Assembly: GCA_046290225.1 (NCBI GenBank)
Contig: JBKAGE010000070.1
Span: 192,001-256,000 of the forward strand
Direction: 5' to 3'
Source of the DNA: Bradymonadia bacterium
Lineage (GTDB): Bacteria > Myxococcota_A > Bradymonadia > UBA7976 > UBA1532
DNA length: 64,000 nt
This document shows positions 1 to 64,000 of the stretch, piece after piece. The translations under genes and the position numbers were made by a program. Under the pieces are notes generated by a model. That model was not told the DNA's origin. It worked only from the letters and a program-made list of their open reading frames with translations, and did no database searches. Each line of letters opens with the position of its first letter. Position 1 is the first letter of the stretch.

Positions 1-1472
1 ATCCGCTCGGTGAAGAAGGCCTTCAGGCTCTCAAGATCGAGCAACGCATCAGGATCGACGAGGCCCTTGGGAAACCCGCTCGACCGGGCAAAGGCCTCGA
101 CGGCGTCTGTTGGCTGTAGTGTCTCCTGACCCAGGCGGGCCATCTGCTCGATGAGGCTCAGCCCCGATCCAGGCAAGCCGCCGATGTCACCGAAACGGGC
201 GAGCAAATCGAGCGCCCGGGCCAGGGCGGCCTCGGTGAAGGTGGTTTTGTGGGCCTTGGAGAGCACATCGGCCCGATGAGACAGGATCTTGTATGCCCCG
301 TCAGCGCTCAACGCAGGCAATGTCTGACGTCGCAGGGCCGCCATGAAGGCAGGGTCGAGCTGCTCCGCGAGCACCAGCGTGTCGGGAGTGCATTCCGCGA
401 GCACGGTGAGCTCACCGGATCGGATGAAGGGAGTGAGGCAGGCGGCGACGGTCATCCCCCCCTGACTGCCGGCCATCATCAACTCGAGGGGGTTGTCGAC
501 GTACAGCACGCCCAGACGGGACTGCACCGCCCGGATGACCTGCAGGCAACGCTCCTGCCACTCACCGAGGTATTGCATGCCAGCGACGATGCGGCTGCCG
601 GTGACGTGCCACACGGGCACCTCGGTGAGGGGCCCAGGTACGTTGAGATCACGGGCGATACGATGACACGCCTCGTGGATCACCGCGGTCTTGCCCGAGC
701 CTGATGGGCCCACGAGGACCATGCTCCGAGGCCGGCCGCCGCCGAGAGTGCCCAGCAGCTGATCTACAGCGTCGTCCCGCAGTTGGGCGCGGGGCAGTCG
801 ATCATGGCGGGCCTCTTCGGTGAGATCGATGCCCACCTCTGCCAGGGCCTGCTCGTCACTGCGACCCCAGAAGAAGCCAAAGGGAGAATCATCGCCCTCA
901 TCGTTGCCTTGCCGCGTGCCCTTCAGTCGGTTCTTGCGAGATCTCTTGCTGCCCCCCCGGAGCACCTTGCCGGAGAAGTTCACGTCGAGGGGCTCGATGC
1001 GCTCGCCCCGCTCGTACTGATAGCTGAGCAGCTCGTCCACGGGATCGAGGTGGAAGAAGTCCCGCACCACCTCCTCGGCCCAGGGCACGATGTTCTCGCG
1101 GCCCACGATGCGGAACTGAATGCCGAGGCGGGGCAACGAGATCTCGAAGGTCTCCGGAGCCCCGGGTGGCAGATCTTCTGGATCGATGGGGCGCTCGAGC
1201 ATGGTCAGCCGCATGGGCACGGTGATGAGGCGGCCCTGCTGCACCGCCCGCAGCTCCACCTCGAGAGCCCGGCGAACCAGCTTGGGGAACGCGAACACAC
1301 CGCGGGCGGCGATACGACCTTCGGCGAGCTCGTGGGAGAGCACCTCGGCGAGCTGGGCCTTCACGGCGTTGAGATCAGGGCCGAAGGCGGCGTACTCCCG
1401 GTGGGTGAGCACCACGGCGGTGAACCAGTCATTGCGGTGCTGCCGAATGAAGAGCTGAAACTGTTGCTGCAT
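1..1472 (-). CDS. Hsp100/ClpA-like AAA+ ATPase paralog C (3'-truncated by the window edge; absent from ORF track)
   Basis: Manual translation from ATG 1472 (TGATG overlap with upstream stop, GGGAGG RBS): MQQQFQLFIRQHRNDWFTAVVLTHREYAAFGPDLNAVKAQLAEVL...; Walker A VLVGPSGSGKT near 690-720; IVAGMQYLGEWQER; Walker B-like VLYVDN; LAECT; ends in the NBD1-NBD2 junction (ARSSGFPKGLVDPD...FFTER) at the edge. Colinear with the two upstream paralogs. Confidence 0.9.
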   Translation of the reverse strand, partial: MQQQFQLFIRQHRNDWFTAVVLTHREYAAFGPDLNAVKAQLAEVLSHELAEGRIAARGVFAFPKLVRRALEVELRAVQQGRLITVPMRLTMLERPIDPEDLPPGAPETFEISLPRLGIQFRIVGRENIVPWAEEVVRDFFHLDPVDELLSYQYERGERIEPLDVNFSGKVLRGGSKRSRKNRLKGTRQGNDEGDDSPFGFFWGRSDEQALAEVGIDLTEEARHDRLPRAQLRDDAVDQLLGTLGGGRPRSMVLVGPSGSGKTAVIHEACHRIARDLNVPGPLTEVPVWHVTGSRIVAGMQYLGEWQERCLQVIRAVQSRLGVLYVDNPLELMMAGSQGGMTVAACLTPFIRSGELTVLAECTPDTLVLAEQLDPAFMAALRRQTLPALSADGAYKILSHRADVLSKAHKTTFTEAALARALDLLARFGDIGGLPGSGLSLIEQMARLGQETLQPTDAVEAFARSSGFPKGLVDPDALLDLESLKAFFTER

Positions 1473-4400
1473 CACGCCCCCTCCCGGGCCAGGGCCCACA
1501 GCCTGCGCCGCACAATGCTGCTCAACGCGGCGGGCTCGCCCATCGGCTGACCGGTGAGCGGATCGACGGCGTCGGCGGTGTAGCGCCGACAGATGGACAG
1601 CCGCGGTCGCGGGTGCTCGCTCACGTCTTGCCCGGCCCGGCGCGCGTCCCGCCACGTATCCCACGCCGTGTCGAGGGCGTTGAGCTGTGTCGAGGCCTCG
1701 GGCCAGAAACACGCCATGGCATCGCCATCATGGATGGCGACGACCTCGACCCGGGCGAGGAAGATGTGCAGATCAGGCCCTGAGTATTTCAGCTGCACAT
1801 GAAAGCCGAGATCAGTGGCCATCACCTCGGCCATGCCCTTGCCTCGGACCCACAGGGCCGCTCCAGTGACCCCCTTGCGCTGATAGTTGTCGTGGCCACT
1901 CTGGAAGCGCTCACCATCACCTCGACCCCAACCCTTCCCTTCGACCTTGAGGCATCCCTGTACCGAAGTGGCGAGACCGGACCATGCATCTCGCAGCCCC
2001 TCGGCCACCTGCAGAGTCCACGCGGCGGACTGCGGATCTTCCGTGGCGGGGAGCAGCCGTACGAGGTAGCCCCGCTCCGCCTCGTCGGCGACGTCGATCT
2101 GCCACCGCAGCAGGCTGTGAGACAGCTCGAGCGCGTCTAGGGCCTGCAAGGCCCGCTCGAAGAGCAGGCGGTTGCGATCGACGGCCACGGGCATCTCGAT
2201 GTCCGCGGCGATGGGTTTGTTGTGGGTGGGGTTGTCGTTGCGCAACAGACGATTCGACAAGCCCCGATTCTGATCGTCGATGACGTTGACGAAGTCGTAG
2301 CGCGACAACCACGCCTCGGCGAAGTCGTCTACTTGCTGGGTCAGGTCACCGACCTCTCGCAGGCTGAAGCTCAGGCTCTCGAGCTCCGCGAGGGCCTCGA
2401 CGCTCAAGGCGGGCCCTTCCCCAGTCTCGGCGCGGTTGTACTGCTCGAGCAACGCGCCGCGGCGGGTGAGCTGTCGCTGATGCCATTCGTCGGCCCCGAT
2501 GGCGGCGACGAAGCCCACGAGCTGTTGATGACGCAGCTCGAGCTCGGGCCAGCGCTCGATGGTGTAGTCGGGCAACGCCTCTGCCTGGGGCTCGTCGAGG
2601 GCCCAGACTTCCATACCAATGGCCTCACCTTCGCGGTACAGCTCCACGAGGGTGGTGCGGTTCGAGGGCTGGGCCACCAGGTGAGCCGCAAGAGGTACCG
2701 TGAGACGCTGCTCGAGGGCTCGCTTGAGCGAGCGGGCGCCATAGCGAGGGTCGAAGCCCTGATCGATGAGCAGCTCGACGAGGGCGGGCTCCACGGTGAC
2801 CCTCACTCCGCTCCGGCGCAGGCCACGGCGGTTGATGATCTGCAGCAATGTGCGCTGCACCAGCGGGCCCATGTCGTCACGGTTGAGCGTACGAAAGGGC
2901 ACCACCCGGTCGATCCGGTTGAAGAACTCGGGGCGGAAGAAGCCCTCGGCGGCCTTGCGGTAGTGGATCGCCTCCTGAGCGACGCCGTCGCCGGGGGTGC
3001 TGAACCCCAATGGGCTCTGCGCACCTCGAACCCCGAGGTTGGAGGTCATGATCAAGATGGTGTTGCTGAAGTCGGTGGTGCGGCCCGCGGCGTTGGTGAG
3101 CCGGCCCTCGCCAAAGACCTGCAAGAAGGCGTCGAAGACCTGCGGGTGGGCCTTCTCGATCTCGTCGAAGAGCACCACGCTGAAGGGCTGCCGCGCCACC
3201 TGACGGGTGAGCTCGCCTTCGGGCTGCCAGCGATCACCAAACAGCCGCGACATGGCCATGGGGCTCTGGAACTCGCTCATGTCGAAACGCACGAGGCGGT
3301 CGCTGGTGCCGAAGAGGTACTCCGCGAGGGCTTTGGCAGTCTCGGTCTTGCCCACCCCCGTGGGCCCCACGAAGAGCAGGGTGGCCAGTGGGCGCTGAGG
3401 ATCATTGATGCCCTGTTGCATCAACGTGACCACCTCGGTGGCGGTGGTGCTCGCCGCCTGCTGTCCCACGATGCGCTCGCTGAAGTGGGCCTGCACCTCT
3501 CGGGCCTTGGGGGCCCGGCCCGCCCAGAGCACGAAGTCGGGCAGACCGGTCTCTCGAGCGTAGAAGCTCACCAGGGTCTTCTCTCCGAGCACCCGGCGGC
3601 CCCGCTCGTTCCTCGGGGCGAGCTTGCCATGATGGGCGCCGGCGAAGCGGGTCATCAAATCGACGGCCTTACCGGGGTGACACTGATGGGGGGCGAAGCG
3701 GCGGGTGAGGGCCAGCACCCCCTCGAGGACCTCGGGGGTGATGGTGATCGCCTGCTCGGCTTCGAGGTTGCGCACGGTGCCCACGAGCACACCGAGGGTG
3801 TCTCGCTCGTCCATGGGAGGCACCTGGATGATGTGCAACCGGGCGAAGAAGCCCGGGGCCTCCCGGCGGGTGGCCTCAAGGCGAGCGGGGGTGCACTCTC
3901 CGAGCAGCCGGATCTCCCCCTGGGCGAGGTGGGGCTCCAGGAAGCTGGCCACGTGGGTGTCGGACTTCGCCGAGCGCCCGGTGAAGACCAGGGTGGGCAG
4001 ATCATCCACGTACAAGATGTCCTGCCGGGCGGAGAGCTCGTGCACCATGGCCTGCACCCGAGCCTCCCAGGCCCCCACCACGCTCATGCCGGCGATGATG
4101 CGGTTGCCGTCTACAGCCCAGAGATCAGTTCGCTGCTCGATGGGCAGCTCGAGGGCGGCGAGGCGTCGGGCCACCTCGTGCACGATGGCGGTCTTCCCGC
4201 AGCCCCTGGGGCCCACGAGCAACACCCCACGGCCGGGGCGCTCGAGCTGCTCCATCACCTGCTGCACGATGGCGTCGCGGCCGAAGGCGCGGTTCAAACG
4301 GCCGTCTTTTGCCCGGTGGATCAGGTTGGCCCCCACGGTCTTGAGGGTCACCGGAGGCACGAGGCGCCGCTTCTCTTTGGGCTTGAGGGTCTTCTTCTTG

Positions 4401-4972
4401 CCCTTGGGGCCTTTCTTCTTGGGCTTTTTCTTCTTCTTTTTGAGCGGCGTCTCCGGGAGCACCGTGGGCAGCTCTGCCTCCACCTCGAGGATCTCGAGGT
4501 GGCTGGCCCCCTCCACCATGACGCTGTCGAGGTCGTAGAGATCGAGTCGATGGCGGGCGAGCCAGTCCATCAAGTGACGCTCGAGGGCCACCTTGAGGGT
4601 GGCGGTGCTCTCCACGGCGAAGGCGTCGAGGCCACCGCGCAGGTGCGGCACGCGGGCCACGTAGAGCGACTCTTTGGGCCACCGGGTGAGCACCACGTCG
4701 AACCAGCCCACCCACTCTTCGGGGCCATGCACGCGCTTGTCGGGGGTCAGGTGCACCTTCACCCGCCGCAGCTGGATGTCGGGGCACAAGGCATAACGCC
4801 ACATGCGGGCGGCGTCCTCCTGGGGCACCGTCTCCATCAGGTGCAGGGCCACGTCGTCGAGCAGCTCTGCGAGGCTGGTGCCCCGAAACACCCGAGTCGA
4901 GATGCCCGGCAGCCTGATCTCGGCCATCTCACGCTTGTCGATGGTGACCATCACCGGTACGGGCAGAATCAT
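1472..4972 (-). CDS. Hsp100/ClpA-like double AAA+ ATPase paralog B with HicB-like N-terminus and RF2-like C-terminal module
   Basis: NBD1 GPRGCGKT / YVDD; NBD2 GPTGVGKT, RFDMSEF, FDEIEKAHP, GRLT, MTSNLG, FRPEFFNRID, YGARSLKR; C-terminus QSAAW...GAALWVRGKGMAEVMATDLGFH...ICRRYTADAVDPLTG. ATGA overlap with paralog A. Confidence 0.93.
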   Translation of the reverse strand: MILPVPVMVTIDKREMAEIRLPGISTRVFRGTSLAELLDDVALHLMETVPQEDAARMWRYALCPDIQLRRVKVHLTPDKRVHGPEEWVGWFDVVLTRWPKESLYVARVPHLRGGLDAFAVESTATLKVALERHLMDWLARHRLDLYDLDSVMVEGASHLEILEVEAELPTVLPETPLKKKKKKPKKKGPKGKKKTLKPKEKRRLVPPVTLKTVGANLIHRAKDGRLNRAFGRDAIVQQVMEQLERPGRGVLLVGPRGCGKTAIVHEVARRLAALELPIEQRTDLWAVDGNRIIAGMSVVGAWEARVQAMVHELSARQDILYVDDLPTLVFTGRSAKSDTHVASFLEPHLAQGEIRLLGECTPARLEATRREAPGFFARLHIIQVPPMDERDTLGVLVGTVRNLEAEQAITITPEVLEGVLALTRRFAPHQCHPGKAVDLMTRFAGAHHGKLAPRNERGRRVLGEKTLVSFYARETGLPDFVLWAGRAPKAREVQAHFSERIVGQQAASTTATEVVTLMQQGINDPQRPLATLLFVGPTGVGKTETAKALAEYLFGTSDRLVRFDMSEFQSPMAMSRLFGDRWQPEGELTRQVARQPFSVVLFDEIEKAHPQVFDAFLQVFGEGRLTNAAGRTTDFSNTILIMTSNLGVRGAQSPLGFSTPGDGVAQEAIHYRKAAEGFFRPEFFNRIDRVVPFRTLNRDDMGPLVQRTLLQIINRRGLRRSGVRVTVEPALVELLIDQGFDPRYGARSLKRALEQRLTVPLAAHLVAQPSNRTTLVELYREGEAIGMEVWALDEPQAEALPDYTIERWPELELRHQQLVGFVAAIGADEWHQRQLTRRGALLEQYNRAETGEGPALSVEALAELESLSFSLREVGDLTQQVDDFAEAWLSRYDFVNVIDDQNRGLSNRLLRNDNPTHNKPIAADIEMPVAVDRNRLLFERALQALDALELSHSLLRWQIDVADEAERGYLVRLLPATEDPQSAAWTLQVAEGLRDAWSGLATSVQGCLKVEGKGWGRGDGERFQSGHDNYQRKGVTGAALWVRGKGMAEVMATDLGFHVQLKYSGPDLHIFLARVEVVAIHDGDAMACFWPEASTQLNALDTAWDTWRDARRAGQDVSEHPRPRLSICRRYTADAVDPLTGQPMGEPAALSSIVRRRLWALAREGA

Positions 4973-7900
4973 GCCTGACCCTCCTCATACTCGATGGTGG
5001 GCGCCTGTCGTTTGAAGAGCGGGTGAGCCCCATGGCCAAAGACCACCTCATAGACGGTGGCTTGCAAGGCCCGGTGCCACAAACGATGCAGCCGAGGCTC
5101 GTAGGCCTGCTGTAGATCGATGGCCACGTCGTCGATGATCCACCGCGCCTCGTTGATCACCCGCCGTCGCGCCGAAGGCCACAAGGTGTCGAGCCGCCGG
5201 TGCTCGATGATGCCCTTTTGATCGGTGTAGAGCACCTGGGCCCCAGCGGGCTTGCCATGATCGCGGATCCAGTCGTGGGCCCCAGTCTCAGCGCTGAGCA
5301 GACACACGTGGGGCCCGGTGATCTTGATGGCGATGGGGCGCCGACCGTCACCGTCGATCATGTGTTTGACCCATTGCTCCATCTGACGGTGCTGTTGCCG
5401 GGTGAGCTCGGCGTCGTCCACAGGGATCGAGGGGCCCTCGAAGCTCTTGGGGTGAGTCCAGATCAGTGGGGCCTTGTCTTTGCTCGCCTCGAGGGCCTCA
5501 GCCTCTTCTCGGGCGCGGATCTGCGCCTCGGTCTCGGCCTCTTCGCCCTGCTCTTCCCTGGCGTGCTCCTCAGCCTTCGCGCGCTTTTTGGCCTTGGCTT
5601 TCTGGCGTCGGGTGAGCTGTGGTGCCTCCTTTGGGGGCGTCCAGTGCGGATCGACGTCGAGCACGTAGCCCTTCAGCGTCCAGCCGAAACGCGCCGCCAG
5701 GCGCAGGTAGATGCCGAGCAGTTTGGCCACCAGCGGCCACTCCCCCTTGGCCCCTTTGAGATACAGCACCCCAGCCTCGGGGCTGTCGAAGCGACGGTCG
5801 TACAGGTCGAGCTCCAGGGCATCGAGCTGCTCAATGGTCTCTCTGAGCTCCGGTGCCAGCAGCGCCACCCCATCAGCGCGCCGATCGTAGAGCTGCTCGT
5901 AGGCGAGCTCTTCGAGGGCCTCAATGCGGCCAGTGAGCGTGTCGAACCCCGCGAGCACCACCCGATCGGGCTCGAGCCCCCTGGTCAAAGCGTTGGCCCG
6001 CTCGGTGTCAGTCCAGAAATGCTTCTCTTGTGAGAGGCGATCCATGAGCCGCAGGTGCCGACGGCGACTCTCGGCGAGGGGGCTCTTGCGCCACCGAAGC
6101 ACCTGATCTCGGATGATGCCGATCTCGCCGACGAGGCCCAACAGCGCCTTGCGCACGCCGGCCTCAGAAGCCGCCTTGCTGCTGTCAGCCCTGCTGAAGG
6201 CCAGGCGCTCGCTGTCTTCTTCGTCGATCTGCACCTGAATGAGCTGATGCTCCACGGCGCCCTGCTCGGAGAGGGTACGGGCCAGAGGCGCAGTGAGCCG
6301 CTGCTCGATGAGACGCTTGAGCGGTCGAGCGCCATAACGGGGCTCCACCCCACGCTCGGCGAGCCACTGCTTCACCGCCTCGGGCACGTCGATGACCACG
6401 CCACGCTGCCGCAGCCCCTCTCGCCGGGCGAGCTTCACCAGCTCTCGCTCGGTGATGCGATCGATGGCCGGCGCCTCAAGGGGGTTGAAGGGCACCACGT
6501 GATCGATGCGGTTGAACAGCTCGGGGCGGAAGAACCGCTCGGCCTCGCTGCGGAAGTGAGCCTCGAAGTTGGCCCGAGTGGCTTCGGCGCCGCCAAAGCC
6601 CAGCCCTCCCTTGAAGGTCTCCACTCCGAGGTTGCTGGTCATGATGACCACGGCGTTGCAGAAGCTCGCCGTACGCCCTGCGGCGTCGGTGAGGCGGGCC
6701 TCGCCGAGCAGCTGCAACAGCACATCGAAGACCGCAGGGTGAGCCTTCTCGATCTCGTCGAGCAACAGCACGCAGAAGGGCTGCTGCCTGATCTCGCTGA
6801 TGAGACGGCCTTCCTCGTCGCCGGCGCCGATGAACCGGTGCACGCTGCTCGGCGCGGCGAACTCGCTCATGTCAAAGCGCACCATGCGATCGTCGCTGCC
6901 GAACAGGCACTCCGCGAGGGCCTTAGCGGTCTCTGTCTTGCCCACACCTGTGGGGCCCACGAAGAGGAACGAGCCCAGAGGCTTGTTCAGATCGGAAAGC
7001 CCCGCCTTCATCACTGCCACGAGATCAGCCATGCGTCGCACAGCACCGCTCTGGCCGATGATGCGCTGCCGGAACAGCCGCAGAATCTCCTCGGTGTCGA
7101 GGGGCAAATCGTCGCGGATCAAGAACTCGGGCATGCCCGTCTCGACGCAGAACCGGGTCACCACCTCGCCACGGCCGAGAGTGACGGAGGGCAGCTCGAT
7201 CTTGCCCTCGGCGTCGGGCACCACCTCTGCAGCCCGGCGGCCGTCGGCCTCGTCCACGAGGCGCCTCAGGAAATGCAGCGCTGTACCCAGGGCGCTGGCG
7301 TCGCCACGGAACCGTGCACAGAGGCCTTCGATGGCCGAGAGCCCCGGGGCGCTCACGGTGATGTCGTAGTCACGGGCCAGCTCTGCGGCCACAGCTTCGA
7401 GGATCCGCCGCGCCGCAGCAGGCTCGGGCTCCTCGAGCTGCCACGGGGAAAACATGCGGGCGAAGCCGGCGTCGCGCAGCTCCAGCTTCGTCCAGGACTG
7501 TGGGGTGCACTCCCCCACGAGGGTGATGCGACCTCCGGCGAGGTGAGGCTTGAGCATCAGGGCCACGTTCTGATCGGAGTGGGCCGACCGCCCGGCATCG
7601 AGCAAAGCCAGCGGATCGCCCACGTACCAGATGACCTCGGCGTCGCTGCACTCTTGCAAGATGTCGAGGCACTGCTGCTGCCAGCCCCCGAACCCTCCTT
7701 CACCGGCAATGAGGCGGCTGGCGTCGACGAACCACACCGGACGCGTGCGGATCTTCGCAGGGGTCTTCTTACGCACGATGCGCTGTACGAGGGCGTTGAG
7801 CACCGCGGTCTTACCCACCCCTGAGGGGCCCACCACCACAACAGAGGTGCCCCCGGCGGCGGTGAGGCGGCGGAACAGGTCTTCCACCTCATCAGTACGG

Positions 7901-8616
7901 CCGTGGGCCTGCTCGAGGTGGCCATCCTTCGCCTGACGGCTCAGGTTCACGCCGATGCGCTTGAAGGTGGGCGTCGGCGGACGCTTCTTCTTGCCCTTCG
8001 GCGCGTCCGGATCTTTGTCCTCGTCTTCTTCGTCTTTGTCTTCATCAGGGGGCGCCGGCGCAGGGAGCATGGCCGCCCCACACAGCTTGCCTGTGAAGGC
8101 CATGGGCGAGGCCACCTCCACCTCGAGCTCGAGCAACTCGAGGCGTTCTTCCCCGAGCCAGCGCAGATCGAGCCGCTCACTTGGGGTCGCGTGGGACAAC
8201 GTGGACTTCATCATGTCTTCCACGGCGGCCTGCAGGACCTCTTCGCCTTCTTTGATCTTCGCCCGGGGCACCCACTGCCGTGTGCCCCACCGGATGGCCC
8301 ACAGCTGGAGATAACGTCGATCCCGAGAGGTGAGCACCGAGACCCGGGTGGTGTGATGCTCCAAGTCGTCCGCACCGTGGATCGGCAGCGCCTCGGGCAG
8401 CTCGACCGGCAACAGCTGCAAATCGGTGGGGGTGACGTAACGCCACAGACGCCCTGGGTGTGTGCGTTCGAGCCGGTCGGTGAGCATGAGCGCCAGCTCT
8501 TCACGGCCGGCGTCGATGTCGGGGGTATAGACACACAGCTCCGGCTCACCGACGACCTGCAGGGTGAAGCAGCCATTGGGGTGCTCGTGAACCAGGAGCT
8601 GGACGCTGAACTGCAC
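4969..8616 (-). CDS. Hsp100/ClpA-like double AAA+ ATPase paralog A with HicB-like N-terminus and RF2-like C-terminal module
   Basis: NBD1 GPSGVGKT / WYVGD; NBD2 GPTGVGKT, LDEIEKAHP, FRPELFNRID, YGARPLKR; C-terminus HFWTDTERANAL...IYLRLAARFGW...IAIKITGPHVCLLSAETGAH. Start set at GTG 8616 after GGAGG (ORF track start 8628). Confidence 0.93.
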   Translation of the reverse strand: MQFSVQLLVHEHPNGCFTLQVVGEPELCVYTPDIDAGREELALMLTDRLERTHPGRLWRYVTPTDLQLLPVELPEALPIHGADDLEHHTTRVSVLTSRDRRYLQLWAIRWGTRQWVPRAKIKEGEEVLQAAVEDMMKSTLSHATPSERLDLRWLGEERLELLELEVEVASPMAFTGKLCGAAMLPAPAPPDEDKDEEDEDKDPDAPKGKKKRPPTPTFKRIGVNLSRQAKDGHLEQAHGRTDEVEDLFRRLTAAGGTSVVVVGPSGVGKTAVLNALVQRIVRKKTPAKIRTRPVWFVDASRLIAGEGGFGGWQQQCLDILQECSDAEVIWYVGDPLALLDAGRSAHSDQNVALMLKPHLAGGRITLVGECTPQSWTKLELRDAGFARMFSPWQLEEPEPAAARRILEAVAAELARDYDITVSAPGLSAIEGLCARFRGDASALGTALHFLRRLVDEADGRRAAEVVPDAEGKIELPSVTLGRGEVVTRFCVETGMPEFLIRDDLPLDTEEILRLFRQRIIGQSGAVRRMADLVAVMKAGLSDLNKPLGSFLFVGPTGVGKTETAKALAECLFGSDDRMVRFDMSEFAAPSSVHRFIGAGDEEGRLISEIRQQPFCVLLLDEIEKAHPAVFDVLLQLLGEARLTDAAGRTASFCNAVVIMTSNLGVETFKGGLGFGGAEATRANFEAHFRSEAERFFRPELFNRIDHVVPFNPLEAPAIDRITERELVKLARREGLRQRGVVIDVPEAVKQWLAERGVEPRYGARPLKRLIEQRLTAPLARTLSEQGAVEHQLIQVQIDEEDSERLAFSRADSSKAASEAGVRKALLGLVGEIGIIRDQVLRWRKSPLAESRRRHLRLMDRLSQEKHFWTDTERANALTRGLEPDRVVLAGFDTLTGRIEALEELAYEQLYDRRADGVALLAPELRETIEQLDALELDLYDRRFDSPEAGVLYLKGAKGEWPLVAKLLGIYLRLAARFGWTLKGYVLDVDPHWTPPKEAPQLTRRQKAKAKKRAKAEEHAREEQGEEAETEAQIRAREEAEALEASKDKAPLIWTHPKSFEGPSIPVDDAELTRQQHRQMEQWVKHMIDGDGRRPIAIKITGPHVCLLSAETGAHDWIRDHGKPAGAQVLYTDQKGIIEHRRLDTLWPSARRRVINEARWIIDDVAIDLQQAYEPRLHRLWHRALQATVYEVVFGHGAHPLFKRQAPTIEYEEGQA

Positions 8617-8766
8617 AGGACCTCCCACGTCTCGCGTTGCTGAGGAGTCTTACAAGATCTCCTTGCCAGTGCCTACCCGAACCCGTTACAAGCTCGGGCT
8701 ATCTGATGCGCACACAGGGTGTATTCAGATGGGGCATATATCAGGGCTAAAATGTGAAGGGGTCAC

Positions 8767-9309
8767 ATGCCATTCTCACTTCGTGGTCGCGTCGCGGTGA
8801 TCGACGCCGACATCACCACGCTTGAACTCGACGCCATCGTCAATGCCGCCAACAGCGCACTCCTCGGCGGTGGCGGGGTCGACGGGGCGATCCACCGCAA
8901 GGCGGGCCGTGGTCTGCTCGCCGAGTGTCGTCCGCTCAACGGGTGCCCTCCGGGGCAAGCGCGCATCACAGGTGGGCACAACCTGCCCGTGAAGCACATC
9001 ATTCATGCAGTCGGGCCCATCTGGCGTGGTGGCAACCAGGGTGAATCCACCACCCTGGCCGCCTGCTACACCAACAGCCTCAAGCTCTGCGAGCAGTATG
9101 ACTGCGAGACCGTGGCATTCCCGGGCATCAGCACCGGTGTCTATCGGTTCCCCATGGAGAAGGCCGCCTCCATCGCTGCAGAGACAGTGCTGCAGTGGCT
9201 CGAACACCACGAGCAGCCTCGCCACGTGACCTTCTGTGCATTTGGCTTCAAAGCAAAAAAGATCATGGCCGAAGCCCTCGAGGCTGCCCTCATGGCCCGA
9301 GACATGTAA
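8767..9309 (+). CDS. ymdB: Macro-domain protein (O-acetyl-ADP-ribose deacetylase / ADP-ribosylhydrolase, YmdB-like)
   Basis: DIT...DAIVNAANSALLGGGGVDGAIH, HAVGP, AFPGISTGVYRFP: canonical MacroD motifs. Confidence 0.93.
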   Translation: MPFSLRGRVAVIDADITTLELDAIVNAANSALLGGGGVDGAIHRKAGRGLLAECRPLNGCPPGQARITGGHNLPVKHIIHAVGPIWRGGNQGESTTLAACYTNSLKLCEQYDCETVAFPGISTGVYRFPMEKAASIAAETVLQWLEHHEQPRHVTFCAFGFKAKKIMAEALEAALMARDM

Positions 9310-9339
9310 GCTCCCAGCGTCTCAGCTCTGGAGCCACTC

Positions 9340-10134
9340 ATGGCAAAGTCATTCACCGGCGCCGCCTTCATCACCGGCGCATCTTCTGGCCTCGGCCGCG
9401 CGCTGGCGCCTCGCCTCGCCGCCGACGGTCAACCTGTAGCCATCGCCGCCCGGCGCCTCTCGGCCCTCGAAGATCTCGCCGCAGAGATCACCGCCGCCGG
9501 GGGCACCGCGCAGCCCATCGCCCTTGATGTGTCAGATCCCGACGCGGTTCAGCGCGCGGTGGCCCAGGCAGAGGCTGAGCTGGGCTCCATTGGATTGATG
9601 ATCGCCAACGCCGGCATCGACGGCCTCACCCCCGCAGAAAACTTCAAGGCGTCGGACGTGTCTCGGGTGCTTCAGGTGAACCTCGTGGGTGCTGCAGCCT
9701 GTTACGAAGCAGTGCTGCCGGGCATGCTCGAGCGTGGTGATGGTCAGCTGGTGGGGGTGGCCAGCCTCGCAGGCTTTCGAGGTCTACCGGGCGCCGGTGC
9801 GTATTGCGCGAGCAAGTCGGGCCTCATCGCCCTGCTCGAGAGCCTGCGCATCGAGCTTGCCCCCCGCGGCATCTCCGTGACCACACTCAACCCCGGCTTC
9901 GTGAAGACGCCGATGACCGCACCGAACCAGCACCCCATGCCTTTCTTGATGGAGCTGGACGCCGCGGCGAAAGTGATGCACCGGGCGATCCGCAGGCGAG
10001 CCTCAGAATGCAGCTTCCCCAAATCACTGGCCAGCATCACCCGGACCGGCAAGCTGTTGCCCAACGGACTGTACGACCGGATCCTCAAGAACAAGAAGGC
10101 CGACAAGGGTGGCGAGCAGACCGACTGGTCCTGA
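9340..10134 (+). CDS. Short-chain dehydrogenase/reductase
   Basis: TGASSGLG Rossmann motif, NAG, catalytic YCASK, PGFVKT; GGAG RBS. Confidence 0.93.
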   Translation: MAKSFTGAAFITGASSGLGRALAPRLAADGQPVAIAARRLSALEDLAAEITAAGGTAQPIALDVSDPDAVQRAVAQAEAELGSIGLMIANAGIDGLTPAENFKASDVSRVLQVNLVGAAACYEAVLPGMLERGDGQLVGVASLAGFRGLPGAGAYCASKSGLIALLESLRIELAPRGISVTTLNPGFVKTPMTAPNQHPMPFLMELDAAAKVMHRAIRRRASECSFPKSLASITRTGKLLPNGLYDRILKNKKADKGGEQTDWS

Positions 10135-11387
10135 TGGCTCTGCTGCTCAGCGCCTGCACTGAGCACCGCCCTGCTCCGAGCACCCTCGACACGCCTGACG
10201 CCGCTCTCACAGTCGAGACGGCCAGGGCTTTCTACGCCGCCCAGCCCCGCTACCTGCACCCTGTCGACCCCGGCGGCACGCCCAAGCCCCTGGCCGATCT
10301 CCGGGCGGCGACCTGCGGGCAATGCCACGTAGACATCTACAACGAGTGGAAGACCAGCACCCACGCCCATGCCTGGCTCGACGACGCCCAGTTTCAAGAA
10401 GAGCTGAAGAAGAGCACCCAGCCCAGCAACGACGTGGGCTGGATGTGCGTGAACTGCCACACGCCCCTCTTGGAGCAGCGCCCTCAGCTGGTCGTAGCAC
10501 TGAAAGATGGGGCGTTGAATCAGCCCATCTATGTCGAGAACCCTACATACGATGAAGCGCTCCAGCTCGAAGCGATCACCTGCGCCACGTGTCATGTGCG
10601 CGATGGGGTCATCGTCGGCCCGTATGGTGATACGCCCGCCCCCCACCCAGTCAAGAAGGGCGAGGTGCTCACCACATCGCAGTTGTGCATGAAGTGCCAT
10701 CAGGCCGTGGCCCGCTTCGATGCCCTCAATCTATTGTGCGCCTTCAATACAGGCCACGAGCTCGCCGAGAGCCCGCAGGGCAAGGCAGGTCAAACCTGCC
10801 AGCATTGCCACATGCCCGAGATCACCCGGCCCATCACCGCCTTGGGCACCCCCCCACGTAAGGGGCGTCGTCACTTCTTCGGGGGCTCGTTGATCCCCAA
10901 ACACCCGAAGTTCGCCGCGGAGCTCGCCCCTGTGGCTCAACATCACCCTCCAGGCCTCGAAGCGCGTTGGCACCACCGGCCCGTCACGGTCTCTGCCGGT
11001 GAGCAGGTGACCCTCACCGTCGACCTCATCAACGCCCGCAGCGCCCACCTGCTGCCCACGGGGGATCCGGAGCGGTTCCTCAAAGTGGACCTCAGCGCCC
11101 ACGACGCCACAGGGCAGATCCTGGGCAGCAACACGCTGAAGATTGGCGCCACGTACCGCTGGCACCCCCGGGCGGAGAAGATCGCCGACAACCGGCTGAA
11201 GCCCGGCGAGGGTCACCCACTCACCCTGAGCTTCACCGCGCCGAAGTCGGGCCCGGTGCAGATCACACTGACGGGTGCCCACTGGCGCATCAGCCAGGAG
11301 AACTTCGACTACCACCACCTCGAGGGCCGCTCGGTCTCTCACCGCGTGTTCCTCGAAGAATCGTGGAGCATCGATCTCGCCCGCTGA
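10134..11387 (+). CDS. Multiheme (5x CxxCH) cytochrome c, probable lipoprotein, with C-terminal beta-rich domain
   Basis: CGQCH, CVNCH, CATCH, CMKCH, CQHCH; W..S.HAHA and H.LPTG motifs; LLSAC lipobox-like; ATG overlaps SDR stop (TGATG). Exact start uncertain because the signal peptide is short. Confidence 0.85.
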   Translation: MALLLSACTEHRPAPSTLDTPDAALTVETARAFYAAQPRYLHPVDPGGTPKPLADLRAATCGQCHVDIYNEWKTSTHAHAWLDDAQFQEELKKSTQPSNDVGWMCVNCHTPLLEQRPQLVVALKDGALNQPIYVENPTYDEALQLEAITCATCHVRDGVIVGPYGDTPAPHPVKKGEVLTTSQLCMKCHQAVARFDALNLLCAFNTGHELAESPQGKAGQTCQHCHMPEITRPITALGTPPRKGRRHFFGGSLIPKHPKFAAELAPVAQHHPPGLEARWHHRPVTVSAGEQVTLTVDLINARSAHLLPTGDPERFLKVDLSAHDATGQILGSNTLKIGATYRWHPRAEKIADNRLKPGEGHPLTLSFTAPKSGPVQITLTGAHWRISQENFDYHHLEGRSVSHRVFLEESWSIDLAR

Positions 11388-11559
11388 TCAAGGGCGGTTG
11401 AGCACGTGGGGCTCATTGTCCCCCACCGACTGACCACTCGATCCACCATACGGCAACTGAACTGGCCACCCCCTCGATACGCATTTTCAAGCACTTGTGA
11501 TTGGCACGGTTACTGCTGCAAGGGACAGCACACTGAGACACGCCAACCCAATGAGGTGA

Positions 11560-13185
11560 ATGATGCGGATTCGTCGAGCGATTGCCATGATGGCCCCCTG
11601 CGCCCTCCTGACCTTTGGCTGCGGTGGTGAAGAGACCACCGAGTCCAACAGCGGCGTGGACATCGCTGCCTTCGACAGCGCAAAGACCGACATCGGCAAG
11701 CGGGCCAAGCTCATCGACAACATCGGCCTCGACAGCGAGATTCAGGGCCAGTTCGATCCCGCCGTCCGTACCTACGGCTACATCATCGAGGCCAAGAAGG
11801 GCGCCAAGCTGCAGATCACCCTCGAGGGTTTCGCTGGCGAAGACGCCCGCGGCATCGAGGCCGGTGCCGAACTCGACACCATCATGGCCCTCTACGGCCC
11901 CTACGAGAGCGGCGAGAACCCCGGTGAGAAGCTCATCGAGCACGACGACAACGGTCGCAGCCTGAGCCCCGCTCCGATCCAGTTCGAGGTCGAGCAGGAC
12001 GGCAAGTACCTCATCGCCTTCACCTCCTTCGACGACACCGGCTCCGGCAAGTACACCGTGAAGGTGGGCTGCGACGGCACCGACTTCCAGTGCCAGCGCC
12101 CCGACTTCGACAAGCCCTGTGAAGAGGGCAAGCTCTACGTGCAGGGCGGCGTCGTCGAAGAGGACACCACCTGGGACACCTGCGAGGTCATCCTCCTCGA
12201 GCCCACTCGGGTCGCCGAGGGCAAGATCCTCACCATCAAGCCCGGCGTCGAGGTGAAGGGTAACTATCTGAGCCCCAACGGTCAGAACTTCGGCAACGTC
12301 ACCCTCACCGCCTCGACCATCCAGGCCGTGGGCACCCCCGAGCACCCCATCGCCTTCACCGCCTTCACCGATCGCGGCTGGGGCGGCCTGGTGCTCACCG
12401 GTGAGTCCAGCAGCCTCGACAACATCTACATCGAGAAGGCCAACGTGGCCCTCACCCTGCGCAACGGCGCCACCGGCACCGTGAGCAACTCCATCATCCA
12501 GGGTAACTTCGAGGTGGGCGGCGCCAGCGTCATGGGTCAGGCCGGCATCCGGGCCACCGCCGACGTCGACGCCAACTTCATCCGCGCCGAGGTCAAGGGC
12601 TTCCAGATCGGCATCGACGCCCAGAACGCCGAGCACTTGGTCATCGAGGACTCGATCATCCACGGCAACAACAGCGGTGTGCGCGTCAGCGGTCAGAACC
12701 GTATCAACGGCTGCCGGAACGTGGCCCAGCCCCAGGTGTGGCGCGACCCCAAGTTCATCCACACCGACATCTACGACAACCAGACCGGCATCGAGATCTG
12801 GGGCAGCGACATTCTGATCCAGGTGGAGAAGAGCAACATCATCAAGAACCGCGGCTTCGCCATCGACATCCAGGGCGGCACGCTCAACCCTGAGTCCTAC
12901 GTCCGCGACACCAACATCTTCGAGAACAACCGCGCCACGGCCACTGACAACACCATGCAGATCCGCAGCTTCCACCGCACCGGCCGCGTGGACATCAGCG
13001 ACAACTACTGGCGCTTCATCAGCGATCCTCAGCTGAGCACCAGCTGGAACACCCAGTGCAACGGTCAGGTGGACTTCTCCGGCTTCCACCCCGAGAAGGT
13101 CTCCGACGCTGGCCCCCGCAAGGCCAACGTGAAGACCGACATCTGGTCCGCCAGCGTCGCCGAGACCTTCGCCGACGAGGAGTAA
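11560..13185 (+). CDS. Secreted lipoprotein with PPC-like beta-sandwich and right-handed beta-helix repeats
   Basis: Signal with FGC lipobox; LDTIMALYGP...DDNG segment; EHPIAFT..RGWGGL and repeated N/I/S-rich beta-helix turns; strong C-ending codon bias; GAGG RBS. Confidence 0.75.
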   Translation: MMRIRRAIAMMAPCALLTFGCGGEETTESNSGVDIAAFDSAKTDIGKRAKLIDNIGLDSEIQGQFDPAVRTYGYIIEAKKGAKLQITLEGFAGEDARGIEAGAELDTIMALYGPYESGENPGEKLIEHDDNGRSLSPAPIQFEVEQDGKYLIAFTSFDDTGSGKYTVKVGCDGTDFQCQRPDFDKPCEEGKLYVQGGVVEEDTTWDTCEVILLEPTRVAEGKILTIKPGVEVKGNYLSPNGQNFGNVTLTASTIQAVGTPEHPIAFTAFTDRGWGGLVLTGESSSLDNIYIEKANVALTLRNGATGTVSNSIIQGNFEVGGASVMGQAGIRATADVDANFIRAEVKGFQIGIDAQNAEHLVIEDSIIHGNNSGVRVSGQNRINGCRNVAQPQVWRDPKFIHTDIYDNQTGIEIWGSDILIQVEKSNIIKNRGFAIDIQGGTLNPESYVRDTNIFENNRATATDNTMQIRSFHRTGRVDISDNYWRFISDPQLSTSWNTQCNGQVDFSGFHPEKVSDAGPRKANVKTDIWSASVAETFADEE

Positions 13186-13345
13186 TCCTCCACCCCCCTC
13201 CTTCCTGCAGCTCGTCTCTGAGCCCGCCTCTCCCCCATCTCATTGCTGTTGACACGTCCCATTCGGATCAGCAGATATTTCTGTGTCAGGTTTCCAGGCA
13301 GACCCGCGAAGCCCCCTCTGAGTGTTCAACCACCAGGAGGGCATC

Positions 13346-14698
13346 ATGTCTGCTCACCACACAGCTTTCGTCGCCACGATGATCTTCGGGGCGCTCTCTC
13401 TCGCCTCGGCTCAACACGCCAGAGCCGACTGCACATACACCATCAAAGGCAACGTCGAGGTGGCGCATCAGCTCTCGGAGCTGCAGAGCACACTGGGGGC
13501 CGAGTCCCCCCTGGAGAACATCCAGGTGAAGGTCTCGGCCCAGAAAAAAGTGGGCTTTGTCTGGGGCTGGTTCTCGGAATGGGAGACCGTGCGGACCGAC
13601 GCGGACGGCGCCTTCTCCGTGACCAAGACGAAGAACTGCGCCAAGCGTCGTTTTCGAGTGAAGGTGAAGTTCGACGACGACGAGCTGGAGCTGCGTCACG
13701 AAACCTCGACCTCTTCGCTCACCAAGGTGAAGTGGTACACAGTCTACGACGACTCCGGTGACGTCTATCGCGACTCAGTCACCGTAAACCTCGGTGATCT
13801 GACCTTCGAGTCTGGCGGCAACGACGATCTCGGCGAGTTCGAGCCGCGCCGCCACGCCGACATCTGGGTGCTGTATCACATGGCCTTCGACCAGATGGCG
13901 GACTATGGCCACCCCTTCGAAGACAAGATCAAACTGAAGTACCCCCATGACGGTGTGGCCCCCGATCTGCCCGAGGCGAGCTATGCCAACCCGCTCAACA
14001 ACGTCATCTACATCGTAAAGAACTCGGGGAGTGACGCGGGAGACGACACCGACACGCTGCTGCACGAGCTCATGCACATGTGGCTGTACCAGCACAGCCG
14101 CGGCGAAGACGCCATGGCGGGTTATCTGGTCACCCATCTGCAGCGAGGCACCCACGACATCGTCGATCAAGAGTACGTGGCGTTCCACGAGGGCTTCGCG
14201 GAGTACAGCATGCACGTGCTGGTGGAAGATCTCTTCGGCATCGAGCGCCCACTGCCCCTGAGCCGCACCACCCTCGCAGGTCAGGGCCTCGACACCTTGG
14301 AGATGATGCAGTTCAAGGACACGGGCTGGGAGAGCACGTTCCTGCTCATCGCCCTGGAGCACCTCGACGACTACGACTTCAGCTCGACGGGGTACCGCAT
14401 TGACGAGCGGGGCTTCGGGCTGGCGCAGACCTGTGACGAGGTGACGCAGATCGGCTTCAAGCGTTTGCTGAGGATCTTCGCCGCGGATGATGACGCGGGC
14501 TACAGCCAGCAGATCCATCGCGACGAGATGAACTACGATGACTTCTTCACCCGGGCTCAGGACATCTTGAGCAAGTACGACGCAGCTGATGAAGACGTGC
14601 ATCTGCAGCTGCTCGACCCGGAGAGTGACTTCGAGCCCTATGAAGACATCTGCGAGCCCTGGATCATCGGCCCGGGCTCGGGTTGGCTGAGTTTCTGA
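13346..14698 (+). CDS. Secreted zincin-type metallopeptidase-like protein
   Basis: Signal peptide ending ARA; LLHELMH followed by AFHEGFAEY (gluzincin-like third ligand); AGGAGG RBS before ATG 13346. Confidence 0.75.
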   Translation: MSAHHTAFVATMIFGALSLASAQHARADCTYTIKGNVEVAHQLSELQSTLGAESPLENIQVKVSAQKKVGFVWGWFSEWETVRTDADGAFSVTKTKNCAKRRFRVKVKFDDDELELRHETSTSSLTKVKWYTVYDDSGDVYRDSVTVNLGDLTFESGGNDDLGEFEPRRHADIWVLYHMAFDQMADYGHPFEDKIKLKYPHDGVAPDLPEASYANPLNNVIYIVKNSGSDAGDDTDTLLHELMHMWLYQHSRGEDAMAGYLVTHLQRGTHDIVDQEYVAFHEGFAEYSMHVLVEDLFGIERPLPLSRTTLAGQGLDTLEMMQFKDTGWESTFLLIALEHLDDYDFSSTGYRIDERGFGLAQTCDEVTQIGFKRLLRIFAADDDAGYSQQIHRDEMNYDDFFTRAQDILSKYDAADEDVHLQLLDPESDFEPYEDICEPWIIGPGSGWLSF

Positions 14699-14702
14699 GC
14701 GC

Positions 14703-16517
14703 TCACTCCATCGGGGCGGCCCCGAGGCCGAGGCGTCGGCCGACACGGCGGTAGACCACCCGCCGCCAGTCGGCGTTGTTGTTGAGGCCCACGGTGGCAC
14801 CGCAGCGGTAGCCGCCCACGCCATTGTCGAGGGTGTGCCAGCACAAACGCTCCTCGCCACGCTCGTTGGCGGTGTCGCACTGGCTTCGGCTGAGCATCAC
14901 GCCGGCAGGGGCGAAACCGAAGGAGAAGTCGGTGGTGAGATACCACTGCACCCCGTTGTAAAGGTGGGCGGTGTTGATCTCGCCAGGCACCACGGTGAAG
15001 ATCTCTGCAGGATCACCGCCGGCGGCCACGGTGAGGGTGTCGCTCTCGACGGGCTGACAGGCCACGATCACCTCTTCGCCACCGCAGCTCATGAGCATGT
15101 CCTCTTCGTCGAAGCCCTGGTCATAGGTGCCCTCGAAGCAGACTTCGAAGCCTTCCATCTCCAACTCGGCCACGGGCACGTTGGTGCGCACCCCCTGAAT
15201 GAACACGTCGCCCTCGCCGGGCTCGACGATCTCGTCGGGCGTGTCGGGGCCGTCGATCATCCAGTCGCCGAAGATCATGGACTGCATCAGGGTGAGCGAC
15301 GCTTCGTTGAACTGATCGTTGTCCTGCCAATCACCTTCCACGAGCCACAGGCGACCCTGGAGCACGTCGCGGTACGCGAGAGAGACGGTGTTCTCGTCCC
15401 AGCCACCGAGGGGGGTGATGTCGGGGAAGCCGCTCAGGCTGAAGCCACAGCTGAGATCGCCCTCTTGAAGCGGCAGATCGCCGTTGACCTGCCAGAACTC
15501 GTCTTCCTCGTTGAAGCGCACGGGGGGGTTGATGTTGTCCTGGCAGCCGCCCGAGCGCTGTCCGGCCTGAACGACGCCCGCCCCGAGGAAGATGGCGTTG
15601 AAGACCTCGTCGCTGGCGTTGTACTCGGTGATGATTCGCCCACCGTTGCGCAAGTAGCCCCTGAGCTGGGCGCCGTCGATGCGCCCTCTGCCGCCGCGCG
15701 TGATCAGCAAGGCCTGAGTGTCTTGATCGGGGGCGCACCCCTGAGCGAGCTGCTGAGGGGCACCTTCGGGGATGAAGGTGCTGAGATCTCGCGCCGAGTT
15801 GCCACACTGCATGATCGTGGGGCGCGCCGCGGCGAAGTCGAAGCACCGCAGCCCCTCGTCGATCTGACCGTCGCAGTTGTCGTCGATGCCGTTGCAGATC
15901 TCCTCCACGGGATCCCCGGGTACGGCGTCACAGGTCAGCGCGTCGTCGCTGCACACCAGGGTGCCTTCGGCGCCGCAGGCCCCTTCGCCGACGCTGCACG
16001 CCTCGCCGAGGCCCTCGACGTTGTCGATCTCCCCGTCGCAGTCATTGTCGACGCCGTCACACGTCTCGGCTGATGGCTCACCGGGCTGGGCATCACAGAC
16101 GAGCTCGCCGTCGCCACACACCAGCGCCCCCTCGACACCGCAGGCACCCACGCCGACCTCGCAGGCCTCGCCGAGGCCCTCGACGTTGTCGATCTCCCCA
16201 TCGCAGTCGTTGTCTTCACCGTCACAGATCTCTGGCGTGGGCTCGCAGGGGGGCTCTCCACCGGCGCCACCCATCATCTCTCCGCCCATGCCGGCCTCAC
16301 CGCCGGCCCCGCCCATCACCTCGCCACCCATACCGGCTTCTCCACCGGCGCCAGCTTCGCCACCGGCGCCGCCGGCCTCACCGCCGGCTGCTCCGCCAGC
16401 CCCCCCCATGGACTCTCCAGCGTCAGGGCGCTCGTCGGTGGTGTCCGAGCTGTCGTCGTCACAGCCAGCGAAAGCGGCGACACAGGTCGCCAACAGAAGG
16501 GTGTTCCACAGTTTCAT
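14703..16517 (-). CDS. Cys-rich surface lipoprotein with three E-x-C-[DN]-G-x-D-[ND]-[DN]-C-D-G putative metal-binding repeats
   Basis: FAGC lipobox, Gly/Ala/Glu linker, EICDGEDNDCDG / ETCDGVDNDCDG / EICNGIDDNCDG repeats; GAGGAG RBS. Confidence 0.8.
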   Translation of the reverse strand: MKLWNTLLLATCVAAFAGCDDDSSDTTDERPDAGESMGGAGGAAGGEAGGAGGEAGAGGEAGMGGEVMGGAGGEAGMGGEMMGGAGGEPPCEPTPEICDGEDNDCDGEIDNVEGLGEACEVGVGACGVEGALVCGDGELVCDAQPGEPSAETCDGVDNDCDGEIDNVEGLGEACSVGEGACGAEGTLVCSDDALTCDAVPGDPVEEICNGIDDNCDGQIDEGLRCFDFAAARPTIMQCGNSARDLSTFIPEGAPQQLAQGCAPDQDTQALLITRGGRGRIDGAQLRGYLRNGGRIITEYNASDEVFNAIFLGAGVVQAGQRSGGCQDNINPPVRFNEEDEFWQVNGDLPLQEGDLSCGFSLSGFPDITPLGGWDENTVSLAYRDVLQGRLWLVEGDWQDNDQFNEASLTLMQSMIFGDWMIDGPDTPDEIVEPGEGDVFIQGVRTNVPVAELEMEGFEVCFEGTYDQGFDEEDMLMSCGGEEVIVACQPVESDTLTVAAGGDPAEIFTVVPGEINTAHLYNGVQWYLTTDFSFGFAPAGVMLSRSQCDTANERGEERLCWHTLDNGVGGYRCGATVGLNNNADWRRVVYRRVGRRLGLGAAPME

Positions 16518-16702
16518 CTCGATGCTCCTCGTGGTGTGTGTTCACCAGTGCAGTGCACGTTCCGAGGCTTCGTTTTTTTCCGGTGGGCGTTTTTGTGCCG
16601 TGTTTTTTCAGAAAGGGTGTGAGAGACATCCAGGCCCAGTCTGGCTCCGCTCGCCGCGACGCGTACTCTAGAACCGCATCTTCTGCCCTGACGAGGTGAG
16701 GC

Positions 16703-17644
16703 ATGGCGTCAGACGATCCGATCGATTTCGAAGCCCACATGAAGCGCATCGGGGTCACCCCGCGCCCAGATCGGCAGCGTCGTGATCGTCAGCCGCACGT
16801 CGAGACCTCCCCCACGCCGGCCTCAGCCAACTCACCGTCACCGCCCACAGCAGTAGACCTCCAGAAAGATCGCGACGCGCTGCGTCGAGACAACACCGCT
16901 CTGCGACATCGGGTGAAGGCCCTGGAGGTTCAGCTCGAGGCCGCCAAGCAGGCAGCAGGTGAAGCGCGCGCGCAGCAGCGCATCGCCGAGGCCAAGCTCA
17001 GTCGGCTCGACGCGCCCAAACCCAATGAGAGTACGCTGCGTGATCTGCTCAGGGCCCGCGGGTGCGCCGACGACGACGAGATGATGTTGGTGGTCGAAGG
17101 GCTGCTGGCGTCTCGGCCCGAGGTGCTGTTGGACCAAAGCCTCTCTCGACCCGAGGCATTGCTCACGGCCCTCGACGCCGAGGTGATCTTCACCGCCCGA
17201 GATCTGCCCCCTGGGCCTCGGCCCGCGGTGGTGATCCCTGTGAGCGCGCAGCAACGCTGTGAGCTGGGGCCCGCTTCAGATCTCACCGCAGCCTATGAGG
17301 GCTTCGTCGATCTGTGTCGACGACACGCGCTGAAGCGGGTGGTGATCATCGGGGGCTCGCCGAGCTACCACGCTCAGCTCAAGGCCCTGGAGCGCGTCAT
17401 GGCGGGGGCACCGCGGGTGAGCCTGATCGACGGCACCCGCCGTCACCCGGAGCGCCGGGCCCGGCCGCACCTCAAGGGGGCTGACCTGGTGGTGATTTGG
17501 GGGCAGACGATGCTCGCCCACGCCGTGAGCGAGCAATATCGGGGGGCAGGTCAGCGGGTGACGGTGGTGCGGCCGGGGCTCACGGGCATGCTCTTCGAGC
17601 TCTCGCTCAGTCTCGAGTCACGCTTCAGCGACCAGCAGCGATGA
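16703..17644 (+). CDS. Hypothetical protein: coiled coil plus C-terminal DUF2325-like domain
   Basis: Heptad-rich N-half; RVVIIGG...ADLVVIWGQTMLAHAVS pattern typical of DUF2325-like domains. Confidence 0.6.
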   Translation: MASDDPIDFEAHMKRIGVTPRPDRQRRDRQPHVETSPTPASANSPSPPTAVDLQKDRDALRRDNTALRHRVKALEVQLEAAKQAAGEARAQQRIAEAKLSRLDAPKPNESTLRDLLRARGCADDDEMMLVVEGLLASRPEVLLDQSLSRPEALLTALDAEVIFTARDLPPGPRPAVVIPVSAQQRCELGPASDLTAAYEGFVDLCRRHALKRVVIIGGSPSYHAQLKALERVMAGAPRVSLIDGTRRHPERRARPHLKGADLVVIWGQTMLAHAVSEQYRGAGQRVTVVRPGLTGMLFELSLSLESRFSDQQR

Positions 17645-20093
17645 TCTCGCCTTCGGCGGCGCCGTCGATGCCGGGCACCTCGGGGAGAGAGGGCAGCGCA
17701 GTGTCTTTGCCCAGGGCGGCCTCAAGGACCTGACTCATGTCTTCGGCGAGGATGAACTCCATCTGATCCCGCACGCTCTCGGGCACATCATCGAGATCAC
17801 GCCCATTGCGCACCGGCAAGATCACCCTGCTGATGCCAGCACGGTGGGCGGCGAGCACCTTCGATTTGATGCCACCCACAGGCAACACCCGACCGCGCAG
17901 TGTGACCTCACCGGTCATGGCCGTGTCGGCCCGCACGGTGCGATCAGTGAGCAGAGAGGTCAGCGCCGTGAAGATGGTCACCCCAGCAGAGGGCCCGTCT
18001 TTGGGCACAGCCCCTGCGGGCACGTGCACGTGTAGATCAAAGTCGTCGAGGGCCCCCGCGGGAATGCCCAGGGCGTCAGCGTGGCTGCGCACATAAGTCA
18101 ACGCCGCCCGGGCAGACTCCTTCATGACGTCACCGAGCTGCCCGGTGATCTGCATGCCCCCCTTCCCGGGCATCTTGCTGGTCTCGATGAACAAGATGTC
18201 ACCGCCCACCGGCGTCCAGGCGAGCCCCGTAGCCACACCGGGGATGGCCGTACGCTCGGCCACCTCGGCGGTGAACTTGGGCTTGCCCAGATGCGCGGCG
18301 AGATCGTCCGCACCCAGCGTGATGACGGGCCGCGGCGTCTCGGGGCCCACCTCGGAGCGCGCCACGGTGAGGGCCGCCGCCCGGCAGATCCGAATCAGCT
18401 CTCGCTCGAGCTGACGCACGCCTGCTTCTCGGGTGTAGCCGTCCACGATGGCCGCCAGCGCCTCGTCGGTGATCTCCAGTGCCGGGCCCAGATCAGCCTC
18501 AGGGCCCACACCGTGCGCATCGAGCTGCCGGGGCAGCAGGTGCTTGCGGGCGATCTGTACCTTCTCCTGTTGGGTGTAGCCGGAGATCTCCACGATCTCG
18601 AGGCGGTCTCGCAGAGGCGCGGAGAGTCGACCGAGATCGTTGGCGGTGCAGATGAAGAGCACCTCGCCGAGATCGAAGGGCTGCTCAAGGTAGTGATCGG
18701 TGAACACGCCGTTCTGCTCCGGGTCGAGGACCTCGAGCAGCGCCGACTCAGGTGATCCGCCGCCGAAGCTCACGCCCATCTTGTCGATCTCGTCGAGCAG
18801 CACGATGGGGTTCCGGGCCTCAGCCTTGCGCAGGCCATTGAGAATACGGCCGGGCAACGCACCGACATAGGTGCGCCGATGGCCCCGGATCTCGGCCTCG
18901 TCTCGGACGCCACCGAGGGCGATGCGCACAAAGGGACGCCCTGTGGCCTCTGCCACCGAGCGGGCGAGGCTGGTCTTGCCCACCCCAGGAGGCCCCGCCA
19001 GACACAGAATCGTGCCCCGAGGGTTCCCGGAGAGCTTGAGCACGGCCATGTGCTCCAGGATGCGCTTCTTCACATCGTCGAGGCCGGTGTGATCGGCGTC
19101 GAGACGCTGACCTACACCGTTGAGATCACCATTGAGCTCCGCCCGGGCGTTCCAGGGGAGATCAGCGACGAGCTCAAGCCACGTGCGGATCACGTTGGCC
19201 TCGGCCCCCTGAGTCGAGTCGAGGCGCTTGAGCTCCCGCTCCACGGCCTTCATGACCTCTGCAGGGGGATCAGCCTCTTCGATGCGCGCCCGCAGCCGGT
19301 CGACCTCCGAGCCGTCTTCGTCGCCGCCCTCGCCGAGCTCCTTCTTGATGGCCTTGAGCTGCTGACGGAGGATCGCCTCGCGCTGCTGCCGGTTGAAGGC
19401 TGTGCGCACGCTCTTCTCGATTCGGCTCTTCACATCGCTCGACGCCAGGATCTCTCCAGCGAGGCGAGAGACCCTGTCGAGTCGATCGTTCACGTCGAGG
19501 GTGAGCAGCAACGCCACGGCCTGAGACTGGGTCAGGTCGAGCGCTGCGGCGACGGCGTCGGAGAAGGTGTCCGGGTCGAGCTCCCCCTGGTTGTTCTCGA
19601 TGACCTGGCTCATGGCGTGATCTTCGTCGAATCGCAGAGCCTCGAGCTCACTCCGCAACGCCTCGGCCTTGAGCCTGACCTCGCTGGATCCCGCCGAGGG
19701 GCTCTCGAGGGGCTCGCCGAATGCACGCCAGTAGGGCTCCACCCTCTCGAGCTGGTTGAGGGCGAAGCGCTTGATGCCCACGAGGGTGACCTGAAAGACC
19801 CCCTCGCTCACCTGCAGAATTTTGAGCACGTGAGCGTAGGTGCCCACAGGGTGCAAATCAGCGAGGCCCGGGGCGTTGATGTGCGGGTCGCGCTGAACGG
19901 CCACCCCGATGATGCTCGGGGTGGCCTCGTCCGGATCTCGACGGCGCTGTTCGAGCAACGCCCGGACCAACGCAGCAGATCGTTTTCGGCCGGCAGTGAC
20001 CGTGATCACACGACCGGGAAGCAGGGCGCCGCTGCGCAGGGGCAGAACGGGGAAGGCGGTGTCGCCGTGGGGCAGATGTGCTTTGATTTCCAT
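17625..20093 (-). CDS. lon: ATP-dependent Lon protease
   Basis: N-domain FPVLPLR; GPPGVGKTS, RGHRRTYVGA, LLDEIDK; catalytic PKDGPSAG and GGIKSK. Start ATG 20093 with GGAG RBS; the ORF-track extension to 21599 is spurious. Confidence 0.97.
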   Translation of the reverse strand: MEIKAHLPHGDTAFPVLPLRSGALLPGRVITVTAGRKRSAALVRALLEQRRRDPDEATPSIIGVAVQRDPHINAPGLADLHPVGTYAHVLKILQVSEGVFQVTLVGIKRFALNQLERVEPYWRAFGEPLESPSAGSSEVRLKAEALRSELEALRFDEDHAMSQVIENNQGELDPDTFSDAVAAALDLTQSQAVALLLTLDVNDRLDRVSRLAGEILASSDVKSRIEKSVRTAFNRQQREAILRQQLKAIKKELGEGGDEDGSEVDRLRARIEEADPPAEVMKAVERELKRLDSTQGAEANVIRTWLELVADLPWNARAELNGDLNGVGQRLDADHTGLDDVKKRILEHMAVLKLSGNPRGTILCLAGPPGVGKTSLARSVAEATGRPFVRIALGGVRDEAEIRGHRRTYVGALPGRILNGLRKAEARNPIVLLDEIDKMGVSFGGGSPESALLEVLDPEQNGVFTDHYLEQPFDLGEVLFICTANDLGRLSAPLRDRLEIVEISGYTQQEKVQIARKHLLPRQLDAHGVGPEADLGPALEITDEALAAIVDGYTREAGVRQLERELIRICRAAALTVARSEVGPETPRPVITLGADDLAAHLGKPKFTAEVAERTAIPGVATGLAWTPVGGDILFIETSKMPGKGGMQITGQLGDVMKESARAALTYVRSHADALGIPAGALDDFDLHVHVPAGAVPKDGPSAGVTIFTALTSLLTDRTVRADTAMTGEVTLRGRVLPVGGIKSKVLAAHRAGISRVILPVRNGRDLDDVPESVRDQMEFILAEDMSQVLEAALGKDTALPSLPEVPGIDGAAEGEIIAAGR

Positions 20094-20136
20094 CGAGTGC
20101 GTCTCCATGTGTGGTGTCTGTGAAGCGAGTAAGTGA

Positions 20137-20182
20137 AAGCTAAAATCCAAATGAGGGCCGTCAAGAGAGCGGCATCTCTCTT
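20137..20182 (-). promoter_or_regulatory. Candidate lon promoter (TTGACG-16-TAGCTT) with overlapping AAGAGAG-N6-CTCTCTT inverted repeat
   Basis: Minus-strand -35 at 20159-20164 and -10 at 20137-20142; palindrome 20163-20182. Confidence 0.4.
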
Positions 20183-20226
20183 TTTTAAAACCCCCTAAGG
20201 GGGTTGCTTGTTTCAGTTTTTCTTCA

Positions 20227-20310
20227 GAGCCTGCCCTTCGGGCGGGGCTCCGCTCCTTCGGCTTCGCCTCCGTCGACTCCGCCCCGTTCGGCCACAGGCC
20301 GAACAGGCTC
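20227..20310. repeat. 84-bp structured REP/MITE-like element, copy 1
   Basis: Terminal inverted repeat GAGCCTG...CAGGCTC; its reverse complement matches 42689-42772 at 74 of 84 positions (manual alignment). Confidence 0.85.
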
Positions 20311-20381
20311 GCGCCCTGAGGGCGCTTTCTGGCATTACTCCCCCGACGTTGCCTGCCGATACAGAGGGCCTGGAGCCACTC

Positions 20382-22595
20382 ATGAAGTTCTGTGTGATGA
20401 CTCGATCTCTGCGCCTGCCCGCGCTCAGCTTGCTGGTCTGTAGCTGGCCTCTCATGGCCCTCAGCCAGGATCGCCCGCCCATTCCGCCAGAGGGTCCGCG
20501 CAAGCAGGGCCTGGCCATCCCACTCGGCGACGCCGAGATCACCCTCGACGGGCGGCTCGACGAGGCCATCTGGCAAAAAGCCGCCCCACTGCGGGACTTC
20601 GAAGAGCGGGTCCCCGTCGCTCGACGGGCCCCACCAGCAGACACCGAGATTCGGGTGCTCTACGGCGACGATGCGCTCTACGTCGGCGCTCGGATGTACC
20701 TCATGGCGGGCGATACCCCACGGGCCTACGAGCTGCGGCGAGACGCCGGGCGCATCTTCAGCGACGACGCCATCTCCCTGAAGTTCGACGTGCGGCAGGA
20801 CTTTCGCACCGTGCTCGGCTTCGCCGTGAACCCCGGCGGGGCCCAGCTCGACTACATCGCCCTCGACAACGGGCAGTCGTTCCGCACCGAGTACGACATG
20901 GTCTGGGACTCGGCCACCGCCCGAGAGAAGGATGCCTGGACCGCGGAGTTCCGCATCCCGTACGTGGCCCTGGGCGGCGTGCCTGAGAGCGCCCGAGTCA
21001 TCGGCTTCAACGCCACCCGAGATCACAACGCCCGCAACGCCACCGACGACTGGGCCCACATGCCCCCGGAGTTCGGTGCGGTCTCCGCTCTGCACTTCGG
21101 CGAGCTCAAGGGTGTGCCTGGCAGCGGCGCCGGGCAGCCTCTCGCTGTGACGCCGTATGTGCTCGTCACTGATCCCGGTGTGGAAGATCACCCCTTGCCA
21201 GGGCGTTTCCGTGTGGGGGGTGATGCCCGCTTGAGCTTGTCGGACCAGACGTGGCTCGAGCTCACCGCCCTCACCGACTTCGCCCAGGTCGACCTCGACG
21301 ACACCCTCATCAACCTCGACCGGTTCCCGCTGTTCTTCCCCGAGCGTCGGCCCTTCTTCATCAACGGCCTCGACGTCTTCGACTTTGGTCTGAGGGGCAC
21401 CGCGCAGCTGTTCTTCTCCCGACGCATCGGCCTCGACGCCAATGGTGACGAGGTGCCGCTCTACGGCGGCCTCAAACTCTTCGGGCGAGAGGGCAAGGTG
21501 CGTTACGGGCTGCTCAACGCGGTCACCGCGGAGACCGAAGAGGTGGGCGCCGCGAACTGGTCCGTGGGCCGAGCCCGAGTAGAGGTGGGCGACGGCCACA
21601 TTGGGGTGTTGGCGGTCTCACGGCAGTTCCTCGGCGAGGGCCCCGACGCCTCAGGACAACCGGCGCCACACGTGGGCGCCGGGCTCGACTTCAGGCAGCG
21701 AGCCTTCGACACCCGCCTCGAGGTGGAAGGCTTCGGCGCAGTCACCGCCACCACCGACAACGAGGGCCCCGCACCCGGCGCCGTGGCCCGAGGGGGGGTG
21801 CGCTGGCGCGGTCGCAACTTCAGGCCCCGGCTGAGCACCCTGCTCATCACCGACACCTTCGACCCGGAGGTGGGCTTCGTGTTCCGTCGAGGGGTGGTGC
21901 AGAACGAGGCTCGGATGGCCTGGGTGCACTGGACCGAGGCCCTCGGTCTGCAGCGCTTCACCGTGAGCACCTCGGGGCAGACCCAGCACACCGACGAGCT
22001 CGATCAGGTGCTGCTCAAGAGCGCCAACCTCTGGTTCGACGCCATCTGGCAGAGCAACTGGGGCGTAGAAGCCGCTGCGGACTACGTGGAAGACGTGGTG
22101 CTCACTGACTTCGAGCTCGCCGGTCGCACCGTGCGGGCGGGGACCTACTCAGGCCCTCAGGCCTACTTCGGCTTCTACTCACCCTCCACCCGCAACCCCG
22201 GCATCAACGCCAGCTACCGCCACGTAGATGGCTTCTTCGGCGGTACCCGGGACACCTTCAGCGGCGGCGCTCGGCTCTACCTGAGCAACCTCGTAGGCCT
22301 CAACGCCAGCATCAACTACTCGCGGATCGACTTGCCAGACCATGATCCGTTCACCACCTTGGGCCTCAACAGCCAGCTCACCCTCACCCCCTCGCCTACC
22401 CTGTCGTTGGACACGGTGGGCCAAGTGAACACGGTGAGCGAAGAGCTCATCGCTCAGGTGCGGCTGAGGTGGCGCTACCTCGCCGGGAGCGACCTCTTCC
22501 TCGTGTACCGCGAGCGCTATGACTACGAGGAGGACGTCTCCGAAGATCGGCGCGTCACGCTCAAGGCCACATGGCGAACGGACATGCTTTTGTGA
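20382..22595 (+). CDS. Secreted/outer-membrane protein with CBM9-like N-domain and DUF5916-like region
   Basis: ITLDGRLDEAIW, WTAEFRIPY, DFAQVDLD...RFPLFFPERRPFF, LFFSRRIG; C-terminal beta-strands; GGAG RBS before ATG 20382. Confidence 0.8.
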   Translation: MKFCVMTRSLRLPALSLLVCSWPLMALSQDRPPIPPEGPRKQGLAIPLGDAEITLDGRLDEAIWQKAAPLRDFEERVPVARRAPPADTEIRVLYGDDALYVGARMYLMAGDTPRAYELRRDAGRIFSDDAISLKFDVRQDFRTVLGFAVNPGGAQLDYIALDNGQSFRTEYDMVWDSATAREKDAWTAEFRIPYVALGGVPESARVIGFNATRDHNARNATDDWAHMPPEFGAVSALHFGELKGVPGSGAGQPLAVTPYVLVTDPGVEDHPLPGRFRVGGDARLSLSDQTWLELTALTDFAQVDLDDTLINLDRFPLFFPERRPFFINGLDVFDFGLRGTAQLFFSRRIGLDANGDEVPLYGGLKLFGREGKVRYGLLNAVTAETEEVGAANWSVGRARVEVGDGHIGVLAVSRQFLGEGPDASGQPAPHVGAGLDFRQRAFDTRLEVEGFGAVTATTDNEGPAPGAVARGGVRWRGRNFRPRLSTLLITDTFDPEVGFVFRRGVVQNEARMAWVHWTEALGLQRFTVSTSGQTQHTDELDQVLLKSANLWFDAIWQSNWGVEAAADYVEDVVLTDFELAGRTVRAGTYSGPQAYFGFYSPSTRNPGINASYRHVDGFFGGTRDTFSGGARLYLSNLVGLNASINYSRIDLPDHDPFTTLGLNSQLTLTPSPTLSLDTVGQVNTVSEELIAQVRLRWRYLAGSDLFLVYRERYDYEEDVSEDRRVTLKATWRTDMLL

Positions 22596-24385
22596 ACGCC
22601 TCCCCTGCAACGCCCTCTACTTCGGGGCTCGCCTCCGAGCCTGTGGTGGAGCCCAGCACCTGGGCCTCGCTCAAGCGCATCATGCGCCTCGCCCGGCCAG
22701 AGCTGAGGCTGTTGGCGCTGGCCACCGTAGCTTTGCTCTTCAGCGCCGGGCTCAACCTCGCATATCCCCGCATCGTGGGCCTCATCATAGACTCGGTGAA
22801 GCAGAGCGCCGGTACGGCTCTCGACAGCTACGCTCTGATTTTGCTGGTGCTCTTTGCCGTGGGCTCGGTCTTCACCGCCCTGCGCTCGTACTGGTTCACC
22901 GTCGCCGGTGAGCGCGTGGTGATGCGCCTGCGTCGCCACCTGTACGAGAGCCTCATCGGCCAGGACATCGGTTTCTTCGATCACCACCGCACCGGCGAGT
23001 TGACCAATCGCCTCGCTGCAGACACCACGGTGGTGCAGAACGCCGCCACAGTGAACTTGTCGATGCTACTGCGCTTCAGCCTCACCGCCGTCGGCTCGGT
23101 GGGCATCATGCTCACCATCTCGTGGCGCCTGACCCTGGTGATGTTGGCGCTCGTACCTGTGGCCGTGGGCGGCGCCCTGGTTTACGGCCGCATCGTGAAG
23201 CGCCTCTCGCGTCAAGTACAAGACGCCCAGGCGCGGTCGACGGAGGTCGCCGAGGAGACCCTCGCAGGCATCCGCACGGTGCGGGCCTTCGCCCGAGAGC
23301 CCGTAGAGGCGGATCGCTACGGCGCCCGGGTGAACGACGCCTTCGAGCTGGCCCGGGAGCGGGCCCGGGTGGCGGCGTGGTTCGGTGGCATCGCCGGCTT
23401 CGCGGGCTACGGCGCCGTGGGCGGGGTGCTCTGGTACGGGGGCATCTTGCTCGCGGACCCCACCAGCGGCCTCACGGTAGGCGATCTCACAAGCTTCATG
23501 ATCTACACCTTCGCCGTAGCGGTGGCCATCGGCACCCTGGGCACGGTCTGGCAAGATTTCATGCGGGCCATCGGCGCCAGCGAGCGGGTCTTCGAACTCA
23601 TCGACGCAGCGCCCCCAGCTCAAACAGACGGTCAAACGCTGGCGCAAGTCGACGGCCGTGTAGCCCTGTCGAGCGTGGACTTCGCCTACCCCACTCGCCC
23701 GGATCGCCAGGTCCTCCACAATGTCAGCCTGAATCTCGATCCTGGTGAAGTGGTGGCTCTCGTAGGCCCTTCCGGTGGCGGTAAGAGCACGGTGGCCACG
23801 CTGCTGGCCCGCTTCTACGAGCCCACCGCCGGCGCCCTCACCCTCGACGGCCACGATCTGCGCGCCCTCGACCCGCACTGGCTGCGCCAACAGATCGGCG
23901 GCGTGGCCCAGGAGCCGATGCTCTTCGCCGCGAGCATCGCTGACAACATCCGCTACGGCGCCCTCACGGCCACGGACGACGAGGTCCGCGCCGCGGCGCA
24001 GGCGGCAAACGCCGAGAGCTTCATCGACGACTTCCCCGAAGGCTTCGACACTCAGGTGGGCGAGCGCGGGGTGCAGCTCTCAGGAGGCCAGAAGCAACGG
24101 GTGGCCATCGCCCGGGCCCTGCTGAAGGATCCGAAGGTGCTGGTCCTCGACGAGGCGACGAGCGCCCTCGACGCCGAGTCTGAGCACTTGGTGCAAAAGG
24201 CCCTCGAGGTGCTGATGCAAGGACGCACGACGCTGGTGATCGCCCACCGACTCTCGACGGTCCGCTCAGCGGATCGGGTGGTGGTGATCGATGGGGGTCG
24301 TGTGGTGCAGCAAGGCAGCCATGAGGCGCTGATGGATGAAGGTGGGCTCTATCGGCAGCTGGTGGAGCGGAGCATGGTGGAATAG
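22592..24385 (+). CDS. ABC exporter, fused permease + ATP-binding (MsbA/ABCB-like half transporter)
   Basis: Hydrophobic TM region, GPSGGGKST, LSGGQKQR, LDEATSALD, IAHRLST; GTGA overlap with upstream gene (alternative ATG 22571). Confidence 0.93.
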   Translation: MNASPATPSTSGLASEPVVEPSTWASLKRIMRLARPELRLLALATVALLFSAGLNLAYPRIVGLIIDSVKQSAGTALDSYALILLVLFAVGSVFTALRSYWFTVAGERVVMRLRRHLYESLIGQDIGFFDHHRTGELTNRLAADTTVVQNAATVNLSMLLRFSLTAVGSVGIMLTISWRLTLVMLALVPVAVGGALVYGRIVKRLSRQVQDAQARSTEVAEETLAGIRTVRAFAREPVEADRYGARVNDAFELARERARVAAWFGGIAGFAGYGAVGGVLWYGGILLADPTSGLTVGDLTSFMIYTFAVAVAIGTLGTVWQDFMRAIGASERVFELIDAAPPAQTDGQTLAQVDGRVALSSVDFAYPTRPDRQVLHNVSLNLDPGEVVALVGPSGGGKSTVATLLARFYEPTAGALTLDGHDLRALDPHWLRQQIGGVAQEPMLFAASIADNIRYGALTATDDEVRAAAQAANAESFIDDFPEGFDTQVGERGVQLSGGQKQRVAIARALLKDPKVLVLDEATSALDAESEHLVQKALEVLMQGRTTLVIAHRLSTVRSADRVVVIDGGRVVQQGSHEALMDEGGLYRQLVERSMVE

Positions 24386-24407
24386 TCGGTGTTGTTGCTC
24401 GATTGAT

Positions 24408-24746
24408 ACTCGCTCCGCGGGTAAGAGAGTTTTTCGGGCACGGGCACGGGCACGGGCACGGGCACGAGTTGATACATACTCTGACTCGTGGTCCTTCCTG
24501 GATTCAGGACACTGGCTGAAATTGAAGCTGAGATGATGTGTTGCAGAACGACCTGAGAGTTCAGGTCTTGGGGTGTATGGAGGTCAAAACCTCCAATGAG
24601 AGACACATGGGGCTGAGTAGAGCCTCCACCATCACAACGCTATGAGCAGAGTCATGCAGGGCCACGGGTCAAAGGTCGAATCAACTCGTGCCCGTGCCCG
24701 TGCCCGTGCCCGTGCCCGAAAAACTCTCTTTGCGAGCGGAGCGAGT
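24408..24746. repeat. Long fold-back element with 51-bp perfect inverted repeats containing (GGGCAC)5
   Basis: 24423-24473 is the exact reverse complement of 24680-24730; outer ACTCGCTCCGC arms at 24408-24418 and 24736-24746; imperfect inner extension. Confidence 0.92.
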
Positions 24747-25700
24747 CTACGGCACCTGCCCCCAACCACCATCACACTCCCCCCCGGGCAACTCATCATC
24801 AGTGACTTGCGCCGCCCACAGCGTCTCCACCTGACTCTCCGGCCCTGAATACGGATCCCACACCTGGCCATCCGGATCGTCCACCTCGAAGTGCAGGTGC
24901 GGGCTTGAGGAGTAGCCGCTTGACCCGATCAGGCCCAGCGGCGCCCCACAGGGCACCTCGTCCCCCTCCTCTACCAGGATCGAGTCCTTCTTCAGATGGA
25001 AGTACCAGCTCGTCCAGCCGTTGGCGTGGCGCAGGCCCACGAAGTTGGGGCGGATCGGATTGCCGTCGCAGCTCACGTCGAAGTTCACCAGATCAGCGTG
25101 ACAGCGGTCGTAGTTGCCATCGACCACACGGATCACCTCACCGCCCGCAGCGGCGACCACCGTGGCCGAGCCATCGTCCATCTGCCGAAAACCGCCGGCG
25201 AGGATGAAGTCGGTGCCGTCGTGACCTGCGTAGCACCCAGGGAACGCGCGGCCCTCATGATTGATGCACTCAGTGCGGATGTTCGACTCCATGGGCAGGT
25301 GGTCCACCCCGATGACGAACTGCGCCCGGATCAGCTCACGCTGCTCCACGGGCATGGCGAAGCGCGGCAGCTCGTCGGGCCCGGGCAGAGGCACAGGCTC
25401 TACCGGCTCACCCCCCATGGGCGCACCACCTGATCCACCTTCGACCATGCCGCCCATGGGCGCTCCACCCACTGGCATACCGCCGACGGGGGCCCCACCG
25501 CTGCCCCCCATGGGCAGGCCGCCTGTGGGTGTCCCACCAGCACCTCCCTCGGGCTCGGCGCCACCAGCGCCTTCACCCCCAGAGCCAGCGACCGCCACCG
25601 GCATCGAAGATGTGCTCGTGCCGTCGTCACACCCCAGCACCAGCCCGCCGATCAGGCAGGCGCTATAGAAGCAGTTGAGCCTCAGGATTGTGTGGGTCAT
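24747..25700 (-). CDS. M23-family metallopeptidase lipoprotein
   Basis: LVLGC lipobox, Gly/Pro linker, HDGTD, YFHL, GSSGYSSSPHLHFEV; GGAGGAG RBS before ATG 25700. Confidence 0.9.
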   Translation of the reverse strand: MTHTILRLNCFYSACLIGGLVLGCDDGTSTSSMPVAVAGSGGEGAGGAEPEGGAGGTPTGGLPMGGSGGAPVGGMPVGGAPMGGMVEGGSGGAPMGGEPVEPVPLPGPDELPRFAMPVEQRELIRAQFVIGVDHLPMESNIRTECINHEGRAFPGCYAGHDGTDFILAGGFRQMDDGSATVVAAAGGEVIRVVDGNYDRCHADLVNFDVSCDGNPIRPNFVGLRHANGWTSWYFHLKKDSILVEEGDEVPCGAPLGLIGSSGYSSSPHLHFEVDDPDGQVWDPYSGPESQVETLWAAQVTDDELPGGECDGGWGQVP

Positions 25701-25859
25701 GTGCTTCTCCTCCTCAAAGTCGTTCCCAGGGTAGAGCAATGACTACGGTTGATGCATACCCCTTCAGCGTTCCGCGCCATCGCTCTGGCCTGCGGCCATC
25801 GCCTGTGCCAACGTGATCATCCATCACCACAGCCCCCATCACGACATTGGAGCCCGCCC

Positions 25860-26969
25860 ATGAGTCACCGGCACATCGGCATCCTCACCAGCGGGGGCGA
25901 CGCCCCAGGCATGAACGCCGCGATCCGCACCGCCACCCTCGTGGCCCTGTCGCAGGGGTGCACCGTCTCCGGCATCGAGCGGGGTTATCGCGGCCTCATC
26001 GACGGCCAGTTCCGGGCGCTGCAGCCCGGTGATGTCGCTGGCATCATCCGCGATGGCGGCACGATCCTCGGCTCTGCCCGGGCCCCGGAGTTCGCCCAGC
26101 CCGAGGTGAGGGTGGCGGCGCGGCGGCAGCTGCACGAGGCAGGCATCACTGGCCTCGTCATCATCGGTGGCAACGGCTCTCTCACCGGCGCCCTCGCCCT
26201 GGCCAACGCCGACGAGGCCCAGCCCGGCGCGCCGGCGCCCACCATCACCGGCATCCCCGCCTCCATCGACAACGACATGGGGTGCACGCAGCTCTCCATC
26301 GGCGTCGACACCGCCATGAACACCATCGTCGAGGCCTGCGACAAGCTCGCCGACACCGCCTCGGCACATCATCGGGCCTTCATCGTCGAGGTCATGGGCC
26401 GCGCCTGTGGCTACCTCGCCATGACCTCTGCCGTGGCCACTGGCGCCAACGCAGTGTTCTTCCGGGAGTTCGAGCAGAGCGAAGATGAGGTGGTGGATAC
26501 GCTTGAGAAGGCCGTGGTCCGGGCGAGCCAGCGCACCGACCGCCCCAAGCGGGCCCTGGCCATCAAAGCCGAGGGGGTGAGCGTGCCGACCGACCGGCTG
26601 AAGGCCCGCCTCGACGAGCGCCTCAAGGCCCGCGACGACGAGTCATCGGCCATGGAAACCCGCTACAGCATCCTCGGCCACGTGGTCCGCGGTGGACGAC
26701 CTTCAGCCTTCGACCGCCTGCTCGCCAGCCGCATGGGCCACGTGGCTGCCCGCAGCCTCATCGATGGTGGCAACTGCGTGATGACCGGGTGGATGTCCGA
26801 AGGGATCCCCCCAGAGGCAGGTGGGCGCTCCCCATACGATCCGCACGTGTGGCAGATCGATCTGGCCACTGCGCTCAAGGAGACCGAGCGACTGCTCAGT
26901 GGCGAAAGCGATCACGTGAAATGGCGCGTGAAGATCTTCCGTGAGTTGGAGGATGTGCTGGCGTTATAA
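25860..26969 (+). CDS. pfkA: 6-phosphofructokinase
   Basis: IGILTSGGDAPGMNAAIR, GGTILGSAR, GGNGS, SIDND, VEVMGR, LGHVVRGG; GGAG RBS. Confidence 0.93.
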   Translation: MSHRHIGILTSGGDAPGMNAAIRTATLVALSQGCTVSGIERGYRGLIDGQFRALQPGDVAGIIRDGGTILGSARAPEFAQPEVRVAARRQLHEAGITGLVIIGGNGSLTGALALANADEAQPGAPAPTITGIPASIDNDMGCTQLSIGVDTAMNTIVEACDKLADTASAHHRAFIVEVMGRACGYLAMTSAVATGANAVFFREFEQSEDEVVDTLEKAVVRASQRTDRPKRALAIKAEGVSVPTDRLKARLDERLKARDDESSAMETRYSILGHVVRGGRPSAFDRLLASRMGHVAARSLIDGGNCVMTGWMSEGIPPEAGGRSPYDPHVWQIDLATALKETERLLSGESDHVKWRVKIFRELEDVLAL

Positions 26970-26977
26970 CGGCACAC

Positions 26978-28492
26978 ATGAGTGAACAACGCAGCGACGC
27001 TTCCGGGAGTTTCATCCCGTTCCCCGATCTCATCGACCTCGCCTGTGAGCGCTTCGGCGGCCGGGCCCTCGGCGCCAGCGATGAGTTCTTTGCAGAATCC
27101 GAAAACCTGGTGAAGGCCAGCGATCCGATCTGGATCGCCGACAAGTTCACCGACCGCGGCAAGTGGATGGACGGCTGGGAGTCCCGCCGCCACCGCGCCC
27201 CGGGGTACGATTGGGCGGTGGTGGCCCTCGGCGCCCCAGGCAACCTGAAAGCCGTGGACATCGACACCCGCCACTTCCGCGGGAATCACGCTCCCTTCGG
27301 ATCCCTCGAGGCCTGCTTCTGCGCTGAGGGTGATCCCGGCGCCGACACGGAGTGGGTGCAGATCCTGGCGCCGGTGCCGCTGAAGTCGGACGCCCACAAC
27401 GTCTTCGTGCTCTCGAAGAGCGACGAGATCTACAGCCACGTGCGCCTGAACAACTACCCCGACGGAGGCATCGCCCGCTTGCGGGTCTATGGCGTGGTGG
27501 CCCCCCGACCCATCGAAGGCGAGACCGATCTCGCCGCGGCCCTCGCCGGCGCTCGGGTGCTCTGCTGCTCCGACAACTTCTTCAGCCCCAAAGAGCAGCT
27601 CATCTACCCCGGCGAGCCAGAAGACATGGGCGGTGGCTGGGAGTCCCGCCGCCGCCGCGCCCCGGGCCACGACTGGACCATCGTGCAGCTGGCCCAGCCC
27701 GGTGAGATCAGCCGGCTCTCGGTGGGCACCCGCCACTTCAAGGGCAATCACCCCCAAGGCTGCGACGCCGAGGCGGTGTACTGGCCCGACGCGCAGACGA
27801 CCGACTTGATGGCCTACGAAGGCTGGCAACCCCTGCTCGACCGTCAGCCCCTTGGGGCCAACGCCGATCATCACTTCGAGGCCCTGCCCCTGGGGCCCAT
27901 CACCCACGTGCGCCTGAACATCTACCCCGACGGCGGGCTCTCCCGCCTGCGGGTGTACGGCCGCCCGGCCTCGGTGCCTGTAGATGCTCTGGGCCAGCTG
28001 CTCAACGCCACCTCGGGTTTGATGCTCCGCGACATGCTCACCCGCTGCTGCGGCAGCTCGAGCTGGGTCTCGGGAATGATGGCCCGCCGCCCGTTCACGG
28101 ACGAGGCCTCGGTCTTCGCCGCAGCCGCTGAGGTGGAGGCAGAGCTGACCCGAGAGGACTGGCTGGAGGCCTTCAGCCATCACCCGCGCATCGGGGCCAA
28201 TGTCGAAGCGCTGCGTCAGAAGTTCGCCGCCACTGCGAACTGGTCCGAGGGCGAGCAGGCGGGGGTCGCTGGCGCCGACGAGGCGACGCTGGAGGCCCTG
28301 GCAGAAGGCAACCGCGCATACGAGGCGCGGTATGGCTTCATCTTCATCGTGTGCGCTTCGGGACTCACAGCCGCAGAGATGCTGGCGCGCTTGCAAGAGC
28401 GTATGGGCAATGATGTAGAGGCAGAGCTGAAGATCGCCGCGGGAGAGCAGGCGAAGATCTCGCGTTTGCGGTTGCAGAAGCTGGTGGGCTGA
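26978..28492 (+). CDS. alc: Allantoicase fused to C-terminal OHCU decarboxylase (UraD-like)
   Basis: Two allantoicase repeats (DGWESRR / GGWESRR, DTRHF.GN, YPDGG..RLRVYG) followed by EAFSHHPRIG, SEGEQAG, NRAYEARYGFIFIVCA, EQAKISRLRL. Confidence 0.92.
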   Translation: MSEQRSDASGSFIPFPDLIDLACERFGGRALGASDEFFAESENLVKASDPIWIADKFTDRGKWMDGWESRRHRAPGYDWAVVALGAPGNLKAVDIDTRHFRGNHAPFGSLEACFCAEGDPGADTEWVQILAPVPLKSDAHNVFVLSKSDEIYSHVRLNNYPDGGIARLRVYGVVAPRPIEGETDLAAALAGARVLCCSDNFFSPKEQLIYPGEPEDMGGGWESRRRRAPGHDWTIVQLAQPGEISRLSVGTRHFKGNHPQGCDAEAVYWPDAQTTDLMAYEGWQPLLDRQPLGANADHHFEALPLGPITHVRLNIYPDGGLSRLRVYGRPASVPVDALGQLLNATSGLMLRDMLTRCCGSSSWVSGMMARRPFTDEASVFAAAAEVEAELTREDWLEAFSHHPRIGANVEALRQKFAATANWSEGEQAGVAGADEATLEALAEGNRAYEARYGFIFIVCASGLTAAEMLARLQERMGNDVEAELKIAAGEQAKISRLRLQKLVG

Positions 28493-28566
28493 GGGAGCTT
28501 ACCTCAGTGCTCTCACGGTTGACCGCACAGATGCTGATTCAGCTTTGAGAGCAGGAGAAGGCACTG

Positions 28567-29112
28567 ATGGCACAACACTATGAGACTCTGGAGGACTTCA
28601 TCTCGGACGCCGCGACAAAAGGCGTCCTGGTGCCTGATGAGCTGGTGGGCTGTAGTGATGAGGAGATATTGGCGCTGGAAGCCAAATACTCTGTCAGATT
28701 GCCGAATCTGTACCGACAATTTCTGCAAACAATGGGTCATGGCTCTGGCCATCTATTTCAGTACGACCATTTTGACGCCCAATACAAGGACGTACTGACT
28801 CTCACAGAGGACTATCGCAACGCCGACCACAGCCTAGATGAGAGCGAATATGCTCCCGAAGTGTACGCAGAGCTGCTCACATTGGGCCCCCCTCCGACTC
28901 TGAGCGAGGACAGCTTCATCATACTCGGACGACTTGGAGACCATTTCGAGTTCATCCAGTGCAAAGCAGCTTCAGATTCTGCGGTGTACTACTTCAACGA
29001 AGAGACACCAGTTCCAACTCAAGGCTGGGGTTCGGTATTGGACTGGCTTGCATCTATGTTGAACGAAGCCACAGAGGCTCTCGCGTCGGGATATTTCGAT
29101 GGTCTTCACTGA
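28567..29112 (+). CDS. SMI1/KNR4 (SUKH) family protein
   Basis: GCSDEEILALEAKYSVRLPNLYRQFLQTMG is the typical SUKH N-terminus; AGGAG RBS; visibly more AT-rich than flanks. Confidence 0.85.
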   Translation: MAQHYETLEDFISDAATKGVLVPDELVGCSDEEILALEAKYSVRLPNLYRQFLQTMGHGSGHLFQYDHFDAQYKDVLTLTEDYRNADHSLDESEYAPEVYAELLTLGPPPTLSEDSFIILGRLGDHFEFIQCKAASDSAVYYFNEETPVPTQGWGSVLDWLASMLNEATEALASGYFDGLH

Positions 29113-29235
29113 GAAGTGTCCAGTTCAGTTCTGCCAACTCATTCATATTCCACAGGCCAATACTCGATACAACGCGAGCCTCCAACCTATGAGCAACCCT
29201 ATCGTAGCTCCTGGCGCGGCGACTCAGGGTGAATC

Positions 29236-29676
29236 ATGAAATTCCTATCAACCAAAGACTACTACAACTTCCCCTGCTCCCACCGTCGCTGGCGGCATGA
29301 CGGCCACTGCGCCCACGTGCACGGCTACAGCCGCTCGTTCCACCTCACCTTCGAAGCGTCAGAGCGGAACGAGGTCGGGTTCGTTCTGGACTTTGGGGGC
29401 CCAGCGGCGAAGGAGATCCGCAGGTTTCTCGAAGAGACCTTCGACCACACTCTCCTGCTCGACAGCGACGATCCCCTGCTTCCACGCTTCAGGGAGCTCG
29501 AACAATTAGGCGCGTGTGTGTTGAAGACCTGGGATGACGTGGGCATGGAGGGCACCGCCTTCATGGTCTACGGCAAGGTCTCCGAGATTCTGGCTCGGCA
29601 CGAGAACGGTCGAGTGTGGTGCACACGTATCGAGGTACGGGAGAACAACAAGAACAGCGGTATCTTCATCCCTTAA
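29236..29676 (+). CDS. queD: 6-carboxytetrahydropterin synthase / PTPS family
   Basis: SHR...HCAHVHGYS, VLDFG, FDHTLL, EVRE tunnel-fold motifs. Confidence 0.8.
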   Translation: MKFLSTKDYYNFPCSHRRWRHDGHCAHVHGYSRSFHLTFEASERNEVGFVLDFGGPAAKEIRRFLEETFDHTLLLDSDDPLLPRFRELEQLGACVLKTWDDVGMEGTAFMVYGKVSEILARHENGRVWCTRIEVRENNKNSGIFIP

Positions 29677-29703
29677 AAGGGCGCGCTTGCTACACGCCCC
29701 CTT

Positions 29704-30633
29704 CTACAAACGCACGCCCTTCACCGTGAACACATCCGCCTCGCGGACTCGGTCCTCAATCATGGCCACATCACGCAAATACAGCGTGTTCCCCTTCGGC
29801 GCTCGATCAGACAGACGCTCGATCCGGCGGTCGTATGGGTGATATGCGCAGGGCAGATAACCCCAATCCACCATTTGCTGGTGGATCGCCCCCTCGTCGT
29901 GACCGTACCGGCTGCCATGGCCCGTGAGCTCCAGCAGCACCGCCTGGGTCGCGTCTGAAGAGAACACCCGCTCTCCACCAGCGATGACCTCGGCCTCGAA
30001 GCCCTCGACGTCCACCTTGATCAGGAACGGCTTCTCGTCGGCTTCGACGAGCGTGTCCAGAGGCCGGATCGGTACCTCGATGACATCGCCAGCGTAGTCT
30101 TCCCCGTCGGAGAGCACGTGATTTGACATGTCGCTCGAGGCGGTGAACCGCAGCAGGCCCGCGTCGCGGCCCAGACCGCAGTTGTGCAGCCGCACTCGCT
30201 CGGTGAGGCCGTTGAGCAGCATGTTGTCGGTGAGCCCCTTGAAGGTGTGGGGCACCGGCTCGAAGGTGATCGCTCGGGCGCCCACGGCGCCGGCGGCGAG
30301 CACGGTGTAGCTGCCCACGTTGGCGCCCACGTCGAGCATCAGATCGGTGGCCCGCATGGCGTGGAGCACGAAGGCCATGTCCTCGAACTCGTGCAGGCCG
30401 GTGTAGATGTTCCCCGTGGCCCCGGTCATGCCCGGGCGCACCAGGAGCCGGGTGTCGTCGACGAAGGGCGCAGCCACCGCCCCAGGCACGAGGCGGCTGC
30501 CCACCTGCCAGCGAGCGTAGTCTGCCAGAGCGCGTACGCGGTGCTGGCTGCTCAGGGGGTGCTGCCAGATGAACTTGAGGGTCTGCTGTACGAAGTTCAT
30601 GGGGGCCTTCATCGTTTTAGTTATCCGGCTCAT
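29704..30633 (-). CDS. FkbM-family SAM-dependent methyltransferase
   Basis: LDVGANVG, FEP, IKVDVEGFE; ATGA overlap with upstream gene. Confidence 0.92.
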   Translation of the reverse strand: MSRITKTMKAPMNFVQQTLKFIWQHPLSSQHRVRALADYARWQVGSRLVPGAVAAPFVDDTRLLVRPGMTGATGNIYTGLHEFEDMAFVLHAMRATDLMLDVGANVGSYTVLAAGAVGARAITFEPVPHTFKGLTDNMLLNGLTERVRLHNCGLGRDAGLLRFTASSDMSNHVLSDGEDYAGDVIEVPIRPLDTLVEADEKPFLIKVDVEGFEAEVIAGGERVFSSDATQAVLLELTGHGSRYGHDEGAIHQQMVDWGYLPCAYHPYDRRIERLSDRAPKGNTLYLRDVAMIEDRVREADVFTVKGVRL

Positions 30634-32081
30634 CTACACGCGCCTGTATCGGTGCATTGGCCCCCGTTACATGAGGCAGGGAAGTTGCCGGCGCACTCGC
30701 ACCAGTCACCGTCGGGGCAACAGAACTGCCACCCGCACTGGTTGCAGCGGCGCCATTCGGTGCCGTCGCCGTTGCCGCAGCTGCCCCAGGTGCACTGGTT
30801 GCTGCAGGTGCGCGCTCCACACTCGCCGCAGTCGCCTTGGGATCCGGGGGCGCACACCCCCTGCCCTTCACAGGCGCCCCACTGGCACGCGTCGGTGCAG
30901 CGGCGCGTACCGCAGTTGCCACAGGCCTCGCTCTGCCCCGGGCGGCACACGCCGGCCCCGGCGCAGGCGCTCCAGTCGCCCCAGCGCTGATCATTGCCGC
31001 AGGTCCGGCTGCGCTCGCCACAGCCGTTGGGGCACGGGCCGCGCTCCACCTGCCCCGGAGTGCACTCACCGGCGCCGACACACTCACCAGCCCCCATACA
31101 GGTCGAGCCCGCAGGGCAAGGCTCGGCCAGGGCAAAGCGCGGGCACGGATCGCTGCGGATGCACACCTCGGGATCCTGGATGCCGCACCGACGCTCGCCG
31201 AGCGTGCAGCTGCCCGGGCAGGCGGCGACGCACGATCCAGCGTTGCAGGTCTGCCCAGCGCCACAGGGCTGGGGGGCACCCAGCACCATGCAGCCCTCGG
31301 GGCCCTGCTCGCAGATACGTCGGCTGTCACCATCACACTCCACCTCGCCGGCAACGCACGCATCCGTGCAGCTGCCCACACACCCCTCGCCGGCGACACA
31401 GCGCTGGCCGTTGGGGCAGGGTTGAGCATTGGACCAGCTGAGGCAGCCTCCTGTCTCAACGCAGACTTGCTGACGGCCCTCGTCGAGGCAGGCCCGGGCC
31501 CCGGATTCGGGGCAGGCGTCGACACAATCAGTGCCTGTGGGGCGGCATTGCCCTGCGGTGCAGGTCTCTCCCTGAGCGCAGGGTTGAGGGCCGCCCCAGG
31601 CGGGGCAGCCGTTCTTCTCGGCGCACTCGGCGAAGCTGTTGAGCGACAGACAGCGCTGCTCACCAAAGGTGCAGTCGGCGGGGCACGCTTCAGCCAGACA
31701 GCGGCCGTCTTCGCAGATCTCACCGCCGAAGCATGGCCGTCCGGCGCCCCACTCCAGGCAGCCCTGAGGGCCCAACACGCACTCTGAGATCAGCTCGCCT
31801 TCGCATCGCTGTTCGCCGGTGTTGCATTCGGAGGTGCACCCCTCACCGCCTTCGGGCGCGCACTCGCCGGCGGCGCAGATCAGCCCGTCGAGGCAGGGCT
31901 CTCGGGGGCCATAGGTGCCCCCCTCGTCGCAGCGTTGTACGGCGTTGGCCACACAGCGCGAGGTGCCCGGCTCACACGACAGCTCAGTCTCTTCGGCGTC
32001 GCATTCAGCGCCGACGCACTGCTCCCCGGAGGCGCACCCCCAGAGGCTCAATAAGAGCAGGCACCACCAAACTCGGCTCAA
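30630..32081 (-). CDS. Cys-rich repetitive lipoprotein
   Basis: LWGC lipobox; many C..G..RC / PC..G..C..G.C repeats and CG.CG.R.C...C.WG.C repeats; TTG start 5 bp after the ACAD stop. Confidence 0.75.
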   Translation of the reverse strand: MSRVWWCLLLLSLWGCASGEQCVGAECDAEETELSCEPGTSRCVANAVQRCDEGGTYGPREPCLDGLICAAGECAPEGGEGCTSECNTGEQRCEGELISECVLGPQGCLEWGAGRPCFGGEICEDGRCLAEACPADCTFGEQRCLSLNSFAECAEKNGCPAWGGPQPCAQGETCTAGQCRPTGTDCVDACPESGARACLDEGRQQVCVETGGCLSWSNAQPCPNGQRCVAGEGCVGSCTDACVAGEVECDGDSRRICEQGPEGCMVLGAPQPCGAGQTCNAGSCVAACPGSCTLGERRCGIQDPEVCIRSDPCPRFALAEPCPAGSTCMGAGECVGAGECTPGQVERGPCPNGCGERSRTCGNDQRWGDWSACAGAGVCRPGQSEACGNCGTRRCTDACQWGACEGQGVCAPGSQGDCGECGARTCSNQCTWGSCGNGDGTEWRRCNQCGWQFCCPDGDWCECAGNFPASCNGGQCTDTGACR

Positions 32082-32086
32082 CGCGA

Positions 32087-33292
32087 TCAGACCAGCAGCT
32101 CCAATCGGCCCAACATGAAGTCTCGGGCCACCACCATCTTGTGCACCTCGTCGGGGCCATCAGCGAGGCGGGCGGCGCGGGAGAAACGGTACCACTGTGC
32201 GAAGGGCAGATCGTCGCTGTACCCCAGGCCGCCGTGCATCTGAATCGCGTCGTCGAGGGTCTGGCACAGCAGGTTGGCCACGTGGTGCTTGGCCATGCTC
32301 GAGTAGGGCTTGGCCTCTTTGTGCTTCCCCTGCTCGAGCAAAGTGGCGCAGTGGAAAGTCATGAGGTTGCCGGCGTGGATGCCTTCGACGGCCCGGGCGA
32401 TCATGCCCTGGATGAACTGATGCCGCACCAGGGGCTTGCCGAAGCTCTCCCGCGTGGCCACGTATCCAGGCTCTTCGAAGTTGCCCCGGCAGATCTCCAT
32501 GGTCCGGGCGGCGAGGCCCAGCCAGCGCATACAGTGGGTCAGGCGCGCAGGCACGAGACGGGTCTGGGCCAGAGCGAAGCCGGCGCCGATCTCGCCGATG
32601 ACCGCCTCGGGGCCCACCCGCACGTCGTGGAACTTGAACTCCCCCTCACGGTGGGCCAGGAACGGCTCCGCCAGGGTGGGCAGATCGCGCACGTACTCCA
32701 CACCCTCGGCGTGGCGGTCCACGACGAACATCGACGCCCCGCTCCGAGGATCGTCGCTGGTGCGGGCCATGACGATGAGGAACGCCGCATCGCGGCCCCC
32801 GGTGGAGTACCACTTGTGGCCGTTGATGACCCAGTCGTCGCCGTCCTTCACCGCCCGGGTGTAGAGGTTGGTCGGATCAGCGCCGGCCCCCTTGGGCTCG
32901 GTCATACAGAACGCCGAGGAGATCTCGCCATCGCACAGCGGGGCGAGGTACCTGGCCTTGAGGGGCTCGCTGCCGGCCTTGAGCAGCAGATCCATGTTGC
33001 CCTGATCGGGGGCGTCGCAGTTGAACACATAGGCCCCGGCGGGGCTGCGGCCCATCTCGCGGAACAAGACGCACATGCCCATGATGCCCATGCCCAGACC
33101 GCCGAACGCTTCCGGCAGGTGGGGGGTCCACAGCCCCGCAGCTTTGGCCTCACCTCGCAGACGCTGGAGCGTGTCCCATCGCTCCTCGCGGTTCTCGGCG
33201 TAGATGGTGTTCTCTTCGGGGATGACGCGCTCGTCGACGAACGTACGGACGCGCGCCCGAAGGGCCTGAAGCTCAGGGGCGATGTTGAACAT
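32087..33292 (-). CDS. Acyl-CoA dehydrogenase
   Basis: APDQGNM, AFCMTEP, INGHKW, R.SFGKPL, AIQMHGGLG, RLADGPDEVH; AAGGAG RBS before ATG 33292. Confidence 0.93.
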   Translation of the reverse strand: MFNIAPELQALRARVRTFVDERVIPEENTIYAENREERWDTLQRLRGEAKAAGLWTPHLPEAFGGLGMGIMGMCVLFREMGRSPAGAYVFNCDAPDQGNMDLLLKAGSEPLKARYLAPLCDGEISSAFCMTEPKGAGADPTNLYTRAVKDGDDWVINGHKWYSTGGRDAAFLIVMARTSDDPRSGASMFVVDRHAEGVEYVRDLPTLAEPFLAHREGEFKFHDVRVGPEAVIGEIGAGFALAQTRLVPARLTHCMRWLGLAARTMEICRGNFEEPGYVATRESFGKPLVRHQFIQGMIARAVEGIHAGNLMTFHCATLLEQGKHKEAKPYSSMAKHHVANLLCQTLDDAIQMHGGLGYSDDLPFAQWYRFSRAARLADGPDEVHKMVVARDFMLGRLELLV

Positions 33293-33367
33293 GTGGCTCC
33301 TTCTCGGTGGGGCTGGTTCAGCCAGATGGTAGAACTGCGGGGAGTGCATGTCGAACAGGAGTTGCAC

Positions 33368-34132
33368 ATGTCTACGATTCGCGTGGAGCGAAGCGGTCAC
33401 GTGGTCACGGTCGTCCTGAGCCGCCCACATGTACGCAACGCCGTGGACCCCTCGACCGCATCTGAGCTCGCCGCCGCCTTTCGTGCCTTCGAGGCGGATG
33501 ATGATGCTCGGGTGGCGGTCCTCTGGGGTGAGGGCGGGCATTTCTGCGCTGGCGCAGATCTCAAGGCGGTGCACGCCGGCGATGTGCATCGCCTCGAGCC
33601 CGAGGGCGACGGCCCCATGGGCCCGAGCCGCATGCAACTGAGCAAGCCGGTCATCGCCGCGGTGGAAGGCTACGCGGTCGCTGGTGGCCTGGAGCTGGCC
33701 TGCTGGTGTGATCTGCGGGTGGCCTCACGGGAGGCGGTCTTCGGTGTGCTCTGCCGACGCTGGGGGGTGCCCCTCATCGACGGCGGCACGGTGCGCCTGC
33801 CACGGCTCATCGGTGAGAGCCGGGCCATGGACATGATCCTCACAGGCCGCCAGGTGAGCGCCGAGGAGGCCTTCGCCATGGGGCTGGCGAACCGCCTAGT
33901 GGACCCAGGTGAAGCGCGCGGTGCGGCAGAGGCGCTGGCCCACACGCTGAGTGACTTGCCCCAGGCTTGCATGCGCTCGGATCACGCCTCGGCACGTGCG
34001 CAATGGGGGCAGTCGGTGCCGGATGCGATTCGAGCAGAGTTCGAAGGCAGCGTGGGGGTGCTGGCTGTGGAAGGGGTCGCGGGCGCCGGGCGGTTTGCCC
34101 AGGGGGCTGGCCGACATGGGGAGGCTGAGTAG
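33368..34132 (+). CDS. Enoyl-CoA hydratase/isomerase (crotonase family)
   Basis: RNA, FCAGADL, KPVIAAVEGYAVAGGLELA; AGGAG RBS before ATG 33368. Confidence 0.93.
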   Translation: MSTIRVERSGHVVTVVLSRPHVRNAVDPSTASELAAAFRAFEADDDARVAVLWGEGGHFCAGADLKAVHAGDVHRLEPEGDGPMGPSRMQLSKPVIAAVEGYAVAGGLELACWCDLRVASREAVFGVLCRRWGVPLIDGGTVRLPRLIGESRAMDMILTGRQVSAEEAFAMGLANRLVDPGEARGAAEALAHTLSDLPQACMRSDHASARAQWGQSVPDAIRAEFEGSVGVLAVEGVAGAGRFAQGAGRHGEAE

Positions 34133-34136
34133 AAGA

Positions 34137-35423
34137 TTAGTCGTCTATACCCTCGAGGAAGGCCCGCTCAACTGCGGGATAGTCGACCTCTGCGTCGAGG
34201 CGGGCCACCACCGAGTAGAAGCCGAACTGCAGACGGTTCAGGAAGAACATGTCCGCCGGCAGGGGCACGAGGCTGTCGTCCTTCGCCTTGCGGAAGTGGG
34301 ACACCATCTGCCGCATCTCCTTCACGAGCTCGGTGACGAAGTCGCGGCTGATGCGAAAGGGCGGGTTGAAGTGGGGCTCGAAGCAGCGACGCACGTATCC
34401 CAGAGCGGCGTCTTCGTATGCACCACCGTGTGTCTTGAACAGCTGCACGCCCGTGGCCCTGAACGCGGCCTCGTCACCGGCAGCCGCCGTGCGGTGAAGG
34501 CGCCGGGCGAGGCGGTTGCGATCCGCCGGGATCTCCTGAATGCAGCCGAAGTCGAGGAAGGTGACCTGGCCATCATCGTGGAAGATGTAATTCCCCGGGT
34601 GCGGATCAGCGTTGAACATGCCCCCGACGAGGTTGCCCTTGTAGACAAAGCGCCAGAGCGTCTCCACCCATGCTTTGCGGGCGGCCTCGTCCGCGGTGCA
34701 CGCCTCGGTGAAGGTGTCTCCACGGACGAAGGCGCTCGTCATCACGCGGTGGGCACACAGCTTGGGGAACAGCGCCGGGATGCGGATCGTGGGATCACCG
34801 GCGTGCAGGTCGATGAACTGCTGCTGACGGCGCGCCTCGTGGGTGTAGTCCAGCTCCTCTCGGAAGCGGGTACGCACCACCTCGAGCACCTCTTTCGAAT
34901 TGAACTTCCGGGTGCCCATGACCGACAGGGCAGACTCCAGCAGGCCGGCGTTCTTGAGATCGCTCTCTACAGCTTCGGCCACCCCTGGGTGCTGCACCTT
35001 CACCGCCACCTCGACCCCGTCGAGGGTGACGGCGCGATGCACCTGACCGATGGAGGCGCTGGCGATGGGTGTGTCGTGCCATTCGGCGAACAGCTGATCG
35101 ATGGGGGCTTGCAGTTGCGACTCGACGAGTTGACGGATCGCCGTGGGATCAGAGGTGGGCGCCGCCGCCTGCAGGCCCTGCATCCAGCGCTCGTAGGCAT
35201 CTCGTTGATCGGGCGGCACCACCCCGTCGATGTAGCTGGCCATCTGGCCCACCTTCGCCGCGAGGCCACGCAGATGCCCCATGACCTCGGCGGCCTTGCG
35301 GGCGTTGCCCTGGCCATCTTTCGCCCGGCCCATCAGCTGAGTCACGCCCGCTCGGGCGCCCACCTTCGCCAGGCGAGCCAGGCGGCCCAGGCGGCCTCGG
35401 GGGATCTCACGTTCGTCGGACAC
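34137..35423 (-). CDS. ABC1/UbiB (AarF) atypical kinase
   Basis: KVGQ, ASASIGQVHRA, VAVKVQHPG, EELDY, ADPHPGN, LDFG. Confidence 0.92.
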   Translation of the reverse strand: MSDEREIPRGRLGRLARLAKVGARAGVTQLMGRAKDGQGNARKAAEVMGHLRGLAAKVGQMASYIDGVVPPDQRDAYERWMQGLQAAAPTSDPTAIRQLVESQLQAPIDQLFAEWHDTPIASASIGQVHRAVTLDGVEVAVKVQHPGVAEAVESDLKNAGLLESALSVMGTRKFNSKEVLEVVRTRFREELDYTHEARRQQQFIDLHAGDPTIRIPALFPKLCAHRVMTSAFVRGDTFTEACTADEAARKAWVETLWRFVYKGNLVGGMFNADPHPGNYIFHDDGQVTFLDFGCIQEIPADRNRLARRLHRTAAAGDEAAFRATGVQLFKTHGGAYEDAALGYVRRCFEPHFNPPFRISRDFVTELVKEMRQMVSHFRKAKDDSLVPLPADMFFLNRLQFGFYSVVARLDAEVDYPAVERAFLEGIDD

Positions 35424-35533
35424 TCACGCTCCTTCGGACGATCAGGGTGTTCTCGACACGCTTCTTCTCGACAAGCGCGTCACCGCCGCATACTCCATCG
35501 TTCAAGATGCACGAGGCAAGATCTGGACGCGCC

Positions 35534-36313
35534 ATGAGTCACGACCACATTCACGACATCGACGGGGTGGTGAAACACCTCGAGTCTCTCATCGACGCCG
35601 CACAGGCCGAGCGCTCGCGTCGCGGCTACTTCATGGCCCTCTATCACGGCGTCACCGTACGTGTACGTCGAAAAATCGAAGAGGGGGGCTATTTCGAAGA
35701 TGACGCCCGGATGGAGCGCTTCGACGTCATCTTCGCCAAGTACTACTTTCGGGCCCTCGACCAATGGCTTGGTCACGGGGTGCCCTCGGCGCCCTGGCAG
35801 CTGGCCTTCGAGTGCCTCGACGACGAGCCCTATCTGATTTTGCAGCATTTGTTGCTGGGCATGAACGCTCACATCGCCTTCGACCTCGCCCAGGCCGCCG
35901 CTGAGACCGCGCCTGGTGAGGCTGTGCACGATCTCGAGTTCGACTTCGGGCGCATCAACGACCTGCTCGCCGCCACCGTCGACGACGTACAGGACGGCCT
36001 CGCCCCCCACGCACCCCTTCTGGGCCTCATCGACCGGGTCGGTGGCCCTCTGGACGAGCTTGCAGCCTCAAAGGCCATGGCCCTCACCCGGGAAGGCGCC
36101 TGGATCGGCACCAAGGCCATCGCCCTCGCTCAAAATCAGAGCGAGAAAGCCATGGCGGTCAACGCGCTGCGCGCGGTGTCGATCAAAACGGGCGGTGTCA
36201 TCTCCCAACGGCCGCGGCGGCTCATGCGCTTCATCAGGCTCACGGAGTCGTGTCATCGTCGACCGCACAAGATCGACGATGTCATCGAGACCCTGAAGTC
36301 CGCGCTCGCCTGA
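35534..36313 (+). CDS. DUF5995-like hypothetical protein
   Basis: GYFMALY..VT, F.D..RMERFD..FA..Y, LLGMNAHI..DL pattern. Confidence 0.7.
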   Translation: MSHDHIHDIDGVVKHLESLIDAAQAERSRRGYFMALYHGVTVRVRRKIEEGGYFEDDARMERFDVIFAKYYFRALDQWLGHGVPSAPWQLAFECLDDEPYLILQHLLLGMNAHIAFDLAQAAAETAPGEAVHDLEFDFGRINDLLAATVDDVQDGLAPHAPLLGLIDRVGGPLDELAASKAMALTREGAWIGTKAIALAQNQSEKAMAVNALRAVSIKTGGVISQRPRRLMRFIRLTESCHRRPHKIDDVIETLKSALA

Positions 36314-36349
36314 GCGTCTCTGCACTGTTCACACAGTCCGCCCTGGCAG

Positions 36350-37204
36350 ATGCCCATGCACCACCACATCCCTGGCCTCTTCCTCATCGTCTTGAGTCTC
36401 GTCGCTGGTCTGTCCGACGCATCCGCTCAGGCCGCACAGGCGGGCAAAGGCCAGATCACCTACCTGCACGTCCCTGGCGGAACCTTCACCATGGGCCGTA
36501 CGGACGGCCCACAGCTCGAACGCCCAGCCCACACTGTCACCGTGAAGAGCTTCTGGCTCTCCAAGAGTGAGATCACCGTCGAGCAGTTCATGCAGTGCTT
36601 CACCGAAGGGGCTTGCTCCGCAGGTGGTCTCACGGCAGATCCTGCGTGCAACTGGGGCAAGCGAGACCGCCTCGACCACCCCATCAACTGCGTCTCCTGG
36701 CGTCAGGCCAGGGCCTTCGCCCAATGGGCCGGTGGGCGGCTGCCCACCGAGGCAGAGTGGGCCTATGCCGCCCGAGGCGCCGAGGGGCGGCCATACCCCT
36801 GGGGCGCCGAGCCCCCGACGTGTACTCAAGCCGTTATGCACTCACCAGAGGGCAAAGCTGGCTGTGGCGCCGAGGGCACTCGACCTGTGTGCAGCATCTC
36901 TGCGCCCGGGCAGTGGTTCTGTGATCTCGGCGGCAATGTGCAGGAGTGGGTGGCCGACGCCTTCGCCGACAGCTACACCGACGCCCCCAATGATGGCTCT
37001 GCCCGCCTGAAGGGCCACATCTACTGGCACCGTGTGGCCCAAGGCAAACCACAGCCCGTTCACAAGGCCAGCAGCCGCATCTTGCGCGGTGGCAGCTGGC
37101 GCGACGGCCCCGAGGCCCTGCGGGCCACCACACGGCGCCCGGAGCGTGCAAAAGATCACAACCCCACCGACGGCTTTCGCGTGGTGTTGGAGGTACCCCG
37201 ATGA
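36350..37204 (+). CDS. Secreted formylglycine-generating enzyme (SUMF1/FGE-sulfatase) domain protein
   Basis: GGTFTMG, ERPAH, HPINCVSW, RLPTEAEW..AARG, YPWG, DLGGNVQEW, RGGSW, GFR. Confidence 0.92.
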   Translation: MPMHHHIPGLFLIVLSLVAGLSDASAQAAQAGKGQITYLHVPGGTFTMGRTDGPQLERPAHTVTVKSFWLSKSEITVEQFMQCFTEGACSAGGLTADPACNWGKRDRLDHPINCVSWRQARAFAQWAGGRLPTEAEWAYAARGAEGRPYPWGAEPPTCTQAVMHSPEGKAGCGAEGTRPVCSISAPGQWFCDLGGNVQEWVADAFADSYTDAPNDGSARLKGHIYWHRVAQGKPQPVHKASSRILRGGSWRDGPEALRATTRRPERAKDHNPTDGFRVVLEVPR

Positions 37205-38634
37205 AGAGGATGATCTGGGCCCTTGCCCTCGCCCTGACGGCGTGCGGTGGCCAGCCTGCGACACAGACGAGGCCCGCGGCGTCTGATGAGATGAATGTCG
37301 AGGCCCATGTGCAGTTGACCATGGACGAAGGCGCACCGCTCACCGATCAGGGTCGCCTCGTCTTCGCCTGGATCCCGATGGAGATGGCCCAAGTCTGGTT
37401 GGCGCAGGGCAGACCCCCAGCGGCGAGCCTCATGACGCTCATCGCCCATACGCAGACCATCACCGTTGCTCCAGATAAGCTGCTACAGGGGCACACCGCC
37501 CATCTCAGCCTGCCCTCGGATGCTCGAAATGCGCATTTGATGGCGCTCCTGGAGATGCGCGGTGGCTTCTGGGGCACGCTCCTCTCTGGTGGTCCGTTGA
37601 TGGCCTTGTCGAAAGCCCCTCTCTCCGAAGGCGCGCCCACCCTGACGCTCCATGCTCGGGCCCCCAAGGTCAGAAAGCCCACCCCTCACTGCGAGGGTCC
37701 TCGCTTTCGGCCCCTCGTGCTCGGTCCCGAGCCAGGTGCCCGGGCCTGTGTGCATCTGCCGAAGGGATATACGGAAGAAGAGGCCCGCTACCCGGTGGTC
37801 TATCTGCTCCCGGGGCTCACCGGTGATGACATGACCCGCTTCCACGGATCTGGCTTCACGGATCAGATGGACGCCCTCACCACCAAGATCGGGCAGAAGG
37901 TGATTCTGGTGGGGGTGAACACCCGCAGCGCTGCCGGCTCAGCCTATGCCCGCCCGAACCAGCCTGGCGGACCGCTCCCCTACCTGGACACGCTGGTCAA
38001 GACTGTGGACGACACCTTCCGCACCGTGCCCCACAGCAAGGGACGCATCTTGATGGGGCAGTCCACGGGGGGCTTCAACGCCATCTCCGTGGCATTGATC
38101 TGGCCCGGCGTCTTCGGCGCGGTGGGTGCATCTGGTCCCGATGGGCTCGATCTGCGCAGCTGGCTGCTGAAACCTGATGGCACCTTTGAAGAGCAGTGGT
38201 TTGCCTGGCTCCGTCTCGAAGCCGCGCTCACGGGGCCAGGTCAGTTTGTGAGCTACGCTGTGGCCTGGTCCCCTGATGCCGAGGGCAAGCCCCGCTGGCC
38301 GGTGGATCCGCAGACCGGTGCAGTGAACCCGGAGGTGATGGCGCTCTGGATGGCCCACAACCCCACCGGGATTGTGCAGACCCCCACTGGTCAAAAAGCC
38401 ATGCGCGATCTCGAAGGGCGCATCTATCTCGGCGTGGCCCGCGGGGACGAGTTCGATTTGTACGCCCCCACTCAGACATTCGCAGATCAACTCTCCGCCT
38501 TGGGCATCGAGCACACACTGAAGGTGGATGATAGCAGCCACTTCGACGCCAACGATCGTCTGGTGAAACTGATCGCCCTCGCCCTCGATGCCCTGAGCGG
38601 ACCTCAGAAGAGCACGGCGGACGCGACACCTTGA
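37201..38634 (+). CDS. Lipoprotein with alpha/beta-hydrolase (putative esterase) domain
   Basis: LTAC lipobox; LPKGY, YPVVYLLPG, nucleophile elbow GQSTGG, late Asp and His; 4-nt overlap with upstream gene. Confidence 0.85.
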   Translation: MKRMIWALALALTACGGQPATQTRPAASDEMNVEAHVQLTMDEGAPLTDQGRLVFAWIPMEMAQVWLAQGRPPAASLMTLIAHTQTITVAPDKLLQGHTAHLSLPSDARNAHLMALLEMRGGFWGTLLSGGPLMALSKAPLSEGAPTLTLHARAPKVRKPTPHCEGPRFRPLVLGPEPGARACVHLPKGYTEEEARYPVVYLLPGLTGDDMTRFHGSGFTDQMDALTTKIGQKVILVGVNTRSAAGSAYARPNQPGGPLPYLDTLVKTVDDTFRTVPHSKGRILMGQSTGGFNAISVALIWPGVFGAVGASGPDGLDLRSWLLKPDGTFEEQWFAWLRLEAALTGPGQFVSYAVAWSPDAEGKPRWPVDPQTGAVNPEVMALWMAHNPTGIVQTPTGQKAMRDLEGRIYLGVARGDEFDLYAPTQTFADQLSALGIEHTLKVDDSSHFDANDRLVKLIALALDALSGPQKSTADATP

Positions 38635-38714
38635 TCGATTGGCCTTGAGTCGCTGGGCCCTCTGTAGTCCATTCGCACAACTCAATCATACGATATGACG
38701 CAAGACGGACACCC

Positions 38715-40058
38715 ATGAGCATCAACATGCGCACCCCCCTGCCCTACCTGCTCCTCGCTGCCGGCTGGCTCGCCCCCAGCCTCGCCTCTGCGGAATACAC
38801 CGAGCCCAAGAAGGGTCCCGCCGCGGCCAATGCTGATCCCAAGCTGGTCAAGATGTACGAAGCGGGCTTCTACAACGACTACAAGAAGACCTTCAGCCGT
38901 GGAGATCGCAAAGAGCTGAACATGCTCGGCAACTTCGCCGAGCAGCAGCAGATCCTGAAGACCTCCGGGCCGCCGGACACCTACTGGATCACCGGGTGGG
39001 ATGGCGTGCCGGCGCCCCACCGCGAGCTCGCAGTGATTCAGGCGGGCATCAACCGCACGTGGCTCAAGGCGTGCCACGCAGACTTCGACGCCTACGAAGC
39101 CAAGATGAAGGTGGCCCGCAAGGGCTTCGACGACGACTTCGCCTTTGTGCGCGCCGAGACGACCTCGTTCTACGAAGGGGCCGACCGACTCCATCAGATG
39201 TGGAAGCGGGCCGCGGAGCTCTTCAAGAAAGAGAACCTCTATCTGACCCGGGGCCACATCCTCAACAACGCCTACATCTGGGGCGAGCTCGTGGCGCTGG
39301 AGTACGAGCTGGTGAAGCGCACCGGCCGAGGCAGCATGAGCCGCTACATCTCGCCGCAATGGGCCCGTGAGCGTGTGCGCATCAACCCCACCGACGTGAA
39401 CGCGCGCCGCATGGTCTACTGCTGGTCCGCCGCCGAGGCCGGCACCCCGACTTTGCCGATGCTCTCACAGGCCCGGGACTACGCCCACACCAAGGGCAAG
39501 TCCTTCATCCGTCACGTCTTCTCCAAAGAAGAGGCCAAAGAGGCCAAAGCCTGGGCCGACAGCGCCCGGCCCGTCGACCCCGACGCCCACAGCAACGATC
39601 GCATCATGCACGTCACCAGCGTCAACGCCAAAGCCAAGCCCGGCGGCATCGTCTTCGTGGGGTACGAGCGCCTCAGCCCCGCCTTCGAGGTCAAGAGCGT
39701 CTCCCGCAAAAAGGGCAAGACCCAAGTGAAGCTGGGCTTCACCCGCCCAGGCACTCAAAAGTACGACTGCAAGACCACCAACCGCGTGCAGCGCATCGCC
39801 TGGGACGGCGAGCTGCTCTACTACGCCGATTGCAAGAGCCGCCCCACCACCTTCGATGTCACCGCAGTGGTGAACTTCCAAGATCTCCCTGGCAGCGTCG
39901 ACATCAAGAAGGGCGACAAGCTCGGTGCCTTCGGCCGCATGACCAAGATCAAGACCAAGCAGAACAAGAAGAAAACTAAGACCAAGATCAACGTGACCCT
40001 CGATGGGCTGCACCTGCGAGACATCCGTCGCGGCGGCAAGGACATCACCTCTTATTGA
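38715..40058 (+). CDS. Secreted hypothetical protein, Lys-rich C-terminal beta domain
   Basis: Signal peptide ending ASA; strong coding-type codon bias; no recognisable family. Confidence 0.7.
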   Translation: MSINMRTPLPYLLLAAGWLAPSLASAEYTEPKKGPAAANADPKLVKMYEAGFYNDYKKTFSRGDRKELNMLGNFAEQQQILKTSGPPDTYWITGWDGVPAPHRELAVIQAGINRTWLKACHADFDAYEAKMKVARKGFDDDFAFVRAETTSFYEGADRLHQMWKRAAELFKKENLYLTRGHILNNAYIWGELVALEYELVKRTGRGSMSRYISPQWARERVRINPTDVNARRMVYCWSAAEAGTPTLPMLSQARDYAHTKGKSFIRHVFSKEEAKEAKAWADSARPVDPDAHSNDRIMHVTSVNAKAKPGGIVFVGYERLSPAFEVKSVSRKKGKTQVKLGFTRPGTQKYDCKTTNRVQRIAWDGELLYYADCKSRPTTFDVTAVVNFQDLPGSVDIKKGDKLGAFGRMTKIKTKQNKKKTKTKINVTLDGLHLRDIRRGGKDITSY

Positions 40059-40067
40059 GGTGTCACC

Positions 40068-40490
40068 TCAGAGTTCAGTCACGTCCACTACGCTGCTGGA
40101 CAGATAGCCCATACACGTGCGGCCATCGGCACCTTCGACGATCACGCTCCAGCCAATGCCTGCGCTGAACTCGCCGTTCTTCGCCGGGCCCAGCGTCAGC
40201 ACCTCCGTGCCCATGGGCACCTCGGCGAGCACATTGGAGACATCGCTCTCCGGGAACACAGGGTTGGATCGCAGCCGGGCGAAGCCGAGGGCATTCTCGC
40301 GCACCCTCACGCGGCCCTGATACACTCGCTTCTCGGGCACAGCCCGCACCTGACGATGCGCGTCGGTGTAGGCGATGGGTGGTGCCTTGCTGCACGTGCC
40401 CTCGATCTCGAGCTGATCGGCAGTCCCCTGGGCGCACCCGGCGCACGCCACAATGCAGAGTGCCAGTACAGATGTGATCAGACGATGCAT
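40068..40490 (-). CDS. Small lipoprotein, possible SH3-like domain
   Basis: CAGC lipobox; ARLRS.P...SNVLAEVPMGT.V...W..V...GYLSS resembles SH3b patterns. Confidence 0.55.
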   Translation of the reverse strand: MHRLITSVLALCIVACAGCAQGTADQLEIEGTCSKAPPIAYTDAHRQVRAVPEKRVYQGRVRVRENALGFARLRSNPVFPESDVSNVLAEVPMGTEVLTLGPAKNGEFSAGIGWSVIVEGADGRTCMGYLSSSVVDVTEL

Positions 40491-40642
40491 GCTCAGCTCT
40501 CCCGTGCAATGTGCCGCACGACGGAACACATGAGCTCGCTGATTTATTCCAGCTCAGCCCACTTGCGGCCCTTCCGCGATATCCGCTCTGATGCATCTGC
40601 ACCGACTCGCCCACAAGGCCAGATGTGAGGAAAGACAGGTAC

Positions 40643-41101
40643 ATGCGCATTGCATGGATGAAGATCTCTGACGCGCGACATCAACTCTCTTTGTCTCGCC
40701 CAGACGGCACAACTGACGTCATCGAGCTGGAGTCGCGCAGCTTGCTGCTTCACGACTTTGTTCACTTTGCGTTGGAATCGGAGCTGGACACCGACCATGG
40801 TGTCTTTGGCCGCCTGTCGCGTGGGCTCGATTTGAAGGCGCTGAGTGATCCGAGCCTCACGCCTTTGGAAGGCGAGCTGCTCGTCATTGAGCAGCTGGTG
40901 GGTCCCCTTCAGGCGGTCTTTCAAGGCAAACTCGATGCGCGATCCTATCTCGACATTGCAGAGGGTCAGCACCCAGGTGTGATGGATGCCGAGAAGCTCG
41001 AACGCATCCTGAGCCACGTGCGCGCACTCTGGGGGGCGTGGCGAAAAACCCCCTACCGTCAATCAATGACACGTGACTGGCCACCACATCAAAGACGTTG
41101 A
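40643..41101 (+). CDS. Hypothetical protein with HD.VH..LE motif
   Basis: ORF of about 150 aa, LLHDFVHFALE...GVFG; GAGG upstream. Confidence 0.6.
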   Translation: MRIAWMKISDARHQLSLSRPDGTTDVIELESRSLLLHDFVHFALESELDTDHGVFGRLSRGLDLKALSDPSLTPLEGELLVIEQLVGPLQAVFQGKLDARSYLDIAEGQHPGVMDAEKLERILSHVRALWGAWRKTPYRQSMTRDWPPHQRR

Positions 41102-41204
41102 GAGTTGATAGAGAGCGATCTCTCATCGCGTTGTGTGCTCAGGGCCTGCTCCAGCGAGCATACACTCTTCACAGACACGCGGTTGAGCCAAACCAGGACA
41201 CGCC

Positions 41205-41414
41205 TCACTGACAGAACTCGAAGGCCGCCACGGGCTCGCTGACGAGCAAAATGTGCTCTTCCTGGTACATGGCGTCGATCTCGCTCTTGAGCTCTCTGGC
41301 CCTGCACATCATCGAGCTCCTGGTGATGGGCATGTCGTCGGGCAACCTCGAAGCCACTTCACGTACTCGAGTGAGTTCATCTCTCAGTCGGGTAATCGTC
41401 TCCGCCTTGCTCAT
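41205..41414 (-). CDS. Small helical hypothetical protein (69 aa)
   Basis: GGAGGA RBS before ATG 41414; MSKAETITRLRDEL... amphipathic helices. Confidence 0.6.
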   Translation of the reverse strand: MSKAETITRLRDELTRVREVASRLPDDMPITRSSMMCRARELKSEIDAMYQEEHILLVSEPVAAFEFCQ

Positions 41415-41515
41415 CAAGGTCCTCCACTCAAAATGAGTCACCGCCCATATTGCCCCCCAGTACTTGATTGACGGCATATCGAGGATTCCGTCACAGTTTT
41501 TTTGCTGTTCAGCAT

Positions 41516-41541
41516 AAAAAAACCCACCTGACGGCGGGTTT
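41516..41541 (-). terminator. Rho-independent terminator downstream of 41570-42118
   Basis: Minus strand ACCCGCC-GTCA-GGTGGGT hairpin followed by a T-run. Confidence 0.75.
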
Positions 41542-41569
41542 GAGGGGGGATTTGCGTGAGAGGACACCC

Positions 41570-42118
41570 TCAGCGGCAGATCTTTCGGCGCAACTTCTTG
41601 CAGTCCACTTTGTAGTCACTGGTGAGCAACAACATCTTGCGCAGCGACTGGGGATCGAAGGGCTTAAGCTTTTTGGGCTTGTCTCCACAGCCACTGCCAC
41701 CAGCGGTCTGGCCATAGACTGCCACACTGGCTTTCTTGTGCTTCTTGCCGAAGCTCGAGCAGCACACCGTCTTCTCGATCATCAACTTCAGATCCTGCAC
41801 GGCGTACCGCTCGACGCCGCTGGAGCAGCTCTTGGGCTTGCGGCGGTCCCAACGCGTTTTCCAGTGATCTGAGTAGCAGCGCCGGAGCGAATCACGGGCG
41901 CGCTCACGGCACCGATTGGGCACGGCGCCGCCACAACTGCCCCTGCCGACGAAGTCGCCCACTCTCCATTGAGCAGGGGTCTTGGGGGGCACGCCATCGG
42001 CAAGGGTCTCGACGATGAGATAGCCCCCGTCGCAACTGCGCTTGATCTTCTTCGCCTCTGCAGTCCAGGGCGACAGGATGAGAAGAAGGGCGGTGGTGAT
42101 GCCGAGGAGATTGTACAT
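41570..42118 (-). CDS. Secreted basic Cys-containing hypothetical protein
   Basis: Signal peptide ending AEA; ten Cys; Lys/Arg-rich; GAGGT RBS; own terminator. Confidence 0.75.
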   Translation of the reverse strand: MYNLLGITTALLLILSPWTAEAKKIKRSCDGGYLIVETLADGVPPKTPAQWRVGDFVGRGSCGGAVPNRCRERARDSLRRCYSDHWKTRWDRRKPKSCSSGVERYAVQDLKLMIEKTVCCSSFGKKHKKASVAVYGQTAGGSGCGDKPKKLKPFDPQSLRKMLLLTSDYKVDCKKLRRKICR

Positions 42119-42244
42119 GGTGTCACCTCTGGGTTGGGGTGTTGACGAGCTGTGTGTGGTTGCTCATTCCCCAAGGCGACACGTCTTCGACGCAGACGAC
42201 ACGATTCGGTGATTTTTTCGCAGTTCGACCAAAATGGCAGGATC

Positions 42245-42622
42245 TCAGCGCTGCTCGACCTCGGACACTTCGGGGTTCGTCAGGGCTACGGCGCCGAGAA
42301 TCCCACCGCCCATCACCATCAAGGCGACGCGATAGAGCATCGCCTCACTGAAGAGCGCCCCGCCTGCGAGGAGCACCACCCCTGCCGCAGCATCGAGCCC
42401 AAGGTGCATGGGAAACGAGATCAGGTGCTTCCGGCCGAGGGCATAGGTGGTGAGCATGCTGTAGAGCAGATTGGCCACGCCGATGATGCCCGGCAGGATC
42501 GCCGCAGCGAGTGAGACGCCCTGTTGCCACGCCACGACGGCCAGCGCCACCAGCGAGACATCTACGAGCATATCCAAGACGCCATGTACCCGGTGGGTGA
42601 TGAATTGCCACGGACGCGCCAT
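42245..42622 (-). CDS. Small membrane protein (SPW-repeat-like)
   Basis: HGVLD, YSMLT.YALG...ISF.MHL.LD motifs; about four TM helices; GGAGGA RBS. Confidence 0.7.
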   Translation of the reverse strand: MARPWQFITHRVHGVLDMLVDVSLVALAVVAWQQGVSLAAAILPGIIGVANLLYSMLTTYALGRKHLISFPMHLGLDAAAGVVLLAGGALFSEAMLYRVALMVMGGGILGAVALTNPEVSEVEQR

Positions 42623-42688
42623 CAAGTCCTCCTGTCATCTCATCGTGTGTGCAGTCGCGCCAGGAGAGCACAGCGAGCGCCAGCGAGC

Positions 42689-42871
42689 GAGCCTGTTCGG
42701 CCTACGGCCGAACGCTTCGGAGCCGACGGAGGCGAAGCCGGAGGAGCGGAGAAGCGCCCGAAGGGCAGGCTCTGAAAAAATACTGCCGACGGAGGCGAAG
42801 CCGGAGGAGCGGAGAAGCGCCCGAAGGGCAGGCTCCCTAGAAACACTGCAGGCTCTGAAAAAATACTGCCG
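42689..42871. repeat. 84-bp structured element copy 2 plus partial tandem duplications abutting the tRNA 3' end
   Basis: Full copy 42689-42772; 51-bp exact direct repeat 42722-42772 / 42785-42835; 24-bp exact direct repeat 42765-42788 / 42848-42871. Confidence 0.88.
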
Positions 42872-42939
42872 GGGACAGGACTCGAACCTGCAACCTACTG
42901 CTTACAAAACAGTTGCTCTACCAATTGAGCTACCCCGGC
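42867..42939 (-). tRNA. trnT: tRNA-Thr (anticodon UGU), CCA not encoded
   Basis: GCCGGGG/CCCCGGC acceptor stem, D-arm GCTCAATTGGTAGAGC, anticodon arm ACTGT-TTTGTAA-GCAGT, T-loop GGTTCGAGTCC. Confidence 0.96.
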
Positions 42940-43002
42940 CTGCATCCACAACGCGATGCGCCGTTCTGTGGCGGCGTATTTGAGGGCAACCTTTGCCCGA
43001 GA

Positions 43003-46000
43003 TCAACTCTCCTCGTCGAGTGCCCCTTCGTACAGCACCTCGAGGCGTTGCGCGTATGTCGCCAGAGTCGCCGCCCCCTCCTCGCCGAAGCGGTCCTCCA
43101 TACGGCGCAACATGCGCTGCGCATCTGCCACATAGGGCAGCGCCAGGCGGGTCAGCAGATCCACCGATCGGCGTACACAGACGATGGCTTCGACATCATC
43201 ACGTTGAGCGAGATGGTGACCGAGGTTGTGACAGACCCGAGCCTCGTTCTGCATGTCGTTCACTCGCCGGGAAGCCACCAGAGCTGCGCGGAAGTGACGC
43301 TCTGCCTCCCCAGCGTGTCCCAGGCTCTGACAGGCGATGGCCAGGTTGTTGAGGATCCGACCCTTGAGCGACTCTGCTCGAAGGCGTTCGTTCAGCGCCA
43401 GAGCCTCTTGCCCCAGAGCCCGCGCCTGACCTGGACGGCCGCGCTCCTGCTCGCACATCGCCAGCACATTGAGCAGCTTCATCTCCCCCGTGAGATCACC
43501 TGTACGGCGGTACTGCGACAGCGCCGCTTCACCGGCCTCGATGGCCGGCTCCGGACGATCGAGGCGCAACAGCGCACCACATTTGATGAACAGCGCCCGT
43601 GCTTCGATCCAGGCGCTGCGGCCCGCGGCAGGGCTCTGATGAATCACCTGGGCCTTCTCCAGCGCCTCTGCATAGCGACTGGTTTCCAGCTCGATGAAGG
43701 CTTCCAACAGCGTCAGTTGCGCCGCGAGCTCGGTGAAGCCTCCGATGGCCGCCTTCTCGTGGGCGTCGCCCAAAGCTTCCAGGGCTTCTGTGTATGCCCC
43801 TCGGCAACGTAAGCAGTCTGCGAGGCGCTCCCGGGCCTTCAGAGACTCTGCAGTGAGACTCAACGCCTCGAAATCCTCCACCGCCTGAAGCAACAGAGCC
43901 TCACCAGCACCCAGCTCACCTCGGCTCACCGCCCATTGGCCACGGACAAATGCCAGCCAGGCGGAGGCGAGGGGCTCAGGCTGGCCCTCAAGGCCCTCCA
44001 CCGCCTCATCGTACAGCTCGGCATCCATACGGCTGATGGCCAGACGACCCTGGCCGATGGCGAGCCGCACCTGCCGGGGCATACCTCCGTGTTGAGACTC
44101 CGCGTCGTCGAGGCTCGCCCTGGCGCGCTGGAACAGATCCAACGCCGCTCGATAGCGCCCGCCGGCGAGGGCGTACTCCGCCCCATCGAGCAGCCAGTCC
44201 GCAGCACGAGGATCTCGCGCAGATTGAAGATGACGCCCGATCTGACCTGCGAGGCCCATCCGCGCTCGGTGGCCCGACATCAGCAATTCAGCAGCGAGGC
44301 GATGCCAGACGTGGGCCTCTTCGAGTTGATCTGTGGCCTGGCTCAGGGCGCTGTACGCCAGGCCATGCTCGAAGCGAATGCCCCCACCAGCGGTCTCCAC
44401 CAGCACGCCATCGGCGATCCAACGCTCCAGCGCGCGCTCCATCGCCCCCGGCTCGGGGGCATCGACGAGCCCGAGGACCTGCCCCAACATGTCTACATCG
44501 GGGGCCTGACCCAGCACACTGGCCACATACAACACCCGGGCGTCCCAGCGCTCTTCTGGCGTGCCCTCGGCCATCCGGGCGACCCGATGACGGAGATCGT
44601 CTCCCCACCGGCCATGAGACAGCCAGCGCTCGCCACCATCTGCGAGCCAGAAGTGATCCCCGCTCTCGAAGATCATCCCTTCCTGGCTCATCTCTCGGAC
44701 CAGACGCACCAGCCAGTAGGGGTTGCCCCCAGCGTGGCGGCACAGCACCGTGCGGGCCCCTGGCTCCAGAGGCAACATCGCGCGCAACAGTGCATCAGCA
44801 TCTGCAGCATCGAGACGGGGCACATCGATCACCTGCACCCGCTCGTGGGCAAAGAGCGCCGTGTACCCATCCTCGGCCCCAGCGACACACGTACCCACGA
44901 TGAAGACCGGCCAGCTGCGCCAGTGATCAGTCTCCAACAGGTGGGAGATCAGCCGGCTCAGGGCGTCGCTGTCCGCCCAGTGCATGCCTTCGAAGCACAG
45001 CAGTAACGGCTTGTCTCGGCGCAACTGCTCCAAGACCCCGATGAGCAATTCCAGACGTAAACGGCGCCGATCTTCATCTTCTCCGGCCGCGCCGGTGGCG
45101 TATGTCATGTGTGGGCCGAACCAGCCCCACAGCAGGTTGCGGCAGGTGCGGTGACGGGCCGAATCCATCACACCGTCCTCGCCCTCTGCCATGAGCTGCG
45201 CTGCCTCGTCCCAGGTGGCCGGATCGCGTAAATCGATGCCCAGGCTCAAGGCGATTGCCTCATTGAGCGCCTCGAGCATCTCCTGGCCTTCCGTGGCCCG
45301 AGGTCTGATCTCCAGAGGCGTGGCCAGGCCTCGCTCGGAGAACACTTCTTTGAGCCAGCGCGCCAGGCGGCGCTTCCCGATCCCCCGAGCTCCACGGAGG
45401 ATCAACGCCCCCGAACGGCCATCTTCCAGGTGCGACACCCCCGTATCGAACAGGTGTCGCTGCAGCTCGCCTCGACCGGTGAGGGGTGGAGACTTCATGG
45501 TGAGCAGGCGGAACCGGTTATCCGGAATGTAGTTGCGCCGGACCACCCGAGGACCAATCGGGCTGACCAGAGGGGGGGGCCCTGTGTCCACCACCGTGGG
45601 CAGAGGTGATTGTGGCCCTCTCACCGAGCTCATACCCAACTCGAAATCAGGGATCTCGAGCAGGCGGCTGCGCACGTCGGCCGCACACGCCGGACGGCGC
45701 CAGGGCGAACGGCTGAGCAGCTCTGCCACGAGCTTCGACAACGCCTCTGGCGGCTCTCCACCACCCTTCAGGGTCAGCGGCGGCGCCTCTTGAGTGAGGC
45801 GTTGCACGATCATGGCCATGGGTGTCGGCGCATGGAACGGGGTACGCCCCGAGAGCAACTGAAAGAGCAAACAGCCCACTGCATAGAGATCCGAAGCGGG
45901 GCCGATTTGTCGACTGCGCCCCTGGGCCTGCTCCGGCGCCATGTACGCCGGCGTGCCCACCGTGCGATCCCCGAGCAGGGTGCCGTGGGTCTTCTTGGGC

Positions 46001-46536
46001 GACGCCAGCTCCGAGGTCCCGGCGACGTGCCCAGCATTCTCGACCTCTTCGCTGATCTTGGCGATGCCGAAGTCCACCAGCTTCAGCGCCTTCTGAGGCG
46101 CCGCGGTGATGAGGATGTTCTCCGGCTTGAGATCGCGGTGCACCACCCCCCGGGCGTGGGCATACGCCAGCGTGCGCAGCAACGCCTCGATCACAAAGCG
46201 TACGTCGGCCCAGCTGAAAGCCTCCACGGGCAGCTGAGCCAGGCTGCACCCCGAGATGAACTCCATCACGTAGAAAGGGCGTCCGTTGTGATCAACGCCA
46301 TGATCGAGCACCTGGACCACGCCAGGGTGATCGAGGCGAGCCACAGCTCTGATCTCGCGGTTGAAGAGCCGAACCATCCGCAGATCGCTCGCGCCGGCAT
46401 CGCGGATGATCTTCACCGCCACGGTCCGGGCGGTGCGCTGGTCCACCGCACGATAGACCGCCCCCATGCCTCCCTCTCCCACGAGGGCCTCCAGGTGGTA
46501 CCGATCGGCGATGAGGCCCTGGGACAAAGTGTCCAT
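43003..46536 (-). CDS. Ser/Thr protein kinase - P-loop ATPase-like - TPR multidomain protein
   Basis: GEGGMG.VY, VAVK, HRDLKPEN, DFG, GTPAYMAPEQ, DLYAVG; central GARGIGKRR, FEGMHWAD, GGNPYW, F.H; C-terminal TPR-like repeats. Confidence 0.92.
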   Translation of the reverse strand: MDTLSQGLIADRYHLEALVGEGGMGAVYRAVDQRTARTVAVKIIRDAGASDLRMVRLFNREIRAVARLDHPGVVQVLDHGVDHNGRPFYVMEFISGCSLAQLPVEAFSWADVRFVIEALLRTLAYAHARGVVHRDLKPENILITAAPQKALKLVDFGIAKISEEVENAGHVAGTSELASPKKTHGTLLGDRTVGTPAYMAPEQAQGRSRQIGPASDLYAVGCLLFQLLSGRTPFHAPTPMAMIVQRLTQEAPPLTLKGGGEPPEALSKLVAELLSRSPWRRPACAADVRSRLLEIPDFELGMSSVRGPQSPLPTVVDTGPPPLVSPIGPRVVRRNYIPDNRFRLLTMKSPPLTGRGELQRHLFDTGVSHLEDGRSGALILRGARGIGKRRLARWLKEVFSERGLATPLEIRPRATEGQEMLEALNEAIALSLGIDLRDPATWDEAAQLMAEGEDGVMDSARHRTCRNLLWGWFGPHMTYATGAAGEDEDRRRLRLELLIGVLEQLRRDKPLLLCFEGMHWADSDALSRLISHLLETDHWRSWPVFIVGTCVAGAEDGYTALFAHERVQVIDVPRLDAADADALLRAMLPLEPGARTVLCRHAGGNPYWLVRLVREMSQEGMIFESGDHFWLADGGERWLSHGRWGDDLRHRVARMAEGTPEERWDARVLYVASVLGQAPDVDMLGQVLGLVDAPEPGAMERALERWIADGVLVETAGGGIRFEHGLAYSALSQATDQLEEAHVWHRLAAELLMSGHRARMGLAGQIGRHLQSARDPRAADWLLDGAEYALAGGRYRAALDLFQRARASLDDAESQHGGMPRQVRLAIGQGRLAISRMDAELYDEAVEGLEGQPEPLASAWLAFVRGQWAVSRGELGAGEALLLQAVEDFEALSLTAESLKARERLADCLRCRGAYTEALEALGDAHEKAAIGGFTELAAQLTLLEAFIELETSRYAEALEKAQVIHQSPAAGRSAWIEARALFIKCGALLRLDRPEPAIEAGEAALSQYRRTGDLTGEMKLLNVLAMCEQERGRPGQARALGQEALALNERLRAESLKGRILNNLAIACQSLGHAGEAERHFRAALVASRRVNDMQNEARVCHNLGHHLAQRDDVEAIVCVRRSVDLLTRLALPYVADAQRMLRRMEDRFGEEGAATLATYAQRLEVLYEGALDEES

Positions 46537-46548
46537 CGTGCTCTCGTC

Positions 46549-47172
46549 TCAGCCCGTGGGCTCGGTGCGTATATCCGTGAGCGTTTTTGCCCCCGGCTCC
46601 CCATCGGTGACGGCCTCTTCCATCAAGGCCTTGACCTTCGCCGGTGACGCGAGGATGGGTCCGCTGGACAAAAGCGGCGCCGCATCGAGATCCTCAGCTT
46701 CCATCATTTCTACGATGCGGCTCAAGATTTCGTCGATCTCTGCCCGCTCTGCCTCGGAGAGCGCACGCAAGCGCCGGGCAAACCGCTCGTGGAGCGGCGA
46801 GGGCACCGACTCCACGAGGCTCACACCGGTCTCGGTGAGGGCCACCACCACTCGGCGCCTGTCCTGAGCGTGACGCGTGCGGCTCAGGCACCCTCGAGCC
46901 TCGAGACGATCGAGGATGCCGGTGACGGTGGCCTGGCTGAGCGAGACCTGACCCGCGAGCTCGCTCGGCGTGATCGTGCCCGCCTTGCGAATCATCCGCA
47001 GACACACCAGCTGGGGGCCGGTGAGCGTGTACTTTTGAGCCAGCTCTTTGCTGTAGAGATCGACCGCTCGAATCATGCGCCTGATGGAGATCAGGATGCG
47101 ATCTTCATAGTCGAAGGTGTCGTCGTCGCGGGTCGGTCCATCGGAGGATGAAGCGTGTTTTTTGATGCTCAA
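46549..47172 (-). CDS. MarR-family transcriptional regulator (EctR-like)
   Basis: ILISIRRMIRAVDLYSKEL...LTGPQL, SLSQATVTGILDRLE.RG, DRR.V...LT..G. Start uncertain (TTG 47172 chosen). Confidence 0.85.
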   Translation of the reverse strand: MSIKKHASSSDGPTRDDDTFDYEDRILISIRRMIRAVDLYSKELAQKYTLTGPQLVCLRMIRKAGTITPSELAGQVSLSQATVTGILDRLEARGCLSRTRHAQDRRRVVVALTETGVSLVESVPSPLHERFARRLRALSEAERAEIDEILSRIVEMMEAEDLDAAPLLSSGPILASPAKVKALMEEAVTDGEPGAKTLTDIRTEPTG

Positions 47173-47317
47173 TGGCGCACTCGAAGAGAAGGACGCTGTT
47201 TTGTCTGCGACGCTTATACTATGACGCAGTGAAAACCCATCTCTCTCAAATCGCGGTGAGCGCCTTTTATGGCGTCTCACCTGTTCGGGCGCGGTGTGCG
47301 CAGATCGGGGAACGACA

Positions 47318-47566
47318 GTGAACGGGAACGAACTTCAGATCGCCGCCGACGGCAGCCTCGTGATCCCCGCAGAGGTGCTCACCGCCCTCGGCTGGCAAGC
47401 CGGTGGCCAGGTGACCTTCGAGATCAGCGGCGCCGGCATCCGCCTCGAGCGGGCCCGCCCAGGCCTCATGCCCCAGGATCAACGCTCCGACCTCCACGCC
47501 ACGATGGAGATGAGCCGCGACCAGATCAAAGCCCTCACCGAAGAGAAGCTCCGCAACGGGAAGTGA
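47318..47566 (+). CDS. AbrB/MazE/SpoVT-like small DNA-binding protein
   Basis: QIAADGSLVIPAEVLTALGWQAGGQVTFEISGAGIRLER matches the swapped-hairpin pattern. Confidence 0.7.
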   Translation: MNGNELQIAADGSLVIPAEVLTALGWQAGGQVTFEISGAGIRLERARPGLMPQDQRSDLHATMEMSRDQIKALTEEKLRNGK

Positions 47567-47596
47567 GACCCCACTGACAGCTCCACGCCCCCCGAG

Positions 47597-47610
47597 CTGT
47601 AAATTTACAG
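47597..47610. promoter_or_regulatory. Perfect 14-bp palindrome CTGTAAATTTACAG upstream of sdhCAB (candidate operator)
   Basis: AT-rich perfect palindrome in a GC-rich intergenic region, upstream of TTGCGC (47631) and TATAAA (47656). Confidence 0.45.
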
Positions 47611-47849
47611 GCTTGTCAAACATGTTGTGCTTGCGCACCGCACCGGTGTCGGGAGTATAAAGCCCGACCCGGCAGCGGCTGCCCTGCGACCTCTCGACCC
47701 GACGGTTGAAGGCGCGCGGGGCAGATGATGCTACTCGAACAGAAACGGAAGACCTCGTCGAACATCATTGAGGTGTGAGGCAGAGGCTCTGCCGTCAAAT
47801 CAAACCGCCCTGAGGCCCGCCGTCTCGGGCGGGCACGGAGGCCGAGGCA

Positions 47850-48515
47850 GTGAGCGCCCCAGGGAATGCGATGATGTCAACGGTGGTACGCAAGTGGATC
47901 GTGGGGCTCACAGGCCTCGGGCTGGTGGGCTTCTTGGTGGCCCACATGACCGGCAACGTCCTCATCTACAAAGAGGGCGCCATGAACGCCTACGCCAAGG
48001 GGCTGCACGATCTCTCGATCCTGCCCCTGCTCGAGATCGGGCTGATGGTGATGTTCGTGCTGCACATCGGCCTGGTCATCGGCTTCGTGATGCAGAGCAA
48101 CAAGGCCAAGGGCGGTGGCAAGTACGCCGTCACCGCCTCGAAGCGTAAAGAGGGCGGCATCTTCGAGCTGATCTCCGCCAAGGCCATGGCCATCAGCGGC
48201 ATGATCGTGCTCGCCTTCCTCGTGGTGCACATCCTCGACTTCCGCCTGCAGCGCGAAGAGATCGAGGGCGTCTCCGGCGGGGTCGAGGCCTACACCAAGA
48301 CCACCCTCGCCGTGGGCTGGAAGGCGATCCTGTACGCCGTGGCCAGCCTGCTCGTGGGCTGGCACATCTTCCGGGGCATCCAGAGCGGGTTCCGGTCGCT
48401 GGGCTTCTACCACGAGAAATACTCTCCGCTCATTCACAAGGGCGGCCGGGTGCTGTCTGTCATCGTGGGGTTGGGCTTCGCCTCGATCCCCCTTTGGATC
48501 CTGGTCACGCAGTAA
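47850..48515 (+). CDS. sdhC: Succinate dehydrogenase/fumarate reductase cytochrome b subunit (b558 type)
   Basis: RK.I.GLTGL, four TM His (AHM, LHI, VHI, WHI), S.FRSLG; directly precedes sdhA. Alternative start ATG 47871. Confidence 0.9.
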
Positions 48516-48529
48516 GGAGGCAATCGCTC

Positions 48530-50445
<1,916 letters not shown>

Positions 50446-50449
<4 letters not shown>

Positions 50450-51207
50450 GCGACGAGAAGCGGAACTACACCCTCAAGATCTGGCGCCAGCGTGGCGCCT
50501 CCGGTCAGGGGAAGTTCGAGACCCACCCCATGGAGGGGGTCTCGACGTCGAGCTCGTTCCTCGAGATGCTCGACATGCTCAACCTCAAGCTGCTCGCCGA
50601 GGGTGGCGATCCCGTGGCCTTCGACCACGACTGCCGCGAGGGCATCTGTGGCTCCTGTGGCTTCGTGATCAACGGCCAGGCCCACGGCAAGGAGCGGGGC
50701 ACTACGGTGTGCCAGCTGCACATGCGGGTGTTCCCCAACAACGCCACGCTGGTCCTTGAGCCCTGGCGCTCCGCAGGCTTCCCCATCGTCAAGGACCTGC
50801 ACGTCATGCGTGAGGCCTTCGACCGCATCATCACCGCCGGTGGGTACAACTCGGTGAACTGCGGCAACGCCCCCGACGCCAACTCGATCCTCGTGGGTCA
50901 GGAAGACGCGTCGAAGGCCTTCGACGCCGCCACCTGCATCGGCTGCGGCGCCTGCGTCGCTGCCTGCAAGAACGGCTCTGCGCTGCTCTTCGTCTCGGCG
51001 AAGGTGGGCCACCTCTCGATGCTGCCCCAGGGCAAGCCCGAGCGCGCCCGTCGCGTGCTGCGCATGGTGGAGCAGATGGAGAAGGAAGGCTTCGGTGGCT
51101 GCTCGAACACCCTCGAGTGCGAAGCCGCCTGTCCCAAGGAGATCTCCGCCTCCTGGATCCAGCGCCTCACCCGCGAGTACATGAAGGCCCGCATCAGCCG
51201 CGCCTGA
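50446..51207 (+). CDS. sdhB: Succinate dehydrogenase/fumarate reductase Fe-S subunit
   Basis: [36 protein letters not shown] overlap with sdhA. Confidence 0.96.
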
Positions 51208-51288
51208 TGCGCCCCGACGCGTTGCGTCGTTCCCTGCCCCCTCTCATCTACACTCATCTACTCGGACGCCCCTGCCGTTCTGGCAGAC

Positions 51289-52188
51289 ATGCCCGACACC
51301 GATCAGACCAAAGCACCCCAAACATCTACCGCCAGTACCCCCAAAGGGGCAGGTTGCCTCGTTGTGGGTTTTGCCCTCGTCTACTGGTCCACGGTCATCG
51401 CCCTGGTGATGCTCGCCGTCTTTGGCTTCATCAACCATCAGTTCGGCTGTGAGCTCGAGCTCGAAGGCTCTGAAGTCCCCGAGGTCCCCGGATGGTATGC
51501 CTTTGGCATCCTCGTGCTCGCCGGGGTCATGGGCCTCATCGGACGGCTGACGGAGCGGTTCAAGGCCCGCTGGGACTGGAAGGGCGCCTGCATCCCCGGC
51601 GGCGCCCTCGTGTTGTTCATCACCCTGGCGGTGGTTGTCGGTGGACCCTACTTCGATCGCTACATCAACTACGGCGGCGAAGCGGAGTGGGCCGCCGCCA
51701 CCGATCGCCCCGAAGTGCTCCACCAGCTGCGAGATACAGGCTACCTGCCTGATCCGATCCGCGACGAGATGCTCTTCCAGGCGATCCGCTGGGACAGCCC
51801 CGCAGCGACTCGGGCGCTGCTCGAAATGCGTCCTCCTCCAGATCTCACCGCCGAGGCACCGACTCAGAACCGCGGCTGGACACCTTTGCTGCTCGCCTGC
51901 AGCGGCGCGCGCCTCGAGATCGTGCACATGCTCCTCGAGGCCGGCGCCCCCGTGAACCAACAAGGCACCCTCGGCCGTACCTGCTTGCACATCGCCCTGG
52001 GCATCCCGCCGCACCCGCGAAAGGGTGAAATCGTCACCAGCGAGGCAGGGCGTCTCGCCTATGTGGAACTGCTCATGAAGTTCGGCGCTGATCCCACCCT
52101 GGTGAGCGAGCACGAAGAGACCGCCTTGGGCATCGCCGCTCAACGTCGATGGGCCAGCATCGAAAAAGCGTTGCAGAAGCAAAGATAG
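51289..52188 (+). CDS. Membrane-anchored ankyrin-repeat protein
   Basis: Three N-terminal TM segments; GWTPLLLA, LLEAGA.VN, GRTCLHIA, GADPT, ETAL.IA. Confidence 0.85.
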   Translation: MPDTDQTKAPQTSTASTPKGAGCLVVGFALVYWSTVIALVMLAVFGFINHQFGCELELEGSEVPEVPGWYAFGILVLAGVMGLIGRLTERFKARWDWKGACIPGGALVLFITLAVVVGGPYFDRYINYGGEAEWAAATDRPEVLHQLRDTGYLPDPIRDEMLFQAIRWDSPAATRALLEMRPPPDLTAEAPTQNRGWTPLLLACSGARLEIVHMLLEAGAPVNQQGTLGRTCLHIALGIPPHPRKGEIVTSEAGRLAYVELLMKFGADPTLVSEHEETALGIAAQRRWASIEKALQKQR

Positions 52189-52259
52189 AGTATCCCAGCT
52201 GACGACCTCCGCCCATCTCGGGTATCTTCTTCACAGCCCACCATCAGAGGAGCCCTGAG

Positions 52260-52709
52260 ATGGCCTACCCCAACCGCGAGTTGATCCGTGTGCTGCGAGA
52301 GACCGCCGAGCGCCTCGATCAGGGCGCCCAGTATCGGTGGACACACATGGGGGCGTGCAATTGCGGTCATGTGGCCCAGACCATCACCCGCCTGACCCGA
52401 GCCCAGATCAGGGCCTTTGCGCTGCAGAAAGCCGGTGACTGGGGTCAGCAGGCGGTGGAGTTCTGCCCCACCAGCGGATACGAGATCGATCAGATTCTGC
52501 AGATGATGGTGGAGCTGGGCATGACCCGAGCAGACATCGCCCACCTGGAGCGGCTCACCGATCGCGCGATCTTGAAGCGACTCCCCCTCGGAGAGCGCCA
52601 CCTCGACTACCGCGATCGCGATCATGTTGTGAAATACATGCAAGTCTGGGCCGACATGCTCGAAGAAGGCCTCGAAGCGGCCACAGATGTAGAGACTCAA
52701 GTGGCCTGA
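52260..52709 (+). CDS. Hypothetical protein with W.HMGACNCGH motif
   Basis: GAGGAG RBS; compact ORF with a Cys/His cluster and a later FCPTSG. Confidence 0.75.
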   Translation: MAYPNRELIRVLRETAERLDQGAQYRWTHMGACNCGHVAQTITRLTRAQIRAFALQKAGDWGQQAVEFCPTSGYEIDQILQMMVELGMTRADIAHLERLTDRAILKRLPLGERHLDYRDRDHVVKYMQVWADMLEEGLEAATDVETQVA

Positions 52710-52727
52710 GGCCGAGCCAGCGGAGAT

Positions 52728-53663
52728 TCAGCCCCGAGCCTCCACGGCCTCCACGAGGGCGGGATACCAGGGGCCCATGAGCTCCCCTCGCTGCGAGAGA
52801 CTGGCCAGGGCATCCACGGCGCTGGACTCTTCTTGCAGGCGTACGAAACGCGAGGCGAGCGCCACCGCAGCACCCACCGAGATCTGACTCGGCTCATCGG
52901 CCTCCGAGGCCCCCTCCCACTGCTTCAAGCCGGCGACGATCGACAGCAGAGCCTTGAGATTGGGCACCCGCCCGAGCAGCTCGAACACCCATGTGGGCGC
53001 CTCCTCGAGTTGCCGCTCCTCCCGCTCGGTGAGGGGGGCCTGTCGCACCAGTCGAGCGAGGAGTGAAGGCGTCAACGTATCGAGCAGGGGCGAGATCAAG
53101 GCCCCCACCTCACCGGCCCAGTGCTCTTTGTGTTGTGCATGGGTGCACATGGCCCGGAACAGTTGCTGCACCTCGGCGCCGGCACCGTGGATCGCCGGGT
53201 GGGTGCCATCGAGCACGTCCCACAGCGGACTGATGTCGAGGGCCTCCTCATCTTCGAAGTGACCGGTGGCCATGGCCTCGTTGTGTTGCACGACAGCCTC
53301 GTCGAGGGTCTCCAGCAACACCTTGGGCGGGCATGGCTTGTTCAGAATGCGGAACACCCCAGCCTCTTCGATCACCCGAAGCAGATCTTCTGGATCGGAC
53401 TGGCCGGTGAGTAGAACCCGGGTCACCTCAGGATGACACTCGCGGGCGTGGGTGAGCAGCTGCAGGCCGGTCATCGTGGGCATGCGCATGTCGGCCACCA
53501 CCACCGCGAAAGGCCCGTGCTCATCGAGCAGGGCGATGGCCTCCTCGGGCTGACTCGTGGTGGTCACGGTGTAGTGTCGACGCAGGACCTGCCTCAGTCC
53601 CTCGAGTAATTGGGGCTCATCATCAACGCACAGAATGGGCACCTTGGCTGCACGACCCATCAC
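52728..53663 (-). CDS. Response regulator (REC plus degenerate helical HD/HDOD-like region)
   Basis: ILCVDDE, VADMRMP, LTG, KP; overlaps upstream stop. Confidence 0.88.
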   Translation of the reverse strand: MMGRAAKVPILCVDDEPQLLEGLRQVLRRHYTVTTTSQPEEAIALLDEHGPFAVVVADMRMPTMTGLQLLTHARECHPEVTRVLLTGQSDPEDLLRVIEEAGVFRILNKPCPPKVLLETLDEAVVQHNEAMATGHFEDEEALDISPLWDVLDGTHPAIHGAGAEVQQLFRAMCTHAQHKEHWAGEVGALISPLLDTLTPSLLARLVRQAPLTEREERQLEEAPTWVFELLGRVPNLKALLSIVAGLKQWEGASEADEPSQISVGAAVALASRFVRLQEESSAVDALASLSQRGELMGPWYPALVEAVEARG

Positions 53664-54913
53664 TGATCTCCCTTGTCCAGTGCGCCGACCTTCACGGCCT
53701 CCTGATGTGCGATCTCACGCCATCGGGGCAGCTCGGCGGCGAAGCCCTGTGTCTCCGGATAGTCGGGGCTGAAGGCCACCGCACTCGCCGGTGGCTTGGC
53801 CAGGCCCAGCTCGGAGATGAGCACGTCGGCGACGTGCACGGCGCTGAGGACGTCGAAGTCGCGCTGGGGCACCGCTTCGGGGGTGTGGTGGTGGGCCACA
53901 GCCTCGACGATGGGCCAGGGCAGGCCCCACAGACCCACGAGATAAGCCCCCACCTCGGCGTGGGTCACCCCGGAGATCTCCCGCTCGATCTCGTGGAATG
54001 GCCGATCTTCTTTCTGAGCGCGGTGAGAGACCTCGTCGAAATAGTCCGGCTGTTGCTGAGCCACGATGAGCTTGCCGATGTTGTGCAGCATGCCCGCCAT
54101 GAAGGCGTCTTCTGCCGTAGACATATCGTCCACGAGCCGCCGGGCGATGTGGGCCGTGAGCAGGGCGTGGTGCTGCAAGCTTTCGAGGGAGAAGGTCTTG
54201 GCCTTGATGCGGCCGTTGCCCTTGAAGGCGTCGACGGTGAGCACCAGGCTCCTGACATTGTCGAAGCCCAGGTAGCCGATGGCCTCGCTCACCTTGGTGA
54301 TGCGCCGGGGCATGCGATAGAAGCCCGAGTTCACCAGTTGGAGCACCTTGGCCGCCATGGCCATGTCCTGTTCCAGGATCGCCCCCACCTTGCGCTGGTC
54401 GCAGGTGGGCTCTTGTAAGATCCGCTGCAATCGCTGATAGGTCGATGGCGGAGAAGGCAGGCTGTCGATTTGCCCGACCAGGTCGCGAATCGTCGAGTTC
54501 GACGCGAGCTCCGACAGATTGCAGGCCCGATCGAGCACATTGTCGAGCTGCTCGGCGTCACAGGGCTTGCTCAAGCACTGGTGAGCCACCGCCAGGGCGC
54601 GCTCCGCCATGCTCATCTCGCTGTAGCCTGAGAGCACGATGCGCACGAGGCGGGGGTGGGCCTCCTTCACCCTCTCGAGCAGGGTGGCGCCGTCCATCCC
54701 CGGCATCTTCATGTCGGAGATGATGGCGTCGTAGTCACCCTCCTCTTCGAGACGCTCCAGGGCGTTCACGCCGCTGGTGACGAAGGTCATGTTCCACTTT
54801 CGGCGATGACGCCGGAGTCGATCTCGTAGCCCGTCGAGCACCCGCTGCTCGTCATCGACGAAGAGCAGCTTGCGCTTGGGGCCTCGGGCACGTCTGCGCT
54901 CTGAGAGACTCAT
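53660..54913 (-). CDS. Response regulator with REC and HDOD domains
   Basis: LFVDDE, ISDMKMP, KP; LPSPP, AKVLQLVNS.FY, AGMLHNIGKL, THAEVGAYL..LWGLP, HH.P. Confidence 0.93.
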   Translation of the reverse strand: MSLSERRRARGPKRKLLFVDDEQRVLDGLRDRLRRHRRKWNMTFVTSGVNALERLEEEGDYDAIISDMKMPGMDGATLLERVKEAHPRLVRIVLSGYSEMSMAERALAVAHQCLSKPCDAEQLDNVLDRACNLSELASNSTIRDLVGQIDSLPSPPSTYQRLQRILQEPTCDQRKVGAILEQDMAMAAKVLQLVNSGFYRMPRRITKVSEAIGYLGFDNVRSLVLTVDAFKGNGRIKAKTFSLESLQHHALLTAHIARRLVDDMSTAEDAFMAGMLHNIGKLIVAQQQPDYFDEVSHRAQKEDRPFHEIEREISGVTHAEVGAYLVGLWGLPWPIVEAVAHHHTPEAVPQRDFDVLSAVHVADVLISELGLAKPPASAVAFSPDYPETQGFAAELPRWREIAHQEAVKVGALDKGDQ

Positions 54914-56454
54914 CCGATCATCTCCCCCATGGCAGGACCATGGCCCACGGGGAGCCGCACGTAGAACGTGGTGCCTTCGCCGGGCGTGGTCTCGAAGCTC
55001 AGCGTGCCATTGTGCTTCTCGGTGACGATGGTCCGGGCCAGCGACAGCCCCTGGCCGGTGCCCTTGCCCACCTCTTTCGTGGTGAAGAACGGGTCGAAGA
55101 TGCGCTCCTGTACCTCAAGCGGGATCCCCGAGCCGGTGTCGGTGATGGCCACCACCACCTCGTGTCCTTCGTGGGTGGTACTGAGGGTAATGCGGCCCAT
55201 CTCGCCCGAGTGCGCCTGCTCGGCGCTCTTCTGTTTGCCCTCGATGGCATGGGCGGCGTTCACGATGAGATTGAGGAACACCTGATTGAGATCGCCCAGG
55301 TGACACATCACCTGAGGCACCACGCCAAAGCGCGTCTCCACCTCGGCGACGTACTTGTATTCGTTGCGCGCCACCGTCAGCGCGCTCTCCAGGGCGTTGT
55401 TGAGATCCGCTGGGGCTTTCTCCCGGGTGTCGGGGTGGGCGAACTCTTTCATCGCCCGAACGATCGTCGCCACCCGCTCGATGCCATCGAGGCTGCGATC
55501 GAAGGCCTGAGGCACATGCTCGTCGAGGTAGGACAAATCGGCGTCCTCCTCCAGCTCTTCGATCTCCTCCAGGGCGTCTTGAGATTTGGCGTTCTGGGTC
55601 ACCGAAGGCTTCAGCGCCCGCCATGCGGCGAGGATCTCCCAGAGATCTTCGAAAGCGCCCCGCAGGAAGTGCACGCTGTCGCCGATGTACTGCACCGGCG
55701 TGTTGATCTCGTGGGCGATGCCTGCAGCGAGTTGCCCCACAGCTTCCAGCTTCTGGGCCAGGCGCAGCTCGCGCTCCACCCGAGCCCGCTCCTCCATTTG
55801 CTGCTTGAGGGCCTCGTTCGCCTCTTGGAGCTGGTTCGTGCGATCGCTCACCGCCTCTTCGAGATCGCTCAACTGACCGAGCAGGTCACGATGAAGCGTC
55901 CACTTTCGAGTGAGGGCCAGGGTGGCCTGCATCACCTCGATGTTGTCGAAGGGCTTCTTCAGGATCAGCAGGTTGTCCCGCTCACCCACCTGGGAAATGA
56001 TGTCGTTCCAGTCGTAATCGGAATACGCCGTACACAGCACCACCTGCAGGTAGGGATCCTCCTTCCAGATGTGACCGATGGTCTCGATGCCATCCCACCC
56101 CGGGGGCATGCGCACGTCGGTGAAGGCCATCATGTAGGGTCGGCCCTCGGCGATGGCTTTCTTCACCATGCGCAGGCCCTCCTGCCCCTGATAGGCCGAG
56201 TCGATTTCCAGGTTCTCCAGACCGCTCACCGCAGACTGAGTCTCCGTACCGAAGAGCTCTGCCTCCAGGGCGTCGAGATCAGGGTCAGAGGACTGACCCA
56301 TGCCCAGGATCTTCCTGATGTCCTCGTGGATCGACGGGTTGTCGTCGATCACCAGGATCCGATGCTTCTCACTCTGGGTGTTGTCCGTGCTCACCAGCTG
56401 TACCCCATCGATGACACCCCCGGCCCGTTCAAACAACGAACCTGAATGAATCAT
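54910..56454 (-). CDS. Cytoplasmic hybrid histidine kinase (REC - HisKA - HATPase)
   Basis: ILVIDDN, DVRMPPGWDG, KKPF; GIAHEINTP, QVFLNLIVNA, DTGSGI, FDPFFTTK, GTGQGL; no TM segment. Confidence 0.94.
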   Translation of the reverse strand: MIHSGSLFERAGGVIDGVQLVSTDNTQSEKHRILVIDDNPSIHEDIRKILGMGQSSDPDLDALEAELFGTETQSAVSGLENLEIDSAYQGQEGLRMVKKAIAEGRPYMMAFTDVRMPPGWDGIETIGHIWKEDPYLQVVLCTAYSDYDWNDIISQVGERDNLLILKKPFDNIEVMQATLALTRKWTLHRDLLGQLSDLEEAVSDRTNQLQEANEALKQQMEERARVERELRLAQKLEAVGQLAAGIAHEINTPVQYIGDSVHFLRGAFEDLWEILAAWRALKPSVTQNAKSQDALEEIEELEEDADLSYLDEHVPQAFDRSLDGIERVATIVRAMKEFAHPDTREKAPADLNNALESALTVARNEYKYVAEVETRFGVVPQVMCHLGDLNQVFLNLIVNAAHAIEGKQKSAEQAHSGEMGRITLSTTHEGHEVVVAITDTGSGIPLEVQERIFDPFFTTKEVGKGTGQGLSLARTIVTEKHNGTLSFETTPGEGTTFYVRLPVGHGPAMGEMIG

Positions 56455-56541
56455 CGGAACAGGGCGCCCTTGATTTGATCAGCGGGTCGTCACGACACCG
56501 GGGGCCCCATTTGGGTCATGGGCACACACCTGCGTTCGAGG

Positions 56542-57843
56542 CTATCGCTTGGGGCGCAGGCCCCAAAGAGTGCGCACTGCCGCTTCGGTGAGATCGTGGA
56601 TGAACGGATCAGCCACCGTGTCGTACTCGTACTCGTCGTCGTTGAGCACGCCATTGGCGTTGGTGTAGAGGGCCACGGTGATGAAGAGGGCCTTTCGGCG
56701 ACCGCGCTTGGGATGCTCGAAATAAGCATTCTCGATGCGAAACCCATACGCTTTGCCCGCCTTGTTCCAGACCGTCCAGTCCTCCACAGGTGCGAACCGG
56801 CTCAACCCGCCGAGGACGGGCTTGAAGCGCAAAGGATCATAGGTCTCTTCAGGGAGCAACGGATCAGTCGACTCTCCAGGCCGCATACGCATCGTCTCTT
56901 TCAAGAAGGCGCGATCTGCCTTGCGCAATCCAAAGCCCTTTCCAGGCACCTTGAGATCAGGGCGCACGATCTTCATCAGCATGTTCTGTAAATCGACGAG
57001 GCCCATCCGGTTCTTGTAGGTGAAGGACATCGGCGTCTCGACGAGCTCGCCACCCACCATGTGTCCCTGCCCCACCTGAATCCCCTTCAGCGTCTCGGGG
57101 AGAGGCTGCAGTGTACCCGGGCTCACCCTGACCTTCTGTTGCACAGTGGGGGGCGTCTCGAAATCACCATCTACGTGAAAGTCGAGGGGCTCCGACCAGC
57201 GGTTCTCTTCTACCGTTCGGCGACGGGACAAGCGGTGAAAGATGCGGGTCTTCTCGAGACCCACCCTCTGGACCAGCGCGTCGATGCGATCTTGCCCGGC
57301 AAAGCCATAGAGACGGTCGAAGGCCCGATTGTCGGAGACGATCGACATCTTCTTGATCTCGTGGCCGAGGGTGATGCGCCCGTTGGCAAGGTGAGTCTCG
57401 TCGGTGCTCTCCAGCTCGGGCTGGTCGACAAAGAGCCGATGCACCGCCAATGGCGTGTCGAGGGTGATCTTCGCCCGCTTGAGGGTGCGATCACGGCGCA
57501 GACGGCGCATGGTGGCCACCGCCGCCAGGGTCTTCACGGCGCTCGCAGGATAGAAATACTCCGCATCGACCCGAAACCCGTGTCGCACGACCCGGTAACG
57601 GCTCTGGCCCTTCTTCAGGCGGCCCTTGACCCGCTCGACCTCGGTGATGAGCACCTGAACACGGTGACCCTCGAGGTCATCTACGGCGGGGTGAAACTTC
57701 TGAGGCCACCGCTGAAACAGCTTCTCTACGAAGTCATCTTCGAGCACAGGGGCAGGCTCGGCGGCCTGGGCTGAGCCCGCCCACAGCGCCCAAAACGCCC
57801 ACAACACCCACCAGCCATGGCTGCTCTGTCGCCTGAACGACAT
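56542..57843 (-). CDS. Secreted serine hydrolase, beta-lactamase/PBP-like fold
   Basis: Signal peptide AQA; YPASAVK (SxxK), SDN, NKAG triad motifs. Confidence 0.82.
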   Translation of the reverse strand: MSFRRQSSHGWWVLWAFWALWAGSAQAAEPAPVLEDDFVEKLFQRWPQKFHPAVDDLEGHRVQVLITEVERVKGRLKKGQSRYRVVRHGFRVDAEYFYPASAVKTLAAVATMRRLRRDRTLKRAKITLDTPLAVHRLFVDQPELESTDETHLANGRITLGHEIKKMSIVSDNRAFDRLYGFAGQDRIDALVQRVGLEKTRIFHRLSRRRTVEENRWSEPLDFHVDGDFETPPTVQQKVRVSPGTLQPLPETLKGIQVGQGHMVGGELVETPMSFTYKNRMGLVDLQNMLMKIVRPDLKVPGKGFGLRKADRAFLKETMRMRPGESTDPLLPEETYDPLRFKPVLGGLSRFAPVEDWTVWNKAGKAYGFRIENAYFEHPKRGRRKALFITVALYTNANGVLNDDEYEYDTVADPFIHDLTEAAVRTLWGLRPKR

Positions 57844-57959
57844 CGTATTCACCCTCATTGATGACAGCTGCTGGCCCTGACGCACACCGCCGAGCGGTTG
57901 TGCATCTCACCGGCCAATGAAATCCGAAGACGTGCTCAGATCCACACGACAGTGGACCT

Positions 57960-58412
57960 CTAAATGCAGGCGTCACACACCCCACGCAGGTGAATCTGCA
58001 CCTGCTGGCTGTGTACCGCCCGGGGTGCAGCGGCGCTGGAGACCGTGAGCTTGACCCCGTCGAGGCACTGCACCTGACCACAGTCCACGCACACGAAGTG
58101 CGGGTGACCCTCGGCGTGGTCGTGATGATCGTGCTCGTCGTCACCCATCAGTTCGAAGCGCCAGGTGTGATCACCCACGTCGATGCGTCGCACCAGGCCC
58201 GACTGCGTGAGATCGGTGAGGTTGCGATAGATCGTGGCGCGATCAAAGCCCTGAGGCACCAGCTGCTCCACGAGATCGCCGTGGCTCAGAGGGGTCTGCG
58301 CGTGCTCCAAGCACATATAGACGATGATGCGGCCACGTGTGGCACGCAGGCCTGCGTCTCGGATCAGGCCACGGAGCTCTTCGTAGCGCTGAGATGTGAT
58401 CTGCATGGTCAT
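57960..58412 (-). CDS. Fur-family metalloregulator, probably Zur
   Basis: GLRATRGR, DRATIYRNL, HPHFVCVDCG, GVCDAC; His-rich loop; lies in a metal-uptake locus. Confidence 0.9.
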   Translation of the reverse strand: MTMQITSQRYEELRGLIRDAGLRATRGRIIVYMCLEHAQTPLSHGDLVEQLVPQGFDRATIYRNLTDLTQSGLVRRIDVGDHTWRFELMGDDEHDHHDHAEGHPHFVCVDCGQVQCLDGVKLTVSSAAAPRAVHSQQVQIHLRGVCDACI

Positions 58413-58438
58413 GAAAACCAGATTACCCCGTGATGAGA

Positions 58439-60667
58439 TCAAGCGCCATCCGCAGGCGCCTCGTCGTGAACATGAATGGCGTCGAGGACCTGAGAGAGCA
58501 GCCCACGCACCCCACACCTCAACAACGCCCGACCCATGAGGGCCACCAATATCCAAAAGCAGGCGATGTTGAGCGGCTGATGGGCGTGCTCGGCCATGTC
58601 GTGCAGTGGAGGCACCGCCCAACCGTCGGTGGCCACGAGATTCACCACCAGCCCCACAGCGATAGAGAGGAGCGCCATCATGGCGCCAAAGGCCAGCGCG
58701 CGACGCTTGCTGTGCATCGAGGCCAGCACCCCGAAGGTGGTGAGGTTGGTGGCCGGGCCCGTGAGCAGAAATGCGATGGCCGCACCAGGAGACAGCCCCT
58801 TGTGCAGCAACACCGCCACCATGGGGGTCGCCCCCGAGGCACACACATACCCAGGCAACCCCACGAGGGTCAGGAGCAATACATCAACCCCCCAGGGCAG
58901 GCTCGACAGCCAACTCGCCGACATGAGGGGCTCCATGAGGGCCGCGACGCCGAGGCCCACCACCACCCAGGGCAGTGTGTGATCGACGAGATCACCCAGG
59001 CCATATCGCAAGCCTTCCACGAGGCGCGTCGACAGGGGCTCGGTGCGCACCTCCACGGTCTCGATGTCTGCAGGGCGCTGCACTTCGAAGAACCGCCCGA
59101 GCACCAACGCCACCACCAACGCCACGATGGCGGCGGCGACGAGACGGGCGATGGCCAGCTCCTCGCCGAGCAAGGTCAGAGACAACAAGAACGCGTCGAT
59201 GCCCAGCTCGGGGGTTGCCACCAGAAACGCCAGCGCCGCCGTGGCCGAAACACCACCGCGTATGAGGGTCTGGTACAGCGGCAACACACCACACGAACAG
59301 ATCGGCAGAGGCAGTCCGAAGAGCATGCCCTTCGAGGCGCGGCTGAACGCCGCGCCGCCACTGAGCCAGCCCGCCTGCCCAGCATTGAAGAAGGCATGCA
59401 TCAGCCCTGCGGCGAGAAAGGCCAGCAGCAGCACCGGCGCGCTCTCCAGAGCCAGAGTGTAGAAGGTCTCTCCTGCGCCGAGCTCTTCAGAAGCCTCGTG
59501 CATGTGGGGGTGTATATCGGTGAGCAAGTACACCGTCACCAGGCCCACCATGGCGCCAAAGGCCGACGCCGCCTTCACGAGCGGCGAGAGCGCCTCATGA
59601 TGGTGATGATGCCCATGGTCGTGGTGGGCATGATCGTGATGCTCGTGGTGATGGCCATGCTTGTGGTCATCGTGGTGATGCGCATCGTGATGATGCCCAT
59701 GGCCGTGGTGGTCGTGCCCTTCACCCTCATCGTGTGCATGGTCATGATGGTCATGATATTCGTGGCCATGGTCGTGGTGTTCGTGACCATGCTCGTGGTG
59801 TTCGTGACCATGCTCGTGATGTGCGTGACCATGCTCGTGATGTGCGTGACCATGGCCGTGATGGTGATGATGATCGTGACCGCACCCTTCGACACCACAC
59901 CCGCTGTTCGACAGACCTGGGATCTCCGGATGGTTGTGATTGTGCACATCTCCCTCAGGCACCGATGACGGGGGATGATGAAACACCACGTGGAGCAGTG
60001 AGCCCGCCACCAGCGCCTGGAACAACGCCAGGGCGTCTACGGGGAGCATCTTCACACCTTGCTCGCCGAGCAGGAACCCCGCCACCGTGGCACCGCTGAT
60101 GCCCAGCAGCACACTCACGAGCCCCTTTGTGCCCCAGGACTCGCGAATCGCCCACCAGATGGCCAGCCCCATGGGCAGCCGGTGCAGAATGACCCCGATG
60201 GCCAGCTGCAGGGCACCACCGCTGTGTGCACCATGATGAGCGTGGTGATCGTGATGGTCATGATCGTGATGGCCATGCTCGAGGAGCCCAGGATCGGGCA
60301 GGTCGTGTCCCAAGCCGTGCAAATGCCCCTCGGCACCCACCAGCGCGGCGCCATCCATGAGGGCGTGCAATGCCAGACCTACGAGGGCCGCCGTGGCCAC
60401 CGCTGGTGCCCCCCAGGTGGGGCGGCCACCACGACGCGCGAGGCGCTCGAGCATGGTGGGCAGTGCCAGCCCCACGAGGGCGAGCACCACCGCCCCCCAG
60501 CCCACCTGCATCACCGCATGGGGCAACACATCGAGCAGGATCAGACCCCCAAGGGCCACCAATACAAAGCCATCGAGGGCGGCGAAGACGCTGGGGCGCC
60601 GGCCGGTGAGCGCCACCATGGCGGGGCCAGCGATGAGGGCCAGCAAACTGGCGGCGAGCAGTGTCAT
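58439..60667 (-). CDS. Metal permease: ZIP-like N-terminal TM domain + long His-rich linker + DUF318/ArsP-like permease
   Basis: LHALMDG, ILHRLPMG, GSLLHV (ZIP-like); about 90-aa His-rich linker; PLPICSCGV and PGYVCASGATP, FLLTGPATN (DUF318-type). Confidence 0.85.
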   Translation of the reverse strand: MTLLAASLLALIAGPAMVALTGRRPSVFAALDGFVLVALGGLILLDVLPHAVMQVGWGAVVLALVGLALPTMLERLARRGGRPTWGAPAVATAALVGLALHALMDGAALVGAEGHLHGLGHDLPDPGLLEHGHHDHDHHDHHAHHGAHSGGALQLAIGVILHRLPMGLAIWWAIRESWGTKGLVSVLLGISGATVAGFLLGEQGVKMLPVDALALFQALVAGSLLHVVFHHPPSSVPEGDVHNHNHPEIPGLSNSGCGVEGCGHDHHHHHGHGHAHHEHGHAHHEHGHEHHEHGHEHHDHGHEYHDHHDHAHDEGEGHDHHGHGHHHDAHHHDDHKHGHHHEHHDHAHHDHGHHHHHEALSPLVKAASAFGAMVGLVTVYLLTDIHPHMHEASEELGAGETFYTLALESAPVLLLAFLAAGLMHAFFNAGQAGWLSGGAAFSRASKGMLFGLPLPICSCGVLPLYQTLIRGGVSATAALAFLVATPELGIDAFLLSLTLLGEELAIARLVAAAIVALVVALVLGRFFEVQRPADIETVEVRTEPLSTRLVEGLRYGLGDLVDHTLPWVVVGLGVAALMEPLMSASWLSSLPWGVDVLLLTLVGLPGYVCASGATPMVAVLLHKGLSPGAAIAFLLTGPATNLTTFGVLASMHSKRRALAFGAMMALLSIAVGLVVNLVATDGWAVPPLHDMAEHAHQPLNIACFWILVALMGRALLRCGVRGLLSQVLDAIHVHDEAPADGA
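59777..59860. repeat. Four 21-bp tandem repeats encoding HGH[AE]HHE within the His-rich linker
   Basis: GTGTTCGTGACCATGCTCGTG x2, ATGTGCGTGACCATGCTCGTG, ATGTGCGTGACCATGGCCGTG. Confidence 0.85.
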
Positions 60668-60745
60668 GAGGTGGTTTCGAGTTCTATGGGTTTGCAGCAG
60701 CACAGGCTGCCACAGATTTCTACCATTGACACTGGGTCGGCGCAT

Positions 60746-60762
60746 TTGCAACAAGGTTGCAT
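60746..60762. promoter_or_regulatory. Candidate Zur box TGCAAC-AAG-GTTGCA in the divergent promoter region
   Basis: 6-3-6 palindrome at 60747-60761 between divergent metal genes, covering the expected -10 position of a TTGACA (60726-60731) promoter. Confidence 0.75.
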
Positions 60763-60790
60763 TTTCATCGACCTGCGGTGCGTGCTTTTC

Positions 60791-62137
60791 ATGTTCTCTC
60801 TCTCACCCCCATCGGGCCTGTGCAGTGTCTTGCTTCTCTGTGCAACTCACCCAGCTGCGTGGAGCTGCCCGGCGGAGCAGATTCCAGAGCGCATCGTCTC
60901 ACAAGGCCAGCCCGCGACGCCCGAGACCGCAGTGCAGACGGCGCCTGCGACGCAGGACCTCCCAGAGTTGACGCCTGAAGAGCTCAAAGCGCTTCAAGAA
61001 GCCCTGGCCATCGACGCAGCAGATCAGGCGCCGGCCTTGAACACCGCCATGCCCTCTCTGGGCAACGCCAACCCGATGACGTCGTCTTTCGCCACCGGTG
61101 CAGTGCCTCTGCAGAGCGCCAACCCCGACATCGCCTTCATCCTCGACACCGCAGGCTCGTGGTTCAGCGACGAACCCCAACAGCTCGGGGCCCACGATCC
61201 GAACCGCACAGGGTTCACCCTGCAGCAGCTCGAGATGAGCATCGGCAGCAACGTCGACCCGTTCTTTCGTATGGATGCCAACCTCGTCTTCTCCCAGTTC
61301 GGGGTCGAGGTCGAGGAAGCCTACGGCACCACCCTCGCTCTGCCCCACGGACTTCAGGTGAGGATGGGCCAGCTCCTCACCCGCTTCGGCCGCCTGAACA
61401 ATACCCACCCGCACAGCTGGCACTTCCTCGATCAGCCTCTCGTGAACGGGAAGTTCTTCGGGGGTGAGGGCAGTCGCGGGCTCGGCGCCGAGATCTCGTG
61501 GCTCAGCCCCCTGCCCTGGTTCGCTGAGCTGGTGTTCTCGACCACTGATGCCGCCGGAGCCTGCTGTGCCCGCAGCTTCTATGGTGGGGACGACCTCGGT
61601 GTGGAAGAGCCCATCGATTTACTGGCCACGACGGCTCTGAAGCAGTTTTTCCCCTTCGATGAAGACTGGTCCCTCGCCTGGGGTCTCTCAGGCCAGCTCG
61701 GTCCGAACCCCACCGGAAACGGCAACCGCAGCATGATTCTGGGCACTGATTTGTATCTGCGATACCGCCCGGTGGCCTCGGCAGTTCGCAGCGCGGTCTC
61801 GTTGCAGGTCGAGAGCATGTATCGCAGTCGGCAAACGCCTGGAGACCGTCTGGAAGACTGGGGCGCCTATGCCCAGTTGGTCTGGAACATCAACCTGCGA
61901 TGGGAGACAGGTGCTCGCTACGAATACGTCACCGGCGCGCTGGACGACTTCCTCGATCCAGAGTGGACTGAAGATCGTCAGCGTATCACCGGCCAGATTA
62001 CGTACTATCCCTCTCACTTTTCGCGCTTGCGACTCCAGGCCTCCGAAGATCGTCTTGAATGGCTGGACGAGCCGATTTACGCGGTCATGTTCGGTACCGA
62101 GGTGCTCATCGGCGCCCACGGCTCACACGGTTTCTAG
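60791..62137 (+). CDS. Outer-membrane beta-barrel protein of the zinc-regulated receptor type
   Basis: NPDIAFILD, E.EEAY, FGRLNNTHPHSWHF.DQP, PSHFSRLRLQ, C-terminal GAHGSHGF. Confidence 0.8.
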   Translation: MFSLSPPSGLCSVLLLCATHPAAWSCPAEQIPERIVSQGQPATPETAVQTAPATQDLPELTPEELKALQEALAIDAADQAPALNTAMPSLGNANPMTSSFATGAVPLQSANPDIAFILDTAGSWFSDEPQQLGAHDPNRTGFTLQQLEMSIGSNVDPFFRMDANLVFSQFGVEVEEAYGTTLALPHGLQVRMGQLLTRFGRLNNTHPHSWHFLDQPLVNGKFFGGEGSRGLGAEISWLSPLPWFAELVFSTTDAAGACCARSFYGGDDLGVEEPIDLLATTALKQFFPFDEDWSLAWGLSGQLGPNPTGNGNRSMILGTDLYLRYRPVASAVRSAVSLQVESMYRSRQTPGDRLEDWGAYAQLVWNINLRWETGARYEYVTGALDDFLDPEWTEDRQRITGQITYYPSHFSRLRLQASEDRLEWLDEPIYAVMFGTEVLIGAHGSHGF

Positions 62138-62143
62138 AGCAGA

Positions 62144-63064
62144 ATGAGGCACCTCATGTTGAAACGCAGCACCTCCGTCGCACTGATGCTCGTACTCCTG
62201 GGCACCAGCGGCGCCCTGGCGAAGCTCAAAGTGGTGGCCACGATGCCCGACATCGGCGCTGTGGCTCAGGCCGTCGGTGGCGATCTCGTAGAGATCACCA
62301 CCCTGGCAGCGCCGAACCAGGATCCACACTATGTCGATCCCAGGCCGAGCTTGATGTTGCCGTTGAGCCGGGCTGATTTGCTCATCATCAACGGCATGGA
62401 GCTTGAGAAGGCCTGGCTCGATCCGCTCATCACCGCGAGCCGCAACTCTGAACTACAGCCTGGCTCACAGGGCCTGCTCGACGCGTCGATCTTCGTGAAG
62501 CGCATGCAGGTGCCCACGGTGGCCCTCGATCGCGCCATGGGCGACATCCACGCCGCGGGCAACCCGCACTACTCATATGATCCGAGGCAGATGCGGCAGG
62601 TGGCCCTGGGCATCGGCGAGCGCCTGAGCCGTCTCGATCCGGCCAACGCCGCTCAATACGCCGCTCGGGGCAACGCCTATGTCAAAGAGCTCGACGCGAT
62701 CATCACCGCCGAGAGAGAGCGCTTCAGCAAGCTGCCTCCAGAGAAGCGCCGGGTGGTGAGTTATCACCAGAGCCTCATCTACCTGACGGACTGGCTCGGC
62801 ATCCAAGAGATCATCAATGTCGAGCCTCGCCCGGGGATCCCCCCGACCCCGAGCCACACGGCCAAGGTGCTTCAAACCATGAAAGGGGCAAAGCTCGAGG
62901 TGATCTTGCAAGAGGAGTTCTACCCTCGAAAGGTCAGCGACACGCTCGCCCGCCTGGTGAAGGGCCGCGTGGTGCTCCTGCCGGGTGGGGTGACCAAGGG
63001 CGAGTCGTACATCGACCGGATTCGTCGCACGGCGGAGGTGATCTATGTGGCGCTCTCGAAGTAA
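62144..63064 (+). CDS. Metal ABC transporter substrate-binding protein (ZnuA/TroA cluster)
   Basis: LKVVAT, QDPHYV, ADLLIING..LE, GDIHAAGNPHY, SYH, PGIPPTPSH. Confidence 0.92.
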   Translation: MRHLMLKRSTSVALMLVLLGTSGALAKLKVVATMPDIGAVAQAVGGDLVEITTLAAPNQDPHYVDPRPSLMLPLSRADLLIINGMELEKAWLDPLITASRNSELQPGSQGLLDASIFVKRMQVPTVALDRAMGDIHAAGNPHYSYDPRQMRQVALGIGERLSRLDPANAAQYAARGNAYVKELDAIITAERERFSKLPPEKRRVVSYHQSLIYLTDWLGIQEIINVEPRPGIPPTPSHTAKVLQTMKGAKLEVILQEEFYPRKVSDTLARLVKGRVVLLPGGVTKGESYIDRIRRTAEVIYVALSK

Positions 63065-63875
63065 GTGGCTCGCCTGCGCCCTGGCTCTCACCTTCTCGGG
63101 CTGTGCTCTGGACGACGGTGAGCCGTGGGGGCAAGCCGAGGTGGAGCTCGAGGCGCGCTTTGCGCCCAGTGAGGGACGTCTCGAGAGCGGGCGCTTAAAG
63201 ACCACCACCAATTACGCGGTGCAGGTCGACGCCCTCGAAATCCGCTTCAACGCCCTCGCCATCGCCATGGGGGCTGAGGGCAGTACTGCCGGGTTCGATC
63301 CGGCAAACCCACCCCCACAGTACAGCCTGTGCCACAACGGCCACTGCCACCACGAAGATGGTCGACTGGTCGATTACGAGGACATCGCCCTGGAGCTCGC
63401 CGAGAGCGGCGGTGGAGGCCCGGTCATCACACAGGCCTTCGCTCAAGTCCCCGTGGCCCTCAGTGTCGAGCCCACATCGATCTCCCTGGGGGACTGCGCC
63501 TCGGATTGCCAATTGCCTCGAGGCGGGTTGGCCACAGCAACCCTCACCATCGGTCAGGTGCGTATCTCGGCGGTGATCTTCGACCGCCTCACTGAAGACG
63601 CTCAGCGCTTGCCTGATGAAGGCGTAGCCGTGGACTTCACCGTAGACGTGGTGATGAACTTCCCTGTCTCCATCTCTGGTGACGTGGGGAAGAACGAGGC
63701 AGTGCGTGTGGGCTTGTCCTCGAACTTCGAGGTGCCAGAGACCCTCTTCGACGGGATCGACTGGCAGGGCCTCCTCGATGGTGAGGGGGCAATCATCGAT
63801 GAGACCGCTCTTGATGCTCAGATTCAGCGCAACCTCGAAGCAGATGGTGCATTCACGGTTCAGGTCGTGCGCTGA
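63045..63875 (+). CDS. Lipoprotein with CHNGHCHH putative metal-binding motif
   Basis: FSGC lipobox; FDPANPPPQYSLCHNGHCHHEDG; overlaps the end of the substrate-binding gene. Confidence 0.8.
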   Translation: MWRSRSKWLACALALTFSGCALDDGEPWGQAEVELEARFAPSEGRLESGRLKTTTNYAVQVDALEIRFNALAIAMGAEGSTAGFDPANPPPQYSLCHNGHCHHEDGRLVDYEDIALELAESGGGGPVITQAFAQVPVALSVEPTSISLGDCASDCQLPRGGLATATLTIGQVRISAVIFDRLTEDAQRLPDEGVAVDFTVDVVMNFPVSISGDVGKNEAVRVGLSSNFEVPETLFDGIDWQGLLDGEGAIIDETALDAQIQRNLEADGAFTVQVVR

Positions 63876-64000
63876 ACCACCTTAGAGGTCCTCACGAAAC
63901 GACTCCCGTCGCCAGTGCCGCGATGCACTTCGTAAGGCGGCAGAAACCGTCCTCGACGATGCTTCGGCATCGCCTGCGGGTGTTTCTGACGCCTTGCTCG

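Follow-up and report, generated by a model that had tools for sequence, protein, structure and literature searches.

Why would a bacterium keep three overlapping genes for Clp-like ATPases, and on what would such a trio act? The question is raised by the left end of the window, by which we mean the whole 64,000-nucleotide stretch of DNA analysed (contig positions G000:C70:192001-256000). An earlier note, made from the letters alone, had described three minus-strand genes joined by ATGA and TGATG overlaps, and had taken the third to be missing from the list of open reading frames only because it runs off the window edge. Both observations hold: the open reading frames are 4969-8628(-), 1472-4972(-) and 3-1712(-), the last open at the edge, and neighbouring contig sequence completes gene C to 1013 aa. 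The features are these:

4969..8616, minus strand: gene A, 1215 aa, with HicB-like N-domain, degenerate NBD1, NBD2, D2-small and RF2-like tail
8083..8616, minus strand: N-domain of A, residues 1-178, a HicB-like fold with an inserted alpha/beta subdomain
7057..7974, minus strand: NBD1 of A, residues ~215-520, with Walker A GPSGVGKT, the Walker B acidic pair replaced, and GECT for GATT
6238..6984, minus strand: NBD2 and D2-small of A, with Walker A, Walker B, sensor and Arg finger intact, a short pore loop without GYVG, and an LGF loop
4972..6129, minus strand: RF2-like tail of A, release-factor domains 1, 2 and 4 without the GGQ domain 3, and with a lineage-specific charged helical insert
1472..4972, minus strand: gene B, 1166 aa, architecture as gene A
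4457-4972, ~3473-4360, 2666-3394 and 1475-2575, minus strand: N-domain, NBD1, NBD2 with D2-small, and RF-like tail of B, respectively
1..1472, minus strand: part of gene C inside the window, codons 1-490 of 1013, N-domain and NBD1
L004:14431-16000, left of the window: remainder of gene C, with NBD2, D2-small and a 250-aa RF-like tail
L004:14431-17472, minus strand: complete gene C, 1013 aa, reaching 1569 bases beyond the left window edge
8617..8766: intergenic stretch between gene A and a divergent macro-domain gene

Gene A likely starts with the GTG at 8616, just downstream of GGGAGG. The A/B junction, GCATGATT, contains the ATGA overlap and the B/C junction, GCGTGATGCAG, the TGATG overlap, each with a GGAGG-like stretch upstream. 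The intergenic stretch at 8617..8766 is presumably the promoter region of the operon; its minus strand showed no sigma-70-like site, and promoter and terminator scans returned no minus-strand site within or around the operon. The GC content of the operon is similar to that of the flanking DNA. Among the sequencing runs listed there was none of RNA, and two metagenome DNA runs had small shares (0.16 and 0.08).

At their core, all three proteins are Clp/Hsp100 ATPases. Pfam finds NBD1, AAA_2 (NBD2; 153, 147 and 132 bits in A, B and C) and ClpB_D2-small (60, 46 and 56 bits) in each; the earlier note had given NBD1 for all three and a canonical NBD2 for A and B, and the completed C has both. This succession of NBD1, AAA_2-type NBD2 and D2-small is the one that defines class I of the superfamily, and the ClpA and ClpV models recognise NBD1. 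None of the trio is an ordinary member: the best scores fall far below the NCBIfam equivalog cut-offs for ClpB (366 vs 1232), ClpA (341 vs 993) and ClpV (302 vs 885), none of the ClpA, ClpB, ClpV, ClpK and ClpG equivalogs is reached, and the genome's own ClpA and ClpB exceed those cut-offs. Over the core, A, B and C are 36-40% identical to one another and ~31% identical to the three housekeeping Clp proteins of the same genome. Other features read from the letters likewise stood up to alignment and Pfam: Clp_N is absent among the Pfam matches of all three proteins, the ~120-residue M-domain insert is present only in the genome's own ClpB, and GECT or AECT occupies the position of the housekeeping GATT.

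The two ATPase modules differ in their motif states. In NBD1, the Walker-B DE is missing: A carries G[RDHNSG] (21/21 without DE; GD in the window protein, mostly GR in orthologs), B is of DD/ED type and C reads [DE][NSHD], leaving all three proteins without the Walker-B glutamate. Judged by its motifs, NBD1 binds nucleotide but probably does not hydrolyse it, and NBD2 is an intact motor. The NBD2 loop is shortened, with GYVG in 0/57 sequences, and that of A and B has no canonical aromatic residue, an unexpected state for an unfoldase that threads its substrate. NBD1 pore aromatics are present in 16/16 C proteins and missing in most A proteins. An [LI]GF loop, whose GF is found in 21/21 A, 20/20 B and 11/16 C, falls in the aligned columns of the ClpP-docking loop of the genome's own ClpA and is missing in its ClpB; by motif it is the ClpP-docking position, with ClpP binding as a prediction, and a ClpP gene is present in the genome.

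What precedes and follows this core is invisible to Pfam, which was silent on the termini of the window's own proteins (no family at E<=10 for the N-terminal 210-215 aa; no PCRF match and nothing at E<=10 for the tails), and homology emerged only with profiles and folds. The AlphaFold2 model of the A N-domain (pLDDT 93.1) finds HicB or HicB-like structures as the best 6 of 48,161 chains in the wide VIA comparison (Z 8.1-6.2), headed by 6g1n and 6g1c (Z 8.1, middling on the tool's own scale; 80-82 residues aligned) and followed by 5yrz, 3kwr, 4p78 and 6u0i. Foldseek agrees locally, matching HicB 6g1c with probability 1.00 over 48 columns (E 0.14), and gives no whole-domain match at E<=0.001. 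The HicB-like N-termini proposed earlier are thus backed by fold, as a likeness of Z 8.1 to the N-terminal domain of the antitoxin only: an ~85-residue subdomain is inserted in the trio head, and the DNA-binding C-domain and the HicA neighbour are both lacking, with no conserved small neighbour in their place. Membership of HicAB, which takes the fold, the DNA-binding C-domain and an adjacent HicA together, does not extend to the trio. The one direct test of contact between the paralogs, a prediction of the three N-domains as a complex, scored 0.60 (best of 3 controls 0.00; contact agreement at least 65%, partner pLDDT at least 78), which is weak support: the prediction mark is reached by 116/157 solved complexes and 2/215 mismatches, and at 0.60 or below lie only 18 of those 157 complexes plus both passing mismatches. 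As HicB N-domains are oligomeric in solved structures, the score may reflect this likeness. The N-domain was also considered as a displaced release-factor domain 3 and rejected; RF1 214-293, mtRF1, PrfH and mtRF-R reach only Z 5.0-5.3, and GGQ is absent.

The tail, 250-420 aa long in the trio, is a module descended from the class I release factor RF2, consisting of domains 1, 2 and 4, from which the GGQ peptidyl-tRNA-hydrolase domain has been lost. A profile of 20 A tails retrieves RF2 chains from the PDB (E 5e-12), as does the profile of B tails (RF2, E 1e-3), and hhalign links A with B tails (98.7%) and C with A tails (98.8%). The A tail model (pLDDT 85.7) has RF1, RF2 or mtRF1 as all of its best 27 Foldseek matches (best E 1.8e-6), and in VIA aligns with 266/362 RF2 residues at Z 18.2, the top 41 rows all being release factors. 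A word-filtered protein search with the A tail alone gave 2 proteins. The tail query also retrieves the true RF genes of this and other genomes, and Pfam PCRF exceeds its cut-off of 24 in five relatives (P0024, 29.9 bits; P0026, 30.1; L067, 48.6; L079, 31.2; L069, 30.3). The release-factor-like C-termini that had been noticed in A and B are therefore genuine; C of the window genome also has such a tail, beyond the view of the earlier note. Compared with RF2 (PrfB), the tail aligns to domain 1, to the domain 2 sheet with its GxHR strand and to a domain 4-like R..N.RT stretch. The PCRF region, made up of domain 1 and the sheet of domain 2, is present, and the RF-1 domain with GGQ is not: GGQ occurs in 0/20 A, 0/20 B and 0/2 C tails, GxH[RD] and the conserved Arg lie ~40 aa apart where RF1 and RF2 of this genome have 127 aa, and by comparison with these two the stretch between GxH and the domain 4-like Arg is ~87 residues shorter. 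RF2, which also serves in ArfA-RF2 and BrfA-RF2 rescue, is a free factor with domain 3, whereas the tail forms the C-terminal end of an ATPase. By eye, the loop after GxHR, where RF2 has its SPF/PxT stop-codon tripeptide, is shorter and holds a conserved GN, and the helix-5 GG..E stretch of RF2 is replaced; the elements with which RF2 reads codons seem not to be conserved.

Is the trio a unit beyond this one genome? Exactly three copies are found in 23/27 Myxococcota genomes with strong N-domain matches (E<=1e-20), and none of the well-assembled genomes in that N-domain count has one or two. A, B and C lie together at 15/20 fetched loci, at 13 of these in a row on one strand and usually in the order A-B-C; at the remaining 5/20, a C-type gene sits elsewhere in the genome. 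More distant Myxococcota loci hold long-long-short trios in 4/4 cases, and a Pirellulaceae MAG has the trio as well. Each of A, B and C is a single clade (SH-aLRT 98-99), so that, going by the trees, they are ancient orthologous groups, conserved old paralogs as opposed to the outcome of local duplication, and the gene trees follow family groupings. Presence is patchy (3/17 other genomes of its own family, 22/35 genomes of family f3). The fetched loci show no conserved neighbour beyond the three genes. Single-gene relatives with the same tail exist in Bacteroidota, where the copies share housekeeping synteny, and in a Hyphomicrobium MAG (L065, L066, L069), from which it follows that a tailed motor does not need three paralogs and that a homo-oligomer can evidently suffice. 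Our search with the full-length alignment sampled the range beyond Myxococcota, with mostly ordinary ClpB/ClpC loci among the matches listed. In ESM Atlas, clusters of similar-looking proteins (1090-1210 aa) occur in several phyla; we treat them as leads only. The earlier view of three highly diverged paralogs forming a set is thus carried by the clades, the 23/27 co-occurrence and adjacency in most loci, and the neighbourhood survey that the earlier note had asked for splits: the trio is conserved in Myxococcota, and singletons occur in Bacteroidota and the Hyphomicrobium MAG.

The RF tail is kept in A and B and absent from C in most lineages. Together with the NBD1 pore aromatics of C, this pattern of motifs suggests a division of labour between the subunits.

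A counterpart exists in Myxococcus xanthus DK1622, where three consecutive genes, MXAN_4823-4825, represent a distant branch of the family (~41% identity to A over 63% of its length). MXAN_4823 (ABF91057.1) is recovered with the N-domain at 98.3% and the RF tail at 99.9%, and the third gene is short and without a tail. MXAN_4832, the subject of Yan et al. 2012, has 884 aa in Table S1 of another paper and, by that length, is not of the trio, whose products there measure 1149, 1127 and 836 aa (PMC11423568). According to the available passages of an RNA-seq study, MXAN_4823-4825 form one operon, which after 8 h of chloramphenicol was induced with log2FC 3.57, 2.67 and 2.61, the highest value quoted being 4.65, and its authors take the induction as removal of unfolded proteins (PMC6617876). 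In these excerpts, the genes are annotated merely as ClpA/B family proteins, with neither domain mentioned (PMC6617876, PMC11423568). The induction is known from this single study, made in another family of the phylum, and may be part of a general response to stress.

How might these pieces fit together? In our best explanation, which we hold at a little under even confidence, A, B and C belong to one unusual two-ring Clp/Hsp100 subfamily, within which they diverged long ago as paralogs, and they work as a set, in a mixed ring with ribosome-aimed tails. All three would come together, a single mixed ring being the simplest arrangement; their release-factor tails would place the machine on the A site or decoding centre of stalled or drug-blocked ribosomes, with no peptide release; NBD2 would remodel, split or strip the ribosome-bound substrate, which might be handed to ClpP. 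The grounds for this reading are domain homologies, motif states, and the conservation and co-occurrence of the trio, joined from the literature by chloramphenicol co-induction in M. xanthus (excerpts of PMC6617876); the mixed ring, ribosome binding, substrate and ClpP coupling are what we infer from them. It is the release-factor homology that points concretely to the ribosome, on which the conserved trio probably acts. The interpretation given earlier is supported in part: RF homology and chloramphenicol induction favour a role in translation quality control, and the seemingly unconserved codon-reading elements speak against it. The tails hang from the ring face that would also dock ClpP, which counts against the best explanation. 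A fully specified version, a hetero-hexameric Clp ring in which two subunit types probe the A site with a GGQ-less RF2 module and a third grips substrate with its pore loops, clearing or dismantling drug-stalled or damaged ribosomes and perhaps feeding ClpP, as a bacterial counterpart of Pelota-ABCE1 or Vms1-Cdc48, is speculative and on balance doubtful.

Alternatively, the three genes may encode separate homo-hexameric motors, each with its own ring and clients, whose expression the operon merely coordinates under stress. Clp/Hsp100 proteins are normally homo-hexamers, all three members possess a complete NBD2 motor, a single gene with the same tail exists in other phyla, and the genes are not all adjacent in 5/20 genomes. 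Independent motors sit less easily with a count that is almost invariably three, with overlapping stop and start codons, and with losses that are complementary, C being without a tail in most lineages and A and B without aromatic pore loops; we consider this arrangement rather unlikely. It is slightly less probable again that the RF-derived tail was co-opted for work away from the ribosome, for example to regulate, to oligomerise or to bind an adaptor, in the manner of the ClpB M-domain, the trio then serving stress or developmental quality control as a ClpAP-like protease or disaggregase. Since the codon-recognition motifs appear, by eye, unconserved, the tail may indeed have lost a ribosomal role, and the conserved [LI]GF loop, the ClpP gene and the reading of the induction by the M. 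xanthus authors (excerpts of PMC6617876) would all suit this view. Against it, the whole scaffold of RF domains 1, 2 and 4 has survived divergence across the phylum and resembles ribosome-bound RF2 structures at Z 18, and exactly the catalytic domain was removed, a pattern shared by Pelota and other A-site probes (excerpts of PMC6514570).

A conflict or defence system, in which the ATPase shuts down or protects translation during phage attack or when toxins attack ribosomes, had been the other role considered in the earlier note. Patchy occurrence within families and the HicB-like N-domain are in keeping with it, and the release-factor relative PrfH reportedly acts in ribosome damage repair. 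Yet there is neither a conserved neighbour nor an island context, the gene trees track family groupings, housekeeping synteny is shared among the Bacteroidota copies and GC resembles the surroundings. In PADLOC, only the generic NBD2 portion matches, to DolB and PDC-M37B (profile positions ~130-300), with no full-length match to any anti-phage system component and no conserved partner genes. We regard this role as very improbable.

Returning to the proposed mixed, ribosome-aimed ring, how does it compare with known machines? With ClpA and ClpC, the trio has in common two AAA+ modules and D2-small, the lack of a ClpB-length M-domain, an [LIV]G[FL]-type loop and a fully equipped NBD2. Those proteins differ in having Clp_N, the NBD1 Walker-B Glu and the NBD2 GYVG, all missing in the trio, and in being encoded by a single gene, as opposed to three co-inherited paralogs that add a HicB-like head of 170 aa and an RF-like tail of 250-420 aa. 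Comparable in function would be PrfH and Pelota/Dom34-ABCE1, release-factor relatives that recognise problem ribosomes instead of stop codons and have a partner enzyme. PrfH, which retains GGQ and is without domain 1, is a weak structural match to the tail only (VIA Z 8.5; Foldseek rank 50). Pelota has an unrelated archaeo-eukaryotic RF fold, and its likeness to the trio is an analogy of function, not homology. Dom34 is described, in the excerpts of one paper, as catalytically inactive and working with an ATPase (PMC6514570).

Our literature searches returned no paper describing the domain architecture or family of the trio. Ribosome rescue in bacteria uses tmRNA, ArfA/ArfB, PrfH, RqcH and HflX-type factors. 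To our knowledge, no Hsp100-type unfoldase carries a release-factor module of its own that directs it to the ribosome, no bacterial Clp ATPase needs three co-inherited paralogs, and a hetero-hexameric Clp ring is not known among bacterial Hsp100 proteins. The idea is directly testable, as M. xanthus, a harmless bacterium of soil that is open to genetics, carries the counterpart MXAN_4823-4825, already induced by a ribosome inhibitor (excerpts of PMC6617876). If true, one polypeptide would join the two quality-control machineries that have been studied best, Clp unfoldases and A-site rescue factors, and the trio would be a natural example of a bacterial AAA+ ring with specialised subunits.

Three paralogous Clp/Hsp100 genes, here termed A, B and C, lie on the minus strand at the left end of the window (G000:C70:192001-256000 of a source genome of 8.58 Mb in 83 contigs), where three minus-strand ORFs occupy positions 1-8628. 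The features are:

8616 to 4969, minus strand: gene A, likely start GTG at 8616
4972-1472, minus strand: gene B
L004:14431-17472 (contig stretch L004), minus strand: gene C, 1013 aa, crossing the left window edge and complete on the contig
8767-9309, plus strand: macro-domain gene (Pfam Macro, 149.8 bits), divergent from A and 150 bases upstream of it
9340-10134, plus strand: short-chain dehydrogenase
9804-11387, plus strand: multi-haem cytochrome c-like ORF with Cytochrome_C7 and MtrC/MtrF-like domains
14703-16517, minus strand: 604-aa ORF with MopE-type Cu-binding motifs (PF11617, 40.7 bits)
L004:12232-14412, plus strand: putative 726-aa ORF, convergent, 19 bases past the gene C stop and overlapped by two minus-strand ORFs

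With GGGAGG four bases ahead of it, the GTG at 8616 is most likely the start codon of gene A. The stop of A and the start of B share ATGA (GCATGATT), the stop of B and the start of C share TGATG (GCGTGATGCAG), and a purine-rich, GGAGG-like stretch precedes each junction. ORFs and junction sequences thus agree with the coordinates and overlaps in the earlier note, and the contig supplies the complete third gene, which had been said merely to leave the window edge. As for the surroundings, the macro-domain gene is not kept in the other loci fetched, the 726-aa ORF matches no Pfam family, and the cytochrome probably starts later than called, since its ORF overlaps that of the dehydrogenase.

The release-factor-like C-termini previously claimed for A and B are borne out by profiles and, for A, by an AF2 fold and structural alignment. 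While the window's own tails have no Pfam match, two A orthologs exceed the 24-bit cut-off for PCRF (29.9 and 30.1 bits). As a single-sequence query against 401 Myxococcota genomes, the A tail matched not only long Clp-type frames but also frames as long as true release factors (359-435 aa). A profile built from the window's A tail and those of 19 of the 20 loci (A1, 20 tails; L046, missed by the motif anchor, is left out) retrieved RF2 chains from the PDB at E 5e-12, covering RF2 residues ~11-162 and the GxHRLV strand, and the source genome's own RF2 at E 4e-9; the B-tail profile (A2) reached RF2 at ~1e-3. Profile-profile alignment of the tails gave 98.7% for A with B and 98.8% for C with A, the shared D2-small end adding to each score. 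For the A tail, the AF2 model (mean pLDDT 85.7) had RF2, RF1 or mtRF1 as each of its first 27 Foldseek matches to the PDB (best E 1.8e-6), and the top 41 VIA-align rows were all release factors. Against B. subtilis RF2, 266 of 362 residues aligned at Z 18.2 and an rmsd of 6.4, and the domain 2/4 parts superposed at 2.2-3.0 Å over 136-154 residues.

What separates these tails from true RF1 and RF2 is the GGQ-bearing domain 3. Judged by eye, the tails have a shorter loop at the place of SPF/PxT. None of 42 tails contains GGQ, and the distance from GxHR to the domain 4 R[ST]Y, 127 residues in the genome's own RF1 and RF2, shrinks to ~40 at the matching points in A. The tails thus retain domains 1, 2 and 4 and have lost the catalytic domain 3. 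In most genomes C stops ~45 residues past D2-small; a tailed C was seen only in the source genome, in G096 and in the metagenome-assembled genome (MAG) of locus L063.

Each ATPase core comprises an NBD1, an AAA_2-type NBD2 and a ClpB_D2-small domain. The best NCBIfam scores are at most one third of the curated cut-offs (ClpB 366 vs 1232, ClpA 341 vs 993), whereas the genome's own ClpA (1007) and ClpB (1298) pass theirs. Core identity is 36-40% among A, B and C, compared with ~31% to the three housekeeping Clp proteins. When the cores were aligned to the latter and to their counterparts in other genomes (A, 21 sequences; B, 20; C, 16), no M-domain was found in A, B or C, as the earlier note had held, and the GATT of housekeeping Clp was replaced by GECT or AECT, in keeping with its [GA]ECT motif, or by AEAT. 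Both modules retain an intact Walker A. In NBD1, the Walker-B DE is gone: A has G followed by R/D/H/N/S/G (no DE in 21/21), B carries DD or ED types, and C has D/E then N/S/H/D. In NBD2, Walker B, sensor 1, Arg finger and sensor 2 are all intact; no aligned sequence has GYVG in the pore loop, which is shortened by 5-6 residues. The A ortholog of L052 (G086) is alone among the 21 A sequences in carrying an NBD2 pore-loop insertion of ~10 residues. By these motifs, NBD1 is probably non-catalytic and NBD2 a live motor. An aromatic NBD1 pore residue is present in 16/16 C, some B and few A sequences. An x-G-F loop (GF in 21/21 A, 20/20 B and 11/16 C) occupies the columns of the loop in the genome's own ClpA, where ClpB has a gap.

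At the other end of the proteins, A, B and C can be aligned over their first 165-178 residues (A4, 57 sequences). For the head model (A residues 1-178, pLDDT 93.1), Foldseek returned no whole-domain match but a local one, 48 columns long, to 6g1c, a HicB N-domain (prob 1.00, E 0.14, rmsd 1.6). Among 48,161 chains, the top six VIA-align matches were HicB or HicB-like (Z 8.1-6.2, 69-100 residues aligned). VIA-align rates a Z near 8 as middling; the HicB-like N-termini proposed earlier are hence upheld with moderate confidence. Residues 64-150 resemble small alpha/beta chaperone-like folds (Z ~5). The head also aligns weakly, below the HicB matches, with the GGQ domain region of RF1, mtRF1, PrfH and mtRF-R (Z 5.0-5.3); it lacks GGQ, and the likeness may reflect only a common small alpha/beta arrangement. 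Searched against 1.84 billion representatives, the head profile matched only 331 proteins at E<=1e-3, of which 146 reach E<=1e-10. Among the 150 matches listed, the head is N-terminal or nearly so, in proteins of 750-1210 aa or in short fragments, with a single exception. This is P0175 (1957 aa, a metagenome gene call with the head at residues 791-974), either a fused paralog pair or a gene call running through an overlap.

Do homologs occur as pairs or triplets, a point the earlier note had raised? Around A-type matches we fetched 20 loci, and 15 hold A, B and C: 13 in a row on one strand, one with C ~3.2 kb off (L042) and one with C adjoining on the opposite strand (L054). Four further stretches contain A and B only and one A only; all five of these genomes have a C-type gene at a separate site, and G013 has a B-C pair away from A. 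Most loci have A and B overlapping or abutting; in G096, ~1.45 kb separate them (L035 6143-7592). The head profile matched 56 of the 401 Myxococcota genomes. Where the best E is <=1e-20 (27 genomes), the count is exactly three in 23, four in two (a split or a weak extra match) and one in two, these last both being assemblies of 630-900 contigs. More distant loci (G305, G150, G250, G292) each show three tandem Clp-like frames, long-long-short. Two maximum-likelihood core trees come from quick searches without bootstraps; one has 6 A, 17 B and 14 C rows (20 left out by a too strict Walker-A anchor), the other 21 A, 20 B and 9 C (seven more C rows left out). In both, a single branch sets each paralog group apart (SH-aLRT 98-99), and the trio splits from housekeeping Clp at support 100.

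Outside Myxococcota, a genome-contig scan gave at least 79 loci, mostly ordinary Clp among the matches listed. These matches include a complete trio in a MAG labelled Deltaproteobacteria (L063; 1202, 1208 and 1018 aa), tandem frames of 1238, 1148 and 782 aa in a Pirellulaceae MAG (L068), with an RF-like tail on the first and a head match on the third, and lone tailed Clp genes in L065 (Lewinellaceae MAG), L066 (another MAG) and L069 (Hyphomicrobium MAG; PCRF 30.3 bits). L067 (PCRF 48.6 bits) and L079 (31.2 bits), both Planctomycetota MAG contigs, are too short to judge. L065 and L066 have housekeeping neighbours in common (DUF1573, shikimate kinase, SDR, GTP cyclohydrolase I), indicating that a single tailed Clp is stably chromosomal in that lineage.

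All parts of the trio proteins belong to known families. The full-text literature, with subscription journals outside the scope, yielded neither a release-factor tail on any Clp ATPase nor the trio as a unit, and 'Clp', 'HicB' and 'Myxococc' do not occur in a review of release-factor evolution (PMC6514570). A counterpart does exist in Myxococcus xanthus DK1622, for which Table S1 of PMC11423568 gives eight ClpA/B/C genes, including the consecutive MXAN_4823 (1149 aa, ABF91057.1), MXAN_4824 (1127 aa) and MXAN_4825 (836 aa). ABF91057.1 falls within the 90% cluster of P0086, a match of A, and aligns with the tail profile (99.9%, E 6e-36, residues 779-1145) and the head profile (98.3%, residues 13-184); MXAN_4824 and MXAN_4825 are putative trio members by position and length. 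A single study (PMC6617876) states that MXAN_4823-4825 'consist of one operon' and reports their rise after 8 h of chloramphenicol (log2FC 3.57, 2.67 and 2.61; 1.47, 2.17 and 1.92 in adapted cells); an ordinary ClpC-type gene, MXAN_4832, stands at +1.19 in that comparison, and the highest quoted value is 4.65.

What might such a trio do? The authors of the chloramphenicol study read the induction as removal of unfolded proteins. The source genome has a single ClpP gene elsewhere, and the x-G-F loop is seemingly a docking loop of the ClpA type. A tail turned to some non-ribosomal task within a stress protease of the ClpAP kind is, in our estimate, unlikely. Three separate, co-regulated rings strike us as rather unlikely, and a conflict system as very improbable; beyond the trio, no conserved neighbours were found across the fetched loci.

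Our tentative preference, given slightly less than an even chance, is for one joint, probably mixed ring, its parts, the mixed ring and the ribosome link, each being close to evenly balanced on its own. It would be the simplest account of seven facts: three paralogs kept together through the whole depth of the phylum, apparently coupled translation, complementary losses (A and B keep the tails, C the aromatic pore loops), the predicted NBD1 and NBD2 states, the docking loop, a release-factor scaffold kept minus exactly its catalytic domain, and the counterpart's rise under a ribosome inhibitor. The RF-derived tails would seat this shared ring on the A site of blocked ribosomes, where NBD2 may remodel or clear something.
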